Origin: Candidatus Acidiferrales bacterium
GTDB taxonomy: Bacteria; Acidobacteriota; Terriglobia; Acidiferrales; UBA7541
Assembly: GCA_035553255.1 (NCBI GenBank)
Contig: DATNDJ010000032.1
Span: 1,353-65,352 of the forward strand
Length of the DNA stretch: 64,000 bases
Reading direction: 5' to 3'
Both the position numbers and the translations under genes were made by a program. The notes under the pieces are model-generated. The model saw only the letters and a program-made list of their open reading frames with translations, was not told the origin of the DNA and searched no databases. Below are positions 1 through 64,000 of the stretch, piece after piece. Each line of letters opens with the position of its first letter. The stretch's first letter is position 1.

Positions 1-1
1 C

Positions 2-220
2 AAGGCCGCGCCGAAGGCGGATCATATTGTGTACGCGATGGCGGCGCTAGATTGCCTGATCGGCGAAGCGGATTCCGCCATGGAAAACCTGAAGACCGCG
101 ATTCGCCTGCGGCCGGAAAACCGCTATCACGCGCGCAACGACGAGGATTTTTCATCCTTGCAGGAAGACCCGCGCTTTACCGAGTTGCTCTATCCGGAGC
201 GCGACGGCTCGGGCGGCTGA
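2..220 (+). CDS. C-terminal fragment of a TPR-like repeat protein (5' end outside window)
   Basis: Frame 2 is open from the window edge to the TGA at 218-220. The helical tail (AMENLKTAIRLRPENRYHARNDEDFSSLQEDPRF) resembles TPR-type repeats. The family call is weak. Confidence 0.35.
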   Translation, partial: KAAPKADHIVYAMAALDCLIGEADSAMENLKTAIRLRPENRYHARNDEDFSSLQEDPRFTELLYPERDGSGG

Positions 221-233
221 TTCCGTTTCTTTC

Positions 234-1265
234 GTGAACAATTTATCCAAGTCAACCAAGCATCGCTCGCGGCCCGTCCGCGTGGTTGCGCTGGGCGGCG
301 GCACAGGGCTATCCACGGTGCTGCGCGGCCTGAAAGAGCACGTGGCCGGGCGGAAGAAAGAGCGCGTGGCGCGGCCGATTTCGGACCTGGTGGCCGTGGT
401 GACCGTGACGGACGACGGGGGCAGCTCGGGACGGCTGCGGCGGGATTACAGCGTGCTGCCGCCGGGGGATATTCGCAACTGCATGGTGGCGCTCTCGAAG
501 GACGAGCCGCTGCTGAGCCAGCTCTTTCAATATCGTTTCCCGACGGGACGGGGACTGGCGGGGCACAGCTTCGGGAATTTGTTTGTGACCGCGCTGACGT
601 CCGTGACCGGGGACTTTCCGGAGGCGGTGCGCGTCTCGTCGCAAGTGCTGGCGATTCGGGGGCGAATTTTTCCGGCGACGGCGCAGAACGTGACGCTCGA
701 GGCGGAACTCGAAGACGGCACGACGGTGGCGGGGGAAACGAATATTTCGCGGTCGCGGCGGCCGATTCGGCGAGTGTGGCTGGTGCCGCGGCGGGTGCGC
801 CCCGTGCCGGAGGTTCTGGAGGCGATTCGGGAGGCCGATCTGGTGCTGATCGGACCGGGATCGCTCTACACGAGCATTATTCCGAACCTGCTGGTGGAGC
901 AGATGGTGGACGTGATCGTTCACTCGAGGGCGACGTGCGTGTATATCGCGAACCTGATGACGCAGCCGGGGGAAACGCAGCATTACTCGGTGGCGGATCA
1001 CGTGAGGGCGATTTACGCACACACGTGCGAGCGGCTATTCGATTGCGCGGTGATCAACCGAAGCCGCGTGGCGCCGCGGCTGCTGAGGCGCTACTGCGCG
1101 CGAGGGGCGGAGCCGGTGGCGCCGTCGTTCGAGGAGCTGGATGCGATGGGATTGCGGTACGTGGTCGGCGACCTGCTGCGGCAGGATGGGGTGGTGCGGC
1201 ACGATCAGGCGCGGCTTACGCGGCTGCTGCTGGATAGGTTTGTGAGGAGTGGCGGGGTGAGGTGA
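234..1265 (+). CDS. yvcK: YvcK/CofD-like (UPF0052) gluconeogenesis-factor family protein
   Basis: 343-aa ORF with motifs VVALGGGTGLSTVLRGLK, VVTVTDDGGSSGRLRRD and GPGSLYTSIIPNLLV, typical of this family. Confidence 0.85.
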   Translation: MNNLSKSTKHRSRPVRVVALGGGTGLSTVLRGLKEHVAGRKKERVARPISDLVAVVTVTDDGGSSGRLRRDYSVLPPGDIRNCMVALSKDEPLLSQLFQYRFPTGRGLAGHSFGNLFVTALTSVTGDFPEAVRVSSQVLAIRGRIFPATAQNVTLEAELEDGTTVAGETNISRSRRPIRRVWLVPRRVRPVPEVLEAIREADLVLIGPGSLYTSIIPNLLVEQMVDVIVHSRATCVYIANLMTQPGETQHYSVADHVRAIYAHTCERLFDCAVINRSRVAPRLLRRYCARGAEPVAPSFEELDAMGLRYVVGDLLRQDGVVRHDQARLTRLLLDRFVRSGGVR

Positions 1266-1395
1266 GGTGGGCGGCGGGTGCGGCGCGGCAGGCCTGCCCG
1301 CAATTTCGAGTAGGCAGAAGGGGCTGAGTTCGATATAATTGCCGCCTGTTTGCAGTGTGCTGGCCCCACCTGAGCGGGTCTGCCGGGAAAAAGCC

Positions 1396-1782
1396 ATGAA
1401 ACCGATTGTCGCCAAAGCGCAGGAGTCCCAGCTACGCAAGGACCGTCCGAATTTTCGGCCCGGGGATACGATTCGCGTGCACGTGCGCCTGAAGGAAGGC
1501 GAGGGCGACAAGGAACGCATTCAGTCGTTCGAGGGCGTGGTGATGAGCCGGCGCGGCGAGCTGCTGGGCGAGTCGTTCACGGTGCGGCGCGTGAGCTTCG
1601 GGATTGGCGTGGAGCGGATTTTTCCGCTGCATTCGCCGATGATCAGCCAGATTGACGTGGTGCGACAGGGCCGTGTGCGGCGGGCCAAGCTGAATTATCT
1701 GCGCGCGCGCAAGGGCAAAGCTGCGCGAATCAAGAGCGGCGAAAAAGCGCAGGCAGCGGTGGCGACGCGCGCCGCCGAGTAA
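1396..1782 (+). CDS. rplS: 50S ribosomal protein L19
   Basis: From the internal ATG at 1396: [54 protein letters not shown]...[12 protein letters not shown], the classic L19 pattern. The 19 codons upstream in the ORF-track call look non-coding. Confidence 0.95.
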
Positions 1783-2094
1783 CCTGCGCGCCGCGGGCGC
1801 GACGGCGTGGCCGGATTCCTCGTCAACATCTCTACATTCCTCTGGTCGCGTTTCGCGAAAGACCCCACGCTCGTAAAGCGAGCATGGGGCACCCCGAAAA
1901 TCAAAACCCCGGGCGGTGTTTGCTCTTTGCAGACATGCGGGGCGCGATGGATTGCCCGGCTGGCGGGCCGCTGCTAGTCTGAAGTCCCCCTTCCTAGTTA
2001 CTTGCGGCTGGGCGCGATTGCGTGCCGGCCGATACAGCGGAATTTCGTTCCGTGGCGCCATGCCTCCTCTCGCCTGGGCCCGCCGAGGAGGCAC

Positions 2095-4425
2095 ATGATT
2101 TCCGAACCTCAAGAAACGCCAAGCGGATGGAGAAACCGGCGGACGCTGGTTTCGAAGCAGAGCCGCGTTCGCGCGGGGATCATGGCGCGGCTGGCAATAA
2201 TCGTCCTGGGAGGGCTGGCGGGATATCACCTGCTGGGGATTTTTGTCTTCTCGCACCTGAGCGCCTCGCAGGTGCACGCGACGACGCTGGTGCTGCTGGG
2301 GCTCGCGCTGGCGTTGCCGGGATACTTCCTGATGGATCGGTACGCGAAGCTGGCGCGGCTGCAGGCTTCGGCGGAAGAGTCGCTTTCCGAAGAGCGGCGG
2401 CTGCTGCGGCTGCTGATTGACAGCGTGCCGGATTACATCTACGTGAAAGATGCGCGGAGCCGGTTCGTGCTGGCGAATCGAGGCCTGGCGGAATTGCTGG
2501 GGCGCGGATCGCCGGACGAACTGCTCGGGAAGAGCGATTTCGATTTCTTTCCGAAGGAACTCGCGGAGAGCTATTACAAAGACGAGCAGGGCATCATGCG
2601 CGACGGGCATCCGATCTTCAACCAGGAAGAGGCTTCGCAGGACGCGGAGGGGCACGACAAGTGGACTTCGACTTCGAAGGTGCCGCTGCGCGACAAGCAC
2701 GGGAGCGTGGCGGGCATCATGGGAATCGGGAGAGACATCACGGGGCGGAAGCGCGCGGATCGCGATATGGAGAAAGCGCGGGAAGCGGCGGAAACGGCGA
2801 GCCGCACGAAGAGCGAGTTCCTGGCGAACATGAGCCACGAAATCCGCACGCCGCTGAACGGGATTATCGGGATGACGGACCTGGCGCTCGACACGCAGCT
2901 TACGCGCGAGCAGCGGGAATTCATGGAGACGGTGAAGACGTCCGCGGACGCGCTGCTGATCGTGATCAACGACATTCTGGATTTTTCGAAGATCGAAGCG
3001 GGCAAGCTGGAAGTGGAGTTCGCGGATTTCAATCTTCGGGATTCGCTGGAAAGCACGATGAAGACGCTGGCGCTGCGGGCGGACGAAAAGGGGCTGGAGC
3101 TGCTGTGCGACGTGGCGGCGGAGGCGCCGGAGATCGTGCGCGGGGATTCGAGCCGGCTGCGGCAGGTGACGATCAACCTGGTGGGGAACGCGATTAAGTT
3201 CACGCAGGAAGGCGAGGTGAGCCTGAAGGTGGAAGTGGAGCAGGTGGATCGCGCGGGCGCGAAGCCGGAATGCGTGCTGCATCTGACCGTTGCGGACACG
3301 GGCATCGGAATACCGGAGGAGAAGCAGAAGCTGATCTTCGATCCCTTCGCGCAGGCGGACGCTTCGACGACGCGCAAATACGGCGGGACGGGGCTGGGGC
3401 TAACGATCTCCGCGCGGCTGGTGGCGTTGATGGGCGGACGGATTTGGGTGGAGAGCAATCCGGGGACGGGCGCGAAATTCCATTTTACGGTGCGCGTGGG
3501 AGTGGCGGAGGCGAAAGAAGTGGCGATTGGGTCGGTCGCGCCGCCGGAACTGCTGCGTGGCGTGAGCGTGCTGGTGGTGGACGATAACCGCACGAACCGG
3601 CGCATCCTGGAAGGACTGCTGAAGCGATGGGAGATGAAGCCGGTGTGCGTCGAAAGCGGGCCCGAGGCTCTGAACGCGCTGGAACGCGCGCGAGTGGCCG
3701 GGGCGCCATACAGCCTGATCATAACGGACCTGCTGATGCCGGATATGGACGGATTCGGGCTGATCGAACGAATCCGGCAGAGAACGGAGCTTTCGGCGGC
3801 GTGGATCATGATGCTGACTTCCGCCGGGCACCGAGGCGACGCGGAAAAATGCAACGCGCTGGGGATTTCGGCGTACCTGATGAAGCCAATCCGGCAATCA
3901 GAATTGCGCGAGGCTATCGCGCGCGTGCTGGGGGCGCGGCCGCAGCAGGGGACGATCCCGCTGATTACGCGCTATTCGCTGGCCGGGGAGCGCGCGCCGG
4001 GGATTTCGTTGCGCGTGCTAGTGGCGGAAGATAATCCGGTGAACCAACGACTGGCGACGCGGCTGCTGGAAAAGCGAGGGCACCGCGTGGCGGTGGTGGC
4101 GAATGGACGCGAGGCGCTGGAGGCGTTGGAAAAGGAGGCGTTTGACCTGGTGCTGATGGACGTGCAGATGCCGGAGATGGATGGATTCGAGGCGACCGCG
4201 GCGATCCGGCAGAAAGAGAAAGGGACGGAGGCGCGGCAGGCGATTATCGCGCTGACGGCGCATGCGATGAAGGGCGACCGCGACCGTTGCATCGCGGCGG
4301 GAATGGATGGATATCTGGCTAAGCCGATTCGTCCGCAGGAATTGGATGAATTGCTGGATGCGCGGGCGGCGCGCGGGACGGGGACGGCGCAAAGCGCGGA
4401 GCCGATCTCGAAGGTTGCGGATTGA
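2095..4425 (+). CDS. Hybrid sensor histidine kinase (TM-PAS-HisKA-HATPase-REC-REC)
   Basis: ATG 2095 is preceded by GAGGAGG. Hydrophobic N-terminus, PAS-like segment (VPDYIYVKDARSRFVLANRG), H-box SHEIRTPLNGIIGMTDL, ATPase boxes (NLVGNAIKFT, DTGIGIP, GGTGLGLTIS). Two receiver domains follow (VLVVDDNRTNRR..., VLVAEDNPVNQR...LMDVQMPEMDG). Confidence 0.9.
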   Translation: MISEPQETPSGWRNRRTLVSKQSRVRAGIMARLAIIVLGGLAGYHLLGIFVFSHLSASQVHATTLVLLGLALALPGYFLMDRYAKLARLQASAEESLSEERRLLRLLIDSVPDYIYVKDARSRFVLANRGLAELLGRGSPDELLGKSDFDFFPKELAESYYKDEQGIMRDGHPIFNQEEASQDAEGHDKWTSTSKVPLRDKHGSVAGIMGIGRDITGRKRADRDMEKAREAAETASRTKSEFLANMSHEIRTPLNGIIGMTDLALDTQLTREQREFMETVKTSADALLIVINDILDFSKIEAGKLEVEFADFNLRDSLESTMKTLALRADEKGLELLCDVAAEAPEIVRGDSSRLRQVTINLVGNAIKFTQEGEVSLKVEVEQVDRAGAKPECVLHLTVADTGIGIPEEKQKLIFDPFAQADASTTRKYGGTGLGLTISARLVALMGGRIWVESNPGTGAKFHFTVRVGVAEAKEVAIGSVAPPELLRGVSVLVVDDNRTNRRILEGLLKRWEMKPVCVESGPEALNALERARVAGAPYSLIITDLLMPDMDGFGLIERIRQRTELSAAWIMMLTSAGHRGDAEKCNALGISAYLMKPIRQSELREAIARVLGARPQQGTIPLITRYSLAGERAPGISLRVLVAEDNPVNQRLATRLLEKRGHRVAVVANGREALEALEKEAFDLVLMDVQMPEMDGFEATAAIRQKEKGTEARQAIIALTAHAMKGDRDRCIAAGMDGYLAKPIRPQELDELLDARAARGTGTAQSAEPISKVAD

Positions 4426-4525
4426 CGGCTCGGACGGCGATTCGCGGCGGGTTTTATCGCGCTCGGCCGGGCGGGCGACGGGGTTGACAGGCCGCAAAAT
4501 CGGCCTACGATACGAGAAGAAGATC

Positions 4526-4930
4526 ATGGCAAGCCCTGTACAAGCCGCAGTGGAGCTTCCCGAAAACAGCTTTTTTCGGATCGGCGAGGTGAGCCGGCTG
4601 ACGGCCACCAAGCCATTCGTGCTGCGTTATTGGGAGACGGAATTCCCGGCTCTGCAACCGGTGAAAAGCCCGAGCGGGCACCGGCTGTATCGGCGCGAGG
4701 ATATCGAAACGGTGTTTGAGATCAAGCGGCTGCTATACGACGAAGGGTTCACGATCGCCGGGGCGCGCAAATACCTTTCGGACATGGCCGCAGGGAAAGG
4801 CGGCAAGGACGCCATGGCCGAGCCGGCTGCCTCGCATCCATACGAGCCGGCTTCGCGCGCGCATCGCAAGTTTCTGCTCGATTTACATGAAGAGCTTCTC
4901 GCCGTCTTGACCCTGCTGAAACGCGAGTGA
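4526..4930 (+). CDS. MerR-family transcriptional regulator
   Basis: From the internal ATG at 4526: N-terminal HTH FRIGEVSRLTATKPFVLRYWETEF...SGHRLYRREDIETVFEIKRLLYDEG, typical of MerR. The upstream Arg-rich part of the ORF-track call looks spurious. Confidence 0.75.
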   Translation: MASPVQAAVELPENSFFRIGEVSRLTATKPFVLRYWETEFPALQPVKSPSGHRLYRREDIETVFEIKRLLYDEGFTIAGARKYLSDMAAGKGGKDAMAEPAASHPYEPASRAHRKFLLDLHEELLAVLTLLKRE

Positions 4931-4956
4931 TACGCTCGTTCACGGTTGTAGACCGT

Positions 4957-5033
4957 CGGGACGTGGCGCAGCCTGGTAGCGCGCACGCTTGGGGTGCGTG
5001 AGGTCGCTGGTTCAAATCCAGTCGTCCCGACCA
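4957..5033 (+). tRNA. tRNA-Pro (anticodon GGG), CCA encoded
   Basis: Cloverleaf read by eye. Acceptor CGGGACG/CGTCCCG, D stem GCGC/GCGC, anticodon stem CACGC/GCGTG with loop TTGGGGT (anticodon GGG). T arm GCTGG-TTCAAAT-CCAGT, discriminator A, then CCA. Confidence 0.9.
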
Positions 5034-5085
5034 TCTTTTTCATCCACGCGATTTTTCGAGAGGCGGTTCCCTTCCGCGGATTGGC

Positions 5086-5844
5086 ATGGCTCATATCCTG
5101 ATTACGAATGACGATGGAATCCATGCGCCGGGGCTGCGGGCGCTTGCTGAAGCATTGCGCGGCGCGGGCGAGGTGACCGTGGTGGCGCCGCTGACCGAGC
5201 GCAGCGCCGCGGCGCAATCGGTGACGCTGCGGCAGCCAATTTACTGGGACGAAATCGCGGAGCGCGAATACGCCGTGGACGGCACGCCGGCGGACGCGAT
5301 GATTCTGGCGTTTCATGCGCTGCTGAAAGAGCCGCCGGCGCTGGTGATTTCCGGCATCAACCGCGGCGGGAACGCGGGAGAGAACGTCTACTATTCGGGA
5401 ACGGTGGGCGCAGCGATGGAGGCGGCGATTCATCACGTGCCGGCGGTTGCTATTTCGGTGGCGTACCGCGGGCGCGAATTCGATTTTGGGCCGGCGGCGC
5501 GATTCGCGCGCGACCTGGCGCCGCTGGTGCTTCGCGAAGGCTTGCCGGACGGCGTGCTGCTGAACGTGAACGTGCCGCAGGATTGGAACGGAGCGGTGCG
5601 CTTCACGCGGCAATCGCGCAAGATCACGCGGAATCAACTGCAGGCCGGCGCCGATCCGCGCGGGCGGCGCTATTTCTGGCTGCACGAAGAAAAGCTGACG
5701 GATGAAATCGAGGCGGACACCGATCACGCGGCCATTCGCGACGCCGCGATTTCGATCACGCCTCTGAAGCTCGATCACACGCACGCCGAATCGCTGAATC
5801 ACCTCTCGCACTGGGCGAAACTGCTCGCGACGCAGCGCACCTAG
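5086..5844 (+). CDS. surE: 5'/3'-nucleotidase SurE
   Basis: N-terminus MAHILITNDDGIHAPGLRALAEAL and motif YSGTVGAAMEA are diagnostic of SurE. Confidence 0.9.
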   Translation: MAHILITNDDGIHAPGLRALAEALRGAGEVTVVAPLTERSAAAQSVTLRQPIYWDEIAEREYAVDGTPADAMILAFHALLKEPPALVISGINRGGNAGENVYYSGTVGAAMEAAIHHVPAVAISVAYRGREFDFGPAARFARDLAPLVLREGLPDGVLLNVNVPQDWNGAVRFTRQSRKITRNQLQAGADPRGRRYFWLHEEKLTDEIEADTDHAAIRDAAISITPLKLDHTHAESLNHLSHWAKLLATQRT

Positions 5845-6030
5845 CGCTTTTTTCACCGCCTCGAATCGTCCTTACCCGCCGTATTACGCCTTTTTCCACG
5901 CGAATTGAAGAAACGAATCCACGCGATTGAGACATTCGATTGGACGTTCGGGCGCGTTCGTCTTAGGGTATCGCGCACCGGGATATATCCAGGGCGCAAG
6001 CGAACGACAAATTTCGAATGGAGTGACTTG

Positions 6031-7572
6031 ATGATTCGACTCTGTAGAACAGACGGAGCCGCACTTCGTGTAGTCGCCGCATTCTTCTTATGCATTCTCG
6101 CTTTCTGCGCCGCGCCCGGGCTTCGCGCGGACGACGGCGCAACGCCCCCCCAACGCTCCCAGGCACGAAATCAAAGCGACATCAACACACTGAAAGCGCA
6201 AATCCAGCAGGCGCTTGATGAAATTCAGGCGCTGCAAAAGAAGCTGGGTGATGCGAACACGGGTACGCCGGCAACGGCGACCGATCAAATCCGGCAGCAG
6301 CTTGCGGACGAGAGTGCGCGCGTGCGGGACATCGAGCAGCGCCTGGACGCGCTGGAACATCCCTCGCCTTCGGCGGAGGATTTCGCGCCAGTGGGCCTGA
6401 TCGCGGGCCGCGGGGCGGAGACGATGCCTGGCGTGACGACGGGGCTCGCGCCCGCGGATATCTACAACAGCGGATTTTTCGTTTCGACCGAGGACAAAAG
6501 CTACTCGATGTACGTCAACGGGCTTTTCCAAATCCGCTATACGGGATTTAAGCCGCAGGCGAACGTTGGGGCACTGGGCGCGTCGACTGCCGGGACCAAC
6601 AACTTTGACGTGTTTCTGGGGCGCATGGCCCTCTCCGGGACGGCGTTCGATCCCACATGGAAATATTTTCTGCAATTCCAGGGAAGCACAGCGGGCGACG
6701 GAAACGGAATCAGCATGCTCGACTGGTTCACGTCAAAAACCTTTTCGCAGAAATTCACGGTGCAGGCCGGGCGCTTTTGGACGCCCTACTCGTACGAGTA
6801 TTACGACAATCCGGGGAACTATCTCTTCGCGGACCTTTCGACGGCGGAATACGCGTTCGTGCTGCCGCGGGCGATCGGCGTGGAGGCGTTCGGGCAGGCG
6901 GGGCGAATCGGGTACGCGGCGATGGTGGGTAATAGCGTTCGCGCGCTCGATGCCGGCGGGCAGGAAAACTTCAATAGCCGCGTGGCGGTGATCGGGAACG
7001 TCCATTTCGATATTCTGGCCCCTTATGGGTGGGTGGAGACGGACCCGAGTCCCGACGGGGCGCAGAAGCCGGAACTCTCACTATGGTTTTCGGCGGCCTA
7101 CAATCCAGTAGCCGCACCTTCGGCGTTCGAGAACGCGAATGCCGGCGATAAAACCGTAAACGCAACCAGCACGCTCGGGTTCCGCTACAAGCTCTTCACG
7201 CTGCAGACGACCGGCTACTTCCGCCAGACCACGCCGCAGGGCGGGCTGCCTTCGGATAATTCGTGGGGCTACGGCGAGCAGGCCGGGTACTACCTAGTGC
7301 CAGGGCGCTTCGAGATAGCCGAACGTATTTCGGGCATCAACTGGGGCGGGCTCCACGCCGCGCTGCTGCCCACCACCGAAGTTAACACGTACTTTGCCGG
7401 ACCTAACTTTCCCTATCACCGCACCGTGGAGCATTCGATCGGCGTGAACTATTACCTGCACGGCCACAACGCAAAAATTCAAGCCGCGTACACCTATCAG
7501 AACGGCAACACGTTTACGGCCGCGAAATTCGGGGCGAGCCGCGTGTGGCTGCAAACGCAATTGATGTTCTAA
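6031..7572 (+). CDS. Outer-membrane beta-barrel porin (phosphate-selective porin O/P-like) with N-terminal coiled coil
   Basis: ATG 6031 follows GGAG. Signal peptide (VVAAFFLCILAFCAAPGLRADD), heptad-like segment (INTLKAQIQQALDEIQALQKKL...), then alternating Gly/aromatic-rich strands. The C-terminus ends ...WLQTQLMF with a terminal Phe, as in OM barrels. The exact family is inferred. Confidence 0.55.
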   Translation: MIRLCRTDGAALRVVAAFFLCILAFCAAPGLRADDGATPPQRSQARNQSDINTLKAQIQQALDEIQALQKKLGDANTGTPATATDQIRQQLADESARVRDIEQRLDALEHPSPSAEDFAPVGLIAGRGAETMPGVTTGLAPADIYNSGFFVSTEDKSYSMYVNGLFQIRYTGFKPQANVGALGASTAGTNNFDVFLGRMALSGTAFDPTWKYFLQFQGSTAGDGNGISMLDWFTSKTFSQKFTVQAGRFWTPYSYEYYDNPGNYLFADLSTAEYAFVLPRAIGVEAFGQAGRIGYAAMVGNSVRALDAGGQENFNSRVAVIGNVHFDILAPYGWVETDPSPDGAQKPELSLWFSAAYNPVAAPSAFENANAGDKTVNATSTLGFRYKLFTLQTTGYFRQTTPQGGLPSDNSWGYGEQAGYYLVPGRFEIAERISGINWGGLHAALLPTTEVNTYFAGPNFPYHRTVEHSIGVNYYLHGHNAKIQAAYTYQNGNTFTAAKFGASRVWLQTQLMF

Positions 7573-7656
7573 GACGCAAGGACCGTTTCGGGGCGCTCGG
7601 CCTTGCAATGGTTCCGGCGGAATCGCCGCACAAGATCTTACGGAGGAAGGTATCCG

Positions 7657-8895
7657 ATGATGAAGCAAAGGATTCGCAGGGCTTTAGGCAAGGCTAGCTA
7701 TTGCGTGGCCGCGATACTGGGATTGGGGCTGCTTTTTCAACTTGCGCCGGGGATGGCGCAGAATGCCCCGGCGGTGAAAGTGGGCGTGCTGCACTCGCTG
7801 ACGGGCACGATGGCGATCAGCGAGGTGACGGTGAAGAATGCAACGCTGCTGGCGATTGACCAACTGAACGCTTCCGGGGGCGTGCTCGGGCGAAAGATTC
7901 AGCCGATCGTGGAAGACGGGGCGTCCGAGCCGGCAATTTTTCAGCAGAAGGCGCAAAAGCTGATCCAGCAGGACAAGGTGGTGACCGTGTTCGGCGGATG
8001 GACCTCGGCGAGCCGTAAGGCGATGGTTCCCGTGTTCCAGCAGTTTCATTCGCTACTGTGGTATCCGGTGCAATTCGAAGGCAACGAATGCTCGCCGAAC
8101 GTGATGTATTCGGGGGCGCAGCCGAACCAGCAGATTCTGCCGGCGCTGGATTGGGCGTTCGAGCGGGGCTACAAGAAGATTTTTCTGCTGGGCTCGGATT
8201 ATGTGTTTCCGCGCACGGCGAACCTGATCCTGAAGAAGCACATTGTTCAGCGAGGCGGCACGGTGGCGGGCGAGGAATACGTTCCTCTGGGCGGCACGGA
8301 TTTCAGCTCCGTGATCACGAAGATCAGGGCCGCGCATCCGGACGCGATCTTCAACACGCTGAACGGTGATAGCAATGTCTCTTTCTTCAAACAGGCGTCC
8401 GCGGCGGGCATGCCGCCGTCGAAACTGCCGGTGGTCTCCTTCAGCATCGCGGAGCAGGAGGCGCACGCGATGGGGACACAACTGGTGGCGGGCAGCTACG
8501 CCGCGTGGAATTATTTCGAGAGCCTGCCAAACGCGGCGAATAAGAAATTTATCGCGGCCTATCGCGCGGCCTATGGAAAGTCCGGCGGGAGCGTGGCGCT
8601 GGACGATCCGATGGTGCACGGCTACGTTGACGTGCTCACGTGGGCCGCCGCGGTGAAAAAGGCGAACAGCTTCGATCCAAACGCGGTGCGAAAGGCGGCG
8701 ACCGAGCTTGCCTGGGAGGATTCGCCGATGGGCAAGATCAAATTCGCGGCCAATCAAAGCCTTTACCAAACCGCTTACGTGGGGCAGCTCCAGCCGGATG
8801 GCGAATTCAAGATTCTGTGGCAATCGAAACAACCGCTGATGCCGGAGCCATACGACGCGCTGGCATTCCCGGGAAAGAGCTGCGTGCTGAAGTAA
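7657..8895 (+). CDS. urtA: Urea-type ABC transporter substrate-binding protein UrtA
   Basis: ATG 7657 follows GGAGGAAGG. Signal peptide, then VKVGVLHSLTGTMAISEVTVKNATLLAIDQLNASGGVLGRKI...VVTVFGGWTSASRKA, matching UrtA-type LivJ-fold binding proteins. It heads a urtBCDE gene order. Confidence 0.85.
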   Translation: MMKQRIRRALGKASYCVAAILGLGLLFQLAPGMAQNAPAVKVGVLHSLTGTMAISEVTVKNATLLAIDQLNASGGVLGRKIQPIVEDGASEPAIFQQKAQKLIQQDKVVTVFGGWTSASRKAMVPVFQQFHSLLWYPVQFEGNECSPNVMYSGAQPNQQILPALDWAFERGYKKIFLLGSDYVFPRTANLILKKHIVQRGGTVAGEEYVPLGGTDFSSVITKIRAAHPDAIFNTLNGDSNVSFFKQASAAGMPPSKLPVVSFSIAEQEAHAMGTQLVAGSYAAWNYFESLPNAANKKFIAAYRAAYGKSGGSVALDDPMVHGYVDVLTWAAAVKKANSFDPNAVRKAATELAWEDSPMGKIKFAANQSLYQTAYVGQLQPDGEFKILWQSKQPLMPEPYDALAFPGKSCVLK

Positions 8896-8946
8896 ACCTC
8901 GCGACGCGCTTGCATTTCGCCGGCCGCGCCCCGGCAGGGACACTTA

Positions 8947-9858
8947 ATGGGCGAATCCGCGGTTGTTGCAGGCCAGCTGTTCAATGGCATCAGCGTGGCG
9001 TCCATCCTGTTGCTCGCCGCGCTGGGCCTCGCCTTGAGCTTTGGCGTGATGAAGGTGATCAACATGGCCCACGGCGAGATGCTGATGGTGGGGGGCTATC
9101 TCTCCTACCTGACGTGCCAGGCCGTTCACGGGCCGCTCGCTTTTCTTGCGGCGATGGGAGTGGCGTTCGCGGGTGCGTGCCTGCTGGGGGCTTTGCTCGA
9201 AGTCACCGTGATTCGCTTTCTTTACGGGCGACCTCTGGACACATTGCTCGCTACATGGGGCGTGAGCCTGATCCTGCAGCAGGCGGCGCGGAGCATTTTC
9301 GGGGCGATTGGGGTGGAGGTGACCGCGCCGCAATGGCTGAACGGCTCGGTTGCAATTCATCGCGGATTTCTGGCCGGGGTGAACTTGCCATACGTGCGCA
9401 TCTTCATCATCGTGACGGCGGTTGTGGTGCTTGGGATGGTGGCGCTCTTCGTCGCGCGTACGAAGTGGGGGCTGCTGCTGCGGGCCGTACACCAAAACCG
9501 CGAAATGGCCGCGGCTTTGGGCGTCAACACACGATGGGTGGACCTGGCCGTCTTCGCGCTTGGCACAGGCGTGGCGGGGCTGGCCGGGGCGGCGCTGGCG
9601 CTGATCGCGCCGGTGACGCCGACGGTTGGGCAAAGCTATATCGTCTATGCGTTTTTGGTGGTGATCGTGGGCGGGCTGGGGAGCCTGACGGGCGCGGCGC
9701 TGGCGGCGCTGGTGGTGGGCGTCTTTTCGGCGGGGGCGCAGATTTTTATGAGCGTGAGCCTGGCGGACGTGCTGCTCCTGGTGATGGTCGTGGTGTTCAT
9801 CCAATTCCGGCCGCGAGGAATTATTGAGACGCGCAGCAGGCTTCTCGATGAATCGTAG
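8947..9858 (+). CDS. urtB: Urea-type ABC transporter permease UrtB
   Basis: Polytopic LivH-like permease (LFNGISVASILLLAALGLALSFGVMKVINMAHGE...) between urtA and urtC. Confidence 0.85.
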   Translation: MGESAVVAGQLFNGISVASILLLAALGLALSFGVMKVINMAHGEMLMVGGYLSYLTCQAVHGPLAFLAAMGVAFAGACLLGALLEVTVIRFLYGRPLDTLLATWGVSLILQQAARSIFGAIGVEVTAPQWLNGSVAIHRGFLAGVNLPYVRIFIIVTAVVVLGMVALFVARTKWGLLLRAVHQNREMAAALGVNTRWVDLAVFALGTGVAGLAGAALALIAPVTPTVGQSYIVYAFLVVIVGGLGSLTGAALAALVVGVFSAGAQIFMSVSLADVLLLVMVVVFIQFRPRGIIETRSRLLDES

Positions 9859-11011
9859 CACGGCGAAAATGGCGGCACAGACCGCCGCTTTCGTGGCGCT
9901 GGCGCTGGCTCCGCAGTTTCTTTCCGCGTACAACCTCTCGCTTTTGGGGCGCTTCCTGGCGCTTTCCGTGCTGGCGCTTGGGTTGACGATCGTGTGGGGA
10001 TGGGGCGGGATCCTGAGCCTGGGGCAAGGGGTATTTTTCGGGCTCGGGGCGTATGCGCTTGCGATGTATTTGAAGCTTGCAGGGCTGGGAGCGGGCGAGC
10101 TGCCGGATTTTATGGAATGGTCCGGCACGGACCATCTGCCGTGGTGGTGGGGCATTTTCCATCACGCGTGGGTCGCGATTGCCGGCGTTGTGTTGGTGCC
10201 GATGGCATCGGCGGCGGCGCTGGCGTGGCTTGTGTTCCGGCGGCGCGTGGGCGGCGTGTACTTCGCGCTGATCACACAGGCGCTGGCGCTCGCTTTCGCC
10301 ACGCTGCTGGTGAGCGAGCAGGCGTTCACGGGCGGATTCAACGGGCTCACGGATTTTCATTCGGTTTTCGGCTATTCGCTGATGGACCCGGCATTTCAAC
10401 GCTCGCTTTACTGGATCACACTGGGATTCGTGGCGGCGGCATTTCTTGCGCTGCGCTGGCTGCTAGGAACACGATTCGGGAAAATCCTGCTGGCGATCCG
10501 CGACGGCGAGAATCGGATACGTTTTCTGGGCTATAACCCGGTGCCGTACAAGATTGTGGCGTTTGCGCTGGGCGGGGCGCTGGCAGGGATTTCGGGGGCG
10601 CTTTTCACGCTGCATGTTGGCGTGATTTCGCCGGCGATGGCGGGAGTTGTGCCCTCGATTGAAATGATCGTGTGGGTGGCGGTGGGCGGGAGGGAGAGCC
10701 TGGCGGGGGCGGTGGCGGGCACGCTGCTGGTGAACTTCGGAAAAGATTGGATCAGCAGCGCGATGCCGAATCTGTGGCTTTTCATGATGGGATTGCTATT
10801 TGTGCTCGTCGTGACGGTGCTGCCGAAGGGGCTTGCCGGGGCGCCGCAATCGCTAGGCCCGCAGCTTGCGGCGATCAGGCGGATGCGAGCGCGGATGCGC
10901 GAGCGCAAGGATTCGCGGAAAGCCGGCGCGCGGAAATCGTGCTTGGGCGATGCGGCTGCCGCCGCTTGCAGGGCGACTTCGACGGCGGAATGCGAGTCGC
11001 GCCATGAGTGA
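9848..11011 (+). CDS. urtC: Urea-type ABC transporter permease UrtC
   Basis: LivM-like permease (GILSLGQGVFFGLGAYALAMYL..., LAIRDGENRIRFLGYNP). ATG 9848 overlaps the urtB stop. The ORF-track start at 9824 is also possible. Confidence 0.8.
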   Translation: MNRSTAKMAAQTAAFVALALAPQFLSAYNLSLLGRFLALSVLALGLTIVWGWGGILSLGQGVFFGLGAYALAMYLKLAGLGAGELPDFMEWSGTDHLPWWWGIFHHAWVAIAGVVLVPMASAAALAWLVFRRRVGGVYFALITQALALAFATLLVSEQAFTGGFNGLTDFHSVFGYSLMDPAFQRSLYWITLGFVAAAFLALRWLLGTRFGKILLAIRDGENRIRFLGYNPVPYKIVAFALGGALAGISGALFTLHVGVISPAMAGVVPSIEMIVWVAVGGRESLAGAVAGTLLVNFGKDWISSAMPNLWLFMMGLLFVLVVTVLPKGLAGAPQSLGPQLAAIRRMRARMRERKDSRKAGARKSCLGDAAAAACRATSTAECESRHE

Positions 11012-11768
11012 ACCGCTGCTGCGCGTGGAAAATCTGGTAGTTTCGTTCGACGGCTTTCGCGCGGTGGACAGAATGAACCTGACGATTCAGCCGCGGGAGG
11101 TGCGCGTGCTGATCGGCCCGAACGGGGCAGGAAAATCCACGCTGCTCGACGCGATTATCGGGCACGTGCGGCCGGCGAGCGGACGGGTGCTCCTGAACGG
11201 GCAGGACGTGACGCGCTTGCCCGAATACAAAATCGTGCGCAAAGGCATCTGCCGGAAATTCCAAGCGCCGGGCGTGCTGGAAAATTTGACGGTGGCGGAA
11301 AACGTGGCGGTGGCGGCGCAGCGGCATCGCGGCTGGTGGCGTTCGCTCGGGCGGCGCGCGCCCGCCGCATTGGAACACGACGTGGAGGAAGTGCTCCATC
11401 TAATCGGGCTCGGCGAGAGGCGGCATTCGCTTGCCAAGGAACTGGCGCACGGGCAAAAGCAGTGGCTCGAAATCGGCATGGTGGTCGCGTCGAATGCGGA
11501 GCTGCTGCTGCTGGACGAGCCGGCCGCGGGAATGACGCACGGCGAAGCGACGCAAACCGCCGAGCTGATTCGGCGGCTTTCGCAATGGCACAGCTTTCTG
11601 GTGATTGACCACGATATGAGCTTCGTCGCGCAGCTGGAAGCGCCGGTGACCGTGCTGCATCAGGGGCGGCTGCTGAAGGAAGGAACGCTCGAGGAAGTGC
11701 GCAACGATCCGCAGGTGGCGGCGGTGTACCTGGGACGGGCGCGGGAGGAATCCGGTGCTGGCGCTTGA
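11004..11768 (+). CDS. urtD: Urea-type ABC transporter ATP-binding protein UrtD
   Basis: From ATG 11004: MSEPLLRVENLVVSFDGFRAV. Walker A GPNGAGKST, signature-like HGQKQWLEIG, Walker B LLLLDEPAAG. It overlaps the urtC stop. Confidence 0.85.
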   Translation: MSEPLLRVENLVVSFDGFRAVDRMNLTIQPREVRVLIGPNGAGKSTLLDAIIGHVRPASGRVLLNGQDVTRLPEYKIVRKGICRKFQAPGVLENLTVAENVAVAAQRHRGWWRSLGRRAPAALEHDVEEVLHLIGLGERRHSLAKELAHGQKQWLEIGMVVASNAELLLLDEPAAGMTHGEATQTAELIRRLSQWHSFLVIDHDMSFVAQLEAPVTVLHQGRLLKEGTLEEVRNDPQVAAVYLGRAREESGAGA

Positions 11769-12462
11769 GGCTGTGTCCGCGGCGTACGGCATGAGCCGCG
11801 TGCTCTACGACATTGATTTGACGATTGGGGCGGCGGAGACCGTGACGCTATTGGGCCGCAATGGCGTGGGGAAAACGACGCTGCTCCGCACGATTGCGGG
11901 CCTTCACCCCGCGTCCGAGGGCAAGATCCTTTTTGCCGGCGAGAATATCACGCGGCTTCCGGCGCATGAGCGCGCGCGGCGGGGCATCGGGTACGTGCCG
12001 CAGGGGCGCGGCATTTTTCCGCATCTGAGCGTGGAGGAAAATCTTCGGCTCGGGCTGGCCGCTCTCGCCGGGCGAAGCGAACGGAGAGACGCCGGGATTC
12101 CGGACTACGTCTACGAGCTCTTTCCCGTTCTTTCGCGCTTTCGCAGCCGCAAGGGAGGAGTGCTGAGCGGCGGGGAGCAGCAGCAGCTTGCGATCGGACG
12201 GGCGCTCGTCACGCGGCCGAAGCTGCTAATTCTGGACGAGCCGACGGAGGGAATTCAGCCGTCAATCGTGCAGCAGATTGACGAGGCCATTCAAACGATC
12301 GAGCGGGAGCTGAAAATTTCCATTCTGTTGGTGGAGCAATACCTGGAATTCGTGTGGTCCATTGCCGGGCGATTTTACGTGATGCGCAAGGGGCGCATCG
12401 CCGACGAAGGCTCGCCGCGCGACCGGGACCCGGGCTCCGTGATTCCGCTGCTCAGTATTTAA
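11755..12462 (+). CDS. urtE: Urea-type ABC transporter ATP-binding protein UrtE
   Basis: Walker A GRNGVGKTT, signature LSGGEQQQLAIGRAL, Walker B LLILDEPTEG. LivF-like and last in the urt cluster. Confidence 0.85.
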   Translation: MLALEAVSAAYGMSRVLYDIDLTIGAAETVTLLGRNGVGKTTLLRTIAGLHPASEGKILFAGENITRLPAHERARRGIGYVPQGRGIFPHLSVEENLRLGLAALAGRSERRDAGIPDYVYELFPVLSRFRSRKGGVLSGGEQQQLAIGRALVTRPKLLILDEPTEGIQPSIVQQIDEAIQTIERELKISILLVEQYLEFVWSIAGRFYVMRKGRIADEGSPRDRDPGSVIPLLSI

Positions 12463-14003
12463 TTCTGAAGCTGGCCCACCGCGGGTTCTCTCGCCGGGGC
12501 GCCGCGCCATTGATGGAAGGCTTCTTTCGTCAATTTGAAAATGGTTCGCCGATTTTCGGAGATTACCTTAAGCCACGCGAAGCGGCCCATCATGGGGAAA
12601 TAAATTCCCCTGAAGCATAGGCGCGCTATCAGGATATTTATGCGGTATCCCAGCGGCTTACGGTCGAGCGAGTCCACTGCGTGCGCTATTGCCTCCGCGC
12701 TGTAGGACCTCTCCCATCCATATTTCACCTCCGCATGGGCCTCGGGGATGGTCATCTTCAGGGGCGTGTGGGCCATCTCGAAAGGGATGAATTCTTCCCA
12801 GTGCTTCGGACGAGTGAGCCGCCCGGAAGACTCCAGCCTTTTATACAGCGGCGTGGAGGGGAGCGGGGTGAGCAGGCCGAAAATGGGGAGACCGGGCGGC
12901 CAGGTGCGCACTTCGCGCAGCGTCCGCTCCGCTACACCCGGAGTGTCGTTGTCCATGCCGAAAATGAACGAGGTGATGGCGTAGACATTGCGCTGGGCCA
13001 GGCGTTCGAGCACGGCGGCGTATTCGCCCGGCTTGTTGAACCCCTTGTTCACGTCCTTGAGATTCGCGGGATCAATGGACTCCATTCCGATGAAGATCCA
13101 TTTGCCCCCGGCAGCGGCGATCAAATCCACCAGCTCTTCGTCTCGCAATAGATTGGCGCTGATTTGCGCGACCCAATGGACCTGCGCGTTGGCGGCGATA
13201 ATGTCGCGAAGCAGGGATTTTGTGCGCTTCACGTTGATGGCAAAATTGTCGTCAATGAAAAATACGGCCATCTGGCCGCGTTCGCTTTTGGCGCGCTCCT
13301 TCAGCAAGAGCAGTTCGTTGACCACGCTTTCATTCGTGCGAAAGCGGATGGAATCACCGAAAAAGCCGGTGACGGTGCAGAACTCGCATCCATAGGGGCA
13401 TCCGCGCCCCGATTCCACCGGGATAATTCGGAATGTGCCCCAGCCCGCGCCAATCTTGGTGAGCAGAGGATGGGCGAACTTGGGAACGAGGTTGAATTGC
13501 GCCAGGTTGATCGAATCCCAGGGAATTCGCGGATAGGATTGCAACGATGGCTTGCGCTCCTGTCCGAAATCGTCCAGGGGCGCATAGATCTCCTTGAGAT
13601 TTCCGTTGGCGGCGTCCGCGACAATTTTGGGCCAGGATTCATCGGCTTCGCCAAGCGCTACGGCGTCGGCGTGGCGGCGTCCGCCATTTCGTCCGAGGGC
13701 TTCATCGGGCAGTTCCGTCACGTGAGGGCCGCCCATCACGACGGGCACACCCGCGCCGCGTACGGCGTCGGCCACGCGATAGGCTTTGGCGATCATGCGC
13801 GTCATCGCGCCAATGCCAACCAATCCGATATTTTCCTCGCGCACGAATCGGGCGATGGCGTGTTCGTCCATGGGCTGCGCATTGCCGTCGATCAGCAGCA
13901 CTTCATGTCCGGGCGGAGTCAGCGATTGCAGCAGAAACATCCAGAGGTGCGGCATAAAATTGCGGGTGACGCCGTTATCGGGGTTGTACAACAAGATCTT
14001 CAC
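12459..14003 (-). CDS. B12-binding-domain radical SAM protein (class B rSAM with DUF4070-like C-terminus)
   Basis: N-terminal cobalamin-binding-like domain (MKILLYNPD...VGIGAMT...VVMGGPHVT). Radical SAM cluster motif GRGCPYGCEFCTV. Long C-terminal extension. The substrate is unknown. Confidence 0.75.
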   Translation of the reverse strand: MKILLYNPDNGVTRNFMPHLWMFLLQSLTPPGHEVLLIDGNAQPMDEHAIARFVREENIGLVGIGAMTRMIAKAYRVADAVRGAGVPVVMGGPHVTELPDEALGRNGGRRHADAVALGEADESWPKIVADAANGNLKEIYAPLDDFGQERKPSLQSYPRIPWDSINLAQFNLVPKFAHPLLTKIGAGWGTFRIIPVESGRGCPYGCEFCTVTGFFGDSIRFRTNESVVNELLLLKERAKSERGQMAVFFIDDNFAINVKRTKSLLRDIIAANAQVHWVAQISANLLRDEELVDLIAAAGGKWIFIGMESIDPANLKDVNKGFNKPGEYAAVLERLAQRNVYAITSFIFGMDNDTPGVAERTLREVRTWPPGLPIFGLLTPLPSTPLYKRLESSGRLTRPKHWEEFIPFEMAHTPLKMTIPEAHAEVKYGWERSYSAEAIAHAVDSLDRKPLGYRINILIARLCFRGIYFPMMGRFAWLKVISENRRTIFKLTKEAFHQWRGAPAREPAVGQLQN

Positions 14004-14169
14004 TGGTTTTCGACATCCTTTCGTTGCTGCCGGGCCGCATCCGGACTTTCGTCCTTCATGAAGACGTGAATTTGTTGACTGGCGAAGGGCCGTGGCTGGG
14101 CGGCTGCGGGATACCCGCGGTTCTCAGCAAGGCGAATCATATCCCAAGAAAGCGGGGCCGCTATCAAAT

Positions 14170-15114
14170 TTAATGCGGACTATGCCCACCAGAGCGTTCG
14201 GCAAGTGTCACAAGTGCGAATAGGGCCTGATTGACCGGCGTGGGCACGCCAAGTTCGGCGCCGCTGCGCGAGATATACCCGTTGAGCGAGTCTATCTCGG
14301 TGCGCCGGCCGCGCTGCAAGTCCTGAGCGGTGGAGGAGCGCGCCTCCTTCATCTGCGTGGCAATTTTCATCGCGCCATCCATGGCCGCTTCCGGAGTTTC
14401 CACGCCGGGCAGGATTATGCCGGCCGCGCGCGCGACCGCGAATACCTCCTCGACAGCCGCACGCACCGTGCGGCGGGCCTCGGCGCTTTCCGCGACTTCG
14501 ACGTAACGTGCACGGCCCAGCGCGGAAATGGCGTTCAGGGCGCAATTCCAGATGAGCTTCTTCCACAGCTCGCCCTGGATATTTTCGGAGACGCGGCAGG
14601 GGATGCCGGCGCGCACGAAGATTTCGGCGAGGCTGGCAGTGCGTTCGCCGGGCGGCCCGATTACGAGATCGCCGCGCGCGACGTGCTTGATGTGGCCCGG
14701 CGCCGGCACCGAAGCGGCCACGTAAACGGCCGCGGCCAGCGCCTCGATATTCGCCGCAGCGCGAAGCTCCGCGGCATTCTCGACGCCGTTCTGGAGGCTC
14801 ACGACGGCCGCGCGATGGGAGAGAGCCGGCGCAAGCGCTTGCGCGGTCGCACGATTGTCCGTGGTCTTCACGCAGAAAAGGACCAGATCCGCGCCGCGGG
14901 CGGCAGCAATTTCGGTGGAGGCTTCGACGCGCACGCGCTCTCGAAAGTTTACAGCGTCCAAAAGCAGTCCTTCGTGCTGCACAGCTTCCACAAAGGCTTT
15001 GCGCCCGATTAGGATTACCGGCGCGCCGGCACGAGCAAACATCCCGCCAAAATAGCCGCCGACAGCGCCTGCACCAACGACGGCGACGCGCGGCCAGGTC
15101 TGCGCGGCCGTCAT
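14170..15114 (-). CDS. panE: 2-dehydropantoate 2-reductase (PanE/ApbA family)
   Basis: Rossmann motif VAVVGAGAVGGYFGGMFARAG and C-terminal SSTAQDLQRGRRTEIDSLNG, typical of ketopantoate reductases. Its ATG overlaps the hisA stop (ATGA at 15111-15114). Confidence 0.8.
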   Translation of the reverse strand: MTAAQTWPRVAVVGAGAVGGYFGGMFARAGAPVILIGRKAFVEAVQHEGLLLDAVNFRERVRVEASTEIAAARGADLVLFCVKTTDNRATAQALAPALSHRAAVVSLQNGVENAAELRAAANIEALAAAVYVAASVPAPGHIKHVARGDLVIGPPGERTASLAEIFVRAGIPCRVSENIQGELWKKLIWNCALNAISALGRARYVEVAESAEARRTVRAAVEEVFAVARAAGIILPGVETPEAAMDGAMKIATQMKEARSSTAQDLQRGRRTEIDSLNGYISRSGAELGVPTPVNQALFALVTLAERSGGHSPH

Positions 15115-15827
15115 TTTCCGGCTACCTTTCCGGCGATTTTCCCGGTTCGGGCCCCGATGCGCCCCGTGTACATGGCCATGCCGACAGCCGCATCCATGCC
15201 GAGCTTTTCGAGGGCGCGCACTTCGCGCATGCTGCGAATGCCGCCGGCCGCCGTGATCGGCAGGCGCGTGACGCGGCGCAGGAGGCGAAACGCATCGAGA
15301 TCGGTGCCCTTCATGGTTCCTTCATGGTCCACGAACGTGGAAAGAAATCCGGAGCAGAAGGGCTCGAGGGCGGGAATTACGTCTTTGGGACGCAGCGCCA
15401 GCCGCTCGCGCCAGCCGCGCACTACGATGCATCCTCGGTCGGTATCGAGGGCGATTATCACCCGGCGACGGCCGACGCGCTGCGCGAGGCGCGCCAAGAA
15501 GCCGCGTGCGATTGCGCCATCGTGAAACGCCGCGCTGCCAATGATGATCTTCTCCGCGCCCCAGGAAACGATACGCTCCGCGCGCGCGACGGTGCGAATT
15601 CCGCCGCCGACGCGCACCTTCATTTTCGCCGTTCTGCACAAACGCTGGATCCACCGGGCATTCGACCCGCGGCGCATTGCGGCGTCCAAATCAATCACGT
15701 GGAGCACGGGATAGCCGCGAAAGCGATCGAGCAGGCCGATCACATTCTCCACGGCAAGGGCACGGCGCCTGCCGCGCACCAGTTGCACGGCGCGGCCATC
15801 CTGCAGATCAATGCACGGGATAATCAT
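15111..15827 (-). CDS. hisA: ProFAR isomerase HisA
   Basis: MIIPCIDLQDGRAVQLVRG N-terminus and (beta/alpha)8 HisA/HisF-type repeats. Position in the his operon. Confidence 0.85.
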   Translation of the reverse strand: MIIPCIDLQDGRAVQLVRGRRRALAVENVIGLLDRFRGYPVLHVIDLDAAMRRGSNARWIQRLCRTAKMKVRVGGGIRTVARAERIVSWGAEKIIIGSAAFHDGAIARGFLARLAQRVGRRRVIIALDTDRGCIVVRGWRERLALRPKDVIPALEPFCSGFLSTFVDHEGTMKGTDLDAFRLLRRVTRLPITAAGGIRSMREVRALEKLGMDAAVGMAMYTGRIGARTGKIAGKVAGK

Positions 15828-16588
15828 GCGCTTAGCCGGACGGGGACGCCTTGGCCTGCAAGGAATTTTTTCAGCGCCAGGATGGATTCAATTTCCGCGT
15901 GGAAGATCGAGGCCGCGAGGGCCGCTTCCGCACGGCCGCGCTCGAACACGTCCAGAAAATCTCGCGGCGTGCGAGCGCCGCCAGAAGCAATTACGGGTAT
16001 CCGCACTGACTTTGCGATTGCCGCCGTCAGCTCGCAATCGAAGCCGCTGCATGTGCCATCGCGGTCAATAGAGGTGAGCAGAATTTCGCCGGCGCCGCGC
16101 TCGATGCCTTCGCGCGCCCAAGCCATCGCGTCCTTGCCCGTGGCCTGCGTGCCGCCACGCACGAAGACGGCCCAGGCGCCGCCTTCGCGCTTCACGTCCA
16201 TCGAAAGCACCACCGCCTGCGAACCGAATTGCCGCGCCAGCTCCGAAATCAGCTCCGGGCGCTCGACCGCCGCCGTATTCACGGTCACTTTATCCGCCCC
16301 CGCGCGCAGCACGGCTTGCCCTTGATCGAGCGAACGAATTCCGCCGCCCGCCGTCAGCGGAATGCGCAATTGTCGAGCGACGCGACGGATCGTATCGAGA
16401 AAGGTCGCGCGGCCTTCGCGCGAGGCGCTGATATCGAGAACTACCAGTTCGTCGGCGCCTTCGCGGTTGTAGCGCGCCGCCAGCGCCTCCGGATCGCCGA
16501 TATCGCGGAGGCCCTCGAATTCAACTCCCTTGACGACGCGACCGGCATCCACATCGAGACAAGGGATGATGCGGCGCGCGAGCGTCAT
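15824..16588 (-). CDS. hisF: Imidazole glycerol phosphate synthase cyclase subunit HisF
   Basis: From ATG 16588: MTLARRIIPCLDVDAGRVVKGVEFEGLRDIGDP...SGGA. This is the canonical HisF. The 82 codons upstream in the ORF-track call run through hisH in another frame. Confidence 0.9.
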   Translation of the reverse strand: MTLARRIIPCLDVDAGRVVKGVEFEGLRDIGDPEALAARYNREGADELVVLDISASREGRATFLDTIRRVARQLRIPLTAGGGIRSLDQGQAVLRAGADKVTVNTAAVERPELISELARQFGSQAVVLSMDVKREGGAWAVFVRGGTQATGKDAMAWAREGIERGAGEILLTSIDRDGTCSGFDCELTAAIAKSVRIPVIASGGARTPRDFLDVFERGRAEAALAASIFHAEIESILALKKFLAGQGVPVRLSA

Positions 16589-17190
16589 CGCGATACCCCC
16601 AGGAAATTTCGCAGCACCTGCGCGCCGGCTTCGCCCGATTTTTCCGGATGGAATTGCACGGCCAGCAGGTTTCCACGCTCGATTACGGCGGCGAATTCCG
16701 CGCCATGGTCGCAGACGGCCGCTCTCGCTTCGCAGTCTCCCGGCGCGGCATAGGAGTGCGCAAAATAGAAATATGCGTCCTCCGGAACGCCGCACAACAG
16801 CACACTTTCGCGCAGGCGCCGCACCTGATTCCATCCGATGTGCGGCGATTTCACGTGGGGCGGCAGCGCTCGCACCGCGCCGGGCAGAAATCCGAGGCCG
16901 CGCGCTTGCGGCGATTCGTCGCTTATGGAAAACATGACCTGCAATCCGAGGCAGATTCCGAGGATCGGAACGCCCGATTGATGCGCCGATTCCAGCGCCG
17001 CGCCGAGAGAGTCCTTTTGGAGCCCCGCCACAATTGCGTCGAAATGGCCGACGCCGGGAAGCACGATCGAGTCCGCATCGGCAAGCTCGGCGCCGCGCGC
17101 GGCAAGATTGGTTTCCGCGCCCGCCGCCCGCAGCGCGCGTTCTACGGAGGGCAGATTCCCCGCGCCGTAATCAACGATCGCGACCTTCAC
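16585..17190 (-). CDS. hisH: Imidazole glycerol phosphate synthase glutaminase subunit HisH
   Basis: GTG 17190 gives VKVAIVDYGAGNLPSVERAL...LPGVGHF...GICLGLQ...AVQFHPEKS (class I amidotransferase Cys/His). The GTG overlaps the hisB stop (GTGA). The 432-aa ORF-track call is an artefactual upstream extension. Confidence 0.85.
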   Translation of the reverse strand: MKVAIVDYGAGNLPSVERALRAAGAETNLAARGAELADADSIVLPGVGHFDAIVAGLQKDSLGAALESAHQSGVPILGICLGLQVMFSISDESPQARGLGFLPGAVRALPPHVKSPHIGWNQVRRLRESVLLCGVPEDAYFYFAHSYAAPGDCEARAAVCDHGAEFAAVIERGNLLAVQFHPEKSGEAGAQVLRNFLGVSR

Positions 17191-17786
17191 AATAGCCCCT
17201 TCGTGGAAGGCAGCACGCGGCGCAACTGGCGATCGCGGGTGACGGCGAAACGCAGCGCCTTCGCAAACGCCTTGAAGATGGCCTCGACCTGATGGTGCGA
17301 GGATCGCCCGTACAAAAATCGCAGATGCACGTTGGCGCCGGCCGCTTGCGCGAACGCCTGGAAAAAATCCTCGAGCAATTCGGTGTGGAAATCGCCGACG
17401 CGCTGCGCAAGCGGTTTCCATTTGCACACGCAATGTGCCCTGCCGGAAAAATCGAGCGCCGCCGCCGCGAGCGACTCGTCCATGGGCATCAGGAAGTATC
17501 CGGCGCGGAGGATGCCGCGCTTGGCGCCGAGCGCCTGCTTCACGGCTTCGCCGAGCGCGATGCCCGCGTCTTCGACGGTGTGATGCTGGTCCACGTCGAG
17601 ATCGCCGCGCGCGGTGAGATCCAGATCGAGGGCGCCGTGCCGCGCGACCTGCTCGAGCATGTGATCGAAAAAACGAATGCCGGTCCGGACGCGCGCGCGG
17701 CCCTGCCCATCCAAATTTACGCGCACGCGAATCTCGGTTTCGCTGGTCACGCGGTGCACGGTTGCCTTTCGCATTGGCGCCCTCAT
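17187..17786 (-). CDS. hisB: Imidazoleglycerol-phosphate dehydratase HisB
   Basis: RVTSETEIRVRVNLDG...FFDHMLEQVARHG...DQHHTVEDAGIALG motifs. The start is ATG 17786 (overlaps the hisC stop) or ATG 17774 (MRKATVHR...). Confidence 0.9.
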   Translation of the reverse strand: MRAPMRKATVHRVTSETEIRVRVNLDGQGRARVRTGIRFFDHMLEQVARHGALDLDLTARGDLDVDQHHTVEDAGIALGEAVKQALGAKRGILRAGYFLMPMDESLAAAALDFSGRAHCVCKWKPLAQRVGDFHTELLEDFFQAFAQAAGANVHLRFLYGRSSHHQVEAIFKAFAKALRFAVTRDRQLRRVLPSTKGLL

Positions 17787-18868
17787 CTGAACGTCCTCGG
17801 TATGGGCTTCCTCGGAAGGATTCGCTCGAGCTCGCGCAGGAATCGCCGCGCTTGCCGGGTGGTACCCAGCGTGATGCGCACATATCCCTCGCCGCCGAAA
17901 TCGCTCGAGCGATCGCGCACGAGCACCCGTTGTTTCGCGAGAGCAGTCACTATTTCGCCCGCCCGCTCACCGAATTGCGCGAGTACGAAATTCCCGGCGC
18001 TCGGGAAGTAACGGATGCCGAGCCTGGCAAGGCCGCGTTCGAGGTGCGCTCGTCCGCGCCGCGTCTCGCGGATGGTTCGCGCGATAAACGCGCGGTCCCC
18101 CAGCGCCGCCTCCGCTGCCGCGAGCGCCGCAACGTTCACCGGATAAGGCGACTGCGCCTTGCGCATCTGCGCCGCCAACCCCTCTTGCGCGAAGATGCAC
18201 CCCAGCCGCAAGCCCGCCATGCCGGCCGCCTTCGAGAAAGTGCGCGTCACCACGAGATTTCCATATCGCCGGAGCCACGGCAGCACCGTCATGTCCGAAA
18301 ACTCGTGGTAGGCCTCGTCCACAACGATGATGGTGCGCGGCGCCGCCTTCAGGATTCGCCGCAGTTGCGCGTAACTCGCCAGATGCCCGGTGGGGCTATT
18401 CGGATTCGCCAGAAAGAAAAGTCTCGGTCTGCGACGCAACGCGGCCAGTATCGCTGGCATTGGAATTTCGGATGCGGCGCCGTAACGCAAGGTTTCGATG
18501 CGCGCGCCCGCAAGCTCGGCGTAGAAGCGGTACATCGCGTAGGTCGGCTCGGCGAGCAGTACGCGCTCGCCGGCGTCCACGAACGTCTGCACGAGCAGAT
18601 GCAGCGCCTCGTCGGTTCCGTTGGTCAACAGCAACTCGCCCGTGCGCACGCCGAGCGCCTTCGCCATTTTCGCGCGGACGCTTCCCTGCTCCGGATACAT
18701 CGAGATCGCGTCCGCACCCAATTTTGCGAGGGCGCGGCGCACGGCCGGCGAACATCCGAGCGGATTTTCGTTGAAATCCAGCCGCACCTTGCCGAAGCGG
18801 CCTTCGAGCGGCGGATAGTACGGCCGCATTCGCTCGACAGCCTTACGCGCGCGAATCGTGCGCTTCAT
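17783..18868 (-). CDS. hisC: Histidinol-phosphate aminotransferase HisC
   Basis: From ATG 18868: MKRTIRARKAVERMRPYYPP...VRLDFNENPLG...TRTFSKAAGMAGLRLG (PLP-Lys motif). It overlaps the hisD stop (ATGA). Confidence 0.9.
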   Translation of the reverse strand: MKRTIRARKAVERMRPYYPPLEGRFGKVRLDFNENPLGCSPAVRRALAKLGADAISMYPEQGSVRAKMAKALGVRTGELLLTNGTDEALHLLVQTFVDAGERVLLAEPTYAMYRFYAELAGARIETLRYGAASEIPMPAILAALRRRPRLFFLANPNSPTGHLASYAQLRRILKAAPRTIIVVDEAYHEFSDMTVLPWLRRYGNLVVTRTFSKAAGMAGLRLGCIFAQEGLAAQMRKAQSPYPVNVAALAAAEAALGDRAFIARTIRETRRGRAHLERGLARLGIRYFPSAGNFVLAQFGERAGEIVTALAKQRVLVRDRSSDFGGEGYVRITLGTTRQARRFLRELERILPRKPIPRTFR

Positions 18869-20118
18869 CGCCGCAGCGCCCCTGCGCGGCGATGCGCCTC
18901 GAGCCCTTCGGCCGCGGCCATTGCCTCGACGACAGGCGCCAACCGCCGCATTCCCTGCCGCGAAAGCTCCTGGACGCTGATGCATTTTACGAAGTCCGCG
19001 GTGGAAAGCCCGCCGCGCGAACGCGCCGCACCCCCCGTGGGGAGCACGTGATTCGTCCCACTCGCGTAATCACCGGCAGGTTGCGCGCTCCAATCGCCGA
19101 GGAAAATGCTGCCTGCCGAATGAATTTGCTTCAGCATGCCGCGGGCGCGACCAGCGAGCGTCAAATGCTCTGGCGCGAACTCGTTCACGAAGCGCACGGC
19201 CGCCGCCGCGTTCGGCGCGATGAGCACGAAGCCATTCTGCCGGAGCGAGCGCCGCGCAAGATTCGCCGGTGGCAATTCCACAAGCTGGCGCTCGATTTCC
19301 GCCGCTGTCGCAACCGCGAATTTTGCCGAGGTCGTCACGAAGATCGAGATCGCGTCCGGATCGTGCTCCGCCTGCGCGATTAAATCGGCGCCCAGGAGAC
19401 GCTGGTCGCCACCTTCCGCGAAAATGACCGCCTCGGTAGGCCCCGCCAACATGTCTATCGAGCAATCCGCGCTCACCAACCGCTTCGCGGCCGCGACGAA
19501 CCGATTGCCCGGCCCGCAAATCTTATCCACGCGCGGAATTGATTCCGTGCCGTAGGCCAACGCAGCAATCGCCTGCGCGCCACCGATACGCGCGATCCGC
19601 CGCACGCCCAGCAGGGCAGCCGCGGCCAGCAACGGCGCGCCGGGCTGCGGGCTCGTCACCACGATCTCGCCCACGCCTGCTTCCTGCGCCGGAATGGCGG
19701 TCATCAGCAGCGTTGAAACGAGGGAAAATCTTCCGCCGGGAAGATAACATCCGACGCGCTCGATGGGCTGGACGCGCTGGCCCACGCGTACGCCACGCTC
19801 GACTTCGAAGTTCCATTCCTGCGGCCGCTGGCGCCGCGCGACCGCGCGAATATTTTGCACCGCATGGTTCACGGATGCGAGGAAGTGGCTCGGAACTCCG
19901 CGTGCGGCTTCGCGCAATTCCGCGGGCGTGACCCAGAGACTTTTCTTATCCAGGTTCACGCGGTCGAATCGCTTGGCCCAAGCAAAAAGAGCCGCATCGC
20001 CACGACGGCGCACGTCCGCGATGATTTTCGCCGCCGCACGCTCCGCCGCGCGCGTGCGGTCGCGCCGATTCCCCAGAATTCTCGCCCGCACTGATTCCGT
20101 TAATCGTTCGGGCCGCAT
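18865..20118 (-). CDS. hisD: Histidinol dehydrogenase HisD
   Basis: From ATG 20118: ...IIADVRRRGDAALFAWAKRFD...AGPTE...QAEHDPDA...GDYASGTNHVLPTGG. This is the canonical HisD. It shares 1 nt with the hisG stop. Confidence 0.9.
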   Translation of the reverse strand: MRPERLTESVRARILGNRRDRTRAAERAAAKIIADVRRRGDAALFAWAKRFDRVNLDKKSLWVTPAELREAARGVPSHFLASVNHAVQNIRAVARRQRPQEWNFEVERGVRVGQRVQPIERVGCYLPGGRFSLVSTLLMTAIPAQEAGVGEIVVTSPQPGAPLLAAAALLGVRRIARIGGAQAIAALAYGTESIPRVDKICGPGNRFVAAAKRLVSADCSIDMLAGPTEAVIFAEGGDQRLLGADLIAQAEHDPDAISIFVTTSAKFAVATAAEIERQLVELPPANLARRSLRQNGFVLIAPNAAAAVRFVNEFAPEHLTLAGRARGMLKQIHSAGSIFLGDWSAQPAGDYASGTNHVLPTGGAARSRGGLSTADFVKCISVQELSRQGMRRLAPVVEAMAAAEGLEAHRRAGALRR

Positions 20119-20999
20119 CAGTAGACGACCTTGTTCAGCGGATATTCGACGATTCCCTCCGCGTGCGCGGATTTGAGCTTGGGGATCAATTGCCGCACGA
20201 TTTTTTCCTCGACGATGGTGCTGATCGCGACCCACCGCGGATCGCTGAGCTGCGCGATGGTCGGATTGCGCAGCGCCGGCAGCGCCGCGATGACCCCGGC
20301 CAAATCGTCGCGCCTCACGTTGAGCATGAGCCCGACGCGGCTATAGGCGCGGATCGCACCTTCGAGGAGCAGCACGATATTTTCGATCTTTTCGCGCTTC
20401 CAGGCGTCGCGCCATGCGCCTCCATTGGCGATGAACTGCGGGGCGGATTCGAGCAGCGTTTCGACCACGCGCAGGTGATTCGCGCGCAGGGAACTGCCCG
20501 TCTCCGTCACTTCCACGATGGCGTCGGCGAGTTGCGGCACCTTCACTTCCGTGGCGCCCCAGGAAAACTCGACGCGGGCCTGCACGCCGCGCTCTTCAAG
20601 ATATCTGCGCGTCAGGCCGACCGCTTCGGTCGCGATCACCTTACCTTCCAGGTCGCGCACGGTTCGCACCGGCGAATCCTCCGCCACGGCCAACACCCAG
20701 CGGACGCGGCCGAGGCTCGTCTTCGAGTAAATCAGTTCAGCCACTTCCTCAACGTGCGCGCCCGTCTCGAGGATCCAATCCTTGCCGGTTAATCCCGCAT
20801 CGAGCGCGCCGCTTTCCACATATCGCGCCATTTCCTGGGCGCGCACGAGCATGCATTCGATCTCCGGGTCGTCAATCGCGGGGAAATAGCTCCGCGAGCC
20901 GACGGAAATCCTCCAGCCGGCGCGCGCGAAAAGCTCGATGGTGGAATCCTGCAAGCTGCCCTTGGGGATGCCCAGCTTCAGCGGCTTTCTCTCGTTCAT
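20118..20999 (-). CDS. hisG: ATP phosphoribosyltransferase HisG (long form)
   Basis: From ATG 20999: [29 protein letters not shown]...DLTGKDW. A C-terminal regulatory-domain-length extension is present. It overlaps the hisI stop (ATGA). Confidence 0.85.
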
Positions 21000-21385
21000 C
21001 GCGTTGTCCCCTTGCCATAGAGGTCTTCGGGCCGCGAGATTCGCTCCGCGATCACGGTGGCATCGCCGCCGCGCTCGATGCGGCGATAGAAGCAGCTGCG
21101 GTACCCTTCGTGGCACACGGCGCCGCCCTCGAGCTCGGCGCGTACCAGCAGCGCGTCCTGATCGCAATCGGTGCGCAGCTCACGCAGGCGAAGGCGCTGG
21201 CCGCTTGTCTCGCCCTTGGTCCACAGCTTTTTTCGCGAGCGGCTATAGAACGTCACGTAGCCGGTATCCATTGTCCGATCCAGCGCCTCGCGATTCATGA
21301 ATCCGAGCATGAGGACGTCGCCATTCGCCGCGTCCTGGACGATAGCTGGTATCAGCCCGGCTTCCTTTTCGAAATCCAGTTCCAT
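20996..21385 (-). CDS. hisI: Phosphoribosyl-AMP cyclohydrolase HisI (monofunctional, no HisE domain)
   Basis: [25 protein letters not shown]...[17 protein letters not shown]...DCDQDALL...CHEGYRSCF. 129 aa, preceded by GAGGGAG. Confidence 0.9.
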
Positions 21386-21459
21386 TTCTCTCCCTCATGT
21401 TTCGGCCTGCGCATTCCCAACGCGGTGCGGCGTGCCGATTCTTCTCCGCACAATCGCAT

Positions 21460-21500
21460 AAAAACAAAAAGCCCGCTGGCGCTTGCCGCGCCAGCGGGCC
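21460..21500 (-). terminator. Intrinsic terminator (attenuator) between the His leader ORF and hisI
   Basis: Minus-strand RNA GCCCGCUGGCGC-GGCAA-GCGCCAGCGGGC is a 12-bp perfect GC-rich stem (21499-21488 / 21482-21471). UUUUUGUUUUU follows directly (21470-21460). It lies 74 nt before the hisI ATG. Confidence 0.8.
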
Positions 21501-21592
21501 GATGAGTCCAGCTTTGCTTCCAGCTAGCCACACCGCCGCAGGCACGACTCGGCGTGATGATGATGGCTATGATGATGGTGCTGTGCCCGCAG
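21486..21592 (-). promoter_or_regulatory. Alternative-pairing segments 1, 2 and 3 of the putative attenuator
   Basis: Paired by eye. Seg1 CUGCGGGCAC (21592-21583) pairs with seg2 GUGCCUGCGG (21545-21536): 10 contiguous pairs, 2 of them G-U. Seg2 extended, UCGUGCCUGCGG (21547-21536), pairs with CCGCUGGCGCGG (21497-21486, terminator 5' arm plus loop): 11 of 12 positions, with 2 G-U and one U-U mismatch. Confidence 0.55.
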
Positions 21593-21598
21593 GTTCAT
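21524..21598 (-). CDS. Candidate his-operon leader peptide, 24 aa: MNLRAQHHHHSHHHHAESCLRRCG
   Basis: Not in the ORF track because it is too short. Reads ATG AAC CTG CGG GCA CAG CAC CAT CAT CAT AGC CAT CAT CAT CAC GCC GAG TCG TGC CTG CGG CGG TGT GGC TAG. Eight His in nine consecutive codons, directly upstream of a terminator and the his operon. Confidence 0.7.
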   Translation of the reverse strand: MNLRAQHHHHSHHHHAESCLRRCG

Positions 21599-21607
21599 TG
21601 CCCCACC

Positions 21608-21636
21608 AAGCTACGCAAGGCCGTCACGCTTGTCAA
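21608..21636 (-). promoter_or_regulatory. Candidate sigma70-type promoter for the his leader
   Basis: Minus strand TTGACA (21636-21631), 17-nt spacer, TAGCTT (21613-21608). Only 9 nt (GGTGGGGCA) separate the -10 element from the leader ATG. Confidence 0.4.
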
Positions 21637-21711
21637 CCGGTTTTTGGGCGCGGCCATAGCTCGTTGAGATGCTCCGCTGATTTTCCGGCGCTGGTGTTCG
21701 TGCGGCGCAGC

Positions 21712-21741
21712 TTCAAATCGCGGGAAACCGGGTGCTATAAT
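21712..21741 (+). promoter_or_regulatory. Candidate sigma70-type promoter for the ctp gene (divergent from the his leader)
   Basis: TTCAAA (21712-21717), 18-nt spacer, TATAAT (21736-21741) with an extended -10 TG (TGcTATAAT). It lies about 115 nt upstream of ATG 21858. Confidence 0.45.
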
Positions 21742-21857
21742 ATGGCTTCCGCGCACCGCAAGCTGGAATTTGTGGATGGCGGGTGCAAAGCCAGGGCGGC
21801 CCTTCGAGAACCTCGAAACAAAGGGGACAGCAAGGCCGAACCGCACAGGGATAAGGG

Positions 21858-23072
21858 ATGAGCTCTCTGACGAAAAAAATCGTGGTCATTCTTTCGGTGC
21901 TGATCTTCTGCTACACGACGGTGGGGTACGTGATGGGCCGCTCATCGGCGGACAAGGCCTTCCAGGCGCTCACTGTCTATAGCGAGGTGCTCAGCCACAT
22001 TCAGCACGATTATGTGGACGATCCCAACGTAAACTCCGTCACCAACGGTGCCTTGCACGGCTTGCTCGATTCACTCGATCCCGAATCGAGTTACCTGAGC
22101 CCGCTCGAATACAAAGATTACAAGGCAAAGCTGGCGGCCAAGTCCAAGGGCGAAGCGGGCCTGGCGCTCACCAAGCGCTTCGGGTACATCGCCGTGCTCT
22201 CCGTCCTGCCGGGCAGCCCCGCGCAAAAGGCTGGGTTGCGGCTGGGCGACACTCTCGAGAAAGTGGCCGGGTTCAGCACGGCGCAAATGGCCATCGAGCA
22301 GGCGCAATTGCTTCTGACTGGCGAGCCCGGCGCTACCGTGACGCTTTCTGTGATTCAGCCTGGCAATCCGGAGCCGAAGGAAATTCAGCTAACGCTCGCA
22401 AAGCTTCCCGCTCCGAGGCTCGCGGAAGACAAGGTTCAAGGCGATACGGCCTACCTGCGCGTGCCGGAATTCTCCGCGGGCATGTCCAAGCAGATTCGCG
22501 AGAAGCTGGTGCAGTTCAATCATCAGGGGCTGCACAAGCTGATTCTGGATTTGCGGAATTGCGCGTTGGGCGACGATCAGGAAGGCATCGCAACGGCGCA
22601 GCTCTTTATTTCATCCGGCACGATCACGACGCTGAAGGGGCAAACGGTGAGCCCCGTCGTCTCCTCCGCCGATCCCAGCAAGGTAGTGTGGACGCAACCG
22701 GTGGCCGTGCTGATCGGCAACGGAACGGCGGGAGCCGCCGAAATCGTGGCTGGCGCGATTACCGGCAATCACCGCGGCGAAACCGTTGGCGACCGGACCT
22801 ACGGCACGGCTTCGATGCAAAAGACCGTGCAACTCGACGACGGCTCGGCTCTGATCCTCACTGTCGCGAACTACTACACACCCGCCAACAAGGAAATCCA
22901 GGCCGAGGGCGTGGCCGCGAATGAAGTGGTGCAGCCACCGCCTCCGGATAATTACGCGGATATGTCGCAGGTTTATCCTCCGCTGCCGTCGAGCTCGCTC
23001 GACGATCCGGTGGTAAAGAAGGCGATGGAGATCCTGCAGCAGGGCGGAACCCCCGCGAAAAAGGCCGCGTAA
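21858..23072 (+). CDS. Carboxyl-terminal processing protease (S41 family, PDZ domain)
   Basis: N-terminal membrane anchor, PDZ-like GSPAQKAGLRLGDTLEKV, S41 core (VAVLIGNGTAGAAEIVAGAI..., LTVANYYTP). Confidence 0.85.
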   Translation: MSSLTKKIVVILSVLIFCYTTVGYVMGRSSADKAFQALTVYSEVLSHIQHDYVDDPNVNSVTNGALHGLLDSLDPESSYLSPLEYKDYKAKLAAKSKGEAGLALTKRFGYIAVLSVLPGSPAQKAGLRLGDTLEKVAGFSTAQMAIEQAQLLLTGEPGATVTLSVIQPGNPEPKEIQLTLAKLPAPRLAEDKVQGDTAYLRVPEFSAGMSKQIREKLVQFNHQGLHKLILDLRNCALGDDQEGIATAQLFISSGTITTLKGQTVSPVVSSADPSKVVWTQPVAVLIGNGTAGAAEIVAGAITGNHRGETVGDRTYGTASMQKTVQLDDGSALILTVANYYTPANKEIQAEGVAANEVVQPPPPDNYADMSQVYPPLPSSSLDDPVVKKAMEILQQGGTPAKKAA

Positions 23073-23078
23073 GCGATC

Positions 23079-24263
23079 GTGACCGCCGGGGGCGGGACGA
23101 GCGTCACCCGGCGACATATTTTCCGACCCTCCCTCCGACACTTGGCGCGACACTTCGTCCGATACCTCGGGATCATCGCTGCGCTTCTGTGCGGATTTCT
23201 GGCAGGAGGCTGCGGGAACAAATCTCTCTCGAAATCGACCGTGCGCCAGGTGACGCGCGAAATCACCAGCGCCGCGCAGCAGATCACCTCCCGAAATTCC
23301 AACATCACGATCCGGCCGGAGCCGAGTTCGACTTCGTTTTTTTCGGGTTTGCGGCCGGGGGCGGACGATATCGTCGTGCCGCTTACCGATTCGTCGCAGG
23401 AGGGCACATTGCGCCGGGCTGTCGGGCAAATCGCGCGCCGCCACGGACTATCGGTTTCCGAATCGCGCACGGGCGGAGGGCTGCGCTTGGATCTGGCGTT
23501 TCACGGTGCGCGTACGCATCGCATTCTGCTTAAGTTGCCTCCCGAGACCGCCGAAAAAGGCGTTCCGAAGCTCGCGATTATCATGGATGACGTCGGTTAT
23601 GACCGTGCAGCAGCAAATGCCGTGTTCGCACTGCCGTTCCGCGTGACCGCTTCCGTGCTTCCGAATCTGCCGCTTTCTACAGAAGTCGCCCAGGAGGCGC
23701 ATCGCCGCGGCGATCAGGTGCTGCTGCACCTGCCGATGCAGCCGCAGGAGCACGGCGCAGCGCATGAGCGCATTGAATTAACGGTGGGAATGAGCGCCGC
23801 GCAGGTGGGCGCAACGCTTCAGGAAATGCTGCGGACGGTTCCTTACGCAGCCGGCGTAAATAATCATGAAGGCTCGCGCGCGACGGAGGATTCCGCACTG
23901 ATGAGCGAATTGATGACCTCGCTTCGCGCGGATGGCCTCTTCTTTATTGATAGCCGCACGACGGCGCAGACCGTTGCGTATACTGCCGCACGCGAAGCCG
24001 GCGTGGCCGCGGCATCGCGCAACGTGTTTCTAGACGACGTCGCCTCTACCGACGCGATCCTGGCGCAGCTCAACCTGGCCGCTCGGGACGCCCGCCTGCA
24101 CGGATGGGCTATCGCGATTGGGCATCCTCGGCCGGCAACGATAGCGGCGCTGAAGAAAGGCGTTCCCCTGCTGGAACGCAACGGCGTGCGTCTGGTGTTC
24201 GCGTCGGAGATGGTGCACACCGGGCAAGCTGAACGGGCAGGGGCCGCGCGCACCGGGAGGTAA
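23079..24263 (+). CDS. Divergent polysaccharide deacetylase family protein (YibQ-like), probable lipoprotein
   Basis: KLAIIMDDVGYD, VNNHEGSRATED, LFFIDSRTT and IAIGHPRP motifs. N-terminal LAGGC lipobox-like sequence. The start codon is uncertain. Confidence 0.75.
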   Translation: MTAGGGTSVTRRHIFRPSLRHLARHFVRYLGIIAALLCGFLAGGCGNKSLSKSTVRQVTREITSAAQQITSRNSNITIRPEPSSTSFFSGLRPGADDIVVPLTDSSQEGTLRRAVGQIARRHGLSVSESRTGGGLRLDLAFHGARTHRILLKLPPETAEKGVPKLAIIMDDVGYDRAAANAVFALPFRVTASVLPNLPLSTEVAQEAHRRGDQVLLHLPMQPQEHGAAHERIELTVGMSAAQVGATLQEMLRTVPYAAGVNNHEGSRATEDSALMSELMTSLRADGLFFIDSRTTAQTVAYTAAREAGVAAASRNVFLDDVASTDAILAQLNLAARDARLHGWAIAIGHPRPATIAALKKGVPLLERNGVRLVFASEMVHTGQAERAGAARTGR

Positions 24264-24303
24264 GAACGGCGCATCCTTCGCGGCGCAGTGTATTCTTATC
24301 TCC

Positions 24304-25530
24304 ATGTGGGAATTGGATTGCGCGCTGGAATTCGATTCCGCGCACGAGGAGAACTTTTTTGCCGCTCTGCCGCAGCGCCAGGGCGTGCTGCTGATCGAAC
24401 TGCGAAGCGCGGGCGGCGATGCGCAACCCTATCTGGCCCGCACGGCGGATATCCGGCGCGCTGCGGAGCGCCTGCTGCGCATCCCAGAGGCGGGAGCGAA
24501 GCGGTTGAACCTGCGCGAGGCGGCAGTACGCATTCGCTATCGCCGCACCGGTTCGAAATTCGAACAGATGCTCGCGATCAGCGAGCAGGCGCGGCGGTAT
24601 TTCCGGAGCACCTATCGCAAGCGGCTGCGGCTGCGCCCTCCGGCAGTGCTGAAAGTGAATTTGCGCAATTCGTATCCGCGCTGCTACGTGACCCGCGGAA
24701 TCCGTCCCGATGAGGGATTTTATTACGGGCCGTTCGCTTCGCGGCGGGCTGCGGACGCGTTTCTCGAAGGCCTGCTCGACTTCTTCAAGGTGCGAAGGTG
24801 CCAGATCAAGATCCGCCGCGACCCCAGCTTTCCCGGCTGCATTTACTCGGAAATGAAGATGTGCCTGGCGCCCTGCTTTGGCGGCTGCTCGTACGAGGAA
24901 TATGGGACGGAAACGGCGCGGCTGCTCGAAACACTTGAGAGCAGCGGCGCGGCGCTGACAGAGGCTATCGAGCGCGAACGCGAAGCCGCGAGCGACGCAC
25001 TCGATTTCGAGCGGGCTGCGGCCCTGCACAAGCGGCTGGAGAAGGCCAGGGCCGCCCTGCGCGGCCTGCCGGAAATCGCACGCAGAATCGGCGAGTTGGA
25101 TGCGGTGATCCTACAACGCAGCGTAGAGGAAATGGCGATCGTGGTGTTTCCCGTACGGGGCGGTATTTTGCGCGATCCGATCCCCCTGCGATTCGCGGAA
25201 ATCTCGAGCCAGCCGCGCTCGGTGGAGGCGATCCTGCGCGAAGCGCTCGATCCTGCCGCGGTTGCGGCACCCGCTGCGGAAGTATCTCCGGTCGAAACGG
25301 ATCCGGCACCGTCGCCCGGCACGCTGCGGCAAAAATATGGACTGAAGGAAATACCGCCGGAATTATCGGATCACCTGGCGCTAGTGGCTCGCTGGTTCTA
25401 TTCGAACCCGCGCGAGGGAGAGATTTTCTTTCGCGAGGCGGACTGGCCCTATCGCCGCATTCTTCGCGCGTGCGGGCGCCTGCTGCATCCTTCGGGCAGC
25501 GAGGACGCGACGAAAGCGCCTAAACAGTAG
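24304..25530 (+). CDS. UvrC N-terminal-half homologue (GIY-YIG-like region, Cys-rich region, UVR motif) lacking the C-terminal nuclease/HhH half
   Basis: YYGPFASRRAADAFLEGLLDFFKVRRC...PGCIYSEMKMCLAPCFGGCSYEEY...LDFERAAALHKRLEKA is collinear with E. coli UvrC (YFGPFPNG...IRQC...CLGPC...FEEAARIRDQI). The ORF ends at 408 aa. Confidence 0.55.
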   Translation: MWELDCALEFDSAHEENFFAALPQRQGVLLIELRSAGGDAQPYLARTADIRRAAERLLRIPEAGAKRLNLREAAVRIRYRRTGSKFEQMLAISEQARRYFRSTYRKRLRLRPPAVLKVNLRNSYPRCYVTRGIRPDEGFYYGPFASRRAADAFLEGLLDFFKVRRCQIKIRRDPSFPGCIYSEMKMCLAPCFGGCSYEEYGTETARLLETLESSGAALTEAIEREREAASDALDFERAAALHKRLEKARAALRGLPEIARRIGELDAVILQRSVEEMAIVVFPVRGGILRDPIPLRFAEISSQPRSVEAILREALDPAAVAAPAAEVSPVETDPAPSPGTLRQKYGLKEIPPELSDHLALVARWFYSNPREGEIFFREADWPYRRILRACGRLLHPSGSEDATKAPKQ

Positions 25531-25581
25531 CGAACGCGAGCGGAACGCGGAACGCCCTCCGTCAGCGGCGTACAATGGTAA

Positions 25582-26931
25582 ATGATGGCCGAGCGCGACT
25601 CCTCCCCCGAGCACATTGCCGCAACATCCGCGAATGCATCCCGACTGCCTGCGATGGTGCGCGCCATGCGGCATCGCAATTTCCAACTCTTTTTCAGCGG
25701 ACAGCTGATTTCGCTGATCGGCACCTGGATGGATACGGCGGCGGAAGCGCTGCTCGTGTATCGCCTGACGGGCTCCTCGCTGCTGCTGGGCACGGTGGCC
25801 TTCGCCGGGCAAGTGCCCGTGTTCCTGCTGGCCTCCTTCGGCGGAATGGTGGCGGATCGCGAAGACCGCAGGCGTGTGGTGATCTGCACGCAGGCGGCTT
25901 CGATGATTTTCGCGGCGGTGCTGGCATTTCTCACCCTGAGCAAGCGCGTAACCGTGTGGGAAGTGATTTTTCTGGCGGCGTGCATGGGCGTGGTGAACGC
26001 GTTCGATATTCCGACGCGGCAAGCATTTCTCGTCGAAATGGTCGGGCGCGAGGATCTGATGAATGCCATCGCGCTGAATTCTTCGATGTTCAACGGGGCG
26101 CGCGTGATCGGGCCGGTGATCGCGGGCATTCTTGTGTACAAAATCGGAGAAGGCTGGTGCTTCTTTTCGAATTCGGTAAGCTATATCGCTGTGATCGCGG
26201 GCTTGCTGATGATGAGGCTTCCGGCTCGGGTGCGGCAGAAGCAGGAGGCGTCACGGCTACAGCATATCGCGGAGGGATTTCGCTTCGTTCGCAACACGGC
26301 GCCCATCATGGCACTTCTGTTGCTGCTGGGATTGGTGAGCCTGGTGGCCATGCCGTATTCCGTGCTGATGCCGATCTTCGCGGAAACAATTCTGCACGGA
26401 ACGGCACGAACGTATGGGCTGCTGATGGGCGCGACGGGTGTGGGCGCGCTAACCGGGGCTTTGACGCTCGCCACGCGAAAGGGTGTGCGTGGCCTGGGAA
26501 AATGGGTGGCGATGGCCTGCGCGGGCTTCGGCGCCACACTGGTGCTCTTTGCCTTCTCGCACTGGTTCATCGTATCGCTGCTGCTGCTGATTCCGGCGGG
26601 CTTCTGCATGATGCTGCAGATGGCGTCCTCGAACACGCTGATCCAGGCGATGGTGCCGGACCGGCTGCGCGGTCGCACTATGGCGGTTTATTCGATGATG
26701 TTCATGGGCATGGCGCCGCTAGGCGCGCTGATTTCGGGCGCGCTGGCGGAGCGCATCGGGGCGCCATGGACGCTCGCTTCCGGCGGATGTATCGCGATTC
26801 TGGGCGCCGCGGCTTTCGCGCGTCATTTGCCGAAGATTCGCGTCGAGGCGCGGCAGCTGATCATCGCCCAGGGCATGGCGGGCGGCGATCCGGCGCAGGA
26901 AATGACGGCGTCGCCGCGCAACATCCGGTGA
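25582..26931 (+). CDS. MFS transporter (EntS/MFS_3-like)
   Basis: About 12 hydrophobic segments. N-terminal RNFQLFFSGQLISLIGTWMD and GGMVADREDRR loop motifs, typical of this MFS subgroup. Confidence 0.8.
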   Translation: MMAERDSSPEHIAATSANASRLPAMVRAMRHRNFQLFFSGQLISLIGTWMDTAAEALLVYRLTGSSLLLGTVAFAGQVPVFLLASFGGMVADREDRRRVVICTQAASMIFAAVLAFLTLSKRVTVWEVIFLAACMGVVNAFDIPTRQAFLVEMVGREDLMNAIALNSSMFNGARVIGPVIAGILVYKIGEGWCFFSNSVSYIAVIAGLLMMRLPARVRQKQEASRLQHIAEGFRFVRNTAPIMALLLLLGLVSLVAMPYSVLMPIFAETILHGTARTYGLLMGATGVGALTGALTLATRKGVRGLGKWVAMACAGFGATLVLFAFSHWFIVSLLLLIPAGFCMMLQMASSNTLIQAMVPDRLRGRTMAVYSMMFMGMAPLGALISGALAERIGAPWTLASGGCIAILGAAAFARHLPKIRVEARQLIIAQGMAGGDPAQEMTASPRNIR

Positions 26932-27000
26932 GCCGGAGCCGGCGGGTTCGCTTCTGCTATACTGCGCCTGCCCGCAATCTCCACGAAACGCGAGGTTCCG

Positions 27001-28140
27001 ATGTCCTCCCCCGCAGCCCCCGATAATGGGATTCTTTCCGGCCGCGCCACCGCCAAGGGAACGCTTCGCTACGCGGCGCGCCTGCAAGGACTTGCGGCGA
27101 GGGGCTACTTTCGCGAAGGTCCCGGCGGACTTTTCTTATCCTCAATCGGGCTTGGCACGTACCTGGGCGAGCCGGATCAAGCCACGGACGAGCGCTACGC
27201 CGCAGCGGCAATAGCGGCGGTGGAAGGCGGCGTAAACGTACTCGATTCGGCCATCAATTACCGCTTCCAGCGCAGCGAACGTGCCCTCGGCCGCGCGCTG
27301 GGTGCGCTCGCGGCGAAGGGATATGCGCGCGAGGAAATCGTGCTCTGCACAAAGGCGGGGTTCTTGACTCCCGATGGCGAAATGCCCGCCGATCCGAACG
27401 AATATTTGGCACGCGAATACCTAGATCGCGGGCTTTTCGGCCCGGAGGACATCGCAGCCGGCTGCCATTGCATGGCGCCTGCCTACTTGGGCGATCAGAT
27501 GGAGCGCAGCCGCCGAAATTTCGGCGTCGAATGCCTTGACGTCTTCTATTTGCACAATCCGGAAACGCAATTGACGGATATCACGAAAGAGCAGTTTCGC
27601 GTACGCGCGCGCGATGCTTTCGCGTTTCTCGAATCGGCGGTCAAGGCCGGGAAGATCGGCGCCTACGGTATGGCCACATGGAACGCTTTCCGCGAAGACC
27701 CGAAGGCGACCGGCTACCTATCGCTTGCGGAAATGGCGGCAATTGCGCGCGAAGCTGGCGGCGAAGAGCACCATTTTCGATTCGTGCAGCTTCCTTTCAA
27801 CCTTGCGATGCCGGAGGCGCTCACGCGTCCAAATCAGGAGGTGGAGGGCCGCGCGATGCCGCCCGTGCAGGCGGCGCGGGCTCTGGGGATCACGCTAATC
27901 GCCAGCGCGGCGCTGCTGCAGGGCCAGCTTGCGAAGAATTTGCCCGCATGGGTGCGATCCGCGCTGGGCCTCGCCGAGAACGCAGAACTTGCGCTGCAAT
28001 TCGCCCGCTCCGCGCCGGGAATTACGACAGCACTCACTGGCATGAGCAGTGCCGAGCACGTCCGCGCAAACCTCGCGCTGGTGCGGGTCGAACCGGCCTC
28101 GCGCGAACAGATGCGCACGCTATTCGCTTCCGGGGGATAG
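27001..28140 (+). CDS. Aldo/keto reductase family oxidoreductase
   Basis: LGLGTYLG, NVLDSAINY, SERALGRAL, LCTKAGF and YLHNPE match the AKR catalytic-tetrad context. Confidence 0.8.
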   Translation: MSSPAAPDNGILSGRATAKGTLRYAARLQGLAARGYFREGPGGLFLSSIGLGTYLGEPDQATDERYAAAAIAAVEGGVNVLDSAINYRFQRSERALGRALGALAAKGYAREEIVLCTKAGFLTPDGEMPADPNEYLAREYLDRGLFGPEDIAAGCHCMAPAYLGDQMERSRRNFGVECLDVFYLHNPETQLTDITKEQFRVRARDAFAFLESAVKAGKIGAYGMATWNAFREDPKATGYLSLAEMAAIAREAGGEEHHFRFVQLPFNLAMPEALTRPNQEVEGRAMPPVQAARALGITLIASAALLQGQLAKNLPAWVRSALGLAENAELALQFARSAPGITTALTGMSSAEHVRANLALVRVEPASREQMRTLFASGG

Positions 28141-28761
28141 AAAACTCGAGATCGCGCCCGCCAGTTTATCGAGCTTCCCTGCGAAAAAATGGCCGGCGGA
28201 ATCGACGATCACGAGGCGCTTCGGTTCTGGAATCGAGGCGAAAAGTACTTCGAGATTCGCGCGCGAGCCGAATTCGTCCTCGCCGCCCTGCACGATCAGC
28301 TTGGGTTTCGCGCAGGAGCGCAAATAGCCCAAATCCGATTTATTCACCGGAAGCCCAATGCCGATCAATTCGGCTACGCGCGATTCCTCGCACCCCACGC
28401 GCAAACCAACCCACGCGCCGAAGCTGAAGCCGGCCAGCAGGATCGAGCTCGCCGGGAATTCACGCGAAAGATAATCGAGCGCGGCGCGAACGTCGTCCTG
28501 CTCGCCGCGGCCGTTGTCGTGAATCCCTTCGCTCAATCCCGCCCCGCGAAAATTGAAACGAAGCACGGGGAGACCCGCGTCATGGAGCGTCTTCGCCGCG
28601 CGAAAGACCACTTTGTTGTGCATGGTCCCGCCGAAGAGCGGATGCGGATGGCACACGACCGCTACGCGCGCCGGACTTGCTTCCGGCGAGGTCCAGAGCA
28701 TGGATTCGAGACGCCCTGCGGGGCCTGGTATGAAAAAATTGCGATGGAAGCTATCAGCCAT
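28120..28761 (-). CDS. Alpha/beta hydrolase (COG2945-like)
   Basis: CHPHPLFGGTMHNKVV and nucleophile-elbow GFSFGAW. About 210 aa. It converges on and overlaps the AKR 3' end by 21 nt. Confidence 0.7.
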   Translation of the reverse strand: MADSFHRNFFIPGPAGRLESMLWTSPEASPARVAVVCHPHPLFGGTMHNKVVFRAAKTLHDAGLPVLRFNFRGAGLSEGIHDNGRGEQDDVRAALDYLSREFPASSILLAGFSFGAWVGLRVGCEESRVAELIGIGLPVNKSDLGYLRSCAKPKLIVQGGEDEFGSRANLEVLFASIPEPKRLVIVDSAGHFFAGKLDKLAGAISSFLSPGSE

Positions 28762-28842
28762 GGCGGCCCATGCGGATCGCGGAAGGCTGCGCTGAGATAG
28801 CGAGCGGAATCTGGGTCGCGCTTGCGTGCGACAGCGAAGTCG

Positions 28843-29568
28843 TCACGGCCTTTGCGCGCGATCCCAGCGAACCGCGACGCTCGTCAGGGTGCCCGCCGAC
28901 CCGCCGAAAGGACCAGCCGGGGAGGCAAAGCCCGCGCCCGCCAGCGCTTGAACGCGAACCACGCGACCGCTCATCTCACCGCATTCGGCCAATTCGCCCC
29001 AGGGAATCGTGGCGTGCAGATCATTGCCGGGGGCGAAGACCTGAGGCGTCTCAAAGCGTACGCCGCTGCGGGAGATATCGTCGGTCATGCATTCTTGCGC
29101 CCACGGCGCGCCAGCCGAGCGCACGAGAATCGGAAGCGCAAGCGCAACGCGCGGCGCACGGCGGCGTTCTTCGCCCTCGCGACGAGCCGCCGCAACGGGC
29201 CGATCAAATCGAAGGGCGATCGCGACGGAGGCGCCGGAATCGTGCGGCTGGACACGCAGGACCCGTGCGCGAGTCTCCGGCTGTACCCCCGCATTCGGCG
29301 CGGAATCGAACGGAAACGTGACCCATAGTCGCGAGCCTGGCGGACAGGGCTTCGCGCGGGCAACGAGCAGGCCATCGCGAGAGGCGTCTATCGTCTCGAG
29401 CGTCTCGATGCTCATGCCCAGCGAGGTATACCAGCGCATCCGAACCGGCAACGAAAGCCGCACGCGGGGATGGCTCCGCGAATCGGGCGCAATGGCGCGC
29501 GCAGGCATCATCACCTCATGGTAATCGGCGGGCATACGGAGGTCAACGGCGACGCCTTCGCCCCGCAT
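28843..29568 (-). CDS. Tandem PilZ-domain protein
   Basis: Two PilZ-like units: HPRVRL...DASRDGLLV and RRRAPRVAL...DDISRSGVRF. These are RxxxR and D/NxSxxG c-di-GMP-binding signatures. The start may be an internal ATG (29535 or 29511). Confidence 0.65.
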   Translation of the reverse strand: MRGEGVAVDLRMPADYHEVMMPARAIAPDSRSHPRVRLSLPVRMRWYTSLGMSIETLETIDASRDGLLVARAKPCPPGSRLWVTFPFDSAPNAGVQPETRARVLRVQPHDSGASVAIALRFDRPVAAARREGEERRRAPRVALALPILVRSAGAPWAQECMTDDISRSGVRFETPQVFAPGNDLHATIPWGELAECGEMSGRVVRVQALAGAGFASPAGPFGGSAGTLTSVAVRWDRAQRP

Positions 29569-29612
29569 TCGCGCCTTGCGCGCGCGAAAGCCGTTGCGCC
29601 CGCGCGGGCGGG

Positions 29613-29972
29613 GTGATAGCTTGGGCTACGAAGCACATCGGGGGACGCGTGGACACTGCTACGGATCGTCGCGCCGCACGGCGGTTTTCGATGATGCTGC
29701 CCCTGAAGGTCCGGTTTCCCGGGGGCGACGGCGTCACCGAAAAGCAGGGGCAGACGCGCGACATCAGCTTCCGCGGGCTTTATTTCCTGATCGAAGCCGC
29801 GCCGGAAACCGGCAGCTCGATCGAGTTTGTCCTCACCTTGCCGCAGCAAATTACCCTCGCAGGCGACGTAAATATTCGCTGCTACGCGCGTGTGCTGCGC
29901 GTCGAGCCGCACAACGGCCGGCGCGGCGTTGCGGCGCGCATCGAGCGCTACGAATTTCTGCCCGCCGCCTGA
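29613..29972 (+). CDS. PilZ-domain protein
   Basis: DRRAARRF ... TRDISFRGLYF gives RxxxR and DxSxxG signatures. 119 aa, divergent from the tandem PilZ gene. Confidence 0.65.
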   Translation: MIAWATKHIGGRVDTATDRRAARRFSMMLPLKVRFPGGDGVTEKQGQTRDISFRGLYFLIEAAPETGSSIEFVLTLPQQITLAGDVNIRCYARVLRVEPHNGRRGVAARIERYEFLPAA

Positions 29973-30029
29973 AGGCACTGGCGCGCGGACGCACTTGCTG
30001 AAAAATCCTTCCCGAAACATCCGCAACTG

Positions 30030-30743
30030 ATGCAAGATTTGAGCCGGAGATTTCGGATGGCCCGGCACACGCTGCTCATTGATGCGGACGACACCCTCTG
30101 GGAAAACAACATCTTCTTCGAAAAGACAATCGAGCATTTCATTTCCTCGCTCGAACACCTCGGCTATACGCGCGAATACATCCGTCGAATCCTTAATGAG
30201 ACCGAACGTCGCAACATCCGCCAGCACGGTTACGGGGTTCGCAGCTTTCGCCGCTCGCTGGAAGAGACGTACCTGAAGCTCGCCGGCAATGCGGCGCAGC
30301 AGGAGCTTGTGCAGGAAATCGAACGGATGGCGGCAGAGCTTGAAAACACGCCGCCACAGATTCTTGAGGGCGTGCCCGAAACTCTCGCCTATCTGGCGAA
30401 GCATCACCGCTTGATTTTGCTCACTAAGGGGCAGCCCCCCGAACAAGTGGCGAAGCTCGAACGCTCCGGGTTGCAGTCCTATTTCGATGCGATCGAAATC
30501 GTAACTGAAAAGGAATCAGGCACGTACGAGCGCATGATCGGCCAGTTCAAGATCGTTAAGTCGCACGGCTGGATGGTGGGCAATAGCCCGCTGAGCGATA
30601 TCAATCCCGCGCTGCAGGCCGGCCTAAACGCCGTCTTCATTCCTCACCCCGCCACTTGGGAACTGGAGAAGGCCGAAGTGGAAAGCGGTACCGGAAAGCT
30701 GGTGATCCTTACGAGTTTCCGCGGCCTGCGTGAGCATTTCTGA
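30030..30743 (+). CDS. HAD-superfamily hydrolase
   Basis: Motif I LLIDADDTLWE, motif II LILLTKG, motif IV-like GNSPLSDI. Confidence 0.75.
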   Translation: MQDLSRRFRMARHTLLIDADDTLWENNIFFEKTIEHFISSLEHLGYTREYIRRILNETERRNIRQHGYGVRSFRRSLEETYLKLAGNAAQQELVQEIERMAAELENTPPQILEGVPETLAYLAKHHRLILLTKGQPPEQVAKLERSGLQSYFDAIEIVTEKESGTYERMIGQFKIVKSHGWMVGNSPLSDINPALQAGLNAVFIPHPATWELEKAEVESGTGKLVILTSFRGLREHF

Positions 30744-30767
30744 CCACCCGCCGCACCCTCAAGGGCG

Positions 30768-31331
30768 CTATGCGGCGGCAGCCAGCCGATAAAAACTGAG
30801 CGCTGCGCCGCCTTGTTCGAGCAGCCGGACGCGCTCGAGCCGATCGAAACGCTCAGGAAGCTCCGACTTGCCGTGATGTTCGGCGATTACCACGCCCCGC
30901 GGCGCAACCAAGCGCGACACATCGAGATATTCCAAAGCGCGCAGGTGCTGGGCAGATTTGGCGTACGGCGGATCGAGAAATATAAAATCTGCCAGGACGC
31001 GCCGCGCGGCGAGCCGATCAAGACCGCGCTCGACGTCCGCTTCGATCACTTCCGCTCCACGACCGATCTGGAGCGAGGCGAGGTTTTCCCGGACGAGGCG
31101 CGCGGCAGCAGCATGCGATTCTATGAAAATCACTTCACGCGCCCCGCGGCTAAGTGCTTCGATTCCGATCGCGCCGGTTCCCGCGTAGAGATCGAGGAAC
31201 AACGATTCCTCTACAGCCGAGCCAAGCACGTTGAAGAGCGTCTCGCGAAGCCTGTCGCTTGTGGGGCGCAGGCGCAGCGCACCCGGCCCCTTCAGCCTGC
31301 GGCTGCGATAATTTCCGGCGATCACGCGCAC
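30768..31331 (-). CDS. rsmD: 16S rRNA (guanine966-N2)-methyltransferase RsmD
   Basis: MRVIAGNYRSRRL...RPTSDRLRETLFNVLG, SAM motif LDLYAGTGAIGIEALSRGA, and FLDPPY. Confidence 0.85.
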   Translation of the reverse strand: MRVIAGNYRSRRLKGPGALRLRPTSDRLRETLFNVLGSAVEESLFLDLYAGTGAIGIEALSRGAREVIFIESHAAAARLVRENLASLQIGRGAEVIEADVERGLDRLAARRVLADFIFLDPPYAKSAQHLRALEYLDVSRLVAPRGVVIAEHHGKSELPERFDRLERVRLLEQGGAALSFYRLAAAA

Positions 31332-31351
31332 GGTGCGGCCTCGTTTCGGGA

Positions 31352-33496
31352 TTATCCCACGGAAGCGAGCAGGTATCGCTTCTGCCAGGCTGGGCTGAGG
31401 GATTCCAGGCGCGCCACCACTTCCTCGGCGCCGGCGCGGTCCTCCGCAAGGGCAAAGGCCTCGCGGCGCGCGGCTTCCAAAAGCTCTCGGTCGCGCAGCG
31501 GTTGAGCGGCCGAAAAAGCCGCATCGCCATGCTGGCGCGTGCCGAAGAATTGGCCGGGCCCGCGTTGTTTCAGGTCGCGTTCGGCAATTTCAAAGCCGTT
31601 CGACGTGGCGACCATTGTCTCGAGGCGCTCGCGCGCTTCCGCCGCGACCGATGCGGCGGCCACCAGAATGCAGCAGGACTTTTCCTTGCCGCGTCCGATT
31701 CGCCCTCGCAATTGGTGGAGCTGCGCCAAGCCGAAGCGGTCGGCATGCTCAATCACCATCACCGTAGCATTGGGCACGTCCACGCCGACTTCGATCACCG
31801 TGGTGGCCACTAAAATCTGAATGGCGCCGGAGCGAAACTCCTCCATCACGGCATCCTTCTTTTCGTTCTTCAGGCGGCCATGAAGCAAGCCCACGCGAAA
31901 CTTGGGAAAGACCTGTGCGGCAAGGCGCTGGTATTCGGCTGTGGCCGCCTTCAGTTCCTGCTTCGATTCCTCGATCACGGGATAGATTACGTAGCCCTGG
32001 CGGCCGCGCACAATTTCGCGCCGCAGGAACTCCCACACGCCCGGGAGCTGCTGGTCGGTGCTCCACCGCGTCTGGACGGGCATCCGGCCGGGAGGCATTT
32101 CGTCAATTACGGAGAGATCGAGATCGCCGTAGAGAGTAAGCGCGAGGGTGCGCGGAATCGGCGTAGCCGTCATCACGAGCACGTGCGGCGCAACGCCCTT
32201 CTCAATCAGGCGTTTGCGTTGCAGCACGCCGAAGCGGTGCTGCTCGTCAATAATCACCAGGCCGAGCTTGCGAAATTCCACGGGGTCTTCGATCAGCGCG
32301 TGCGTTCCGGCGACGAACTGAACGTCGCCGCTGGCGATGCGCTCGAGGGCGCGCTCCCGCTCCTCGCGCTTCCGTCCGCTCGCGAGCAGCTCCGCCTGAT
32401 ATCCCGCCGGGGCGAAGATGCGCCTGGCGGATAAAAAATGCTGCGCGGCAAGAATTTCGGTGGGTGCCATCAGCGCCACCTGGCAGCCGTTTTCGATGGC
32501 AATCGCCGCGGCCTCGAGAGCCACGATGGTTTTCCCGCTGCCAACGTCACCTTCGAGCAGGCGGTGCATCGGCGCGGGGCGCTCCAGGTCCGCGGCGATT
32601 TCCGCAAGTACGCGCTTCTGCGCCGCCGTGGGCTTAAAGGGAAGGATCCGCTTCAACGCGGCCCGAATAGCATCGTCGCGGACGCGCATGGCGATGCCCT
32701 TGGCACGGCGCTCGCGCAATCGCCGCAGCGCCAGGGCAAGCTGATAGTAAAAGAATTCCTCGAAAATCAGCCGGATTTGCGCCGGACTGCGAAAATTATT
32801 GAGCAGGTCCGCCGATTCCTGCTTCGAGGGAAAATGTACGCCGAGGATCGCTTCGCGGCGGGACGGAAAGCGATACCGCTCGCGGATTCCGGCAGGCAAC
32901 GGGTCCGGCATATCGTCGGCCAGGTTCAGCAGCAAGCCGTAAATGATTTTACGGAGCATCCGCGAGCTGACCGGCCCAATGGCCTCGTAGATAGGCACGA
33001 TGCGGCCGACTTCCGTGGAATCCGTGGCTGCTTGGGACGCAGCAGCATCGCCTTGGCCGAGCAACTCGATTTCCGGATTGACCATTTCGAGCCGTGCGGG
33101 CCGATAGGGGTCAACCTCCACTTTGCCGTGCATCACCAGGCGCTGCCCTGGCTTCAGCCGGTTCTGCAGATACGCGCCATGGAAAAAGCGCAGGTGCAAC
33201 ATGCCGGAACCGTCGCGCACCGACACGTGGAACACCGGCCCGCGGCCGCGCGCAAACCGAACCACTCCGCCCCCGCCGCCACAAACCTCCGCGGAAAGCG
33301 TATGAACCTGACCGGGAATTGCCTCGGCGATCTTCGTGAAGCGAATGCGGTCCTCGTAGCGAAAGGGTAGATAGGCGAGCAGGTCGGCGGCAGTCGCGAT
33401 GCCGCGCTCCTCGAGTGCCGCGGCGCGATGCGGACCGACCCCGCGCAGATATTTCACAGAATCGCTCAGTCTGTTGGGCATAGGAGTCGCTTGCAA
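31352..33496 (-). CDS. recG: ATP-dependent DNA helicase RecG
   Basis: Wedge domain plus SF2 helicase: GDVGSGKT, DEQHRFG, MTATPIPRT, GRLKNEEK-like, QLHQLRGRIGRG. Confidence 0.95.
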   Translation of the reverse strand: MQATPMPNRLSDSVKYLRGVGPHRAAALEERGIATAADLLAYLPFRYEDRIRFTKIAEAIPGQVHTLSAEVCGGGGGVVRFARGRGPVFHVSVRDGSGMLHLRFFHGAYLQNRLKPGQRLVMHGKVEVDPYRPARLEMVNPEIELLGQGDAAASQAATDSTEVGRIVPIYEAIGPVSSRMLRKIIYGLLLNLADDMPDPLPAGIRERYRFPSRREAILGVHFPSKQESADLLNNFRSPAQIRLIFEEFFYYQLALALRRLRERRAKGIAMRVRDDAIRAALKRILPFKPTAAQKRVLAEIAADLERPAPMHRLLEGDVGSGKTIVALEAAAIAIENGCQVALMAPTEILAAQHFLSARRIFAPAGYQAELLASGRKREERERALERIASGDVQFVAGTHALIEDPVEFRKLGLVIIDEQHRFGVLQRKRLIEKGVAPHVLVMTATPIPRTLALTLYGDLDLSVIDEMPPGRMPVQTRWSTDQQLPGVWEFLRREIVRGRQGYVIYPVIEESKQELKAATAEYQRLAAQVFPKFRVGLLHGRLKNEKKDAVMEEFRSGAIQILVATTVIEVGVDVPNATVMVIEHADRFGLAQLHQLRGRIGRGKEKSCCILVAAASVAAEARERLETMVATSNGFEIAERDLKQRGPGQFFGTRQHGDAAFSAAQPLRDRELLEAARREAFALAEDRAGAEEVVARLESLSPAWQKRYLLASVG

Positions 33497-33576
33497 TGCC
33501 GCCGCTCCATCTTCTTATATCATTGCTGCGCTTTGAGAGAAGAAGCGGCACACCGGGCGGCGATTCACGGATATTC

Positions 33577-34380
33577 TCAGCGGAAAATCATGCCGGCGTA
33601 CCCGACCACTTCGTCGCGCTCGCCGGTCACGTCGCCCGAGGTGGCGTAGCGGACGAGTTCCGCATGTTGAGCGCCCAGGTCGCGCGCTGCAACCAGCATC
33701 GCCACGGCGGCGGCATAACCGCACATCGAGATTTGTTCGCCGCGAACCACGCCATAGAGGCCGCGCGGATCGAGGGCCAGCAGGCGGTCCAGCGCGCGAT
33801 GGTCCTTCGCACGCGTGATTGCATCGCTCTCATAATGATTCATATCCGAACTGGCGACGATCAGCACCGGTTCCGGCTGCGCCGCCACCACGCGCGCCAC
33901 GGCGCGGCCCAGTTCCTCGATCAGAGGATAGCGATCCACCGCGAGCACGATGGGCGCAAAGCGAAAACCAGGCGCCAGCCGCTGCAGAAACGGAAGCTGG
34001 ACCTCGAGCGAATGTTCGCTCTCGTGCGCCACCGCGTCTTCGCGCAAATGTGGAAACGCGCGGATAAGCCCCGTGGCGAGCGCGCGATCTACCGATGCTT
34101 CGCCAAGCGGTGTCGCCCACGCACCGCCGGATAGAATCGCCATCGCAGCCCCGCGAGGAAAATGCCGCGGGCCAAGCAAGATACAATGCGCCGGAATCTC
34201 CAGCGCTGCATAAACCGCACCCGCGACGTGCCCGGAATAGAGGTAGCCCGCATGCGGGACTAGGCATGCAATGGCAGCGGACTTCGCGGAATTTTCGGGC
34301 GTATGGCTTTCGATGCTTCGCGCGAGTGCGGCTGGGTCCACAGGATAAAAACGGCCGGCAACGGCAGGCGGACGAATCAT
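33577..34380 (-). CDS. MEMO1-family protein (AmmeMemoRadiSam system protein B)
   Basis: MIRPPAVAGRFYPVDPAAL..., VPHAGYLYSGHVAG, and HSLEVQLPFLQ motifs. Confidence 0.85.
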   Translation of the reverse strand: MIRPPAVAGRFYPVDPAALARSIESHTPENSAKSAAIACLVPHAGYLYSGHVAGAVYAALEIPAHCILLGPRHFPRGAAMAILSGGAWATPLGEASVDRALATGLIRAFPHLREDAVAHESEHSLEVQLPFLQRLAPGFRFAPIVLAVDRYPLIEELGRAVARVVAAQPEPVLIVASSDMNHYESDAITRAKDHRALDRLLALDPRGLYGVVRGEQISMCGYAAAVAMLVAARDLGAQHAELVRYATSGDVTGERDEVVGYAGMIFR

Positions 34381-34411
34381 CGGGTAAGAATAGCTGGTGA
34401 GATAGCGAAGG

Positions 34412-34789
34412 CTAAGAGGACTTGGACGGCTTGCCTTTGATTTTGTATGCGACTGTTCCGCCGGGCTGCCACAGAACCTTGATCTTGTCGCCGTAGTGAT
34501 ATCCGCCCGCGTCCTCGATTTGCTGCATGCGAATCTTCAGGGCCGGGGCGTAGCTAAACGTATGGACCATAAGGCCATTGCCCTGCTCTCGGACGATCAG
34601 CACCTCGCCATCGGCATGGATCACTTCGGCCCTCAGCCACGAGCTCGAAACGGCTTGCGAGGGAACATGAACGGGGTGTGCGCGGTCCAGAATCGGGGCG
34701 GGGCGCACGGCCTGCCCGCGGGCGGCCGGAGCGGCCGCCATTATGGCGACACCGGCCAACACCGCGGCGAAAATACTAAAGCTCTTCAT
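34412..34789 (-). CDS. Small secreted hypothetical protein
   Basis: Signal peptide MKSFSIFAAVLAGVAIMAAAPAARG, then a beta-rich body. No family recognised. Confidence 0.5.
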   Translation of the reverse strand: MKSFSIFAAVLAGVAIMAAAPAARGQAVRPAPILDRAHPVHVPSQAVSSSWLRAEVIHADGEVLIVREQGNGLMVHTFSYAPALKIRMQQIEDAGGYHYGDKIKVLWQPGGTVAYKIKGKPSKSS

Positions 34790-35096
34790 CGAATGAAATT
34801 TTCAATGATTTCAGGAACTTTATATCCTGCGGCGTGATTTCGACCCTTGGCGCGACTTCTTCGGTGTCGAGCACTTCATCGTCCACGCGGATGTGCAACG
34901 ATTCAAGAAACCGTCGGTCATGCTGCGTCATGCGTGCGTCCTGTGCGCTGCGGCGCGCAAGGCCGATCGTCGCGTCCAGCTTCAGCACGATATCGAAGCC
35001 GGCCGCGCGCACGCTGGAAATCGCCTCGGCGACGCGGTCGGATTCCGAGACGCTGTCGTTGATCGCGTGGCCCAGATCGCGTAGAAGCTGCTTCAT
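34776..35096 (-). CDS. Hypothetical acidic protein
   Basis: From the internal ATG at 35096: MKQLLRDLGHAINDSVSESDRVAEAISSVRAAGFDIVLKLD... The upstream part of the ORF-track call is Arg/Gly-rich noise. No family recognised. Confidence 0.4.
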   Translation of the reverse strand: MKQLLRDLGHAINDSVSESDRVAEAISSVRAAGFDIVLKLDATIGLARRSAQDARMTQHDRRFLESLHIRVDDEVLDTEEVAPRVEITPQDIKFLKSLKISFDEEL

Positions 35097-35209
35097 GCGG
35101 TCGTCGAGTTGCAAGGGCGTAACCTCCTGTGGCAAGCCCTTTCGTACAACAATTCTAGACGCGAGGCAAGAGCGAAACAAGCCTCGCGTCGGGCGGGTGG
35201 GCGCGAAGG

Positions 35210-36775
35210 TTAATGCCCTGCCGACGGTGCCCCGCCAAGCTCGGCATAGGCCCGCAGAGCGCCCAGAATTTCCTCCCCGTAGACCTCGGTCTTGCGTTCC
35301 CCAAAGCCGGAAACCTGCCGAAGTTCCTTCAAGTTGCGGGGGCGGCATCTGCAAAGGTCTTCCAACGACGTGTCATGCATGATGATGAAGGCGGGGACGG
35401 AATCGCGCTTCGCCCGCTCGCGGCGCCAGTTGCGCATGACCTCCAGCAGCGCCCGATTCACGCCCGCGGCAGACGGGCCATCCTGCGCCTTTGCGGATGA
35501 TCGGCGGCGCGTGCGTCCGCGCGACGCTGGCTCCGGATCGAGCGGCTCGCGCATCCATTGCACATCGCAGCCGCAGACGTCGCACGCGCCGCACGTCTGC
35601 CATTTGGGCGTCTCGCCGAAATGGACGCATATCTGAAGGTGCCGGCAAGATTTCGATTCCACGAAGCGGCGAATTTGGTGGTACCGGTCCCACGCGCGCT
35701 CTTTTTCCGCGGGATCGCCGATTTGATTGATGAAGTGCACGAGCAATCCGAGATCTTTTTTCCGCCACAGCAGCAGGCAATCGGCGGAAAGGCCGTCGCG
35801 TCCGGCGCGGCCCGCTTCCTGGTAATACTGCTCGATGGATTGCGGAAGCGACAGGTGGATCACCGCGCGAACTGAAGCCTTGTTGATGCCCAGCCCGAAT
35901 GCCGTGGTGCCCACAAGCACGCGAACCTCGTCGGACATCCACCGCTCTTGATTTTTCCGGCGCTCGTCCGCTTCCATCCGCCCGTGATACTGCACGCAGG
36001 CGATGCCATGAGCCGCCAGATGGGCCGCCGTTTCCGAAACGCGCGCGATCGTGGGCGAATAGACGATCACGTGCCCTTCGGATTGCCTCCGGATGCATTT
36101 CACCAGCAGTTCGGCCTGTTCGGCCGCGGGGCATTCGCGCGCGACGTAGCGCAGATTCGCACGATGAAAGCTCGCAATCTCCTTCTGCGGGTCGCGTAAT
36201 TGGAGCTGCGCGATGATGTCGTGCCGGACGCGCCGCGTAGCGCTGGCGGTAAAGGCGGCGATCGCGAGGCCCGGAAACTCGGAACGCAAGCGGCTGAGCA
36301 GCCGATACTCAGGACGAAATTCGTGCCCCCATTCGGAGATGCAATGCGCCTCGTCAATCACAAAAAAGGAAACGGGAACGCGCCGCAGCCACTCGGATGT
36401 GTCCGCCCGGGCGAGGCGCTCAGGCGACAAATAGAGCAACCGGTAAGTGCCGCTGCAAGCCGCCTCGATGCACTCCCGCTGCCGAGCCGCGGGTATCGAG
36501 CTATTGAGCACAGCGGCAGGAATGCCCATCTGGACGAGCTGCGCCACCTGATCCTGCATCAGCGCGATCAGCGGCGAGACCACAATCGCACTTTTCTGCG
36601 AGAGCAGCGCGGCGGGCAGCTGATAACACAGCGACTTTCCGCCGCCGGTGGGCATCACCACGCACGCGTCGCGCCCTGCCAGAATGCTGCGGATCACGCG
36701 CTCTTGCTTCGGGCGAAACGAATCGTATCCCCAATACCTCCGCAGGGCTCCGCCCAGATCGTGGTTCTCCGGCAT
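35210..36775 (-). CDS. recQ: ATP-dependent DNA helicase RecQ
   Basis: From ATG 36775: LRRYWGYDSFRPKQERVI...MPTGGGKSLCYQLPA, DEAHCISEWGHEFRPEY, a Zn-binding Cys cluster, and a C-terminal HRDC-like segment. Confidence 0.95.
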   Translation of the reverse strand: MPENHDLGGALRRYWGYDSFRPKQERVIRSILAGRDACVVMPTGGGKSLCYQLPAALLSQKSAIVVSPLIALMQDQVAQLVQMGIPAAVLNSSIPAARQRECIEAACSGTYRLLYLSPERLARADTSEWLRRVPVSFFVIDEAHCISEWGHEFRPEYRLLSRLRSEFPGLAIAAFTASATRRVRHDIIAQLQLRDPQKEIASFHRANLRYVARECPAAEQAELLVKCIRRQSEGHVIVYSPTIARVSETAAHLAAHGIACVQYHGRMEADERRKNQERWMSDEVRVLVGTTAFGLGINKASVRAVIHLSLPQSIEQYYQEAGRAGRDGLSADCLLLWRKKDLGLLVHFINQIGDPAEKERAWDRYHQIRRFVESKSCRHLQICVHFGETPKWQTCGACDVCGCDVQWMREPLDPEPASRGRTRRRSSAKAQDGPSAAGVNRALLEVMRNWRRERAKRDSVPAFIIMHDTSLEDLCRCRPRNLKELRQVSGFGERKTEVYGEEILGALRAYAELGGAPSAGH

Positions 36776-36846
36776 CCGCACAGTATAGGAGGGCGTCCCG
36801 CATCGGTCCAGAGCGGCCACTAGCCTAATAGTTGTAGAATCGGGGC

Positions 36847-37104
36847 ATGAAACCGCACATCCTGCCGGTGCTCTGGCGGTCCGCACTGGTCACGCTGCGC
36901 AACTTCTGGCGCATCGCGCGGCAGCTATTCCATGAGGCAACCGGCGCGCTCTTTGCACTTTTCGCCGCCGAGGGCGTCTGGATGGTGTGGCGCCAGTGGA
37001 AATATCATCCGGCATGGTGGCTGGTGACGCTCGCGGCAGCCTATTCGCTGATGATGGGCGTCTTCGCGTTCGCTTCCTTCCGCCGCGCGCGCCGCATTCG
37101 ATGA
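36847..37104 (+). CDS. Small membrane protein (2 TM), hypothetical
   Basis: Two hydrophobic helices ([38 protein letters not shown]). No family recognised. Confidence 0.4.
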
Positions 37105-37138
37105 AACCCTGCTGCCGCATTGCGCACCCGAGTTCCCG

Positions 37139-38758
37139 ATGAAGCGCGATCGCGAAAAGAGGCGCGATCCGCGCGAATCACAGCCCGCTGCCACAACTGG
37201 CCTACCGATGCCCGCCGTTGCCACACAGCACGACCTGCAAGGCACGGATGCGGAGCGCGATATCGGCTATCCGGGCCAATTTCCGTTTACCCGCGGGGCG
37301 TATCCCACCATGTACCGCGGTCGCCTATGGACCATGCGGCAGTACGCGGGCTATGGCACCGCCGCCGAATCGAACCGCCGGTTCCGCTATTTGCTGGGCC
37401 AGGGACAGAGCGGGCTCTCAGTGGCCTTCGACCTGCCCACGCAAATCGGCCTCGATTCCGACCACACCCTCGCCGCGGGCGAGGTGGGGAAATCCGGCGT
37501 CGCGATTGATTCGATTGATGACATGCGCGCGCTCTTCGAAGCCATACCGCTCGAGCGCGTCTCCACTTCGATGACCATCAACTCCACGGCCGCCATCCTG
37601 CTCGCGCTGTACGTCGCCGTGGCGAAGGAACAGGGCGCGAACCTCTCGCGCCTTTCCGGCACGGTGCAGAACGACATCCTGAAGGAATACATCGCGCGCG
37701 GCACTTATATTTATCCGTTGCGACCCGCCATTCGGATTGTCACCGATATTTTCGCGTGGTGCCGCGGCGAGCTGCCGAATTGGAACGCAATCTCCGTCTC
37801 CGGCTACCACATTCGCGAGGCCGGCGCCACCGACACGCAGGAGGTCGCCTTCACGCTGGCGAATGGAATTGCGTACGCCGAAGCGGCCGTGGCGGCGGGC
37901 TTGCCGGTGGACGAAATCGCGCCACAAATATCCTTCTTCTTCAACGCGCACAGCGAATTCCTGATGCAGATCGCGAAATTTCGCGCGGCGCGCCGGCTCT
38001 GGGCGCGCACCATGCGCGAGCGACTCGGCGCGCTCGACTCGCGCTCAATGACGCTGCGCTTTCACACGCAGACCGCGGGTTCGTCGCTCACCGCGCAGCA
38101 GCCGGAGAACAATCCTGTACGCGTCGCGTTGCAATGCCTGGCCGGGGTGCTGGGCGGATGCCAATCGCTGCACGCCAACGCACGCGATGAAGCGCTCGCG
38201 CTGCCCACCGAGGATGCCGCGCTGCTCGCGCTCCGCACGCAGCAAATCATTGCCCATGAAACCGGCGTGGCAAACACGATTGATCCCATCGCCGGCTCCT
38301 ACGCCATCGAGAAGCTGACGAACGAAATCGAAAGCGCCGCGGCCGCCTATATCTCGGGAATTGACGCGATGGGCGGAATGCTGCGCGCCATCGAAACCGG
38401 CTACGTCCAGCGTGAGATCCAGAAATCGGCGTACGAATACCAGCAGGCGATTGAGCGCGGCGAGCAGGTGATTGTCGGCGTAAACCGGTTCCAAGCCGAG
38501 GAGAAAACGCCCATCCCCACCCTGCGAATTGATCCGGAAATCGAACGCGCGCAGATCGAGCGGCTGAAGGCGATGCGCGCGCGGCGCAATGCCGAGGCTG
38601 CGCAAGCGACGCTTCGTGAAGTGGAACGCCGGGCGCATGGCGACGAGAATCTGCTGCCGGCGATTCTTGCCGCCGTCCAGGCCTGCGCCACCGTGGGCGA
38701 GATTTCAGACGCCCTGCGGCGCGCCTTCGGCGAATATCGCGAGTCCATCGTAATCTGA
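37139..38758 (+). CDS. Acyl-CoA (methylmalonyl/isobutyryl-CoA-type) mutase, catalytic TIM-barrel subunit without a B12-binding domain
   Basis: [63 protein letters not shown], and HTQTAG motifs of coenzyme-B12 mutases. The ORF ends before any DxHxxG domain. Confidence 0.85.
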
Positions 38759-38780
38759 ATCCGAGGGGTTAAGCCTCATC

Positions 38781-39374
38781 GTGCAGCGATCATTGCGAGC
38801 CACGCTGATTCTCGCGTCGCAGTCCCCGCGTCGAGCGGAAATCCTTCGCAACGCCGGTTACGAATTCGAAGTGCGCGCCGCGACGGTGGATGAAGCGCCA
38901 CTGCAAGACGAGCCCGCGGGCGATTATGTGCTGCGGCTCGCGCGCGCCAAAGCCCGAGCAGTGGCCGGCCGATTGGAGCGCGGCGCCGCCGAAGCCATCG
39001 TGATCGGCGCGGACACGATCGTGCTCGCCGACGGTCACATTCTGGGAAAACCCGCCGACATACAGGACGCGCGGCGCATGCTGCGCCTGCTGAGCGGCAC
39101 GACTCACGAAGTGATCACCGGAGTCGCGGCGATCGCGTGGCCTGCCAATCGGGAAACGACGTTGGCGGAGAGAACGCGCGTCACCTTTCGCCCGCTATCG
39201 GATTCCGATATCGAGGGCTACATCGCCACCGGCGAGCCTTTCGACAAGGCCGGTTCCTACGGCATCCAGGGCATCGGCGGCAGATTTATTCCTCGCATCG
39301 AAGGATGCTATTTCAACGTGATGGGCTTGCCGCTCGCCGCCCTCGCGGAAATGCTGCGCGGCGCGACGCGCTAA
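38781..39374 (+). CDS. maf: Maf-like nucleoside triphosphate pyrophosphatase
   Basis: LILASQSPRRAEIL, GADTIV, GKP, and KAGSYGIQG motifs. Confidence 0.85.
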   Translation: MQRSLRATLILASQSPRRAEILRNAGYEFEVRAATVDEAPLQDEPAGDYVLRLARAKARAVAGRLERGAAEAIVIGADTIVLADGHILGKPADIQDARRMLRLLSGTTHEVITGVAAIAWPANRETTLAERTRVTFRPLSDSDIEGYIATGEPFDKAGSYGIQGIGGRFIPRIEGCYFNVMGLPLAALAEMLRGATR

Positions 39375-39384
39375 TCGCGCGCCT

Positions 39385-40278
39385 TCACGCCGATTCACCG
39401 CTCGCGCGCTTGCCCGCCGCCTCGCGCGGGCGCATCAGCAGCAGGCTACGCTGCGCAAAGGGAACGTAGAGCAGCGCGGCCGTCGCGCCCAGAGCCAAGC
39501 CCATTCCGATTTGACGCGAGATTAAAAATGGCGCCAGCGCCCAGATCTCGTCCAGCGGAAAAACGAGCGGGAAAAGCTTCAAAAAACTGCGGCCCAGATT
39601 GCGATACCGAAATGCAGCCGCGGAAACAAGATACAGCCGCAATGGAATTCCGGCAGCCGCCGTCAGGATCAGCACAACCGATGCGACGCCGGCATGCGTC
39701 GTGAATGATGCGATAGACGCTTGCGCATCCCCGAAGCAGGCAAGCGCTGCGACGTAAAATCCCAGGTACATCGCCTGTATCACGGCAAAAAGCAGCCGAG
39801 TAAGGCCATGTGAAGCGCGCGGCAGATCATCCGCGGCGCTGAAGATCGCGCCAATTCCCACGCGCAATGCAGATGGCGCCTCGGAGCTTATGGTCGCTGG
39901 TGCGGCTGCGTCCGCTGCTACGGCCGGCGCGCCATGCGGCACCTCAACCGGTGCAATGAAGCGGTAGCCAATTCGCGGAAGCGTCTGAATGAATCGGGGA
40001 TTCGCAGCGGAATCGCCGAAGGCGCCGCGAAGCTTGTTAATCGCGGTGTTCAGGCCGTGGTCGAAATCCACAAACGTGTTCGCAGGCCAGATCGCCTGGC
40101 GCAACTCCTCGCGCGTGACCACCTCGCGCGGCCGATCCAGAAGCATCAGCAGCACCTGTAGCGGCTGTGCCTGAAGCCGCGATTGCAACTTGGCGTCTTT
40201 TCGCAGTTCGCCCGTCTCGGCGCTCAGTTCGTACACGCCGATGCGAAATAAGCGGGTTTCACCGCGCCCAGTCTCCAT
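39385..40278 (-). CDS. CadC/OmpR-type winged-helix transcriptional regulator fused to a membrane domain
   Basis: N-terminal trans_reg_C-like region (FRIGVYELSAETGELRKDAKLQSRLQAQPLQVLLMLL...VVTREEL...FDHGLNTAINKLR). Several TM helices follow. Confidence 0.7.
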   Translation of the reverse strand: METGRGETRLFRIGVYELSAETGELRKDAKLQSRLQAQPLQVLLMLLDRPREVVTREELRQAIWPANTFVDFDHGLNTAINKLRGAFGDSAANPRFIQTLPRIGYRFIAPVEVPHGAPAVAADAAAPATISSEAPSALRVGIGAIFSAADDLPRASHGLTRLLFAVIQAMYLGFYVAALACFGDAQASIASFTTHAGVASVVLILTAAAGIPLRLYLVSAAAFRYRNLGRSFLKLFPLVFPLDEIWALAPFLISRQIGMGLALGATAALLYVPFAQRSLLLMRPREAAGKRASGESA

Positions 40279-40455
40279 GCGCCCCCTGCCGCCGAACCGC
40301 CGCAGCGAGCGCCATTGTAATGCCAGGTGAGAACTTTCCGTAAGACCCGCCGCCTCAGCAGCTTACTGAACGAGGCGCGCCCGCCGCAGAAATGATATCC
40401 GGTGCATTGCGCCCGCCGCGGCTTTCGGGCATTTCGGATGGCGGAGCGCAAATCC

Positions 40456-41307
40456 ATGAACCGATCTTCAAGCCACCGGCTCGCGGCCGCTATCGCAATG
40501 GCGATGGCATGCATCGCGATTCCGGCGCGACCAGCCTCCGCAGCCCAGCTATCGTCCGCAACCGCGCACGCCTATGACGGTTACATTCGGGCGGCCGAAT
40601 CGCGAATGCAGGGCGATTACGCGTTGCAAGGCGCATTCCTCTGGCCCGACGCGCACCCTCAGTCGCTGGCCCAACGTGGCGCGCTCGCAAAGGGGCAGGT
40701 GCTCATCACGTGCGTCGCAGGATGCGATTCGGGCGGTGTGCCCGTTTCCGGAGGGCTGATCCACGATTGGCTCGGGATAACTTTCGTTCCGGGCATTTCG
40801 CTGCCGCAGGCGCTGGCCGTGGTCCAGGATTACGACCACGCGAAAGATCACTATGCGCCCGGCGTCACCGCGAGCCGGCTGATCTCCCATTCCGGCGACC
40901 GCTGGAAGGTGTTCCTGCGCCTTAAGCAGACCGGCGTGCTGACCGTCGTCTTCGACACCGAATACGACATTCGCTACGCAAATTTGGACGCGCTGCGCGT
41001 GTATAGCGTCTCCCACAGCACGCGGATAGCGCGGGTGGAAGACGCAGGCAAACCGCGGGAACGCGAATTGCCGCCTGGCAAAGATCAGGGATTTTTATGG
41101 CGGCTGGATAGCTACTGGCGGTTCGAGCAAGTGGATGGCGGCGTTTACATCCAGTGCGAGGCCATCTCGCTGACCCGCGACGTCCCCGCCGGCCTCGGCT
41201 GGCTGGTGAAGCCGTTCCTCAAGGATATTCCGCGTAATTCCCTGCAATTCACGCTCGCCGCCACGCGCAAGGCGCTTTTGTCCAAGGCCGCAGGGGCCCG
41301 GCCGTGA
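40456..41307 (+). CDS. Secreted hypothetical protein
   Basis: From ATG 40456: signal peptide MNRSSSHRLAAAIAMAMACIAIPARPASA. No motif recognised. Confidence 0.5.
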   Translation: MNRSSSHRLAAAIAMAMACIAIPARPASAAQLSSATAHAYDGYIRAAESRMQGDYALQGAFLWPDAHPQSLAQRGALAKGQVLITCVAGCDSGGVPVSGGLIHDWLGITFVPGISLPQALAVVQDYDHAKDHYAPGVTASRLISHSGDRWKVFLRLKQTGVLTVVFDTEYDIRYANLDALRVYSVSHSTRIARVEDAGKPRERELPPGKDQGFLWRLDSYWRFEQVDGGVYIQCEAISLTRDVPAGLGWLVKPFLKDIPRNSLQFTLAATRKALLSKAAGARP

Positions 41308-41338
41308 CGTCGCAATCCCAAAAAGGAGGATTGAGAAT

Positions 41339-42130
41339 ATGGCAGCGAACCAGATGTCGCTCACGATGCATCAGCACGAGTCCGCCAGCAAACTCAAAAA
41401 GGGAACTTCACCCGAACACGGATTTCATTCCGCCGTGCGAATTCAGGAGAGCCTCACGGCAAAGATCGAGAAGAAGGTGCTGTTGTGGTCCGCGGCGCGG
41501 CTGCCGCTCTGGGTCAGCTCGGACCAACTGACGTGCCTCGGCTTTGCGGCGATGATCCTGGGCTGCGCGAGCTACTTTCTCGCGCGATGGTATCGCTCCG
41601 GATTTCTGCTGGCGACGCTGAGCCTGGCGTTGAATTGGTTTGGGGATAGCCTCGATGGAACCGTGGCCCGCGTGCGCAACCGGCAGCGCCCGCGATACGG
41701 CTTTTACGTGGATCACGTAATTGATTCGATCGGCGCGGCGCTGCTCATGGGCGGTCTGGCCGCTTCCGGTTGCCTCGACTGGAGAATCGCTGCGGCTATG
41801 CTCGTGGGGTTTCTGCTGCTTTCGATCGAAAGCTATCTGGCGACGTATGCCCTCGGGTCGTTCCGGATGTCGTTCTGGAGATTCGGGCCCACGGAGATAC
41901 GCATCCTCCTCGGCCTCGGCAACCTTGTGCTCTGGTTCAATCCCCGCGCCGCCGCGTTCGGATCGTATCGGCTGTTCGACGTTGCTGGGACCATTGCGGC
42001 AGCCGGCATGCTCGCGATGTTTCTCGTGGCAGCCACGCGGCACACACTCCAACTCTATCGCGAGGAAACCTCTTGGCGGAGGCAAAAAGGCGCGCGGGGA
42101 ACCTGCGAACCGCGGAACGGACAAGAATGA
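41339..42130 (+). CDS. CDP-alcohol phosphatidyltransferase family protein
   Basis: Signature D-x2-DG-x2-AR-x8-G-x3-D-x3-D is present as DSLDGTVARVRNRQRPRYGFYVDHVIDSIG. The protein is polytopic. Confidence 0.8.
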   Translation: MAANQMSLTMHQHESASKLKKGTSPEHGFHSAVRIQESLTAKIEKKVLLWSAARLPLWVSSDQLTCLGFAAMILGCASYFLARWYRSGFLLATLSLALNWFGDSLDGTVARVRNRQRPRYGFYVDHVIDSIGAALLMGGLAASGCLDWRIAAAMLVGFLLLSIESYLATYALGSFRMSFWRFGPTEIRILLGLGNLVLWFNPRAAAFGSYRLFDVAGTIAAAGMLAMFLVAATRHTLQLYREETSWRRQKGARGTCEPRNGQE

Positions 42131-42146
42131 GCTCGGGAGCCTGCCC

Positions 42147-42170
42147 GCAAGGCGGAGCGAGCCGCCTTGC
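42147..42170. terminator. GC-rich hairpin between convergent genes (possible bidirectional terminator, no U-tract)
   Basis: GCAAGGCGG-agcgag-CCGCCTTGC is a 9-bp perfect stem. It lies between the stop of the phosphatidyltransferase gene (42130) and the stop of tatA (42199). Confidence 0.35.
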
Positions 42171-42198
42171 GCAAACATGGTGATCCGTCGAAGAGCCG

Positions 42199-42411
42199 TT
42201 ACTTCGGCTGTTCGGCCGAAGTCGCTGCGGGCTGGCTTACGGTCGTCGAAGCCGGCGGATTCACGGGAGGCTGCTCGCGCATGCCTTCCTTGAACTCACG
42301 GATGCCCTGGCCGAGACCGCGCATCATCTCGGGAATTTTGCGTCCTCCGAAGAGGACCAGGATGACAACCGCGATAATCAACAAATGCATCGGGCTGTCG
42401 AACATAGACAC
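42199..42411 (-). CDS. tatA: Twin-arginine translocase subunit TatA/E
   Basis: MHLLIIAVVILVLFGGRKIPEMMRGLGQGIREFKEGM shows the canonical TM helix, FG hinge and amphipathic helix. Confidence 0.9.
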   Translation of the reverse strand: MSMFDSPMHLLIIAVVILVLFGGRKIPEMMRGLGQGIREFKEGMREQPPVNPPASTTVSQPAATSAEQPK

Positions 42412-42469
42412 CTACCTTTCAGCCCAGGCCCACGCCCGAGCCGCTGCCGAAGTCTGGCCTTCGGAACGC

Positions 42470-44377
42470 CTAGAGTATAACACGCTCGTCGCCCACGCGG
42501 CGGGTTACCTGCTCCCGGTCCAGGTATTCGAGCAAGGGAATCGCGTATTTGCGGGTAATGCCGGTCAGCCGCTTAAATTCGGGGATCGGCAGTCGGCTGC
42601 CGCGCTCCCGCCGATGCGCCGCGAGCAGTTCGCGCAGGTGCGCCAGGGCGGTCCGGTGGAAAATCAGGTCGGCTGAAACCTTTACCAGGATGCCTTCGCG
42701 CAGAAGAATCTGAAGAATCTTCTCCGCGCGCGCGGATTCCACGGGTAGTTTCGAGAGTACGTCGCCGACGCTCGGCGCGGTCAGACCCGAGCGCTCGAAT
42801 TCGCGCTCGATCAAGTCTTTGGCCTGCGATTCCTGCGGCGAAAGCGAGATGGTTCTTTTCGCGCGGTATACCATGTCGCCCGAGACGGCCAGGATTCCGG
42901 CACTGGCGAGGTCGCGGAGCGCGGCTTCCAAGATTTCCGGCGACACCTTCGGTACGCGGCCGCGCAGGTCCTGCCGGGCAATGCCGGGCAGCAATGGGTT
43001 CGCGCGGTGGAATTCATCCACCGCAGCCTGAAGCGCCCCAGCGCAACTGGCGACGCTTTCCTCCAATGCGATCATCCACGGCTGCTGAGCCAGAACGCGC
43101 AACCGTCGCTGCGCCGCGAGCTGCGCCGCAACGGCTCGGATTTCGGGCTCGGTCCACCCGCTAGTCGCGACGAGCTCGCGAGCTTCGAGCCCATTCGCTG
43201 GGTTGCGACCCGCAATCGAGGCGAGCACCTCCTCGCGGCTGCCCGATTCCATGGTCCGAAGATACTTGAGCACCCGCGGGTCCGCAGTTTTGTGGCGCTG
43301 CGCCAGCGCATCAAGCACAGTCCCGCCGCCGATGGTCACGACGGGGGAAAACTGCCGGAGAATGAAGCGATCCCCAGGAAGCACCAGGAGCTCGCGGTCG
43401 AGCTTGAGCTGCACAAGCGCCGAGCCGCCGGGCGCTATCTCCTGACTTTCGAGCAGCACGATTTCGGCGGTGGCTTCGGCTGTACCCTGATGAAAATGAA
43501 CGCGCGCGCGGCCCTTCAGCGGCCTCGCCGAGCGTAGGAGCGAGATGCGGGCGTCCAAGCGCCGCGTGGCTTCGAATACCCCTAGCGGCGCGAGCACCAT
43601 GCCGCGCTCGATTTCCGCGTGTTCGATGCCGGCCAGATTGACGGCCGTGCGCTGCCCAGCTACAGCCTGGCGAAGCGGGCTGCCGCCGGAGTGCAGGCCG
43701 CGAACCCGCACCCGGCGGCGCGCTGGATAGAGTTCGACTTCATCTTCAGGCTGAATCGCGCCGGAGAGCAGCGTGCCTGTCACGACGGCGCCGAAGCCCC
43801 GCATGGTGAAAGCGCGGTCAATGGGCAGGCGAAAATGGCGCGAGGTATCGCGCGAGGGCACAGACTGCGCAGCGCGAAGCAGTTCCTGGCGCAGCGTGGC
43901 AAGCCCTTCGCCCGTTCGCGCGCTCACCGGGACGAGCGGTGCGGCTTCGAGGAAGGAGCCGCGCAAATAGTCCTCGACTTCGAGGCGGACGAGCGCGAGC
44001 GCGCCGGCGTCCGCCAAATCGCATTTGGTGAGGGCGACGATGCCGCGGGGAATGCCGAGGAGGCGGCATATATCGAAGTGTTCGCGTGTTTGGGGCTTGA
44101 TGCCCTCGTCCGCGGCGATGACGAGTAACAGGAGGTCGATGCCGCCGACGCCGGCGAGCATATTGCGGACGAAGCGTTCATGGCCGGGGACGTCGACAAA
44201 GGCGATGCGGCCTGCGCCAAGGTCGAGGAAGGCGAAGCCGAGGTCAATGGTGATGCCGCGACGCTTTTCCTCTTCGAGGCGATCGGGATCTGTGCCGGTG
44301 AGGGCTTCGACCAGGGTGGATTTGCCGTGGTCAATGTGACCGGCGGTGCCGACGACGACGTGCTTTGCGGAGTCCAT
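42470..44377 (-). CDS. selB: Selenocysteine-specific elongation factor SelB
   Basis: GTPase G1-G4 (GTAGHIDHGKSTL, DVPGHERF, TKCD). EF-Tu-like domains II/III and a long winged-helix C-terminal extension (635 aa), typical of bacterial SelB. Confidence 0.85.
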   Translation of the reverse strand: MDSAKHVVVGTAGHIDHGKSTLVEALTGTDPDRLEEEKRRGITIDLGFAFLDLGAGRIAFVDVPGHERFVRNMLAGVGGIDLLLLVIAADEGIKPQTREHFDICRLLGIPRGIVALTKCDLADAGALALVRLEVEDYLRGSFLEAAPLVPVSARTGEGLATLRQELLRAAQSVPSRDTSRHFRLPIDRAFTMRGFGAVVTGTLLSGAIQPEDEVELYPARRRVRVRGLHSGGSPLRQAVAGQRTAVNLAGIEHAEIERGMVLAPLGVFEATRRLDARISLLRSARPLKGRARVHFHQGTAEATAEIVLLESQEIAPGGSALVQLKLDRELLVLPGDRFILRQFSPVVTIGGGTVLDALAQRHKTADPRVLKYLRTMESGSREEVLASIAGRNPANGLEARELVATSGWTEPEIRAVAAQLAAQRRLRVLAQQPWMIALEESVASCAGALQAAVDEFHRANPLLPGIARQDLRGRVPKVSPEILEAALRDLASAGILAVSGDMVYRAKRTISLSPQESQAKDLIEREFERSGLTAPSVGDVLSKLPVESARAEKILQILLREGILVKVSADLIFHRTALAHLRELLAAHRRERGSRLPIPEFKRLTGITRKYAIPLLEYLDREQVTRRVGDERVIL

Positions 44378-44378
44378 T

Positions 44379-44457
44379 TACCGTAGATTAGAAAATGTCA
44401 ACCACTTCATTCTAAACGACTTACGGAGATTTCTAATCCCCGTACCGTAGATTAGAA
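44379..44457. repeat. AT-rich ddl-selB spacer carrying a 15-bp direct repeat plus inverted half-sites
   Basis: TACCGTAGATTAGAA occurs at 44379-44393 and again at 44443-44457. The inverse TTCTAATC is at 44431-44438 and a degenerate TTCTAAAC at 44410-44417. Confidence 0.7.
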
Positions 44458-44459
44458 CC

Positions 44460-45593
44460 TCACGATTCCAAGGCTCCGGCGGCGCCGGCCGGGAGCTCAA
44501 TCGAATATTTGGTGCGCGCCTTTTCGCGGTGCAGCTCGAGGGCGAGCTCGATAAGGCGGTCAATCAGCTTGGGGTACGGCAGGCCAGAGGCCTCCCAGAG
44601 CTTGGGATACATGCTGATCGAGGTGAAGCCGGGAATCGTGTTCAGCTCGTTGATGAAGATTTTGCCGGTGGGGCGCTCAAGGAAGAAATCGCAGCGGGCC
44701 ATGCCGGTGCCGTCAATCGCGCGAAAGGCCTTCACGGCGCACTCCTGGAAAGTGCGGACCTGTTTTTTGGAGAGCGGTGCGGGAATGACGAGCCGGGTGC
44801 CCTGCTCGAGGTATTTCGCGGCGTAATCATAAAATTCGCGATGGGGAACGATTTCGCCGGGAATGGAGGCGCGAACGTCGTCGTTGCCGAGCACGGAGAC
44901 TTCGATTTCGCGGGCGGAGACGGCGCGTTCAACGATGATCTTCAGGGCGAATTCGGCGGCGGTATCCATTGCCGCCGGCAAGTCTCGTGCGGTACCCACG
45001 CGCGTCATGCCGACAGACGAGCCGAGCGTGGCCGGCTTGACGAAGAGGGGAAAACGGATTTTGCGCTTGATGAGCTTGAGGACTTCGGCGCGGTTGCGCT
45101 CCCATTCGGCGCGGCGGACGGCGACGAAGGGCACGATGGGCAAACCCGCGTCGTCGAAGAGGCGCTTTTGCACGTCCTTATCCATGCCTACGGCGGAGGC
45201 AAGGACGCCTGTGCCTACGTAAGGAAGCCCGGCCAATTCGAGCAGGCCCTGCACCGTGCCATCTTCGCCGAACGTGCCGTGGAGGACGGGGAAAACCACG
45301 TCAATCTTGACGGACGTGCGACCTTCGGCTGGGGAAAGTGGAACCAGGGCCGCGGCGCTTGGGTCTGGCGGGAGGACAACGCGTTCGCCGGAGCGGAGGA
45401 CATCCGGCAGCATTTTTGCGGCGCCGGTGCCGATGAGCCAGCGGCCGTCCTTCGAGATGCCGATGGGAACGGCCTCATACTTTTCGGGGTCGAGTGCGCG
45501 AAGGACGGAGGCGGCAGAAGCGAGCGAAACCTCGTGCTCGCCTGAGCGGCCGCCGAAGAGCACGCCGACGCGCAAACGCTTGATTTCAGCCAT
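44460..45593 (-). CDS. ddl: D-alanine--D-alanine ligase
   Basis: From ATG 45593: MAEIKRLRVGVLFGGRSGEHEVSLASAASV...PVLHGTFGEDGTVQGLLE...NELNTIPGFT. The ORF-track start at 45623 is also possible. Confidence 0.9.
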   Translation of the reverse strand: MAEIKRLRVGVLFGGRSGEHEVSLASAASVLRALDPEKYEAVPIGISKDGRWLIGTGAAKMLPDVLRSGERVVLPPDPSAAALVPLSPAEGRTSVKIDVVFPVLHGTFGEDGTVQGLLELAGLPYVGTGVLASAVGMDKDVQKRLFDDAGLPIVPFVAVRRAEWERNRAEVLKLIKRKIRFPLFVKPATLGSSVGMTRVGTARDLPAAMDTAAEFALKIIVERAVSAREIEVSVLGNDDVRASIPGEIVPHREFYDYAAKYLEQGTRLVIPAPLSKKQVRTFQECAVKAFRAIDGTGMARCDFFLERPTGKIFINELNTIPGFTSISMYPKLWEASGLPYPKLIDRLIELALELHREKARTKYSIELPAGAAGALES

Positions 45594-45632
45594 TGGCCCG
45601 CCCGTGCCGCGAAGGATGTCCATTGAACATGC

Positions 45633-46544
45633 TCACAGAATCTTCTTTCCCAAGCCGGAGAGGATCAGTTCGACTCCCAGAGTTGCGGTGGTGTTGTGCA
45701 GATCAATTACCGGATTGATTTCCACCAGCTCGAAGGAGACCATCGAGCGGCTATCCGCGATCATTTCGAGCGCAAGGTGTGCTTCGCGGTAGGTGGCGCC
45801 GCCGCGGACGGGTGTGCCCACGCCCGGCGCGTCGGTAGGATCCACGAAGTCCATATCGAGGCTGACGGCGACTCCGGCGGCATCGTCGCCCGCGAAGCGA
45901 AGGGCCTCGGCCATAACCTCGCGCATGCCGCGCTCGTCCACGTCGCGCATGGTGAAGATGTGGACGCCGGAATCCTTCACGAGGCGTCGCTCCTTGGAAT
46001 CGAGTTCGCGGACGCCGACCAGGGCGACATTGCGCGGTTCGATCATGGGCTTAATGCCGGCGAGCTGGGTCAATTCCGGGGCGCCGTAGCCCATGATGGA
46101 GGCGAGCGGCATGCCGTGGACATTGCCGGAGGGCGAGCTTTCGGGCGTGTTCATATCGCCGTGCGCATCGAGCCAGATCATGCCGATACGCTTCGATTTT
46201 TTTTGAAAGTGCGCGGCGGCACCGGCGGCGGTGCCGGCAGCAATGGAATGATCGCCGCCGAGAACGAGCGGGAGCAGGTCTTCGTCGAGAGTCTTGCGGA
46301 CCATCTCGGAAAGGCCCTGGCAAGTTTCGGCGATTTCGCCGAGGTATTTTGCGTTCTTCTCGCCATAGTGCTGCTCTTCGGGCTGCTTGACGTGGATATT
46401 GCCGATGTCCTCGACCTGGCGGCCAAGCTGCTTGAGGCGCGATTGGAGGCCGGCGACGCGCAGGGCGGACGGGCCCATATCCACACCGCGGCGGCTTGCG
46501 CCGAGGTCCATTGGAACGCCGATGATGCGGATTTTTTCGGCCAT
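45633..46544 (-). CDS. rocF: Arginase (ureohydrolase family)
   Basis: IRIIGVPMDLGASRRGVDMGPSALRVAGL N-terminus. Mn-binding motifs GGDHSIA, DAHGDMNT, SLDMDFVDP. Confidence 0.85.
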   Translation of the reverse strand: MAEKIRIIGVPMDLGASRRGVDMGPSALRVAGLQSRLKQLGRQVEDIGNIHVKQPEEQHYGEKNAKYLGEIAETCQGLSEMVRKTLDEDLLPLVLGGDHSIAAGTAAGAAAHFQKKSKRIGMIWLDAHGDMNTPESSPSGNVHGMPLASIMGYGAPELTQLAGIKPMIEPRNVALVGVRELDSKERRLVKDSGVHIFTMRDVDERGMREVMAEALRFAGDDAAGVAVSLDMDFVDPTDAPGVGTPVRGGATYREAHLALEMIADSRSMVSFELVEINPVIDLHNTTATLGVELILSGLGKKIL

Positions 46545-46647
46545 TGTTTTGTGCGTCTCGTTGTGAGCGACGAGGCTGTTCGCCTTGCTTGAGCGGCCGA
46601 GTCGCGATCCACTGCCTGGTCTTCCGATAACTAGAACCGACGACCGC

Positions 46648-47529
46648 TCAGGCCCGACCCCGACGCTGTGGCGCCAGACGGCGAATGAGTTCCAGAAAAT
46701 CGGGTGATATAGCCAGCTTTCCTCCCGAAAAGATTACGTGACTCACGTATTTCTTTGAAGAACTAATGCCGAGCTGGGTGGCGACCTCTACACCTATGAT
46801 ATCGCCGGCCTTCACCGAAGCGGCCGGACTAACAATGAAAACCGGTTTTCGTTCCCCGGCGCCTTGGGCATCCGCTCGATCATAAGCCTGAATCTTCGTG
46901 AAGATCCCAGTCGTTACTTGCAACTTAGCCGTTTCCGCCGGCATCTTGTTCAGTCTTCTCTGGAAGTCCGCAATCATTCGGAGAGGAACGGCGAATGCTT
47001 CTTGATCGAAGACGTGAAGAACGACGATTGGCACCTTGGAAACGCGCTCCCATCGCAGGAGCAGACCCAAGTCTTCTTGCTTGACCCAGATGTTTGGGGC
47101 GATGGGAGGGTTGGCATTCTTCAACGGGCGCCGATCCCACTGCTCTCTGGTTTTGGGCGTCCAGTTGCGCCCCGCCATTTCCGCGGCCCGATATGGAGAA
47201 AATTCCACCTCGATCGCGACTGCAGCCTTTCCCGTCACAAAGCTCAGTGTTTCACCAGGGCGGAAGGCGGCGCGGCTTTCGGCGACGAGATCCTTCTGTT
47301 CCAGAATGCGCCTTTGCGAATCATCCAGATGAGCGATTTCATACACGAGAAGGTCGGGCTCTTTAAAATCGGCGATACCGTATTCCAACTCTGTATCGCT
47401 GCGTATCTCAGAAAGACCAAACCTTTTTGTGAGCAAGCCTTGCTCGCTGCCAAGGCTCTTGACGAGCAAATCTTCAGCCCAGCGGCTTGTCCGAAACCGA
47501 TGCTCGAAATCTATGCCTCGGCCTCGCAT
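46648..47529 (-). CDS. Putative type II restriction endonuclease (partner of the adjacent C protein and methyltransferase)
   Basis: From ATG 47529, which shares 1 nt with the C-gene stop (TAATG): 293 aa. Possible PD-(D/E)xK-like core (KEPDLLVYE ... AVAIEVEFSPY). The call rests mainly on C-R-M gene context. The family was not recognised by eye. Confidence 0.5.
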   Translation of the reverse strand: MRGRGIDFEHRFRTSRWAEDLLVKSLGSEQGLLTKRFGLSEIRSDTELEYGIADFKEPDLLVYEIAHLDDSQRRILEQKDLVAESRAAFRPGETLSFVTGKAAVAIEVEFSPYRAAEMAGRNWTPKTREQWDRRPLKNANPPIAPNIWVKQEDLGLLLRWERVSKVPIVVLHVFDQEAFAVPLRMIADFQRRLNKMPAETAKLQVTTGIFTKIQAYDRADAQGAGERKPVFIVSPAASVKAGDIIGVEVATQLGISSSKKYVSHVIFSGGKLAISPDFLELIRRLAPQRRGRA

Positions 47530-47789
47530 TATCGGTTCTGCTCCGAAGAGATCCCTCTGAAGAGCGCCTGCAAAGTGATTCCCAGCGCTCGGGCGAGGTC
47601 CGCGATTACGTTTACCGTTGGATTGCGGCGACCTCGCTCGAGACCGCTCAAGTACGTGACATGCATCCTTGCCCGATGAGCCAGCTCTTCGAGGGTCCAC
47701 CGCCTCTGCTTACGGAGCGTTCGGATGCGGGACCCAAGCAATCGGCCGACTCGAGCACTGTTTCGGCGGGATGTCCTGCGCGGGCTCAT
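47529..47789 (-). CDS. XRE-family HTH controller (C) protein of the R-M system
   Basis: 86 aa. HTH_XRE signature RIRTLRKQRRWTLEELAHRARMHVTYLSGLERGRRNPTVNVIADLARALG. It lies immediately upstream of, and overlaps, the nuclease gene, and is divergent from the methyltransferase. Confidence 0.75.
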   Translation of the reverse strand: MSPRRTSRRNSARVGRLLGSRIRTLRKQRRWTLEELAHRARMHVTYLSGLERGRRNPTVNVIADLARALGITLQALFRGISSEQNR

Positions 47790-47821
47790 TCGGCACGGTA
47801 GGATGAAGCTAAAGAACCGGG

Positions 47822-47850
47822 TTGACCATAGACTTTAAGTCAAGTAGTAT
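47822..47850 (+). promoter_or_regulatory. Candidate sigma70-type promoter of the methyltransferase gene, with the C-box inside its spacer
   Basis: TTGACC (47822-47827), 17-nt spacer, TAGTAT (47845-47850). The methyltransferase ATG is at 47897. Confidence 0.45.
47831..47841. promoter_or_regulatory. C-box-like palindromic operator GACTTTAAGTC
   Basis: Perfect GACT-N3-AGTC palindrome, 42 nt upstream of the C-gene ATG, in the C/M divergent intergenic region. Confidence 0.6.
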
Positions 47851-47896
47851 CCGGACGTATTTGCGGAGCGAAGCGGAATACAATGGAACTCGAAGC

Positions 47897-49426
47897 ATGA
47901 ATGGGACACATCAGCAACTGCCCGCGTCTGGCCCGGAAAGGGAGGCGCTAAGAGAAAAAGGGCAATTTTGGACACCGAGTTGGGTCGCGGACGCGATGGT
48001 TGCATACGCTTTGGGCTCCGGTGCCAGTCACATTTTTGATCCTGCGGTCGGCGCCGGGGCGTTTTTAAAGGCTGCGAAATTAGCGGGAGTAAGCGAAGGC
48101 CGGAGGGTAGAGCTGCTAGGCATGGAGATAGACAGCACCTCTCAACAGCAGGCCCGCGACAACGGGCTATCCGCCGAGGACTTACACCACATAGAGATTG
48201 GCGATTTTGTTCAGCATCCACCTCGAGAGCGCTTCGCGGCGGTAGTGGCGAACCCGCCGTACATTCGCCACCACAGATTGCACGGAGAACTGAAAGGATT
48301 CTTGAGGGTGTTTGGCACGACCTTACTGGGAAAACCATTGGATGGCCGCGCCGGGTATCACGTTTACTTTTTCCTGCAGGGCCTTCAGGTACTTTCGTCC
48401 GGCGGCAGGCTGGCCTTTATTATGCCCGCGGATGTCTGCGAGGGGATTTTTGCCGGCCCCCTGTGGCGGTGGGTCCTAGATAGATATCGGTTGGACGCGG
48501 TGGTGACGTTTGCTCCTGAAGCCACTCCCTTCCCCAGGGTGGATACAAACGCGATCATTTTTATGCTGTGCAACGAGGCTCCGCTGGAGAACTTCCTTTG
48601 GGCACGCTGCGTGCGTTCGGATTCTTACGCTCTAAAAGAGTGGATTGGATCGGGATTCCAAAAGAACGTGGAGGGCGTATCTGTGAGCAAACGATCTGTG
48701 ACGGAAGCTCTCCACACCGGCCTCTCTCGACCGCCCTCGCAACGAACGGATGATTTTGCCACCCTGCGTGACTTCGCTTATGTGCTTCGGGGAATCGCAA
48801 CAGGGGCCAATGAGTTTTTCTTTCTGACCGAGGAGCGTGCGGCCGAGCTAGGCCTTCCGCCAGGAGCCCTTATCCCAGCAGTCGGGAGGACACGCGACGT
48901 TAGGGGCGACCTTCTGACCGACGGCACTATGCAGTCCTTGCGAGCCAAGGGGCGTCCGACGTTGCTGCTATCGCTCAACGCAGCTTCGACAGAGTCCCTG
49001 CCGCGCTCCGTCAGAGATTACTTGGGGTATGGCGCGCAGCTAGGTCTTCCGCGCCGGGCGCTCATAGCGACGCGGAATCCATGGTACAGAATGGAAAGCC
49101 GAGTTCCACCTCCTTTCCTATTTGCTTATCTTGGAAGGAGGAGTGCGCGATTTATTCGCAACGTGGCGGGAGTTGTGCCACTAACGGGATTTCTCTGCGT
49201 ATATCCCAGAGTCTCAGATGCCAAATACATTGAGAAACTCTGGGGCGTATTGCGCGATCCCGAGACGATCGCGGAATTGCCTCTTGTCGCCAAATCTTAT
49301 GGTTCTGGGGCCATTAAGGTTGAACCTCGATCTCTAGAGCGGCTGGCAATCCCAACGCCGGTCTTACAGAGGCACGGCATTAATTTGAAGGATACCCCCG
49401 GGCAGCTCCAATTGATCGCAAGCTGA
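47897..49426 (+). CDS. N6-adenine DNA methyltransferase (gamma class, Eco57I/TaqI-like)
   Basis: From ATG 47897: FWTPSWVADAMV, motif I FDPAVGAGAFL, then motif IV NPPYIRHH (gamma-class order I then IV). A long C-terminal target-recognition region follows. The ORF-track TTG start at 47822 falls in the promoter. Confidence 0.85.
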   Translation: MNGTHQQLPASGPEREALREKGQFWTPSWVADAMVAYALGSGASHIFDPAVGAGAFLKAAKLAGVSEGRRVELLGMEIDSTSQQQARDNGLSAEDLHHIEIGDFVQHPPRERFAAVVANPPYIRHHRLHGELKGFLRVFGTTLLGKPLDGRAGYHVYFFLQGLQVLSSGGRLAFIMPADVCEGIFAGPLWRWVLDRYRLDAVVTFAPEATPFPRVDTNAIIFMLCNEAPLENFLWARCVRSDSYALKEWIGSGFQKNVEGVSVSKRSVTEALHTGLSRPPSQRTDDFATLRDFAYVLRGIATGANEFFFLTEERAAELGLPPGALIPAVGRTRDVRGDLLTDGTMQSLRAKGRPTLLLSLNAASTESLPRSVRDYLGYGAQLGLPRRALIATRNPWYRMESRVPPPFLFAYLGRRSARFIRNVAGVVPLTGFLCVYPRVSDAKYIEKLWGVLRDPETIAELPLVAKSYGSGAIKVEPRSLERLAIPTPVLQRHGINLKDTPGQLQLIAS

Positions 49427-49479
49427 TTCAGCTTGCCCGATGCGCCGAAGTGGCGCATTAGCGGCCGGCACTGCATAGA

Positions 49480-49674
49480 TCATTGCGAATCCGGGTTGGG
49501 CGACAGGCCCAATCCGGAGAAATCATCGGCTTCCAGGTGCACGGAAACGGCTTCGCGGAAGTTGGATACTGCTTCGTCCAAGCCGGCGCCTTGGCTGACA
49601 ATCGGAAGCTCGAGGCACTCGACTACGCAGGCTCCCTCACTTTCTTGAATGATTGCGCGCAAGAGTTTGCGCAT
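49480..49674 (-). CDS. HicB-like (UPF0150) antitoxin-fold protein, no adjacent HicA
   Basis: 64 aa. MRKLLRAIIQESEGACVVECLELPIVSQGAGLDEAVSNFREAVSVHLE resembles the short HicB/UPF0150 fold (a 'Y-a-x-v-P-d-l-p-G-c-x-s-q-G-x-T-x-e-E-A' type pattern). The flanks are too short for a toxin gene. Confidence 0.5.
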   Translation of the reverse strand: MRKLLRAIIQESEGACVVECLELPIVSQGAGLDEAVSNFREAVSVHLEADDFSGLGLSPNPDSQ

Positions 49675-49752
49675 TGAGTGCTCCGCGTTGAACGATACAT
49701 CCGACTTGCGACTGGCGCGCGTCTATTCGCACTCGCTGGGGGGCGGCGCGAT

Positions 49753-51078
49753 TCAAGGGTAGACGCGGTAAAGCATGCGGGGGAAGGGGATGACCTCGCG
49801 GATGTGTTCGGCGCCGCAAATCCAGGCGACGGTGCGTTCGAGGCCGAGGCCGAAGCCGGCGTGGGGAACGCTGCCGTAGCGGCGGAGATCGAGATACCAC
49901 TGAAAGGCGTCCTCGGGGAGATTGTGCTCGCGCAGGCGGCGGACCAAGGTTTCGTAGCTCGATTGGCGCTCGCCGCCGCCGATGATTTCGCCGTAGCCTT
50001 CGGGGGCGATCATATCGAAGCTGAGAGAAAGGCTGGGGCGGGCAGGATCGGTTTCCATATAGAAGGCCTTCATCGCGGCGGGATAACGATGAATGATGAC
50101 GGGTTTATCGAACTGCTTCGAGAGCAGCGTCTCTTCATCGCCGCCGAAGTCGTCGCCCCACTTGATCTGATTGCCAGCCTTTTGCAGGATTTGAATGGCT
50201 TCGTCGTAGGTGATGCGCGGGAAGGGCGGGAGGGCGTTCGCGAGGCCGGCAACGTCGCGGCCGAGGGTGGAGAGTTCGCGGGCGCGATTTTTCACGCAGG
50301 CTTGCGCGATGGCGCTGACGAGGCCTTCGCCGAGCAGCATCATGTCGTCGAGATGGGCGTAGGCGGCTTCCGGCTCGAGCATCCAGAATTCGGTGAGGTG
50401 GCGGCGCGTCTTCGATTTTTCGGCGCGGAAGGCGGGGCCGAAGGTATAGACCTTGCCGAGGGCGGCGGCGGTGGCCTCGACGTAAAGCTGGCCGGACTGG
50501 GTGAGATAAGCCTTCTGGTCGTCGATGTAATTCACTTCAAAAAGGGTGGTGGTGCCTTCGCAGGCGGCGGGGGTGAAAACGGGCGCGTCGGTGAGGGTGT
50601 AGCCCTGGCTATCCATGAAATTGCGGGCGGCGCGCTCGGCTTCGGCGCGGATGCGGAGGATGGAGGCCTGGCGCGGGGTGCGAATCCAGAGATGGCGCTG
50701 ATCGAGGAGGAAATCCACGCCGTGCTCTTTCAATTGAATCGGATAGGGCTGCGATTCGGAGACGCGCTGAACGACTTCGATGGCAGTGACGTGAATTTCA
50801 TGGCCGCCGGGGGCGCGCGGCTCCGGCTGGATTTTCCCCGTGACGATCACGCTCGATTCCTGCGTGAGGCCCTTGAGCGCGGCAAAGGCTTCGGGCCGCT
50901 CCTTCAGCGAGACGATGCCCTGCATTTCGCCGGTGCCATCGCGAAAAATGGGGAAGAGCAGCTTGCCGGATTCGCGGAGATTGTACAGCCAGCCGCGGAT
51001 GGTGACCTCCTGGCCGGCGTGGAGCGCGGCGCGCTCGATCGGGACGATGGGTGCGGCGGATTGAGCTTCGGGCGTCAT
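49753..51078 (-). CDS. asnS: Asparagine--tRNA ligase
   Basis: OB-fold N-terminus ([18 protein letters not shown]). Class II motifs ([34 protein letters not shown]...IREVIPFPR). The length of 441 aa is typical of AsnRS. Confidence 0.85.
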
Positions 51079-51938
51079 TTTTTCGGTTGCGAGGCCTTCG
51101 TGCCGCCCTCAGGGCCGGCGAGCTGATCGAAAGCGGCGCGGATCTGAGCGAGCGAGGGCGCACCGCCGGGCTGATCCTTGAGTTCGAGGACGAGCGGCAG
51201 GGGCTCGGGCACGGCGGCAAGCATTTTCAGCACGGCTTCCCAATCAATGCCTTTCGGGCTGCATTCGCCGGGCAGGAGGTGCTCGTCCTTTTCGCCGTGG
51301 TTATCGTGGATGTGCGTGGTGGCGAGGCGATCGCGCATCAGCTCGAAGGCTGAAGCAACGCCGGATTCCATGTGGGCGTGGCCGGTATCGAGGCAGAACT
51401 TTACATTTTGCAGATGCGTTTCCTTGAGGAACTGATGAAGAGTGTGCGGCGAGCCAAGATCGCCCGGGGTGTTTTCGAGCGCGACGGCGACGCCGCGCTG
51501 GCGAGCGAAAAGCGAGAGGTGTTCGAGCGAGCTGAACGCGGCGTCGAGCTTGCGCGGGTCAGCGGACTGGCGGCCGTGGCCGATATGCTGGACAAGATAG
51601 CGGAAGGGGATGCGTTCGGCGACTTCGAGGGCGCGCTTCACTTCGTCCATGGCATCGAGGCGGCGAATGCGTTCGGTATCGGAAATGGAAATGGGCGTGC
51701 CGCTTTCGCGGCCGGGGGCCATATCGCGTTCGGTGGGCGAATGGAGGGAGTGGAGCGCGATGCGATGGTCAGAGAGCGCGGAGGCCATCTCGCGCACGAC
51801 TTGCGGAGAGGCGTAACTGAAATGGCCGGAGGCGCAGAAGATTTCGATCTCACGGATTCCGGCGGACGCGAATTCGCCGAGCAGGGCGGGCGTGAGCGCA
51901 TGATGAATAAAGCGGTATGTGGAGAGAACCTGTTGCAT
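51075..51938 (-). CDS. Sugar phosphate isomerase/epimerase (xylose isomerase-like TIM barrel)
   Basis: Typical AP_endonuc_2 pattern (LENTPG, DTGHAHM, HIHDN). Its stop overlaps the asnS ATG (ATGA at 51075-51078). Confidence 0.7.
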
Positions 51939-52062
51939 CAGGGCCTCGCGGTGCTGGATTGGCGAACGTCTATCGTCCGTGGAAATGCGGGGGACGTCAA
52001 GGGAGGCGGGAGGCGAGGAAGCGGAGGGGGCAGAGCAGGCAAAGGAGCAAGACCGTGTGGTG

Positions 52063-55000
52063 CTAGGCGCCGGGCTCGACGGTTGGTGCGCCGGCGGCGG
52101 AGTCGCCTACTGTGAAATAGGCGCAATCGGGATGATGGAAGGCGAGGGCGCTGACGCTGGCTTCGGGGTCCATCATCATGCCTTCGGTGAGGTGGACGCC
52201 GATTTCCTGCGGGTGAAGCAGGAGCCAGATGCCGGCCTGGTCCTCGAGATTGGGGCAGGCGGGATAGCCGAAGCTATAGCGCTTGCCGCGATAGCGGGAG
52301 ACGAAGCGTTCGGCCATCGAGAGCGAAGGCGGATCGGGGAAGCCCCAATCCTCGCGGATGCGGCGATGAACCCATTCGGCGCAGGCTTCGGCGGATTCGA
52401 GGGCGAGGGCTTGCAGGGCGTGCGAGTAAAAATATTCGCCGGCGGCTTTCGCATCCTCGGAGCGCTGGCGTATGCCGGCGCCGGCAGTGACGACGAGGAG
52501 GGCCATGTGGTCGCGGCGGCCATTTTCGCCGGGCAGGATATAGTCGCTGAGGCAGAGCTTATCGCCGGCGTGCTGGCGCTGAAAATGAAACGCGTGCAGC
52601 GGCGCGGCGGCGCCGGGCGCGAATAGCGCGATGGAATTGCCGTCGCGTTCGGCTTCGAAAAATTGCCAGACGGCGGCGATCTTCATGAATTTTTCGGCTT
52701 CGCGCTTGACGTCCTCCATTTTCTGAAAGAGGTCCACGGCGGCGGGATCGCGTTCGGCGAGCAATTTCGTGAAGTTGCCGCGAAAGCCGAGATGGCGGCC
52801 GTAGATCATGTAGGGATTGATGTAGCCCCAGATTTCGCGGAGGTCGGGGACGCTGCGCAGCTTGCGGTCGAGATAGGCGACATCGGGGATGGGGATGTCT
52901 GTGCGGATGCGCAGGGAGCGTTGTGTGCCGGGCTTGGGCGCGAGGCGCGGGGCGGAGTTGTCGAGCGCGGCCGCGGGGGCGGGGACGTGCTCGCGGAGGA
53001 CGACTTCGCGGCGGACGGGATCGCTGAGGTCGTTCATGAGGCGCAGGCCGGTCATCGCGTCCTTTGCATAGCAGACGGCGGTGGAATATTGCGGCGCGAT
53101 TTTTGTGCGCGTGAATTTATCAGAGAGCGCGGCGCCGCCGACGAGCAGCGGCACGTCAACGCCGGCTTCGCGGAGATCGGCGGCGGTGATGACCATCTGC
53201 TGGGCGCTTTTGACGAGCAGGCCGGAGAGGCCGATGACGTCTGGATGGTGCTCGCGATGGGCGCGAATTAAATCCTCGGGCGGGACTTTGATGCCGAGGT
53301 TGATCACGTCGTAGCCGTTATTTTTGAGGATGATCTCGACGAGATTTTTGCCGATGTCGTGGACGTCGCCCTTCACGGTGGCGAGAATCACCTTAGCGCG
53401 CTTTTGCGTGTCCGCCTTCTCCATGAATTGCTCGAGATGGCTCACGGCGGCTTTCATTGCTTCGGCGGACTGAAGGACTTCGGCGACGATCAGCTCGTTG
53501 TTGTTGAAGAGGCGACCGACTTCGGCCATGCCGGCCATGAGGGGGCCGTTGATGACATCGAGCGGTGCGACGCCTTCGGCGAGTTTTTTGTCGAGGTCAG
53601 CGATGAGGCCGTCCTTGGCGCCTTCGAGGATGTAATTGGCGAGGCGCTGATCGAGCGGCAGATCGGCGGCGCGAACTTTCTGGCGCGCACCGGCTCCGCG
53701 GAAATGCTCGGAGATGGCGGCGATGTGAAATTGGTTGATGGCGGCTTTTTGCTCGCGCGATTGGCTGCGCCAATCGGCGGGGGCGTCGCGCAGGAGCACG
53801 GCTTGGGGATGACCGGCGGGAAAGGCGCGCGGCGGAGAATTGAAGAGCAGGTCTTCGGCAAGGGCGCGTTCGGCTTCGGGAATCGAGGGGAAGCGCTCGA
53901 TGCGTTCGGCGTTGACGATGGCGAGATCGAGGCCGGCCTTCGTGCAGTAATACAGGAACACGGAATTGACGACTTCGCGCGCGCCGGCGGGAAGGCCGAA
54001 GGAGACGTTGGAAATACCGAGCACGGTGCGGACGTGAGGAAGCTTCTGCTTGATGAGGCGAATGCCTTCGATCGTCTCGACGGCGCCGCCGATATAATTT
54101 TCGTCGCCGGTGGCGCAGGGGAAGACGAGGGGATCGAAGATGATGTTGGACGCGGGGATCGCGTATTTTTCGGTGAGCAGGCGGCAGGAGCGCTCGGCGA
54201 TTTCGAGTTTGCGCTGTCGCGTGAAGGCTTGCGCCTGGAGCTTGTCTTCGTCAATGCAGCCGACGACGAGCGCGGCGCCATAGGAGCGCGCGAGCGGGCA
54301 GACGCGCTCGAATTTTTCCTCGCCGTCCTCGAGATTGATGGAGTTGATGATGCTCTTGCCCTGGCAATAGGTGAGGGCGAGTTCGATGGCGCGGGCGTCC
54401 GTGGTGTCGATCATGAACGGGGATTTAATTTTGCGTATGAGCTTTTCGTAGAAGGGCGGCACGTCCTTGAGTTCGTCGCGCTCGGTGCTTTGGAGGCAGA
54501 CGTCAACGATATGCGCGCCGCTTTTCACCTGGCGGCGGGCGATTTCGGTGGCTTCCTCCCACTGGTCGGCGGCGACGAGATTTTTGAACAGGCGCGAGCC
54601 GATTACGTTGGTGCGTTCGCCGACGATGAGCGGGCGGGTGCTGTCTTCGGCTTCGATGATCTCGATGCCGGAATATACGGCGCGATGATTCGGCTCCGGT
54701 GCGAGGCGCGGCAGTTTGCCCTGGGCCATTTGCGCGATGGCGCGAATGTGCTTCTCCGTGGTGCCGCAGCAGCCGCCGACGATATTAAGCCAGCCGCGAT
54801 CGGCGAAGCGCTCGAGCTGCTCGGCGAGCGACGTGGGCGTCTCGGCGTAGAGGCCCTCCTCGTTTGGCAAGCCGGCGTTGGGATAGCAGGAGACCGAGCG
54901 CGCGGTGAGCGATTGCAGGGTGCGAATGTGGTCGGTCATGAACTCGGGGCCGGTGGCGCAATTTAGGCCGAGCGAAATCAGTTCGACGTGATCGAGCGAG

Positions 55001-55653
55001 GCCCAGAGCGCCTCGATATTCTGGCCGCCGAGCATGGTGCCCATCGGCTCGATGGTGGCGGAGATCATCAACGGGATGGGCGCGCCGAGCTCGAGGCCGA
55101 GGTCCTGGACGGCGAGAACGCCGGCTTTGATGTTGCGCGTGTCCTGGCAGGTTTCGAGCAGCAGGATATCGGCGCCGCCTTCGATCAAGCCGCGCGCCTG
55201 CTCGAGGAAATTCGCGCGAAGGGCATCGAAGCTGACGCCGCCGGTGACGCTGATGGCCTTCGTGGTGGGGCCCATCGAGCCGGCAACGAAGCGTGGCTTC
55301 GCGGGCGTGGAAAATTCGTCTGCGGCCTGGCGCGCGAGTTCCCCGGCGCGACGATTGATCTCGCGGGCGCGTTCGGCCAAGCCGTATTCGCCGAGAACCA
55401 GGGGCGTGCCGCCGAAGGAATTGGTTTCGATGATGTCCGAGCCGGATTCGAGATATTTGCGGTGAATATCGAGCACGACGTCTGGACGGCTGAGGACGAG
55501 GTGCTCATTGCAGCCTTCGAGATGCGGCCCGCCAAAATCGGCGGCGGTGAGGTTGCGCTGCTGCAGCATGGTGCCCATCGCGCCATCGAGGATGAGAATG
55601 CGCTGGCGGAGCAGCTCGCGGAGGGCGACGCCCTGTTGGATCAGGTCTCTCAT
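52063..55653 (-). CDS. metH: Cobalamin-dependent methionine synthase MetH
   Basis: From ATG 55653: Hcy-binding domain (ILILDGAMGT...GGCCGTT), pterin-binding domain, B12 cap/binding domain (GDVHDIGKN), and AdoMet reactivation domain. About 1196 aa. Confidence 0.95.
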   Translation of the reverse strand: MRDLIQQGVALRELLRQRILILDGAMGTMLQQRNLTAADFGGPHLEGCNEHLVLSRPDVVLDIHRKYLESGSDIIETNSFGGTPLVLGEYGLAERAREINRRAGELARQAADEFSTPAKPRFVAGSMGPTTKAISVTGGVSFDALRANFLEQARGLIEGGADILLLETCQDTRNIKAGVLAVQDLGLELGAPIPLMISATIEPMGTMLGGQNIEALWASLDHVELISLGLNCATGPEFMTDHIRTLQSLTARSVSCYPNAGLPNEEGLYAETPTSLAEQLERFADRGWLNIVGGCCGTTEKHIRAIAQMAQGKLPRLAPEPNHRAVYSGIEIIEAEDSTRPLIVGERTNVIGSRLFKNLVAADQWEEATEIARRQVKSGAHIVDVCLQSTERDELKDVPPFYEKLIRKIKSPFMIDTTDARAIELALTYCQGKSIINSINLEDGEEKFERVCPLARSYGAALVVGCIDEDKLQAQAFTRQRKLEIAERSCRLLTEKYAIPASNIIFDPLVFPCATGDENYIGGAVETIEGIRLIKQKLPHVRTVLGISNVSFGLPAGAREVVNSVFLYYCTKAGLDLAIVNAERIERFPSIPEAERALAEDLLFNSPPRAFPAGHPQAVLLRDAPADWRSQSREQKAAINQFHIAAISEHFRGAGARQKVRAADLPLDQRLANYILEGAKDGLIADLDKKLAEGVAPLDVINGPLMAGMAEVGRLFNNNELIVAEVLQSAEAMKAAVSHLEQFMEKADTQKRAKVILATVKGDVHDIGKNLVEIILKNNGYDVINLGIKVPPEDLIRAHREHHPDVIGLSGLLVKSAQQMVITAADLREAGVDVPLLVGGAALSDKFTRTKIAPQYSTAVCYAKDAMTGLRLMNDLSDPVRREVVLREHVPAPAAALDNSAPRLAPKPGTQRSLRIRTDIPIPDVAYLDRKLRSVPDLREIWGYINPYMIYGRHLGFRGNFTKLLAERDPAAVDLFQKMEDVKREAEKFMKIAAVWQFFEAERDGNSIALFAPGAAAPLHAFHFQRQHAGDKLCLSDYILPGENGRRDHMALLVVTAGAGIRQRSEDAKAAGEYFYSHALQALALESAEACAEWVHRRIREDWGFPDPPSLSMAERFVSRYRGKRYSFGYPACPNLEDQAGIWLLLHPQEIGVHLTEGMMMDPEASVSALAFHHPDCAYFTVGDSAAGAPTVEPGA

Positions 55654-55892
55654 CGAGACACCTGAGGCAGAGGAGTTAGAGGAGATATAGGAACGGCGAG
55701 CGCGGATGCATGCCGGAAATTGTGCTGAATCGCCGTGCAAGCGTTTCGGGCAATAAGGCGGCGCTCGGCTAGGCGGCGCAAGATGCTAGGCGAATACTGT
55801 TTGGTGCGGATATCGAAGGCGATTCACTCGTCCTATCCAAAAGGATATTTTGAGGTACAGCAGCCTGCGGCGTCAAGCCTGGCCAATCAAGG

Positions 55893-55958
55893 GTAGTGGG
55901 TCAGTTTGAATTTGAACTTCTTGTGTCACGATCCAGAAACTTCAAACTGACCCACTAC
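55893..55958. repeat. 18-bp perfect inverted repeat with a 30-nt spacer
   Basis: GTAGTGGGTCAGTTTGAA (55893-55910) ... TTCAAACTGACCCACTAC (55941-55958). It lies 5 nt downstream of the stop of the mqnD-like gene, in an AT-richer stretch. No U-tract on either strand. Confidence 0.8.
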
Positions 55959-55962
55959 GCGA

Positions 55963-56832
55963 TCAGGCGGCTTCCGAGAGAAACTCGATCTGGAAGGATC
56001 TCGGCACGAGGCCCGCGGCGGCGCCGCGCGCCAGCAATTCGCGGACGGCGCGGCGGCCTTCCTCGCCATAATCGAGCGTCCAGCGGTTTACGTACATGCC
56101 GACGAATTTGTCCGCGAGGACGGGGTCCATATCGCGCGCGAACTGCAGGGCGTAATCGAGGGCGGCTTCGCGATGATCGAGGGCGTAGCTGACGCTATCC
56201 CGAATCACGCGGGAGACGCGGCGGCCCAGGTCCGCGCCGAGCTTGCGGCGAATGGCATTGGCGCCGAGCGGCAGCGGAAGGCCGGTTGTCTCCTGCCACC
56301 ACAGGCCGAGGTCAACGACGCGATGCAACCCTGCCTGAGAAAAGAGCAATTGCCCTTCATGGATCAGCAGGCCCGCCTCGACTTCCTGCGCACGAACGGC
56401 ATCGAGAATTTTGTCGAACGGCATGGAGACGACTTCGACCTTAGGCTCGAAGAGCTTGAGGGCGAGATACGAGGTGGTAAGCGTGCCGGGAATGGCGATT
56501 TTGCGGCCGGCGAGTTCGGTTTTCTTTATTGGATAGGCGGAGACGACGATGGGGCCGTAGCCTTCGCCAAAGCTCGCGCCGCAATCGAGAAGCAGGTAGC
56601 GATCGGCGACAAACGCATAGCCGAAGAAGCTGACGGCGGTCACGTCGTATTTCTCCTGATGGGCCGCCTGGTTCAGGGATTCGATGTCGGAAAGAACATG
56701 GGTGAAGCGGACGCCGGGCAAACGGACTTTGCCGGTGGCCAAGGCGTAGAACATGAAGGCATCGTCGCTATCGGGCGAATGGGCGAGGCGAAGCTCAGTG
56801 GTCGGTGTGGATACGGCCGCGGTTGTGGACAT
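55963..56832 (-). CDS. MqnA/MqnD-family (futalosine-pathway menaquinone biosynthesis, periplasmic-binding-protein fold) protein, MqnD-like
   Basis: LRLAHSPDSDDAFMFYALATGKV...DIESLNQAA...DVTAVSF resembles the SPCPND-F-FYAL N-terminus of MqnD-type proteins. Confidence 0.65.
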   Translation of the reverse strand: MSTTAAVSTPTTELRLAHSPDSDDAFMFYALATGKVRLPGVRFTHVLSDIESLNQAAHQEKYDVTAVSFFGYAFVADRYLLLDCGASFGEGYGPIVVSAYPIKKTELAGRKIAIPGTLTTSYLALKLFEPKVEVVSMPFDKILDAVRAQEVEAGLLIHEGQLLFSQAGLHRVVDLGLWWQETTGLPLPLGANAIRRKLGADLGRRVSRVIRDSVSYALDHREAALDYALQFARDMDPVLADKFVGMYVNRWTLDYGEEGRRAVRELLARGAAAGLVPRSFQIEFLSEAA

Positions 56833-57134
56833 TTCGGTACCCTTCCTGTGCTCTTGGCCTAGGCTGCTGGCCTAGCCTCCAGAGACGCCTGCATGCCTGG
56901 CCGACGGAGAATGGTGCGTACGTGAGCGCCTGCCGAATCCGGGTCGTGCCGGGCAAATTCGATTGCGGGTTTGCGTCGTCCTGGTGTGAACGCTTTCGAG
57001 ACGAGCAGAGGATACCATAGGGCGGGGGCGGAGGTACAGGCGCGGAGAGCCAGGGCGCCTTAGCTCCACAATGCTGGCAGCCCTCGGCGGCAACGTGAAA
57101 ATGGTCTTCTTAATGAGGTTTGAGCCCAAGGCCA

Positions 57135-57809
57135 TCAACGAGCCGTAACTGAATTCTTTCGGTGAGGAAAAACCGCCGCTCGTTCATCAAAATGGACAGC
57201 ACTCGAGTTCCAAATGCTTTGAAGTTCTTGAAAAGAGACGATCCGCGTGCCGGGAGCAGGCCAGCTGGGGTCCATCGCGTAAAGCGATTCTTGAGGCAAC
57301 GAATATCCCGGAACGACGAATGCGTGGCCTACTCCGCCAGTACTGGTGCCAATCATCACGGGCACACCAGCGTCCAGCGAACGGCCGATTTGCGCGACGC
57401 CTTGCCGAAACCCGATGAGACTATCCGCAAAATCTACTTCATTCCAGGAATAACCCAGCCTTCGGAGGCCGGAAATTAAGTCGCGAAATAGCGTGATGGT
57501 GAAATCGTTAAAGGGCTTATTGGGCGAATACTCGCGTCCCATCGAGAGCTCTTTGATTTCGCGTGGACTGACATGGTCCCCCCAATGGTTCAGAATGATG
57601 GAGGCGGACGTGGGAACGCACAGGTTTGTCTCCTGCGCCTGGTAATGCGGGAATCCAAGCGCTGCGTCCCCGGACGTTTGGCGGGGTTAGAATTCTGCTG
57701 TTTCGCCGATGGGTTTGCGACTGCGGGAGCGCAAATTGCCGCTCTAAGGATGTATTGAAATTAAGAAGGCTGCGGATGCGAGTGCCGCGGTAGCGACTCG
57801 ATGACGCAC
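57135..57809 (-). pseudogene. Papain-like (C39-like) cysteine peptidase gene interrupted by two in-frame stop codons
   Basis: One reading frame contains all of the following. GTG 57809 with a signal-like MRHRVATAALASAAFLISIHP, then TAG (57746-57744). Next, 18 codons and TAA (57689-57687). Then FPHYQAQETNLCVPTSASIILNHWG (Gln/Cys catalytic motif). Then the 135-aa ORF-track fragment with GHAFVVPGY (catalytic His). The first ATG after the stops (57542) lies downstream of the catalytic Cys. Confidence 0.55.
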
Positions 57810-57937
57810 ACGGGCATGTTCTCATTTTGGCCAGCGAGCGACAACTTGGGCAGCTCACGGGCAACGCATGGCCGGCCGACAGGCGAAGGTTGAAACGGGC
57901 GGGAATCCCTGCTAGGTTGGCCGCGGAAGCGGGCGAG

Positions 57938-58927
<990 letters not shown>

Positions 58928-58959
58928 CGAGACCTTCCAACGAGCGAGCCGCACAAGGG

Positions 58960-60015
58960 GTGCTGATGCGATACCGGCAACTCGGCCGAACGGGATTCGC
59001 GGTGAGCGAAATCGGGCACGGCCTTTGGGGCATGAGCGGCTGGAGCGGCTCAGAGGATCGCGAATCACGCGAGGCTTTGCAGCTTTCCGCCGATTTGGGG
59101 TGCACTTTTTTCGATACGGCGTGGGCGTACGGCGAAGGGAAAAGCGACGGGCTGGCGGGCGAACTGCTGGCGCGCGAATCGCATGGGACGAATGCGCCCC
59201 GCAGGCCGTGGTGGAAGCCGAAAGCGGCGACCGCCGCGGAGCCTAGCGCGAGCGCCGCCGGCGAGAGGCGGTTGTACGTCGCGTCGAAGGTACCGCCGAA
59301 GAACCGGAAGTGGCCCTCGTCGCCGAAGGACGCTTACAAGGATGTGTTTCCGGCGCGGCACGTGCTTAAGCACGCGCGGCGGATTCGCGCGAAGCTCGGG
59401 GTGGATTCAATTGACCTGCTGCAATTTCACGTGTGGGACGACCACTGGACCGATGAGGCGGAATTTCGCGAGACGGTGGAGAAGCTGAAGGCCGACGGGC
59501 TGATTCGGCGGTTCGGGCTGAGCCTGAACCGCTGGGAGCCGGAGAACGGAATCGCGGCGCTGCGAACGGGGCTGGTGGACACGGTGCAGGTGGTCTACAA
59601 CATTTTCGACCAGGCGCCGGAGGACAAGCTCTTTCCTGCGTGCCAAGAATTGAACATCGGCGTGATTGCGCGAGTTCCCTTCGATGAGGGCAGCCTTGGG
59701 GGCAAGCTGACAGCGGAGACGAAATTTCCGGAAAGCGATTGGCGCTCGCGCTACTTCAATGCGGAGAATCTTGCGAAGACGCTGGAGCGCGTGGGACGGC
59801 TGAAGGGCATCCTGCCGGAAGGGGTGAGCCTGCCGGAACTGACCTTGCGGTTCATCCTTTCGCATCCGGCCGTGAGCACAACCATACCGGGGATGAGGAA
59901 GCCGGGACACGTGCGGCAAAACCTGGCGGCGAGCGATGCGGGCCCGCTCGATCCCGCACTGCTGCGGGAACTGCGGAATCATCGGTGGGACCGGACGCTG
60001 CATAGGGGCGGGTAG
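58960..60015 (+). CDS. Aldo/keto reductase
   Basis: MRYRQLGRTGFAVSEIGHGLWGM...FFDTAWAYGEGKSD...ASKV...LLQFHVWD. It carries an insertion of about 40 aa relative to its neighbour. Confidence 0.8.
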   Translation: MLMRYRQLGRTGFAVSEIGHGLWGMSGWSGSEDRESREALQLSADLGCTFFDTAWAYGEGKSDGLAGELLARESHGTNAPRRPWWKPKAATAAEPSASAAGERRLYVASKVPPKNRKWPSSPKDAYKDVFPARHVLKHARRIRAKLGVDSIDLLQFHVWDDHWTDEAEFRETVEKLKADGLIRRFGLSLNRWEPENGIAALRTGLVDTVQVVYNIFDQAPEDKLFPACQELNIGVIARVPFDEGSLGGKLTAETKFPESDWRSRYFNAENLAKTLERVGRLKGILPEGVSLPELTLRFILSHPAVSTTIPGMRKPGHVRQNLAASDAGPLDPALLRELRNHRWDRTLHRGG

Positions 60016-60101
60016 GCGCGCGATTCGGTGTGGCATAATACATCGAGGGTCTTTGAACGCGTTTTCACCGCCACCCCGGCCGCGAGAATGAATCTGCGAC
60101 G

Positions 60102-61157
60102 ATGAATACCAGGCGAAAAATCCGGCGCAAGCTGCTGGCCGCGCACCGCAAGCTGCGCGAGGGACGCATGCTCGCGAAGGGGCTCGCCTCGACGCGGCAT
60201 CCGCTGCTGGCGCACCTGATTCCGATCCGGCGCTGCAATCTGGCCTGCACCTACTGCAACGAATTCGACGAATTTTCGCCGCCGGTACCAACCGAGGAGA
60301 TGTTCCGGCGGGTGGACGCGCTGGGCGCGATGGGCACCGCGATCATCACGATCAGCGGCGGCGAGCCATTGCTGCATCCCGAGCTCGACGAAATTATCCG
60401 GCGCATCCGGCGCAACGGTATCATCGCCGGAATGATTACGAATGGATATCTGCTGGTGGCGGAGCGGGTGGAGCGGCTGAACCGCGCGGGACTGGAATAC
60501 CTGCAAATCAGCATAGATAACGTGCAGCCGGACGACGTGTCGAAGAAGAGCCTGAAGGTGCTGGACCGGAAGCTGGAGATTCTGGCCGAGCACGCCGATT
60601 TTCACGTGAACATCAATTCCGTGCTCGGCAGCGGGATTTGCAATCCGGAGGACGCGCTGCGGGTGGCGCGGCGCGCAATCTCGCTGGGGTTCACGTCCAC
60701 GGTGGGCATTCTGCACGACGGCAACGGGCAATTGCAGCCGCTAGGGACGCGGGAACGCGAGATTTTCGAAGAGATCATGTCGCTGGGGAAGAGATCTTTC
60801 GCGCGCGTGAACCGCTTTCAGCACAACATCGCGGCGGGGCGCACCAATGATTGGCGGTGCCGCGCGGGGTCGCGCTATCTCTATATCTGCGAGGACGGGC
60901 TGGTCCACTACTGCTCGCAGCAGCGCGGCTATCCGGGCGTTCCGCTGGCGGAATATACGGCCGAGCGGCGGCGGCAGGAATTTTTCGTGAAGAAGGAATG
61001 CGCGCCGCATTGCACCGTCTCGTGCGTTCACCAGATTTCGACGCTGGATTCGTGGCGCGGGCCGCAGCGGCAGCGGGCGAACTCCGCGGTGCCGCCGGCG
61101 CCCCCTGCCAGCGGCGTGCCGCTTGTGCGGCTGACGAGCGACGCGGCGCGGCGATAG
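60102..61157 (+). CDS. Radical SAM protein with a Cys-rich SPASM/twitch-like C-terminus
   Basis: [12 protein letters not shown] (CxxxCxxC), GGEPLL glycine motif, C-terminal [19 protein letters not shown]...CAPHCTVSC. The start may be the internal ATG at 60168. Confidence 0.7.
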
Positions 61158-61252
61158 CACAGCAAAGCTCGAAACTACCGACGGCGCCGCAGGATGGAAG
61201 TTCCCGCCGGCGACGACCAAGGCCAGTCAACACCAATCAGGCGGCCACACCC

Positions 61253-63793
61253 ATGAAGCGCAAGACCGATCCTCCACGCAACGAACCGCGGCCACACGTG
61301 ACGCGAGAGCAGGTGGTGTCGCACCTGGCCACGCTGGCGCATCCCGCCAGCATTCGCGAAATCGCGCATGGAATGGGGCTGAAACACCACGGGCGGCGAT
61401 TTCTTCCGCGGATTATTCAACAGCTTAAGCGGCGCGAGGAAATCGAGGAGATTCACGGCGGGCGATATCGGCTGGCGGGCGGGAAAACAGCGCATCCTGC
61501 GGGGGCGCGTCAGGGTGCGGCACACCCAACCGGGGCGCGCGAGGAGAAGGCGGCGGGCGCGACTGCGGCGCCGAAGCGGGCGCGCGACGCGAATCTGGTG
61601 GCGGGGCGCATGGTGCTGCATCGCGACGGCTATGGCTTCCTGGTGGCGGATACGCCGATGCGCGGCGTGGAAGGCGATCTCTTCATCGGGCGCGACGGGC
61701 TGGCGGATGCGATGCACGGGGATCGGGTGCTGGCGCGGATCGAGCGACGGCGTGCGGACGGGCGGGCCGAAGGCCGCATCGTTCAGATCGTCCATCGCGA
61801 AAATGCGACGCTGGTGGGATTGTTCCGGTACGGCGAACGCGAGAATTACGTCCTGCCCTACGACATGCGGATTCCGCACGAGGTGCTGATTCCGCCCGGC
61901 GCGGAATTGACGCCTGCATTGCAGCAGAAGCTTGGCGAGGCGCAGCAGAGGCCGCCCGCTGGCCGGCGCATGCGGCTGGCGGAGCTGGATGGCGCGGTGG
62001 TGAACGTGGAGCTGACGCGCTATCCGAAGGGCGGGCTTGCTCCGGCGGGGCGGGTGGTTGAAATCGTGGGGCGGCCGGGCGAGATCGGCGTGGACGTGGA
62101 GATCATGATCCGCAAGCATCATCTGCCGCACGTGTTCGAGGATGATGCCTTGGCGGAGGCGCACGGGATCGCGCAACAGGTGAGCGAGGCGGACGTGCAG
62201 GGACGGCGCGATTTTCGCGGCGTGGCGATCGTGACGATTGACGGCGAAACGGCGCGCGATTTCGACGACGCGGTGCACGTGGCGCGCCTGCCAAACGGGC
62301 ACTACGAGCTGCAAGTGCATATTGCGGACGTGGCGCATTACGTCCGGCGCGGCTCGGCGCTGGACCGCGAGGCGCGGCTGCGCGGCACGTCCGTCTACTT
62401 CCCGAATCGCGCGGTTCCGATGCTGCCCGAAGAGCTTTCGAACGGCATCTGCTCGCTGAATCCGCATGCGGACCGGCTCGTGATGAGCGTGGTGATGGAG
62501 ATGGACGCGCAAGGGGCGATGGTGGGCGCGGCGCTGACGCCGGGCGTGATCCGTTCAGCCGAGCGCATGACGTATACCAATGTGCATAAGGTGCTGGAAG
62601 GCGACGCGGAAATGCGCGGGCGCTATGCGGCCCTGGTGAATGAGTTCGACCTGATGAAGGAGCTGGCGCTGCTGCTGAACCGGCGGCGCAACGAGCGCGG
62701 CTCGATTGATTTCGATCTGCCCGAACCGGTGATCGAATTCGACGAGGCGGGGCGGATGCTGAGCATCGTGCGGAGCGTGCGTAACATGGCGCATCGGATT
62801 ATCGAGGAGTTCATGCTGGCGGCGAACGAAGCGGTGGCGCGCTATCTGGAAAGCCGCGGCATTCTGTCGCCGCATCGCGTGCACGAAAAGCCCGATCCGC
62901 GGAAGGTGCTCGAGTTCGAGGAACTCGCGCAGGCGTTCGGCTATTCGCTGGGCGTCGAGGACCTGGCCGAGCGGCGCATCGCGGTGCGGCACGGGCAGGT
63001 GCGCGCGCCGGCACGCGAACTCCGCGGGCGCCCCGGGCGCATGCGGCCCATGAACGTGACGCTGCCGGCGAGCGAGGAAGTGGACATTCGCCCGCAGCAT
63101 TATCAGCGGCTGACGGCGAAGATTGCGGGTAAACCGGAGGAGCGCATCGTCTCGTATCTGATGCTGCGCTCGCTGAAGCAGGCGCGGTACGCGGCGGAGC
63201 CGCTGGGGCATTTCGCGCTGGCGACGCGCGAGTATACGCATTTCACGTCGCCGATTCGGCGCTACCCGGATTTGATCGTGCATCGAATCCTGCGCTGGGC
63301 GCTGGAAAATCCGGGCGCGCAGCCAGCCCGTCAAGATGCGGCGCGCGAACGCCGCGGCGATGCCGCGCCACCGGAAGCAACGCTGGGGCCGTACCGGCGT
63401 CCGGAGCTGGATGAAATCGCGTCTGAAACATCCGAAACGGAGCGCCGCGCGGATGCCGCCGAACGCGAGCTGATGGAATGGAAGACCGCGCAATTCATGG
63501 AAAGCCATCTGGGCGAGGAATACGACGCGCTGATCGTCTCCGTGCAGAAATTCGGCTTTTTCGTGGAGCTGCTGGAGATTTTTGTGGAAGGCCTGGTGAG
63601 CGTGGACCGAATCGAGGAATCCACGGGCCAGCGGTGCGTCTATCGCGACCGGGATCATTCGATCGTTCTCGATCCGCATCGCGGGGCGCGCGGCAAGCAG
63701 ACGCAGAAGGTATTCCGGCTCGGAGACCGCGTGCGCGTGCGCGCGGAGCGAATCGAACCGCTGCGCCGGCGGGTGGAGTTCGCGGTACTTTAG
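61253..63793 (+). CDS. rnr: Ribonuclease R
   Basis: From ATG 61253: winged-helix N-terminus, cold-shock-like domains, RNB domain (TIDGETARDFDDAVHV, SVYFPNRAVPMLPE, HFALATREYTHFTSPIRRYPDLIVHR), C-terminal S1 domain. The 134 codons upstream in the ORF-track call overlap the rSAM gene. Confidence 0.95.
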   Translation: MKRKTDPPRNEPRPHVTREQVVSHLATLAHPASIREIAHGMGLKHHGRRFLPRIIQQLKRREEIEEIHGGRYRLAGGKTAHPAGARQGAAHPTGAREEKAAGATAAPKRARDANLVAGRMVLHRDGYGFLVADTPMRGVEGDLFIGRDGLADAMHGDRVLARIERRRADGRAEGRIVQIVHRENATLVGLFRYGERENYVLPYDMRIPHEVLIPPGAELTPALQQKLGEAQQRPPAGRRMRLAELDGAVVNVELTRYPKGGLAPAGRVVEIVGRPGEIGVDVEIMIRKHHLPHVFEDDALAEAHGIAQQVSEADVQGRRDFRGVAIVTIDGETARDFDDAVHVARLPNGHYELQVHIADVAHYVRRGSALDREARLRGTSVYFPNRAVPMLPEELSNGICSLNPHADRLVMSVVMEMDAQGAMVGAALTPGVIRSAERMTYTNVHKVLEGDAEMRGRYAALVNEFDLMKELALLLNRRRNERGSIDFDLPEPVIEFDEAGRMLSIVRSVRNMAHRIIEEFMLAANEAVARYLESRGILSPHRVHEKPDPRKVLEFEELAQAFGYSLGVEDLAERRIAVRHGQVRAPARELRGRPGRMRPMNVTLPASEEVDIRPQHYQRLTAKIAGKPEERIVSYLMLRSLKQARYAAEPLGHFALATREYTHFTSPIRRYPDLIVHRILRWALENPGAQPARQDAARERRGDAAPPEATLGPYRRPELDEIASETSETERRADAAERELMEWKTAQFMESHLGEEYDALIVSVQKFGFFVELLEIFVEGLVSVDRIEESTGQRCVYRDRDHSIVLDPHRGARGKQTQKVFRLGDRVRVRAERIEPLRRRVEFAVL

Positions 63794-63902
63794 CGGATTC
63801 GTAGCTGCAGCGGCATTCCCTAATAGGTTCCTTCGCCTCTTTCTGATTGACACATGATACAATCCGCGGACCCCTTGGGACGGGGTTCCCTCTCTTATTA
63901 CC

Positions 63903-64000
63903 ATGAACCGTTATGCGTTTTTGGTAGGAAAACGTGTGGAGGCACACTATCGCACCGGAGAGATTCATCTCTCCGCGGCGGGGATTCTCGTCTCCGACAC
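63903..64000 (+). CDS. 5' end of an unidentified gene (runs off the window)
   Basis: ATG 63903 opens MNRYAFLVGKRVEAHYRTGEIHLSAAGILVSD, with no stop before the window end. No family assignable. Confidence 0.3.
   Translation, partial: MNRYAFLVGKRVEAHYRTGEIHLSAAGILVSD

Follow-up and report, generated by a model that had tools for sequence, protein, structure and literature searches.

A predicted ribosome-mediated histidine attenuator with an apparently leaderless leader ORF upstream of hisI-first operons in Terriglobia

We identified, upstream of the hisIGDCBHAF operon of an acidobacterium, what is very likely a histidine-responsive, ribosome-mediated transcription attenuator. The element lies in a 64,000-nt stretch of DNA (hereafter the window) from "Ca. 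Acidiferrales" (Acidobacteriota, Terriglobia), at a site where the initial annotation had proposed ribosome-mediated His attenuation, and this reading of the sequence is well supported by conservation, covariation and ribosome-masked folding. From promoter to U-run the sensor would occupy ~175 bp. It is probably also the first representative of a family of leaderless His attenuators that is widespread in Terriglobia and previously uncatalogued, and in which the ribosome would load on a 5'-terminal AUG, although we hold this broader reading less firmly than the attenuator itself.

The operon hisI-hisG-hisD-hisC-hisB-hisH-hisA-hisF was assigned from NCBIfam and Pfam matches and the ORF table to positions 15111–21385 of the minus strand, which also carries all leader features described below. 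Its his genes overlap or are tightly packed, and the end of hisF is overlapped by a panE/ApbA-like gene (14170–15114). hisI starts at an ATG at 21385, preceded by the Shine-Dalgarno sequence GAGGGAG (21390–21396, minus strand; anti-SD duplex −7.1 kcal/mol). Because the gene upstream of the leader is divergent, the terminator described below is not its own. When the whole window was scanned on both strands for a promoter, a mini-ORF and a terminator in combination, the leader site upstream of hisI was the sole return, and no second promoter-like site was found on the operon strand between the terminator and hisI. A 154-aa ORF spanning the leader on the opposite strand (21397–21861, plus strand) was dropped, because it is uncalled in the public annotation of identical contigs and because the RNA element explains the region.

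The leader ORF (21524–21598; ATG at 21598, TAG at 21526–21524) comprises 24 codons plus UAG and encodes MNLRAQHHHHSHHHHAESCLRRCG. Direct reading bore out the proposed His run: codons 7–15 (21554–21580, leader nt 19–45) are CAC CAT CAT CAT AGC CAT CAT CAT CAC, that is, eight His in nine codons. Clustering of codons for the end-product amino acid of the operon in a short leader ORF is characteristic of leader-peptide attenuators. A comparison of orthologous regions upstream of hisI, which the initial annotation had called for, showed that the His-run ORF is kept across Terriglobia; of 66 model-aligned leaders with an ORF readable in frame, 61 had at least five His within nine codons, and 848,420 nt of sequence outside the leaders at these loci contained no such mini-ORF, so the feature exceeds chance. 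Across the family, the leader ORFs have medians of 22 aa and 7 His. Their His codons are a free mixture of CAC and CAT (181 vs 241), so the constraint falls on codon identity and not on the nucleotide; no other coding feature is as well conserved as the His-codon run, in which the wobble positions are free to vary. Third-codon identity within the Acidiferrales set was 97% in segment 2 (see below) against 78% for the His codons, a difference that points to a constraint at the RNA level.

A covariance model built in this analysis from acidobacterial leaders, R1, gave one full-length match per acidobacterial locus (71 at E ≤ 0.001 and one cut by a contig end). All these matches, in ~72 acidobacterial loci of which ~24 lay outside the training set, were directly upstream of hisI and on the hisI strand. 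The window contained a single match (122 bits), and eight non-acidobacterial hisI loci contained none. The element spans at least three orders of Terriglobia.

The 12-bp GC stem and U-run that had been noted 74 nt before hisI were confirmed. The hairpin begins 24 nt past the stop codon of the leader ORF and consists of the arms GCCCGCUGGCGC and GCGCCAGCGGGC around the loop GGCAA, followed by UUUUUGUUUUU. A terminator scan gave it 13 pairs (21500–21460), 11 of them G-C, and ranked it as the strongest such site in 12000–21700. Its 3' arm, GCGCCAGCGGGC (segment 4, 21471–21482), pairs with segment 3, and the U-run UUUUUGUUUUU (21460–21470), whose end at 21460 is 74 nt upstream of the hisI start, is conserved in the family. 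Over 48 leaders the 3:4 pairing was 88.8% paired, with five pairs changed on both sides (1/500 shuffles). An intrinsic terminator with 88.8–90% pairing and compensatory changes thus separates the leader ORF from the first gene, and the sequence predicts an attenuated transcript of ~130–140 nt with its 3' end at the U-run.

Upstream of segment 4, three further segments and a middle hairpin were delimited. Segment 1, CUGCGGGCAC (21583–21592, leader nt 7–16), is the 5' strand of the anti-antiterminator in the full-length minimum free energy (MFE) structure. Segment 2 (21536–21548, nt 51–63) comprises the last ORF codons and has either segment 1 or segment 3 as its partner; segment 3 (21485–21499, nt 100–114), made of the terminator 5' arm (21499–21488) and the first three bases of the loop, can bind segment 2 or, alternatively, segment 4. 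The pairings first found by hand held, with segment 1 (21592–21583) matching segment 2 (21545–21536) at 10/10 positions, two of them G-U, and extended segment 2 matching the terminator 5' arm plus loop at 11/12 positions with one U·U mismatch. Both were seen in RNAfold MFE structures: the full-length RNA folded into 1:2, the middle hairpin and 3:4 (−62.3 kcal/mol), and the RNA cut off before segment 4 folded into 2:3 and the middle hairpin (−41.7 kcal/mol). The middle hairpin, M (21500–21535, nt 64–99), carries the UAG (21526–21524) inside its stem; it is conserved, persists in both conformations and lies stacked beneath 2:3. The stop-codon-bearing hairpin was absent from the initial annotation, as were the TTGACA/−10 promoter with its leaderless ORF and the kinetic nature of the switch, which are described below.

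Folding under a ribosome footprint, a check that had likewise been suggested, gave the expected behavior. When the A-site was placed on His codons 7–13, 2:3 formed at 100%; placing it on codon 15 or on the UAG reduced 2:3 to 0% and removed M, so that in the folding model the antiterminator can form while a ribosome is stalled and is lost when one occupies the stop codon. The terminator state (−45.2 kcal/mol) is favored at equilibrium over the antiterminator state (−38.1 kcal/mol) by ~7 kcal/mol, and therefore 2:3 would have to compete kinetically and read-through would depend on kinetics. Similarly, nt 1–116 without a ribosome form a 2:3 helix more stable than 1:2, and the branch leading from no translation to termination would therefore be kinetic as well. 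The initial annotation had proposed folding 21386–21640; the pairing logic it expected was recovered, but the choice of region was not suitable, since the transcript almost certainly begins at or near the AUG and that region would contain untranscribed DNA. For the same reason we discounted a fold of the whole region 21455–21625 (z = −1.70, not unusual), whose structure included sequence 5' of the AUG that, from the promoter geometry, probably lies outside the transcript. Comparing the RNAduplex energies of each locus with dinucleotide shuffles gave z-scores (median −1.7 for 2:3 and −0.9 for 1:2) too weak to serve as a test in this GC-rich RNA, and we therefore used column-wise covariation instead.

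The mutually exclusive 1:2, 2:3 and 3:4 helices all covaried; in this pairing check, put forward with the original reading, each of the three exceeded the shuffled and slid controls and showed compensatory changes. In an unfiltered MAFFT alignment, 1:2 scored 0.234 vs 0.184 ± 0.011 for shuffles (0/500), and slid controls reached at most 0.136. In an alignment of 71 sequences made with a model built without the 2:3 pairing, 2:3 was 85.7% paired and scored 0.184 vs 0.145 ± 0.007 (0/500; slid controls ≤0.086), with one pair occurring as U-A 31, C-G 28 and U-G 5 times. M and the terminator together scored 0.136 vs 0.098 ± 0.007 (alignment A1; 0/500). One column of segment 2 covaries both with segment 1 (A-U 14, G-C 13) and with segment 3 (C-G 22, U-A 17). 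In the Acidiferrales set alone the 2:3 core is invariant and hence uninformative, so both leader families were required for the 2:3 covariation. The antiterminator has one strand in common with the terminator, and these data point to its evolutionary maintenance, as judged from few independent events because much of the covariation separates two clades. In the Terriglobales subtype whose leader begins MSFLSH, the His codons themselves seem to act as segment 1, and thus the 1:2 geometry is not uniform across the family.

The leader is preceded by a −35 box, TTGACA (21631–21636, minus strand), recognized by direct reading and in the family alignment, and, after a 17-nt spacer, by a −10 box, TAGCTT (21608–21613, minus strand; family consensus TAnnnT), which leaves 9 nt to the ATG. 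TTGAC(A) with at most one mismatch was present 29–34 nt 5' of the leader ATG in 61/61 loci, with an information content of ~2 bits at five positions. A generic sigma-70 scan did not pick up this promoter, because TAGCTT agrees with TATAAT at only 3/6 positions; it was found by the family alignment instead. In the family the −10 box ends 6–11 nt before the leader ATG, so the 5' UTR would be ~0–5 nt. With only 9 nt available in the window, the transcript almost certainly starts at the AUG or a few nt from it, and with the promoter so close to the ATG the leader ORF would have to be translated as a leaderless mRNA. No usable Shine-Dalgarno sequence was found for the leader ORF, 0/61 family members reaching −6 kcal/mol against the anti-SD core, unlike the hisI starts, 30/61 of which reach −6 kcal/mol or better. 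The lack of an SD together with a promoter adjoining the start codon is the arrangement of leaderless leader peptides of the Deinococcus/Actinobacteria type.

We propose that the element would work as follows. Transcription would start from the TTGACA-17-TAGCTT promoter at the AUG of the 24-codon ORF or a few nt before it. When charged tRNA-His is scarce, the ribosome would stall on the eight His codons (leader nt 19–45) and cover segment 1 (nt 7–16) or hold it apart, leaving segment 2 (nt 51–63) free. As segment 3 (nt 100–114) emerges, it would pair with segment 2, stacked on the pre-formed M (nt 64–99); the terminator would then come too late in what is presumably a kinetic competition, and the polymerase would continue into hisI. 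When charged tRNA-His is plentiful, the ribosome would reach the UAG inside M, 9 nt past segment 2, melt M and cover the 3' half of segment 2, and segment 3 would pair with segment 4, causing a stop at the U-run (~21470–21460). If the leader is not translated, 1:2 would form first and is likewise expected to favor termination. The operon would in this way respond to histidine supply.

Three other explanations were weighed. In one, which we regard as unlikely, the His ORF, 2:3 and 3:4 act as described and 1:2 has no regulatory role, having arisen because segments 1 and 3 both resemble the complement of segment 2 or from local composition. It would fit the folding of nt 1–116 without a ribosome into 2:3 and not 1:2, the weak 1:2 duplex z-scores (median −0.9), and the leaders that have no good in-register upstream segment 1 (L013, L018, L019 and the MSF type). 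However, the covariation of 1:2 in the unfiltered MAFFT alignment exceeds both the shuffled and the slid controls and includes G-C to A-U exchanges, the "LL" variants have 1:2 helices of 13–14 bp (−28 to −30 kcal/mol), and segment 1 is made long before segment 3 is transcribed.

The two remaining explanations abandon ribosome-mediated attenuation, and we consider each of them highly improbable. The leader could encode a functional His/Cys-rich peptide, for example one that binds metal or acts in trans, with the hairpin as its own terminator and the link to hisI incidental or secondary. Within Acidiferrales the His run is indeed followed by a conserved C-x-x-x-C-like tail (CLRRCG, PCPRRCG), and leader peptides acting in trans are known, for example peTrpL (PMC7298713), but the tail is wholly different in Terriglobales (…SAGVxG) while the RNA pairings are kept. 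Furthermore, its third-codon positions are more conserved (0.97) than the first and second ones (0.90), so selection appears to act on the RNA and not on the protein, and R1 matched the element only upstream of hisI. A plain terminator would also leave the eight-gene his operon promoterless, since no other promoter-like site lies on that strand between the terminator and hisI. Equally improbable is antitermination driven by a trans factor, such as uncharged tRNA-His in a T-box-like manner, an RNA-binding protein or a histidine riboswitch, with the His codons as a coincidence. There are precedents in the T-box or protein control of his genes in Firmicutes and Actinobacteria (PMC9413887, PMC3896937), but T-box and riboswitch families gave no match to the region even at E ≤ 10, the ORF and three hairpins leave no part of the ~140-nt leader unexplained, and the His-codon run, with free wobble positions, is the most conserved coding feature. 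We therefore favor the four-segment, ribosome-mediated attenuator.

Acidobacteria are among the most abundant soil bacteria, and their gene regulation is almost unstudied. In a survey, the attenuators predicted for them were almost all without an assigned function (PMC2965389). The attenuator proposed here from sequence comparison would give at least three orders of Terriglobia a concrete, testable mechanism by which histidine biosynthesis is controlled, and the covariance model could annotate an element that Rfam misses. No concept is overturned, the mechanism being the textbook one; the element adds one more independent case for the repeated origin of leader-peptide attenuators, and its apparent leaderless start is a clue to translation initiation and transcription-translation coupling in Acidobacteriota. 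If the leaderless family is real, Acidobacteria would be the third lineage, after Deinococcus and Actinobacteria, with attenuation based on leaderless translation, and histidine limitation could be read from soil metatranscriptomes with a sequence-defined reporter, the ratio of terminated to read-through transcripts.

An Rfam scan of the window at the gathering threshold returned only a tRNA and no His_leader match. The best score of RF00514 (His_leader) in the window was 29.1 bits (E = 0.012 in a 701-nt local scan), compared with a gathering score of 49, and ten diverse relatives gave no match at E ≤ 1. The expectation that RF00514 might miss the element was thus borne out. The sub-threshold match stems from the His codons and the terminator and was not seen again in the relatives, and we therefore did not file the element under RF00514. 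RF00513 (Trp_leader) scored 14.5 bits, which is noise, and weak matches to mir-6715, ar14, DnaX, Thr_leader and BTH_s1 in the region and in relatives were also taken as noise. No T-box (RF00230) or other riboswitch was detected in the window at the gathering threshold or in 21200–21900 at E ≤ 10.

In the enteric architecture the His codons lie inside the first hairpin strand, as also in the structure line of the Rfam model, and the middle hairpin is re-paired (B:C/D:E) in the antiterminated state. The window does not have this enteric-type architecture (RF00514): segment 1 is within the His run in hisL, whereas here it is upstream of the run, and the acidobacterial element keeps M in both states. 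We rejected an enteric-style B:C/D:E re-pairing of M, since on visual inspection neither half of M is complementary to segment 2 or segment 3, and no such re-pairing of the middle hairpin was seen in the MFE structures. The first gene also differs (hisG in hisL, hisI here), as does the phylum (Gammaproteobacteria vs Acidobacteriota), and the leader ORF here is without an SD and apparently leaderless. Shared with hisL of E. coli and Salmonella are a His-codon ORF directly before the his operon, an intrinsic terminator, three hairpins when terminated and an alternative pairing selected by ribosome position. The terminator of E. coli trpL is thermodynamically stronger than its antiterminator, and the choice between them is kinetic. 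trpL is alike in the 1:2/2:3/3:4 logic and in the blocking of segment 2 by a ribosome at the stop codon, and differs in the amino acid and operon and in the extra middle hairpin that lies between segments 2 and 3 here. The enteric his mechanism has been described (PMC9413887, PMC3896937), and that of trpL is summarised in excerpts of PMC4007540.

The same excerpts report 14 predicted leaderless leader peptides in Deinococcus deserti, rich in the cognate amino acid, with transcripts starting at the AUG or 1 nt before it and located upstream of genes for amino-acid biosynthesis and aminoacyl-tRNA synthetases; they mention no his example (PMC4007540). The phyla differ, and the transcription start sites were mapped in Deinococcus, whereas here the start is deduced from promoter spacing. 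In Firmicutes, His-leader attenuators have been predicted (hisZ/hisS in the B. cereus group, Peptostreptococcaceae, Erysipelotrichales), as have leader peptides in Actinobacteria (PMC2965389, PMC9413887, PMC1262725). These are likewise independent, lineage-specific His-codon ORFs with terminator/antiterminator hairpins, found by comparative genomics and unmatched by RF00514, but their sequences are unrelated, their target genes are different, they have 3–5 His codons vs a median of 7 here, and none is from Acidobacteriota. The initial annotation knew of no description for such a lineage, and our literature search likewise returned no His attenuator described in Acidobacteria, with a mention in older comparative attenuator surveys being possible. 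Taken together, the element looks like the textbook attenuator of E. coli, rebuilt independently in a little-studied phylum.

The minus-strand reading of 21300-21800 bore out every item that the initial annotation had observed in front of hisI. A 24-codon ORF, present also in the ORF table of the window, runs from an ATG at 21598 to a TAG at 21526-21524 and encodes MNLRAQHHHHSHHHHAESCLRRCG, and its codons 7-15 are CAC CAT CAT CAT AGC CAT CAT CAT CAC, as claimed. The claimed terminator, GCCCGCUGGCGC-GGCAA-GCGCCAGCGGGC followed by UUUUUGUUUUU, lies 24 nt 3' of the leader stop, and 74 nt separate the end of its U-run from the hisI ATG at 21385, which GAGGGAG precedes. With 13 pairs, 11 of them G-C, it was far ahead of all other terminator-like sites in a scan of 12000-21700. 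The upstream neighbour of the leader, an S41 peptidase gene, is divergent, and the terminator can therefore not be that of a gene upstream.

The genes downstream on the leader strand are hisI, hisG, hisD and hisC, then hisB, hisH, hisA and hisF, and their ORFs abut or overlap throughout. The hisI product is a monofunctional PRA-CH of 129 aa, and the his operon of the window showed no hisE (PRA-PH) domain. A panE/ApbA-like ketopantoate reductase gene at 14170-15114 (−) shares 4 nt with the end of hisF and probably belongs to the same transcript as the his genes. HisH occupies residues 234-428 of a mechanical 432-aa ORF (16585-17883, −), the upstream part of which covers hisB (17187-17786, −) in another frame; hisH itself must begin near 17190. 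In the hisA ORF (15824-16834), the His_biosynth match begins only at residue 88.

Three metagenome contigs encode an identical HisI. The nearest species-representative genomes (HisI 72-80% identity) are MAGs of "Candidatus Acidiferrales", Acidoferrum and Terriglobia, with Terriglobales and Bryobacterales next, which places the window in the Acidobacteriota, class Terriglobia. When 80 related hisI loci were scanned by script, the His-run ORF proved to be conserved: a His-rich mini-ORF and a GCCCGCUG-type terminator precede hisI in essentially all acidobacterial loci, and both are absent from the loci labelled Desulfobacterales, Breoghania, Bartonella, Tepidisphaerales, Pseudomonadota and Neomarinimicrobiota. 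The leader peptides are of an Acidiferrales type, M(K/N)L(L)RA-Hn-…PC(P/L)RRCG, to which the window belongs, and a Terriglobales type, M..L.H.HHHHH.H..SAGV.G. R1, a covariance model of the 1:2 (anti-antiterminator) and 3:4 (terminator) helices trained on 48 leaders, gave 71 full-length matches at E≤0.001 and one cut by a contig end, one per acidobacterial locus and always immediately 5' of hisI on the same strand; about 24 of the matched loci were outside its training set. It matched none of the 8 non-acidobacterial hisI loci and hit the 64-kb window once, at 122 bits; its other matches were weak only, on the reverse strand, to the palindromic terminator. An in-frame ORF starts from the first bases of the match in 66/71 aligned leaders (59 ATG, 7 GTG; medians 22 aa and 7 His), 61 of which reach 5 or more His within nine codons, and no His-rich mini-ORF was found elsewhere in the same loci (848,420 nt, both strands).

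The leader of L005 (2848-2985; 113 bits) has an ORF broken by a 1-nt insertion (CTGCTCGCGGGC vs CTGCTGCGGGC), after which the His frame resumes in +1. Since this MAG carries the MFD sample prefix of other long-read assemblies, the insertion is probably an assembly indel rather than the mark of a real pseudo-leader. Acidobacterial-type leaders (114 and 93 bits; HisI 72-74% identity) also occur on L025 (DATMRE010000071.1, 5.5 kb) and L027 (DATNLZ010000127.1, 73 kb), from MAGs labelled Verrucomicrobiia and Dormiibacterota, which suggests mis-binned acidobacterial contigs; horizontal transfer is less likely.

We numbered the leader from the A of its ATG (nt 1), so that the window coordinate is 21599 minus n. 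The full leader of the window folded (MFE −62.3 kcal/mol) into 1:2 (nt 7-16 with 54-63), 3:4 (nt 100-111 with 117-128) and, between them, a middle hairpin M (nt 64-99) whose stem contains the UAG (nt 73-75). When the leader was cut before segment 4, the antiterminator 2:3 (nt 51-58 with 107-114 and nt 60-63 with 102-105) stacked on the unchanged M hairpin at −41.7 kcal/mol. Across the family, truncated leaders had this long-range antiterminator as their MFE, except in some loci where a 13-14 bp 1:2 helix took its place. In a 'MSFLSHLHHHHHVHN(M/V)LAGV(S/C)' subtype (L040, L054, L060, L065, L068-L072, L075; leader nt ~20-57), the His codons themselves seem to serve as segment 1, with CCACCAUCACCAUCAUGUG pairing with CAUGUUGGCGGGGGUG; this geometry is enteric-like, whereas segment 1 of the window precedes the His run.

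Folding of nt 1-116 with a ribosome footprint masked (A-site −15 to +12, pairs spanning the ribosome forbidden) agreed with the proposed switch, in which a stall on the His codons permits 2:3 and a ribosome at the UAG prevents it. The 2:3 helix formed at 100% with the A-site on His codons 7-13, 83% at codon 14 and 0% at codon 15; at the UAG it was again 0% and M was lost too. At full length, 3:4 is the end state under every condition (M with 3:4, −45.2 kcal/mol; 2:3 with M, −38.1), so read-through can only be kinetic and requires 2:3 to form before segment 4 has been made. Classical attenuators behave in this way, and the result does not refute the proposed switch. In nt 1-116 without a ribosome, 2:3 is preferred to 1:2 at equilibrium, so that termination of untranslated transcripts would hinge on 1:2 forming first.

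Covariation was scored on three alignments, A1 (24 Acidiferrales leaders), A2 (48 leaders of both families, MAFFT) and A3 (71 model-aligned leaders), against 500 shuffles and slid controls. On A1, M with 3:4 (89.4% paired) scored 0.136 vs 0.098±0.007 in shuffles (0/500; slid ≤0.097); the 2:3 core (86.9% paired) scored 0.040 vs 0.040±0.008 (253/500; slid ≤0.059), and being nearly invariant there (23-24/24 can pair) it is uninformative either way. On A2, 3:4 (88.8% paired) reached 0.123 vs 0.078±0.005 (0/500; slid ≤0.043), with five pairs changed on both sides, a number equalled by 1/500 shuffles. The 2:3 helix (73.6% paired) reached 0.133 vs 0.107±0.007 (0/500; slid ≤0.080), one pair being C-G 22, U-A 17 and U-G 4. 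For 1:2 (72.8% paired), 0.234 vs 0.184±0.011 (0/500; slid ≤0.136) is an unfiltered count that takes in "LL" variants mis-registered by MAFFT and the subtype with a different segment 1; despite this mixed input, two pairs show G-C/A-U exchange. Because R1 lacks 2:3, A3 is not fitted to that helix, which scored 0.184 vs 0.145±0.007 there (85.7% paired; 0/500; slid ≤0.086), with one pair U-A 31, C-G 28 and U-G 5 and two more in the series G-C/G-U/A-U and U-G/C-G/U-A. Thus, all three pairings put forward initially scored above all shuffles and slid controls on A2, and 2:3 also on A3, with few independent events behind the scores since most double changes divide the two clades. One segment-2 column covaries with its segment-1 and segment-3 partners alike, as should a strand common to alternative helices. 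At the corresponding position, the Terriglobales-type terminator frequently has an A.A mismatch (15 non-pairs; A2 columns 129/143, GCCCGCUGACGCG / CGCGACAGCGGGC; e.g. L040, L053, L054, L060, L065, L068-L072, L075), and this A pairs with U in the antiterminator, where U-A is kept; the mismatch may tune the balance of the two helices.

From segment 2 to the stop, the aligned Acidiferrales leaders are 97% identical at third-codon positions vs 90% at first and second positions; in the His codons, third positions are 78% identical. Together with the mixed His codon usage of the leaders (CAC 181, CAT 241), this indicates that constraint acts on the codons in the His run and on the RNA in the ORF tail. 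Segments 1 and 2, when translated, give the "LRA" and "C(P/L)RRCG" residues that are conserved.

A promoter, absent from the initial annotation, accompanies the leader. In 61/61 loci examined, TTGAC(A) with at most one mismatch lies 29-34 nt 5' of the leader ATG, followed after a 17-nt spacer by TAnnnT, whose distance to the ATG is 6-11 nt; in the window these are TTGACA (21636-21631, −) and TAGCTT (21613-21608, −), the latter 9 nt from the ATG. None of the 61 leader ORFs has a usable Shine-Dalgarno at −6 kcal/mol or better (median anti-SD duplex +0.3 kcal/mol) vs 30/61 hisI starts (median −5.9 kcal/mol). From this short distance and the missing Shine-Dalgarno we infer that the leader peptide comes from a leaderless or near-leaderless mRNA, with the start site predicted. 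A report on Deinococcus deserti provides a precedent in 14 putative leader peptides on 5'-AUG transcripts (PMC4007540), and Corynebacterium reportedly has leaderless his operons (PMC3896937). In a window-wide scan, this promoter geometry with a mini-ORF and a terminator occurred at the his leader only. The sole other such promoter site, TTGACC-17-TACCAT, lies 6-9 nt before an ATG at 29511 / 29508 (−), from which runs an ORF of 221-222 aa that may be a leaderless protein-coding gene. A promoter-like TTCAAA-18-TATAAT with an upstream TG (21712-21741, +) faces the S41 peptidase gene (21858-23072), so that the 472-bp intergenic region would carry two back-to-back promoters.

Conservation, covariation and the modelled folding make ribosome-mediated His attenuation very probable. 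His_leader was not found in the window at the Rfam gathering threshold; RF00514 had been expected possibly to miss the element, and a permissive local scan gave 29.1 bits, where the gathering score is 49. It had no match at E≤1 in ten diverse relatives, and T-box and riboswitch models matched in neither scan of the window. The sole Rfam gathering-level match, and sole tRNA, is a tRNA-Pro (GGG) at 4957-5033 (+), unrelated to the leader. His leader peptides have been shown experimentally in Gammaproteobacteria and predicted in some Firmicutes (PMC2965389, PMC9413887), and for Actinobacteria there are predictions of leader-peptide attenuators (PMC1262725). One study notes that hardly any predicted attenuator of Acidobacteria has an assigned function (PMC2965389), and the openly searchable literature yielded no account of an acidobacterial his leader. 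The predicted attenuator is a new lineage-specific family of a well-known regulator kind, and helps annotation and understanding of regulation in Acidobacteria; conceptually, it is the textbook mechanism. Its particular features are the inferred leaderless start, a middle hairpin that is retained and contains the UAG, and an operon that opens with hisI. Though not a member of RF00514, the leader is predicted to work like enteric hisL and trpL.
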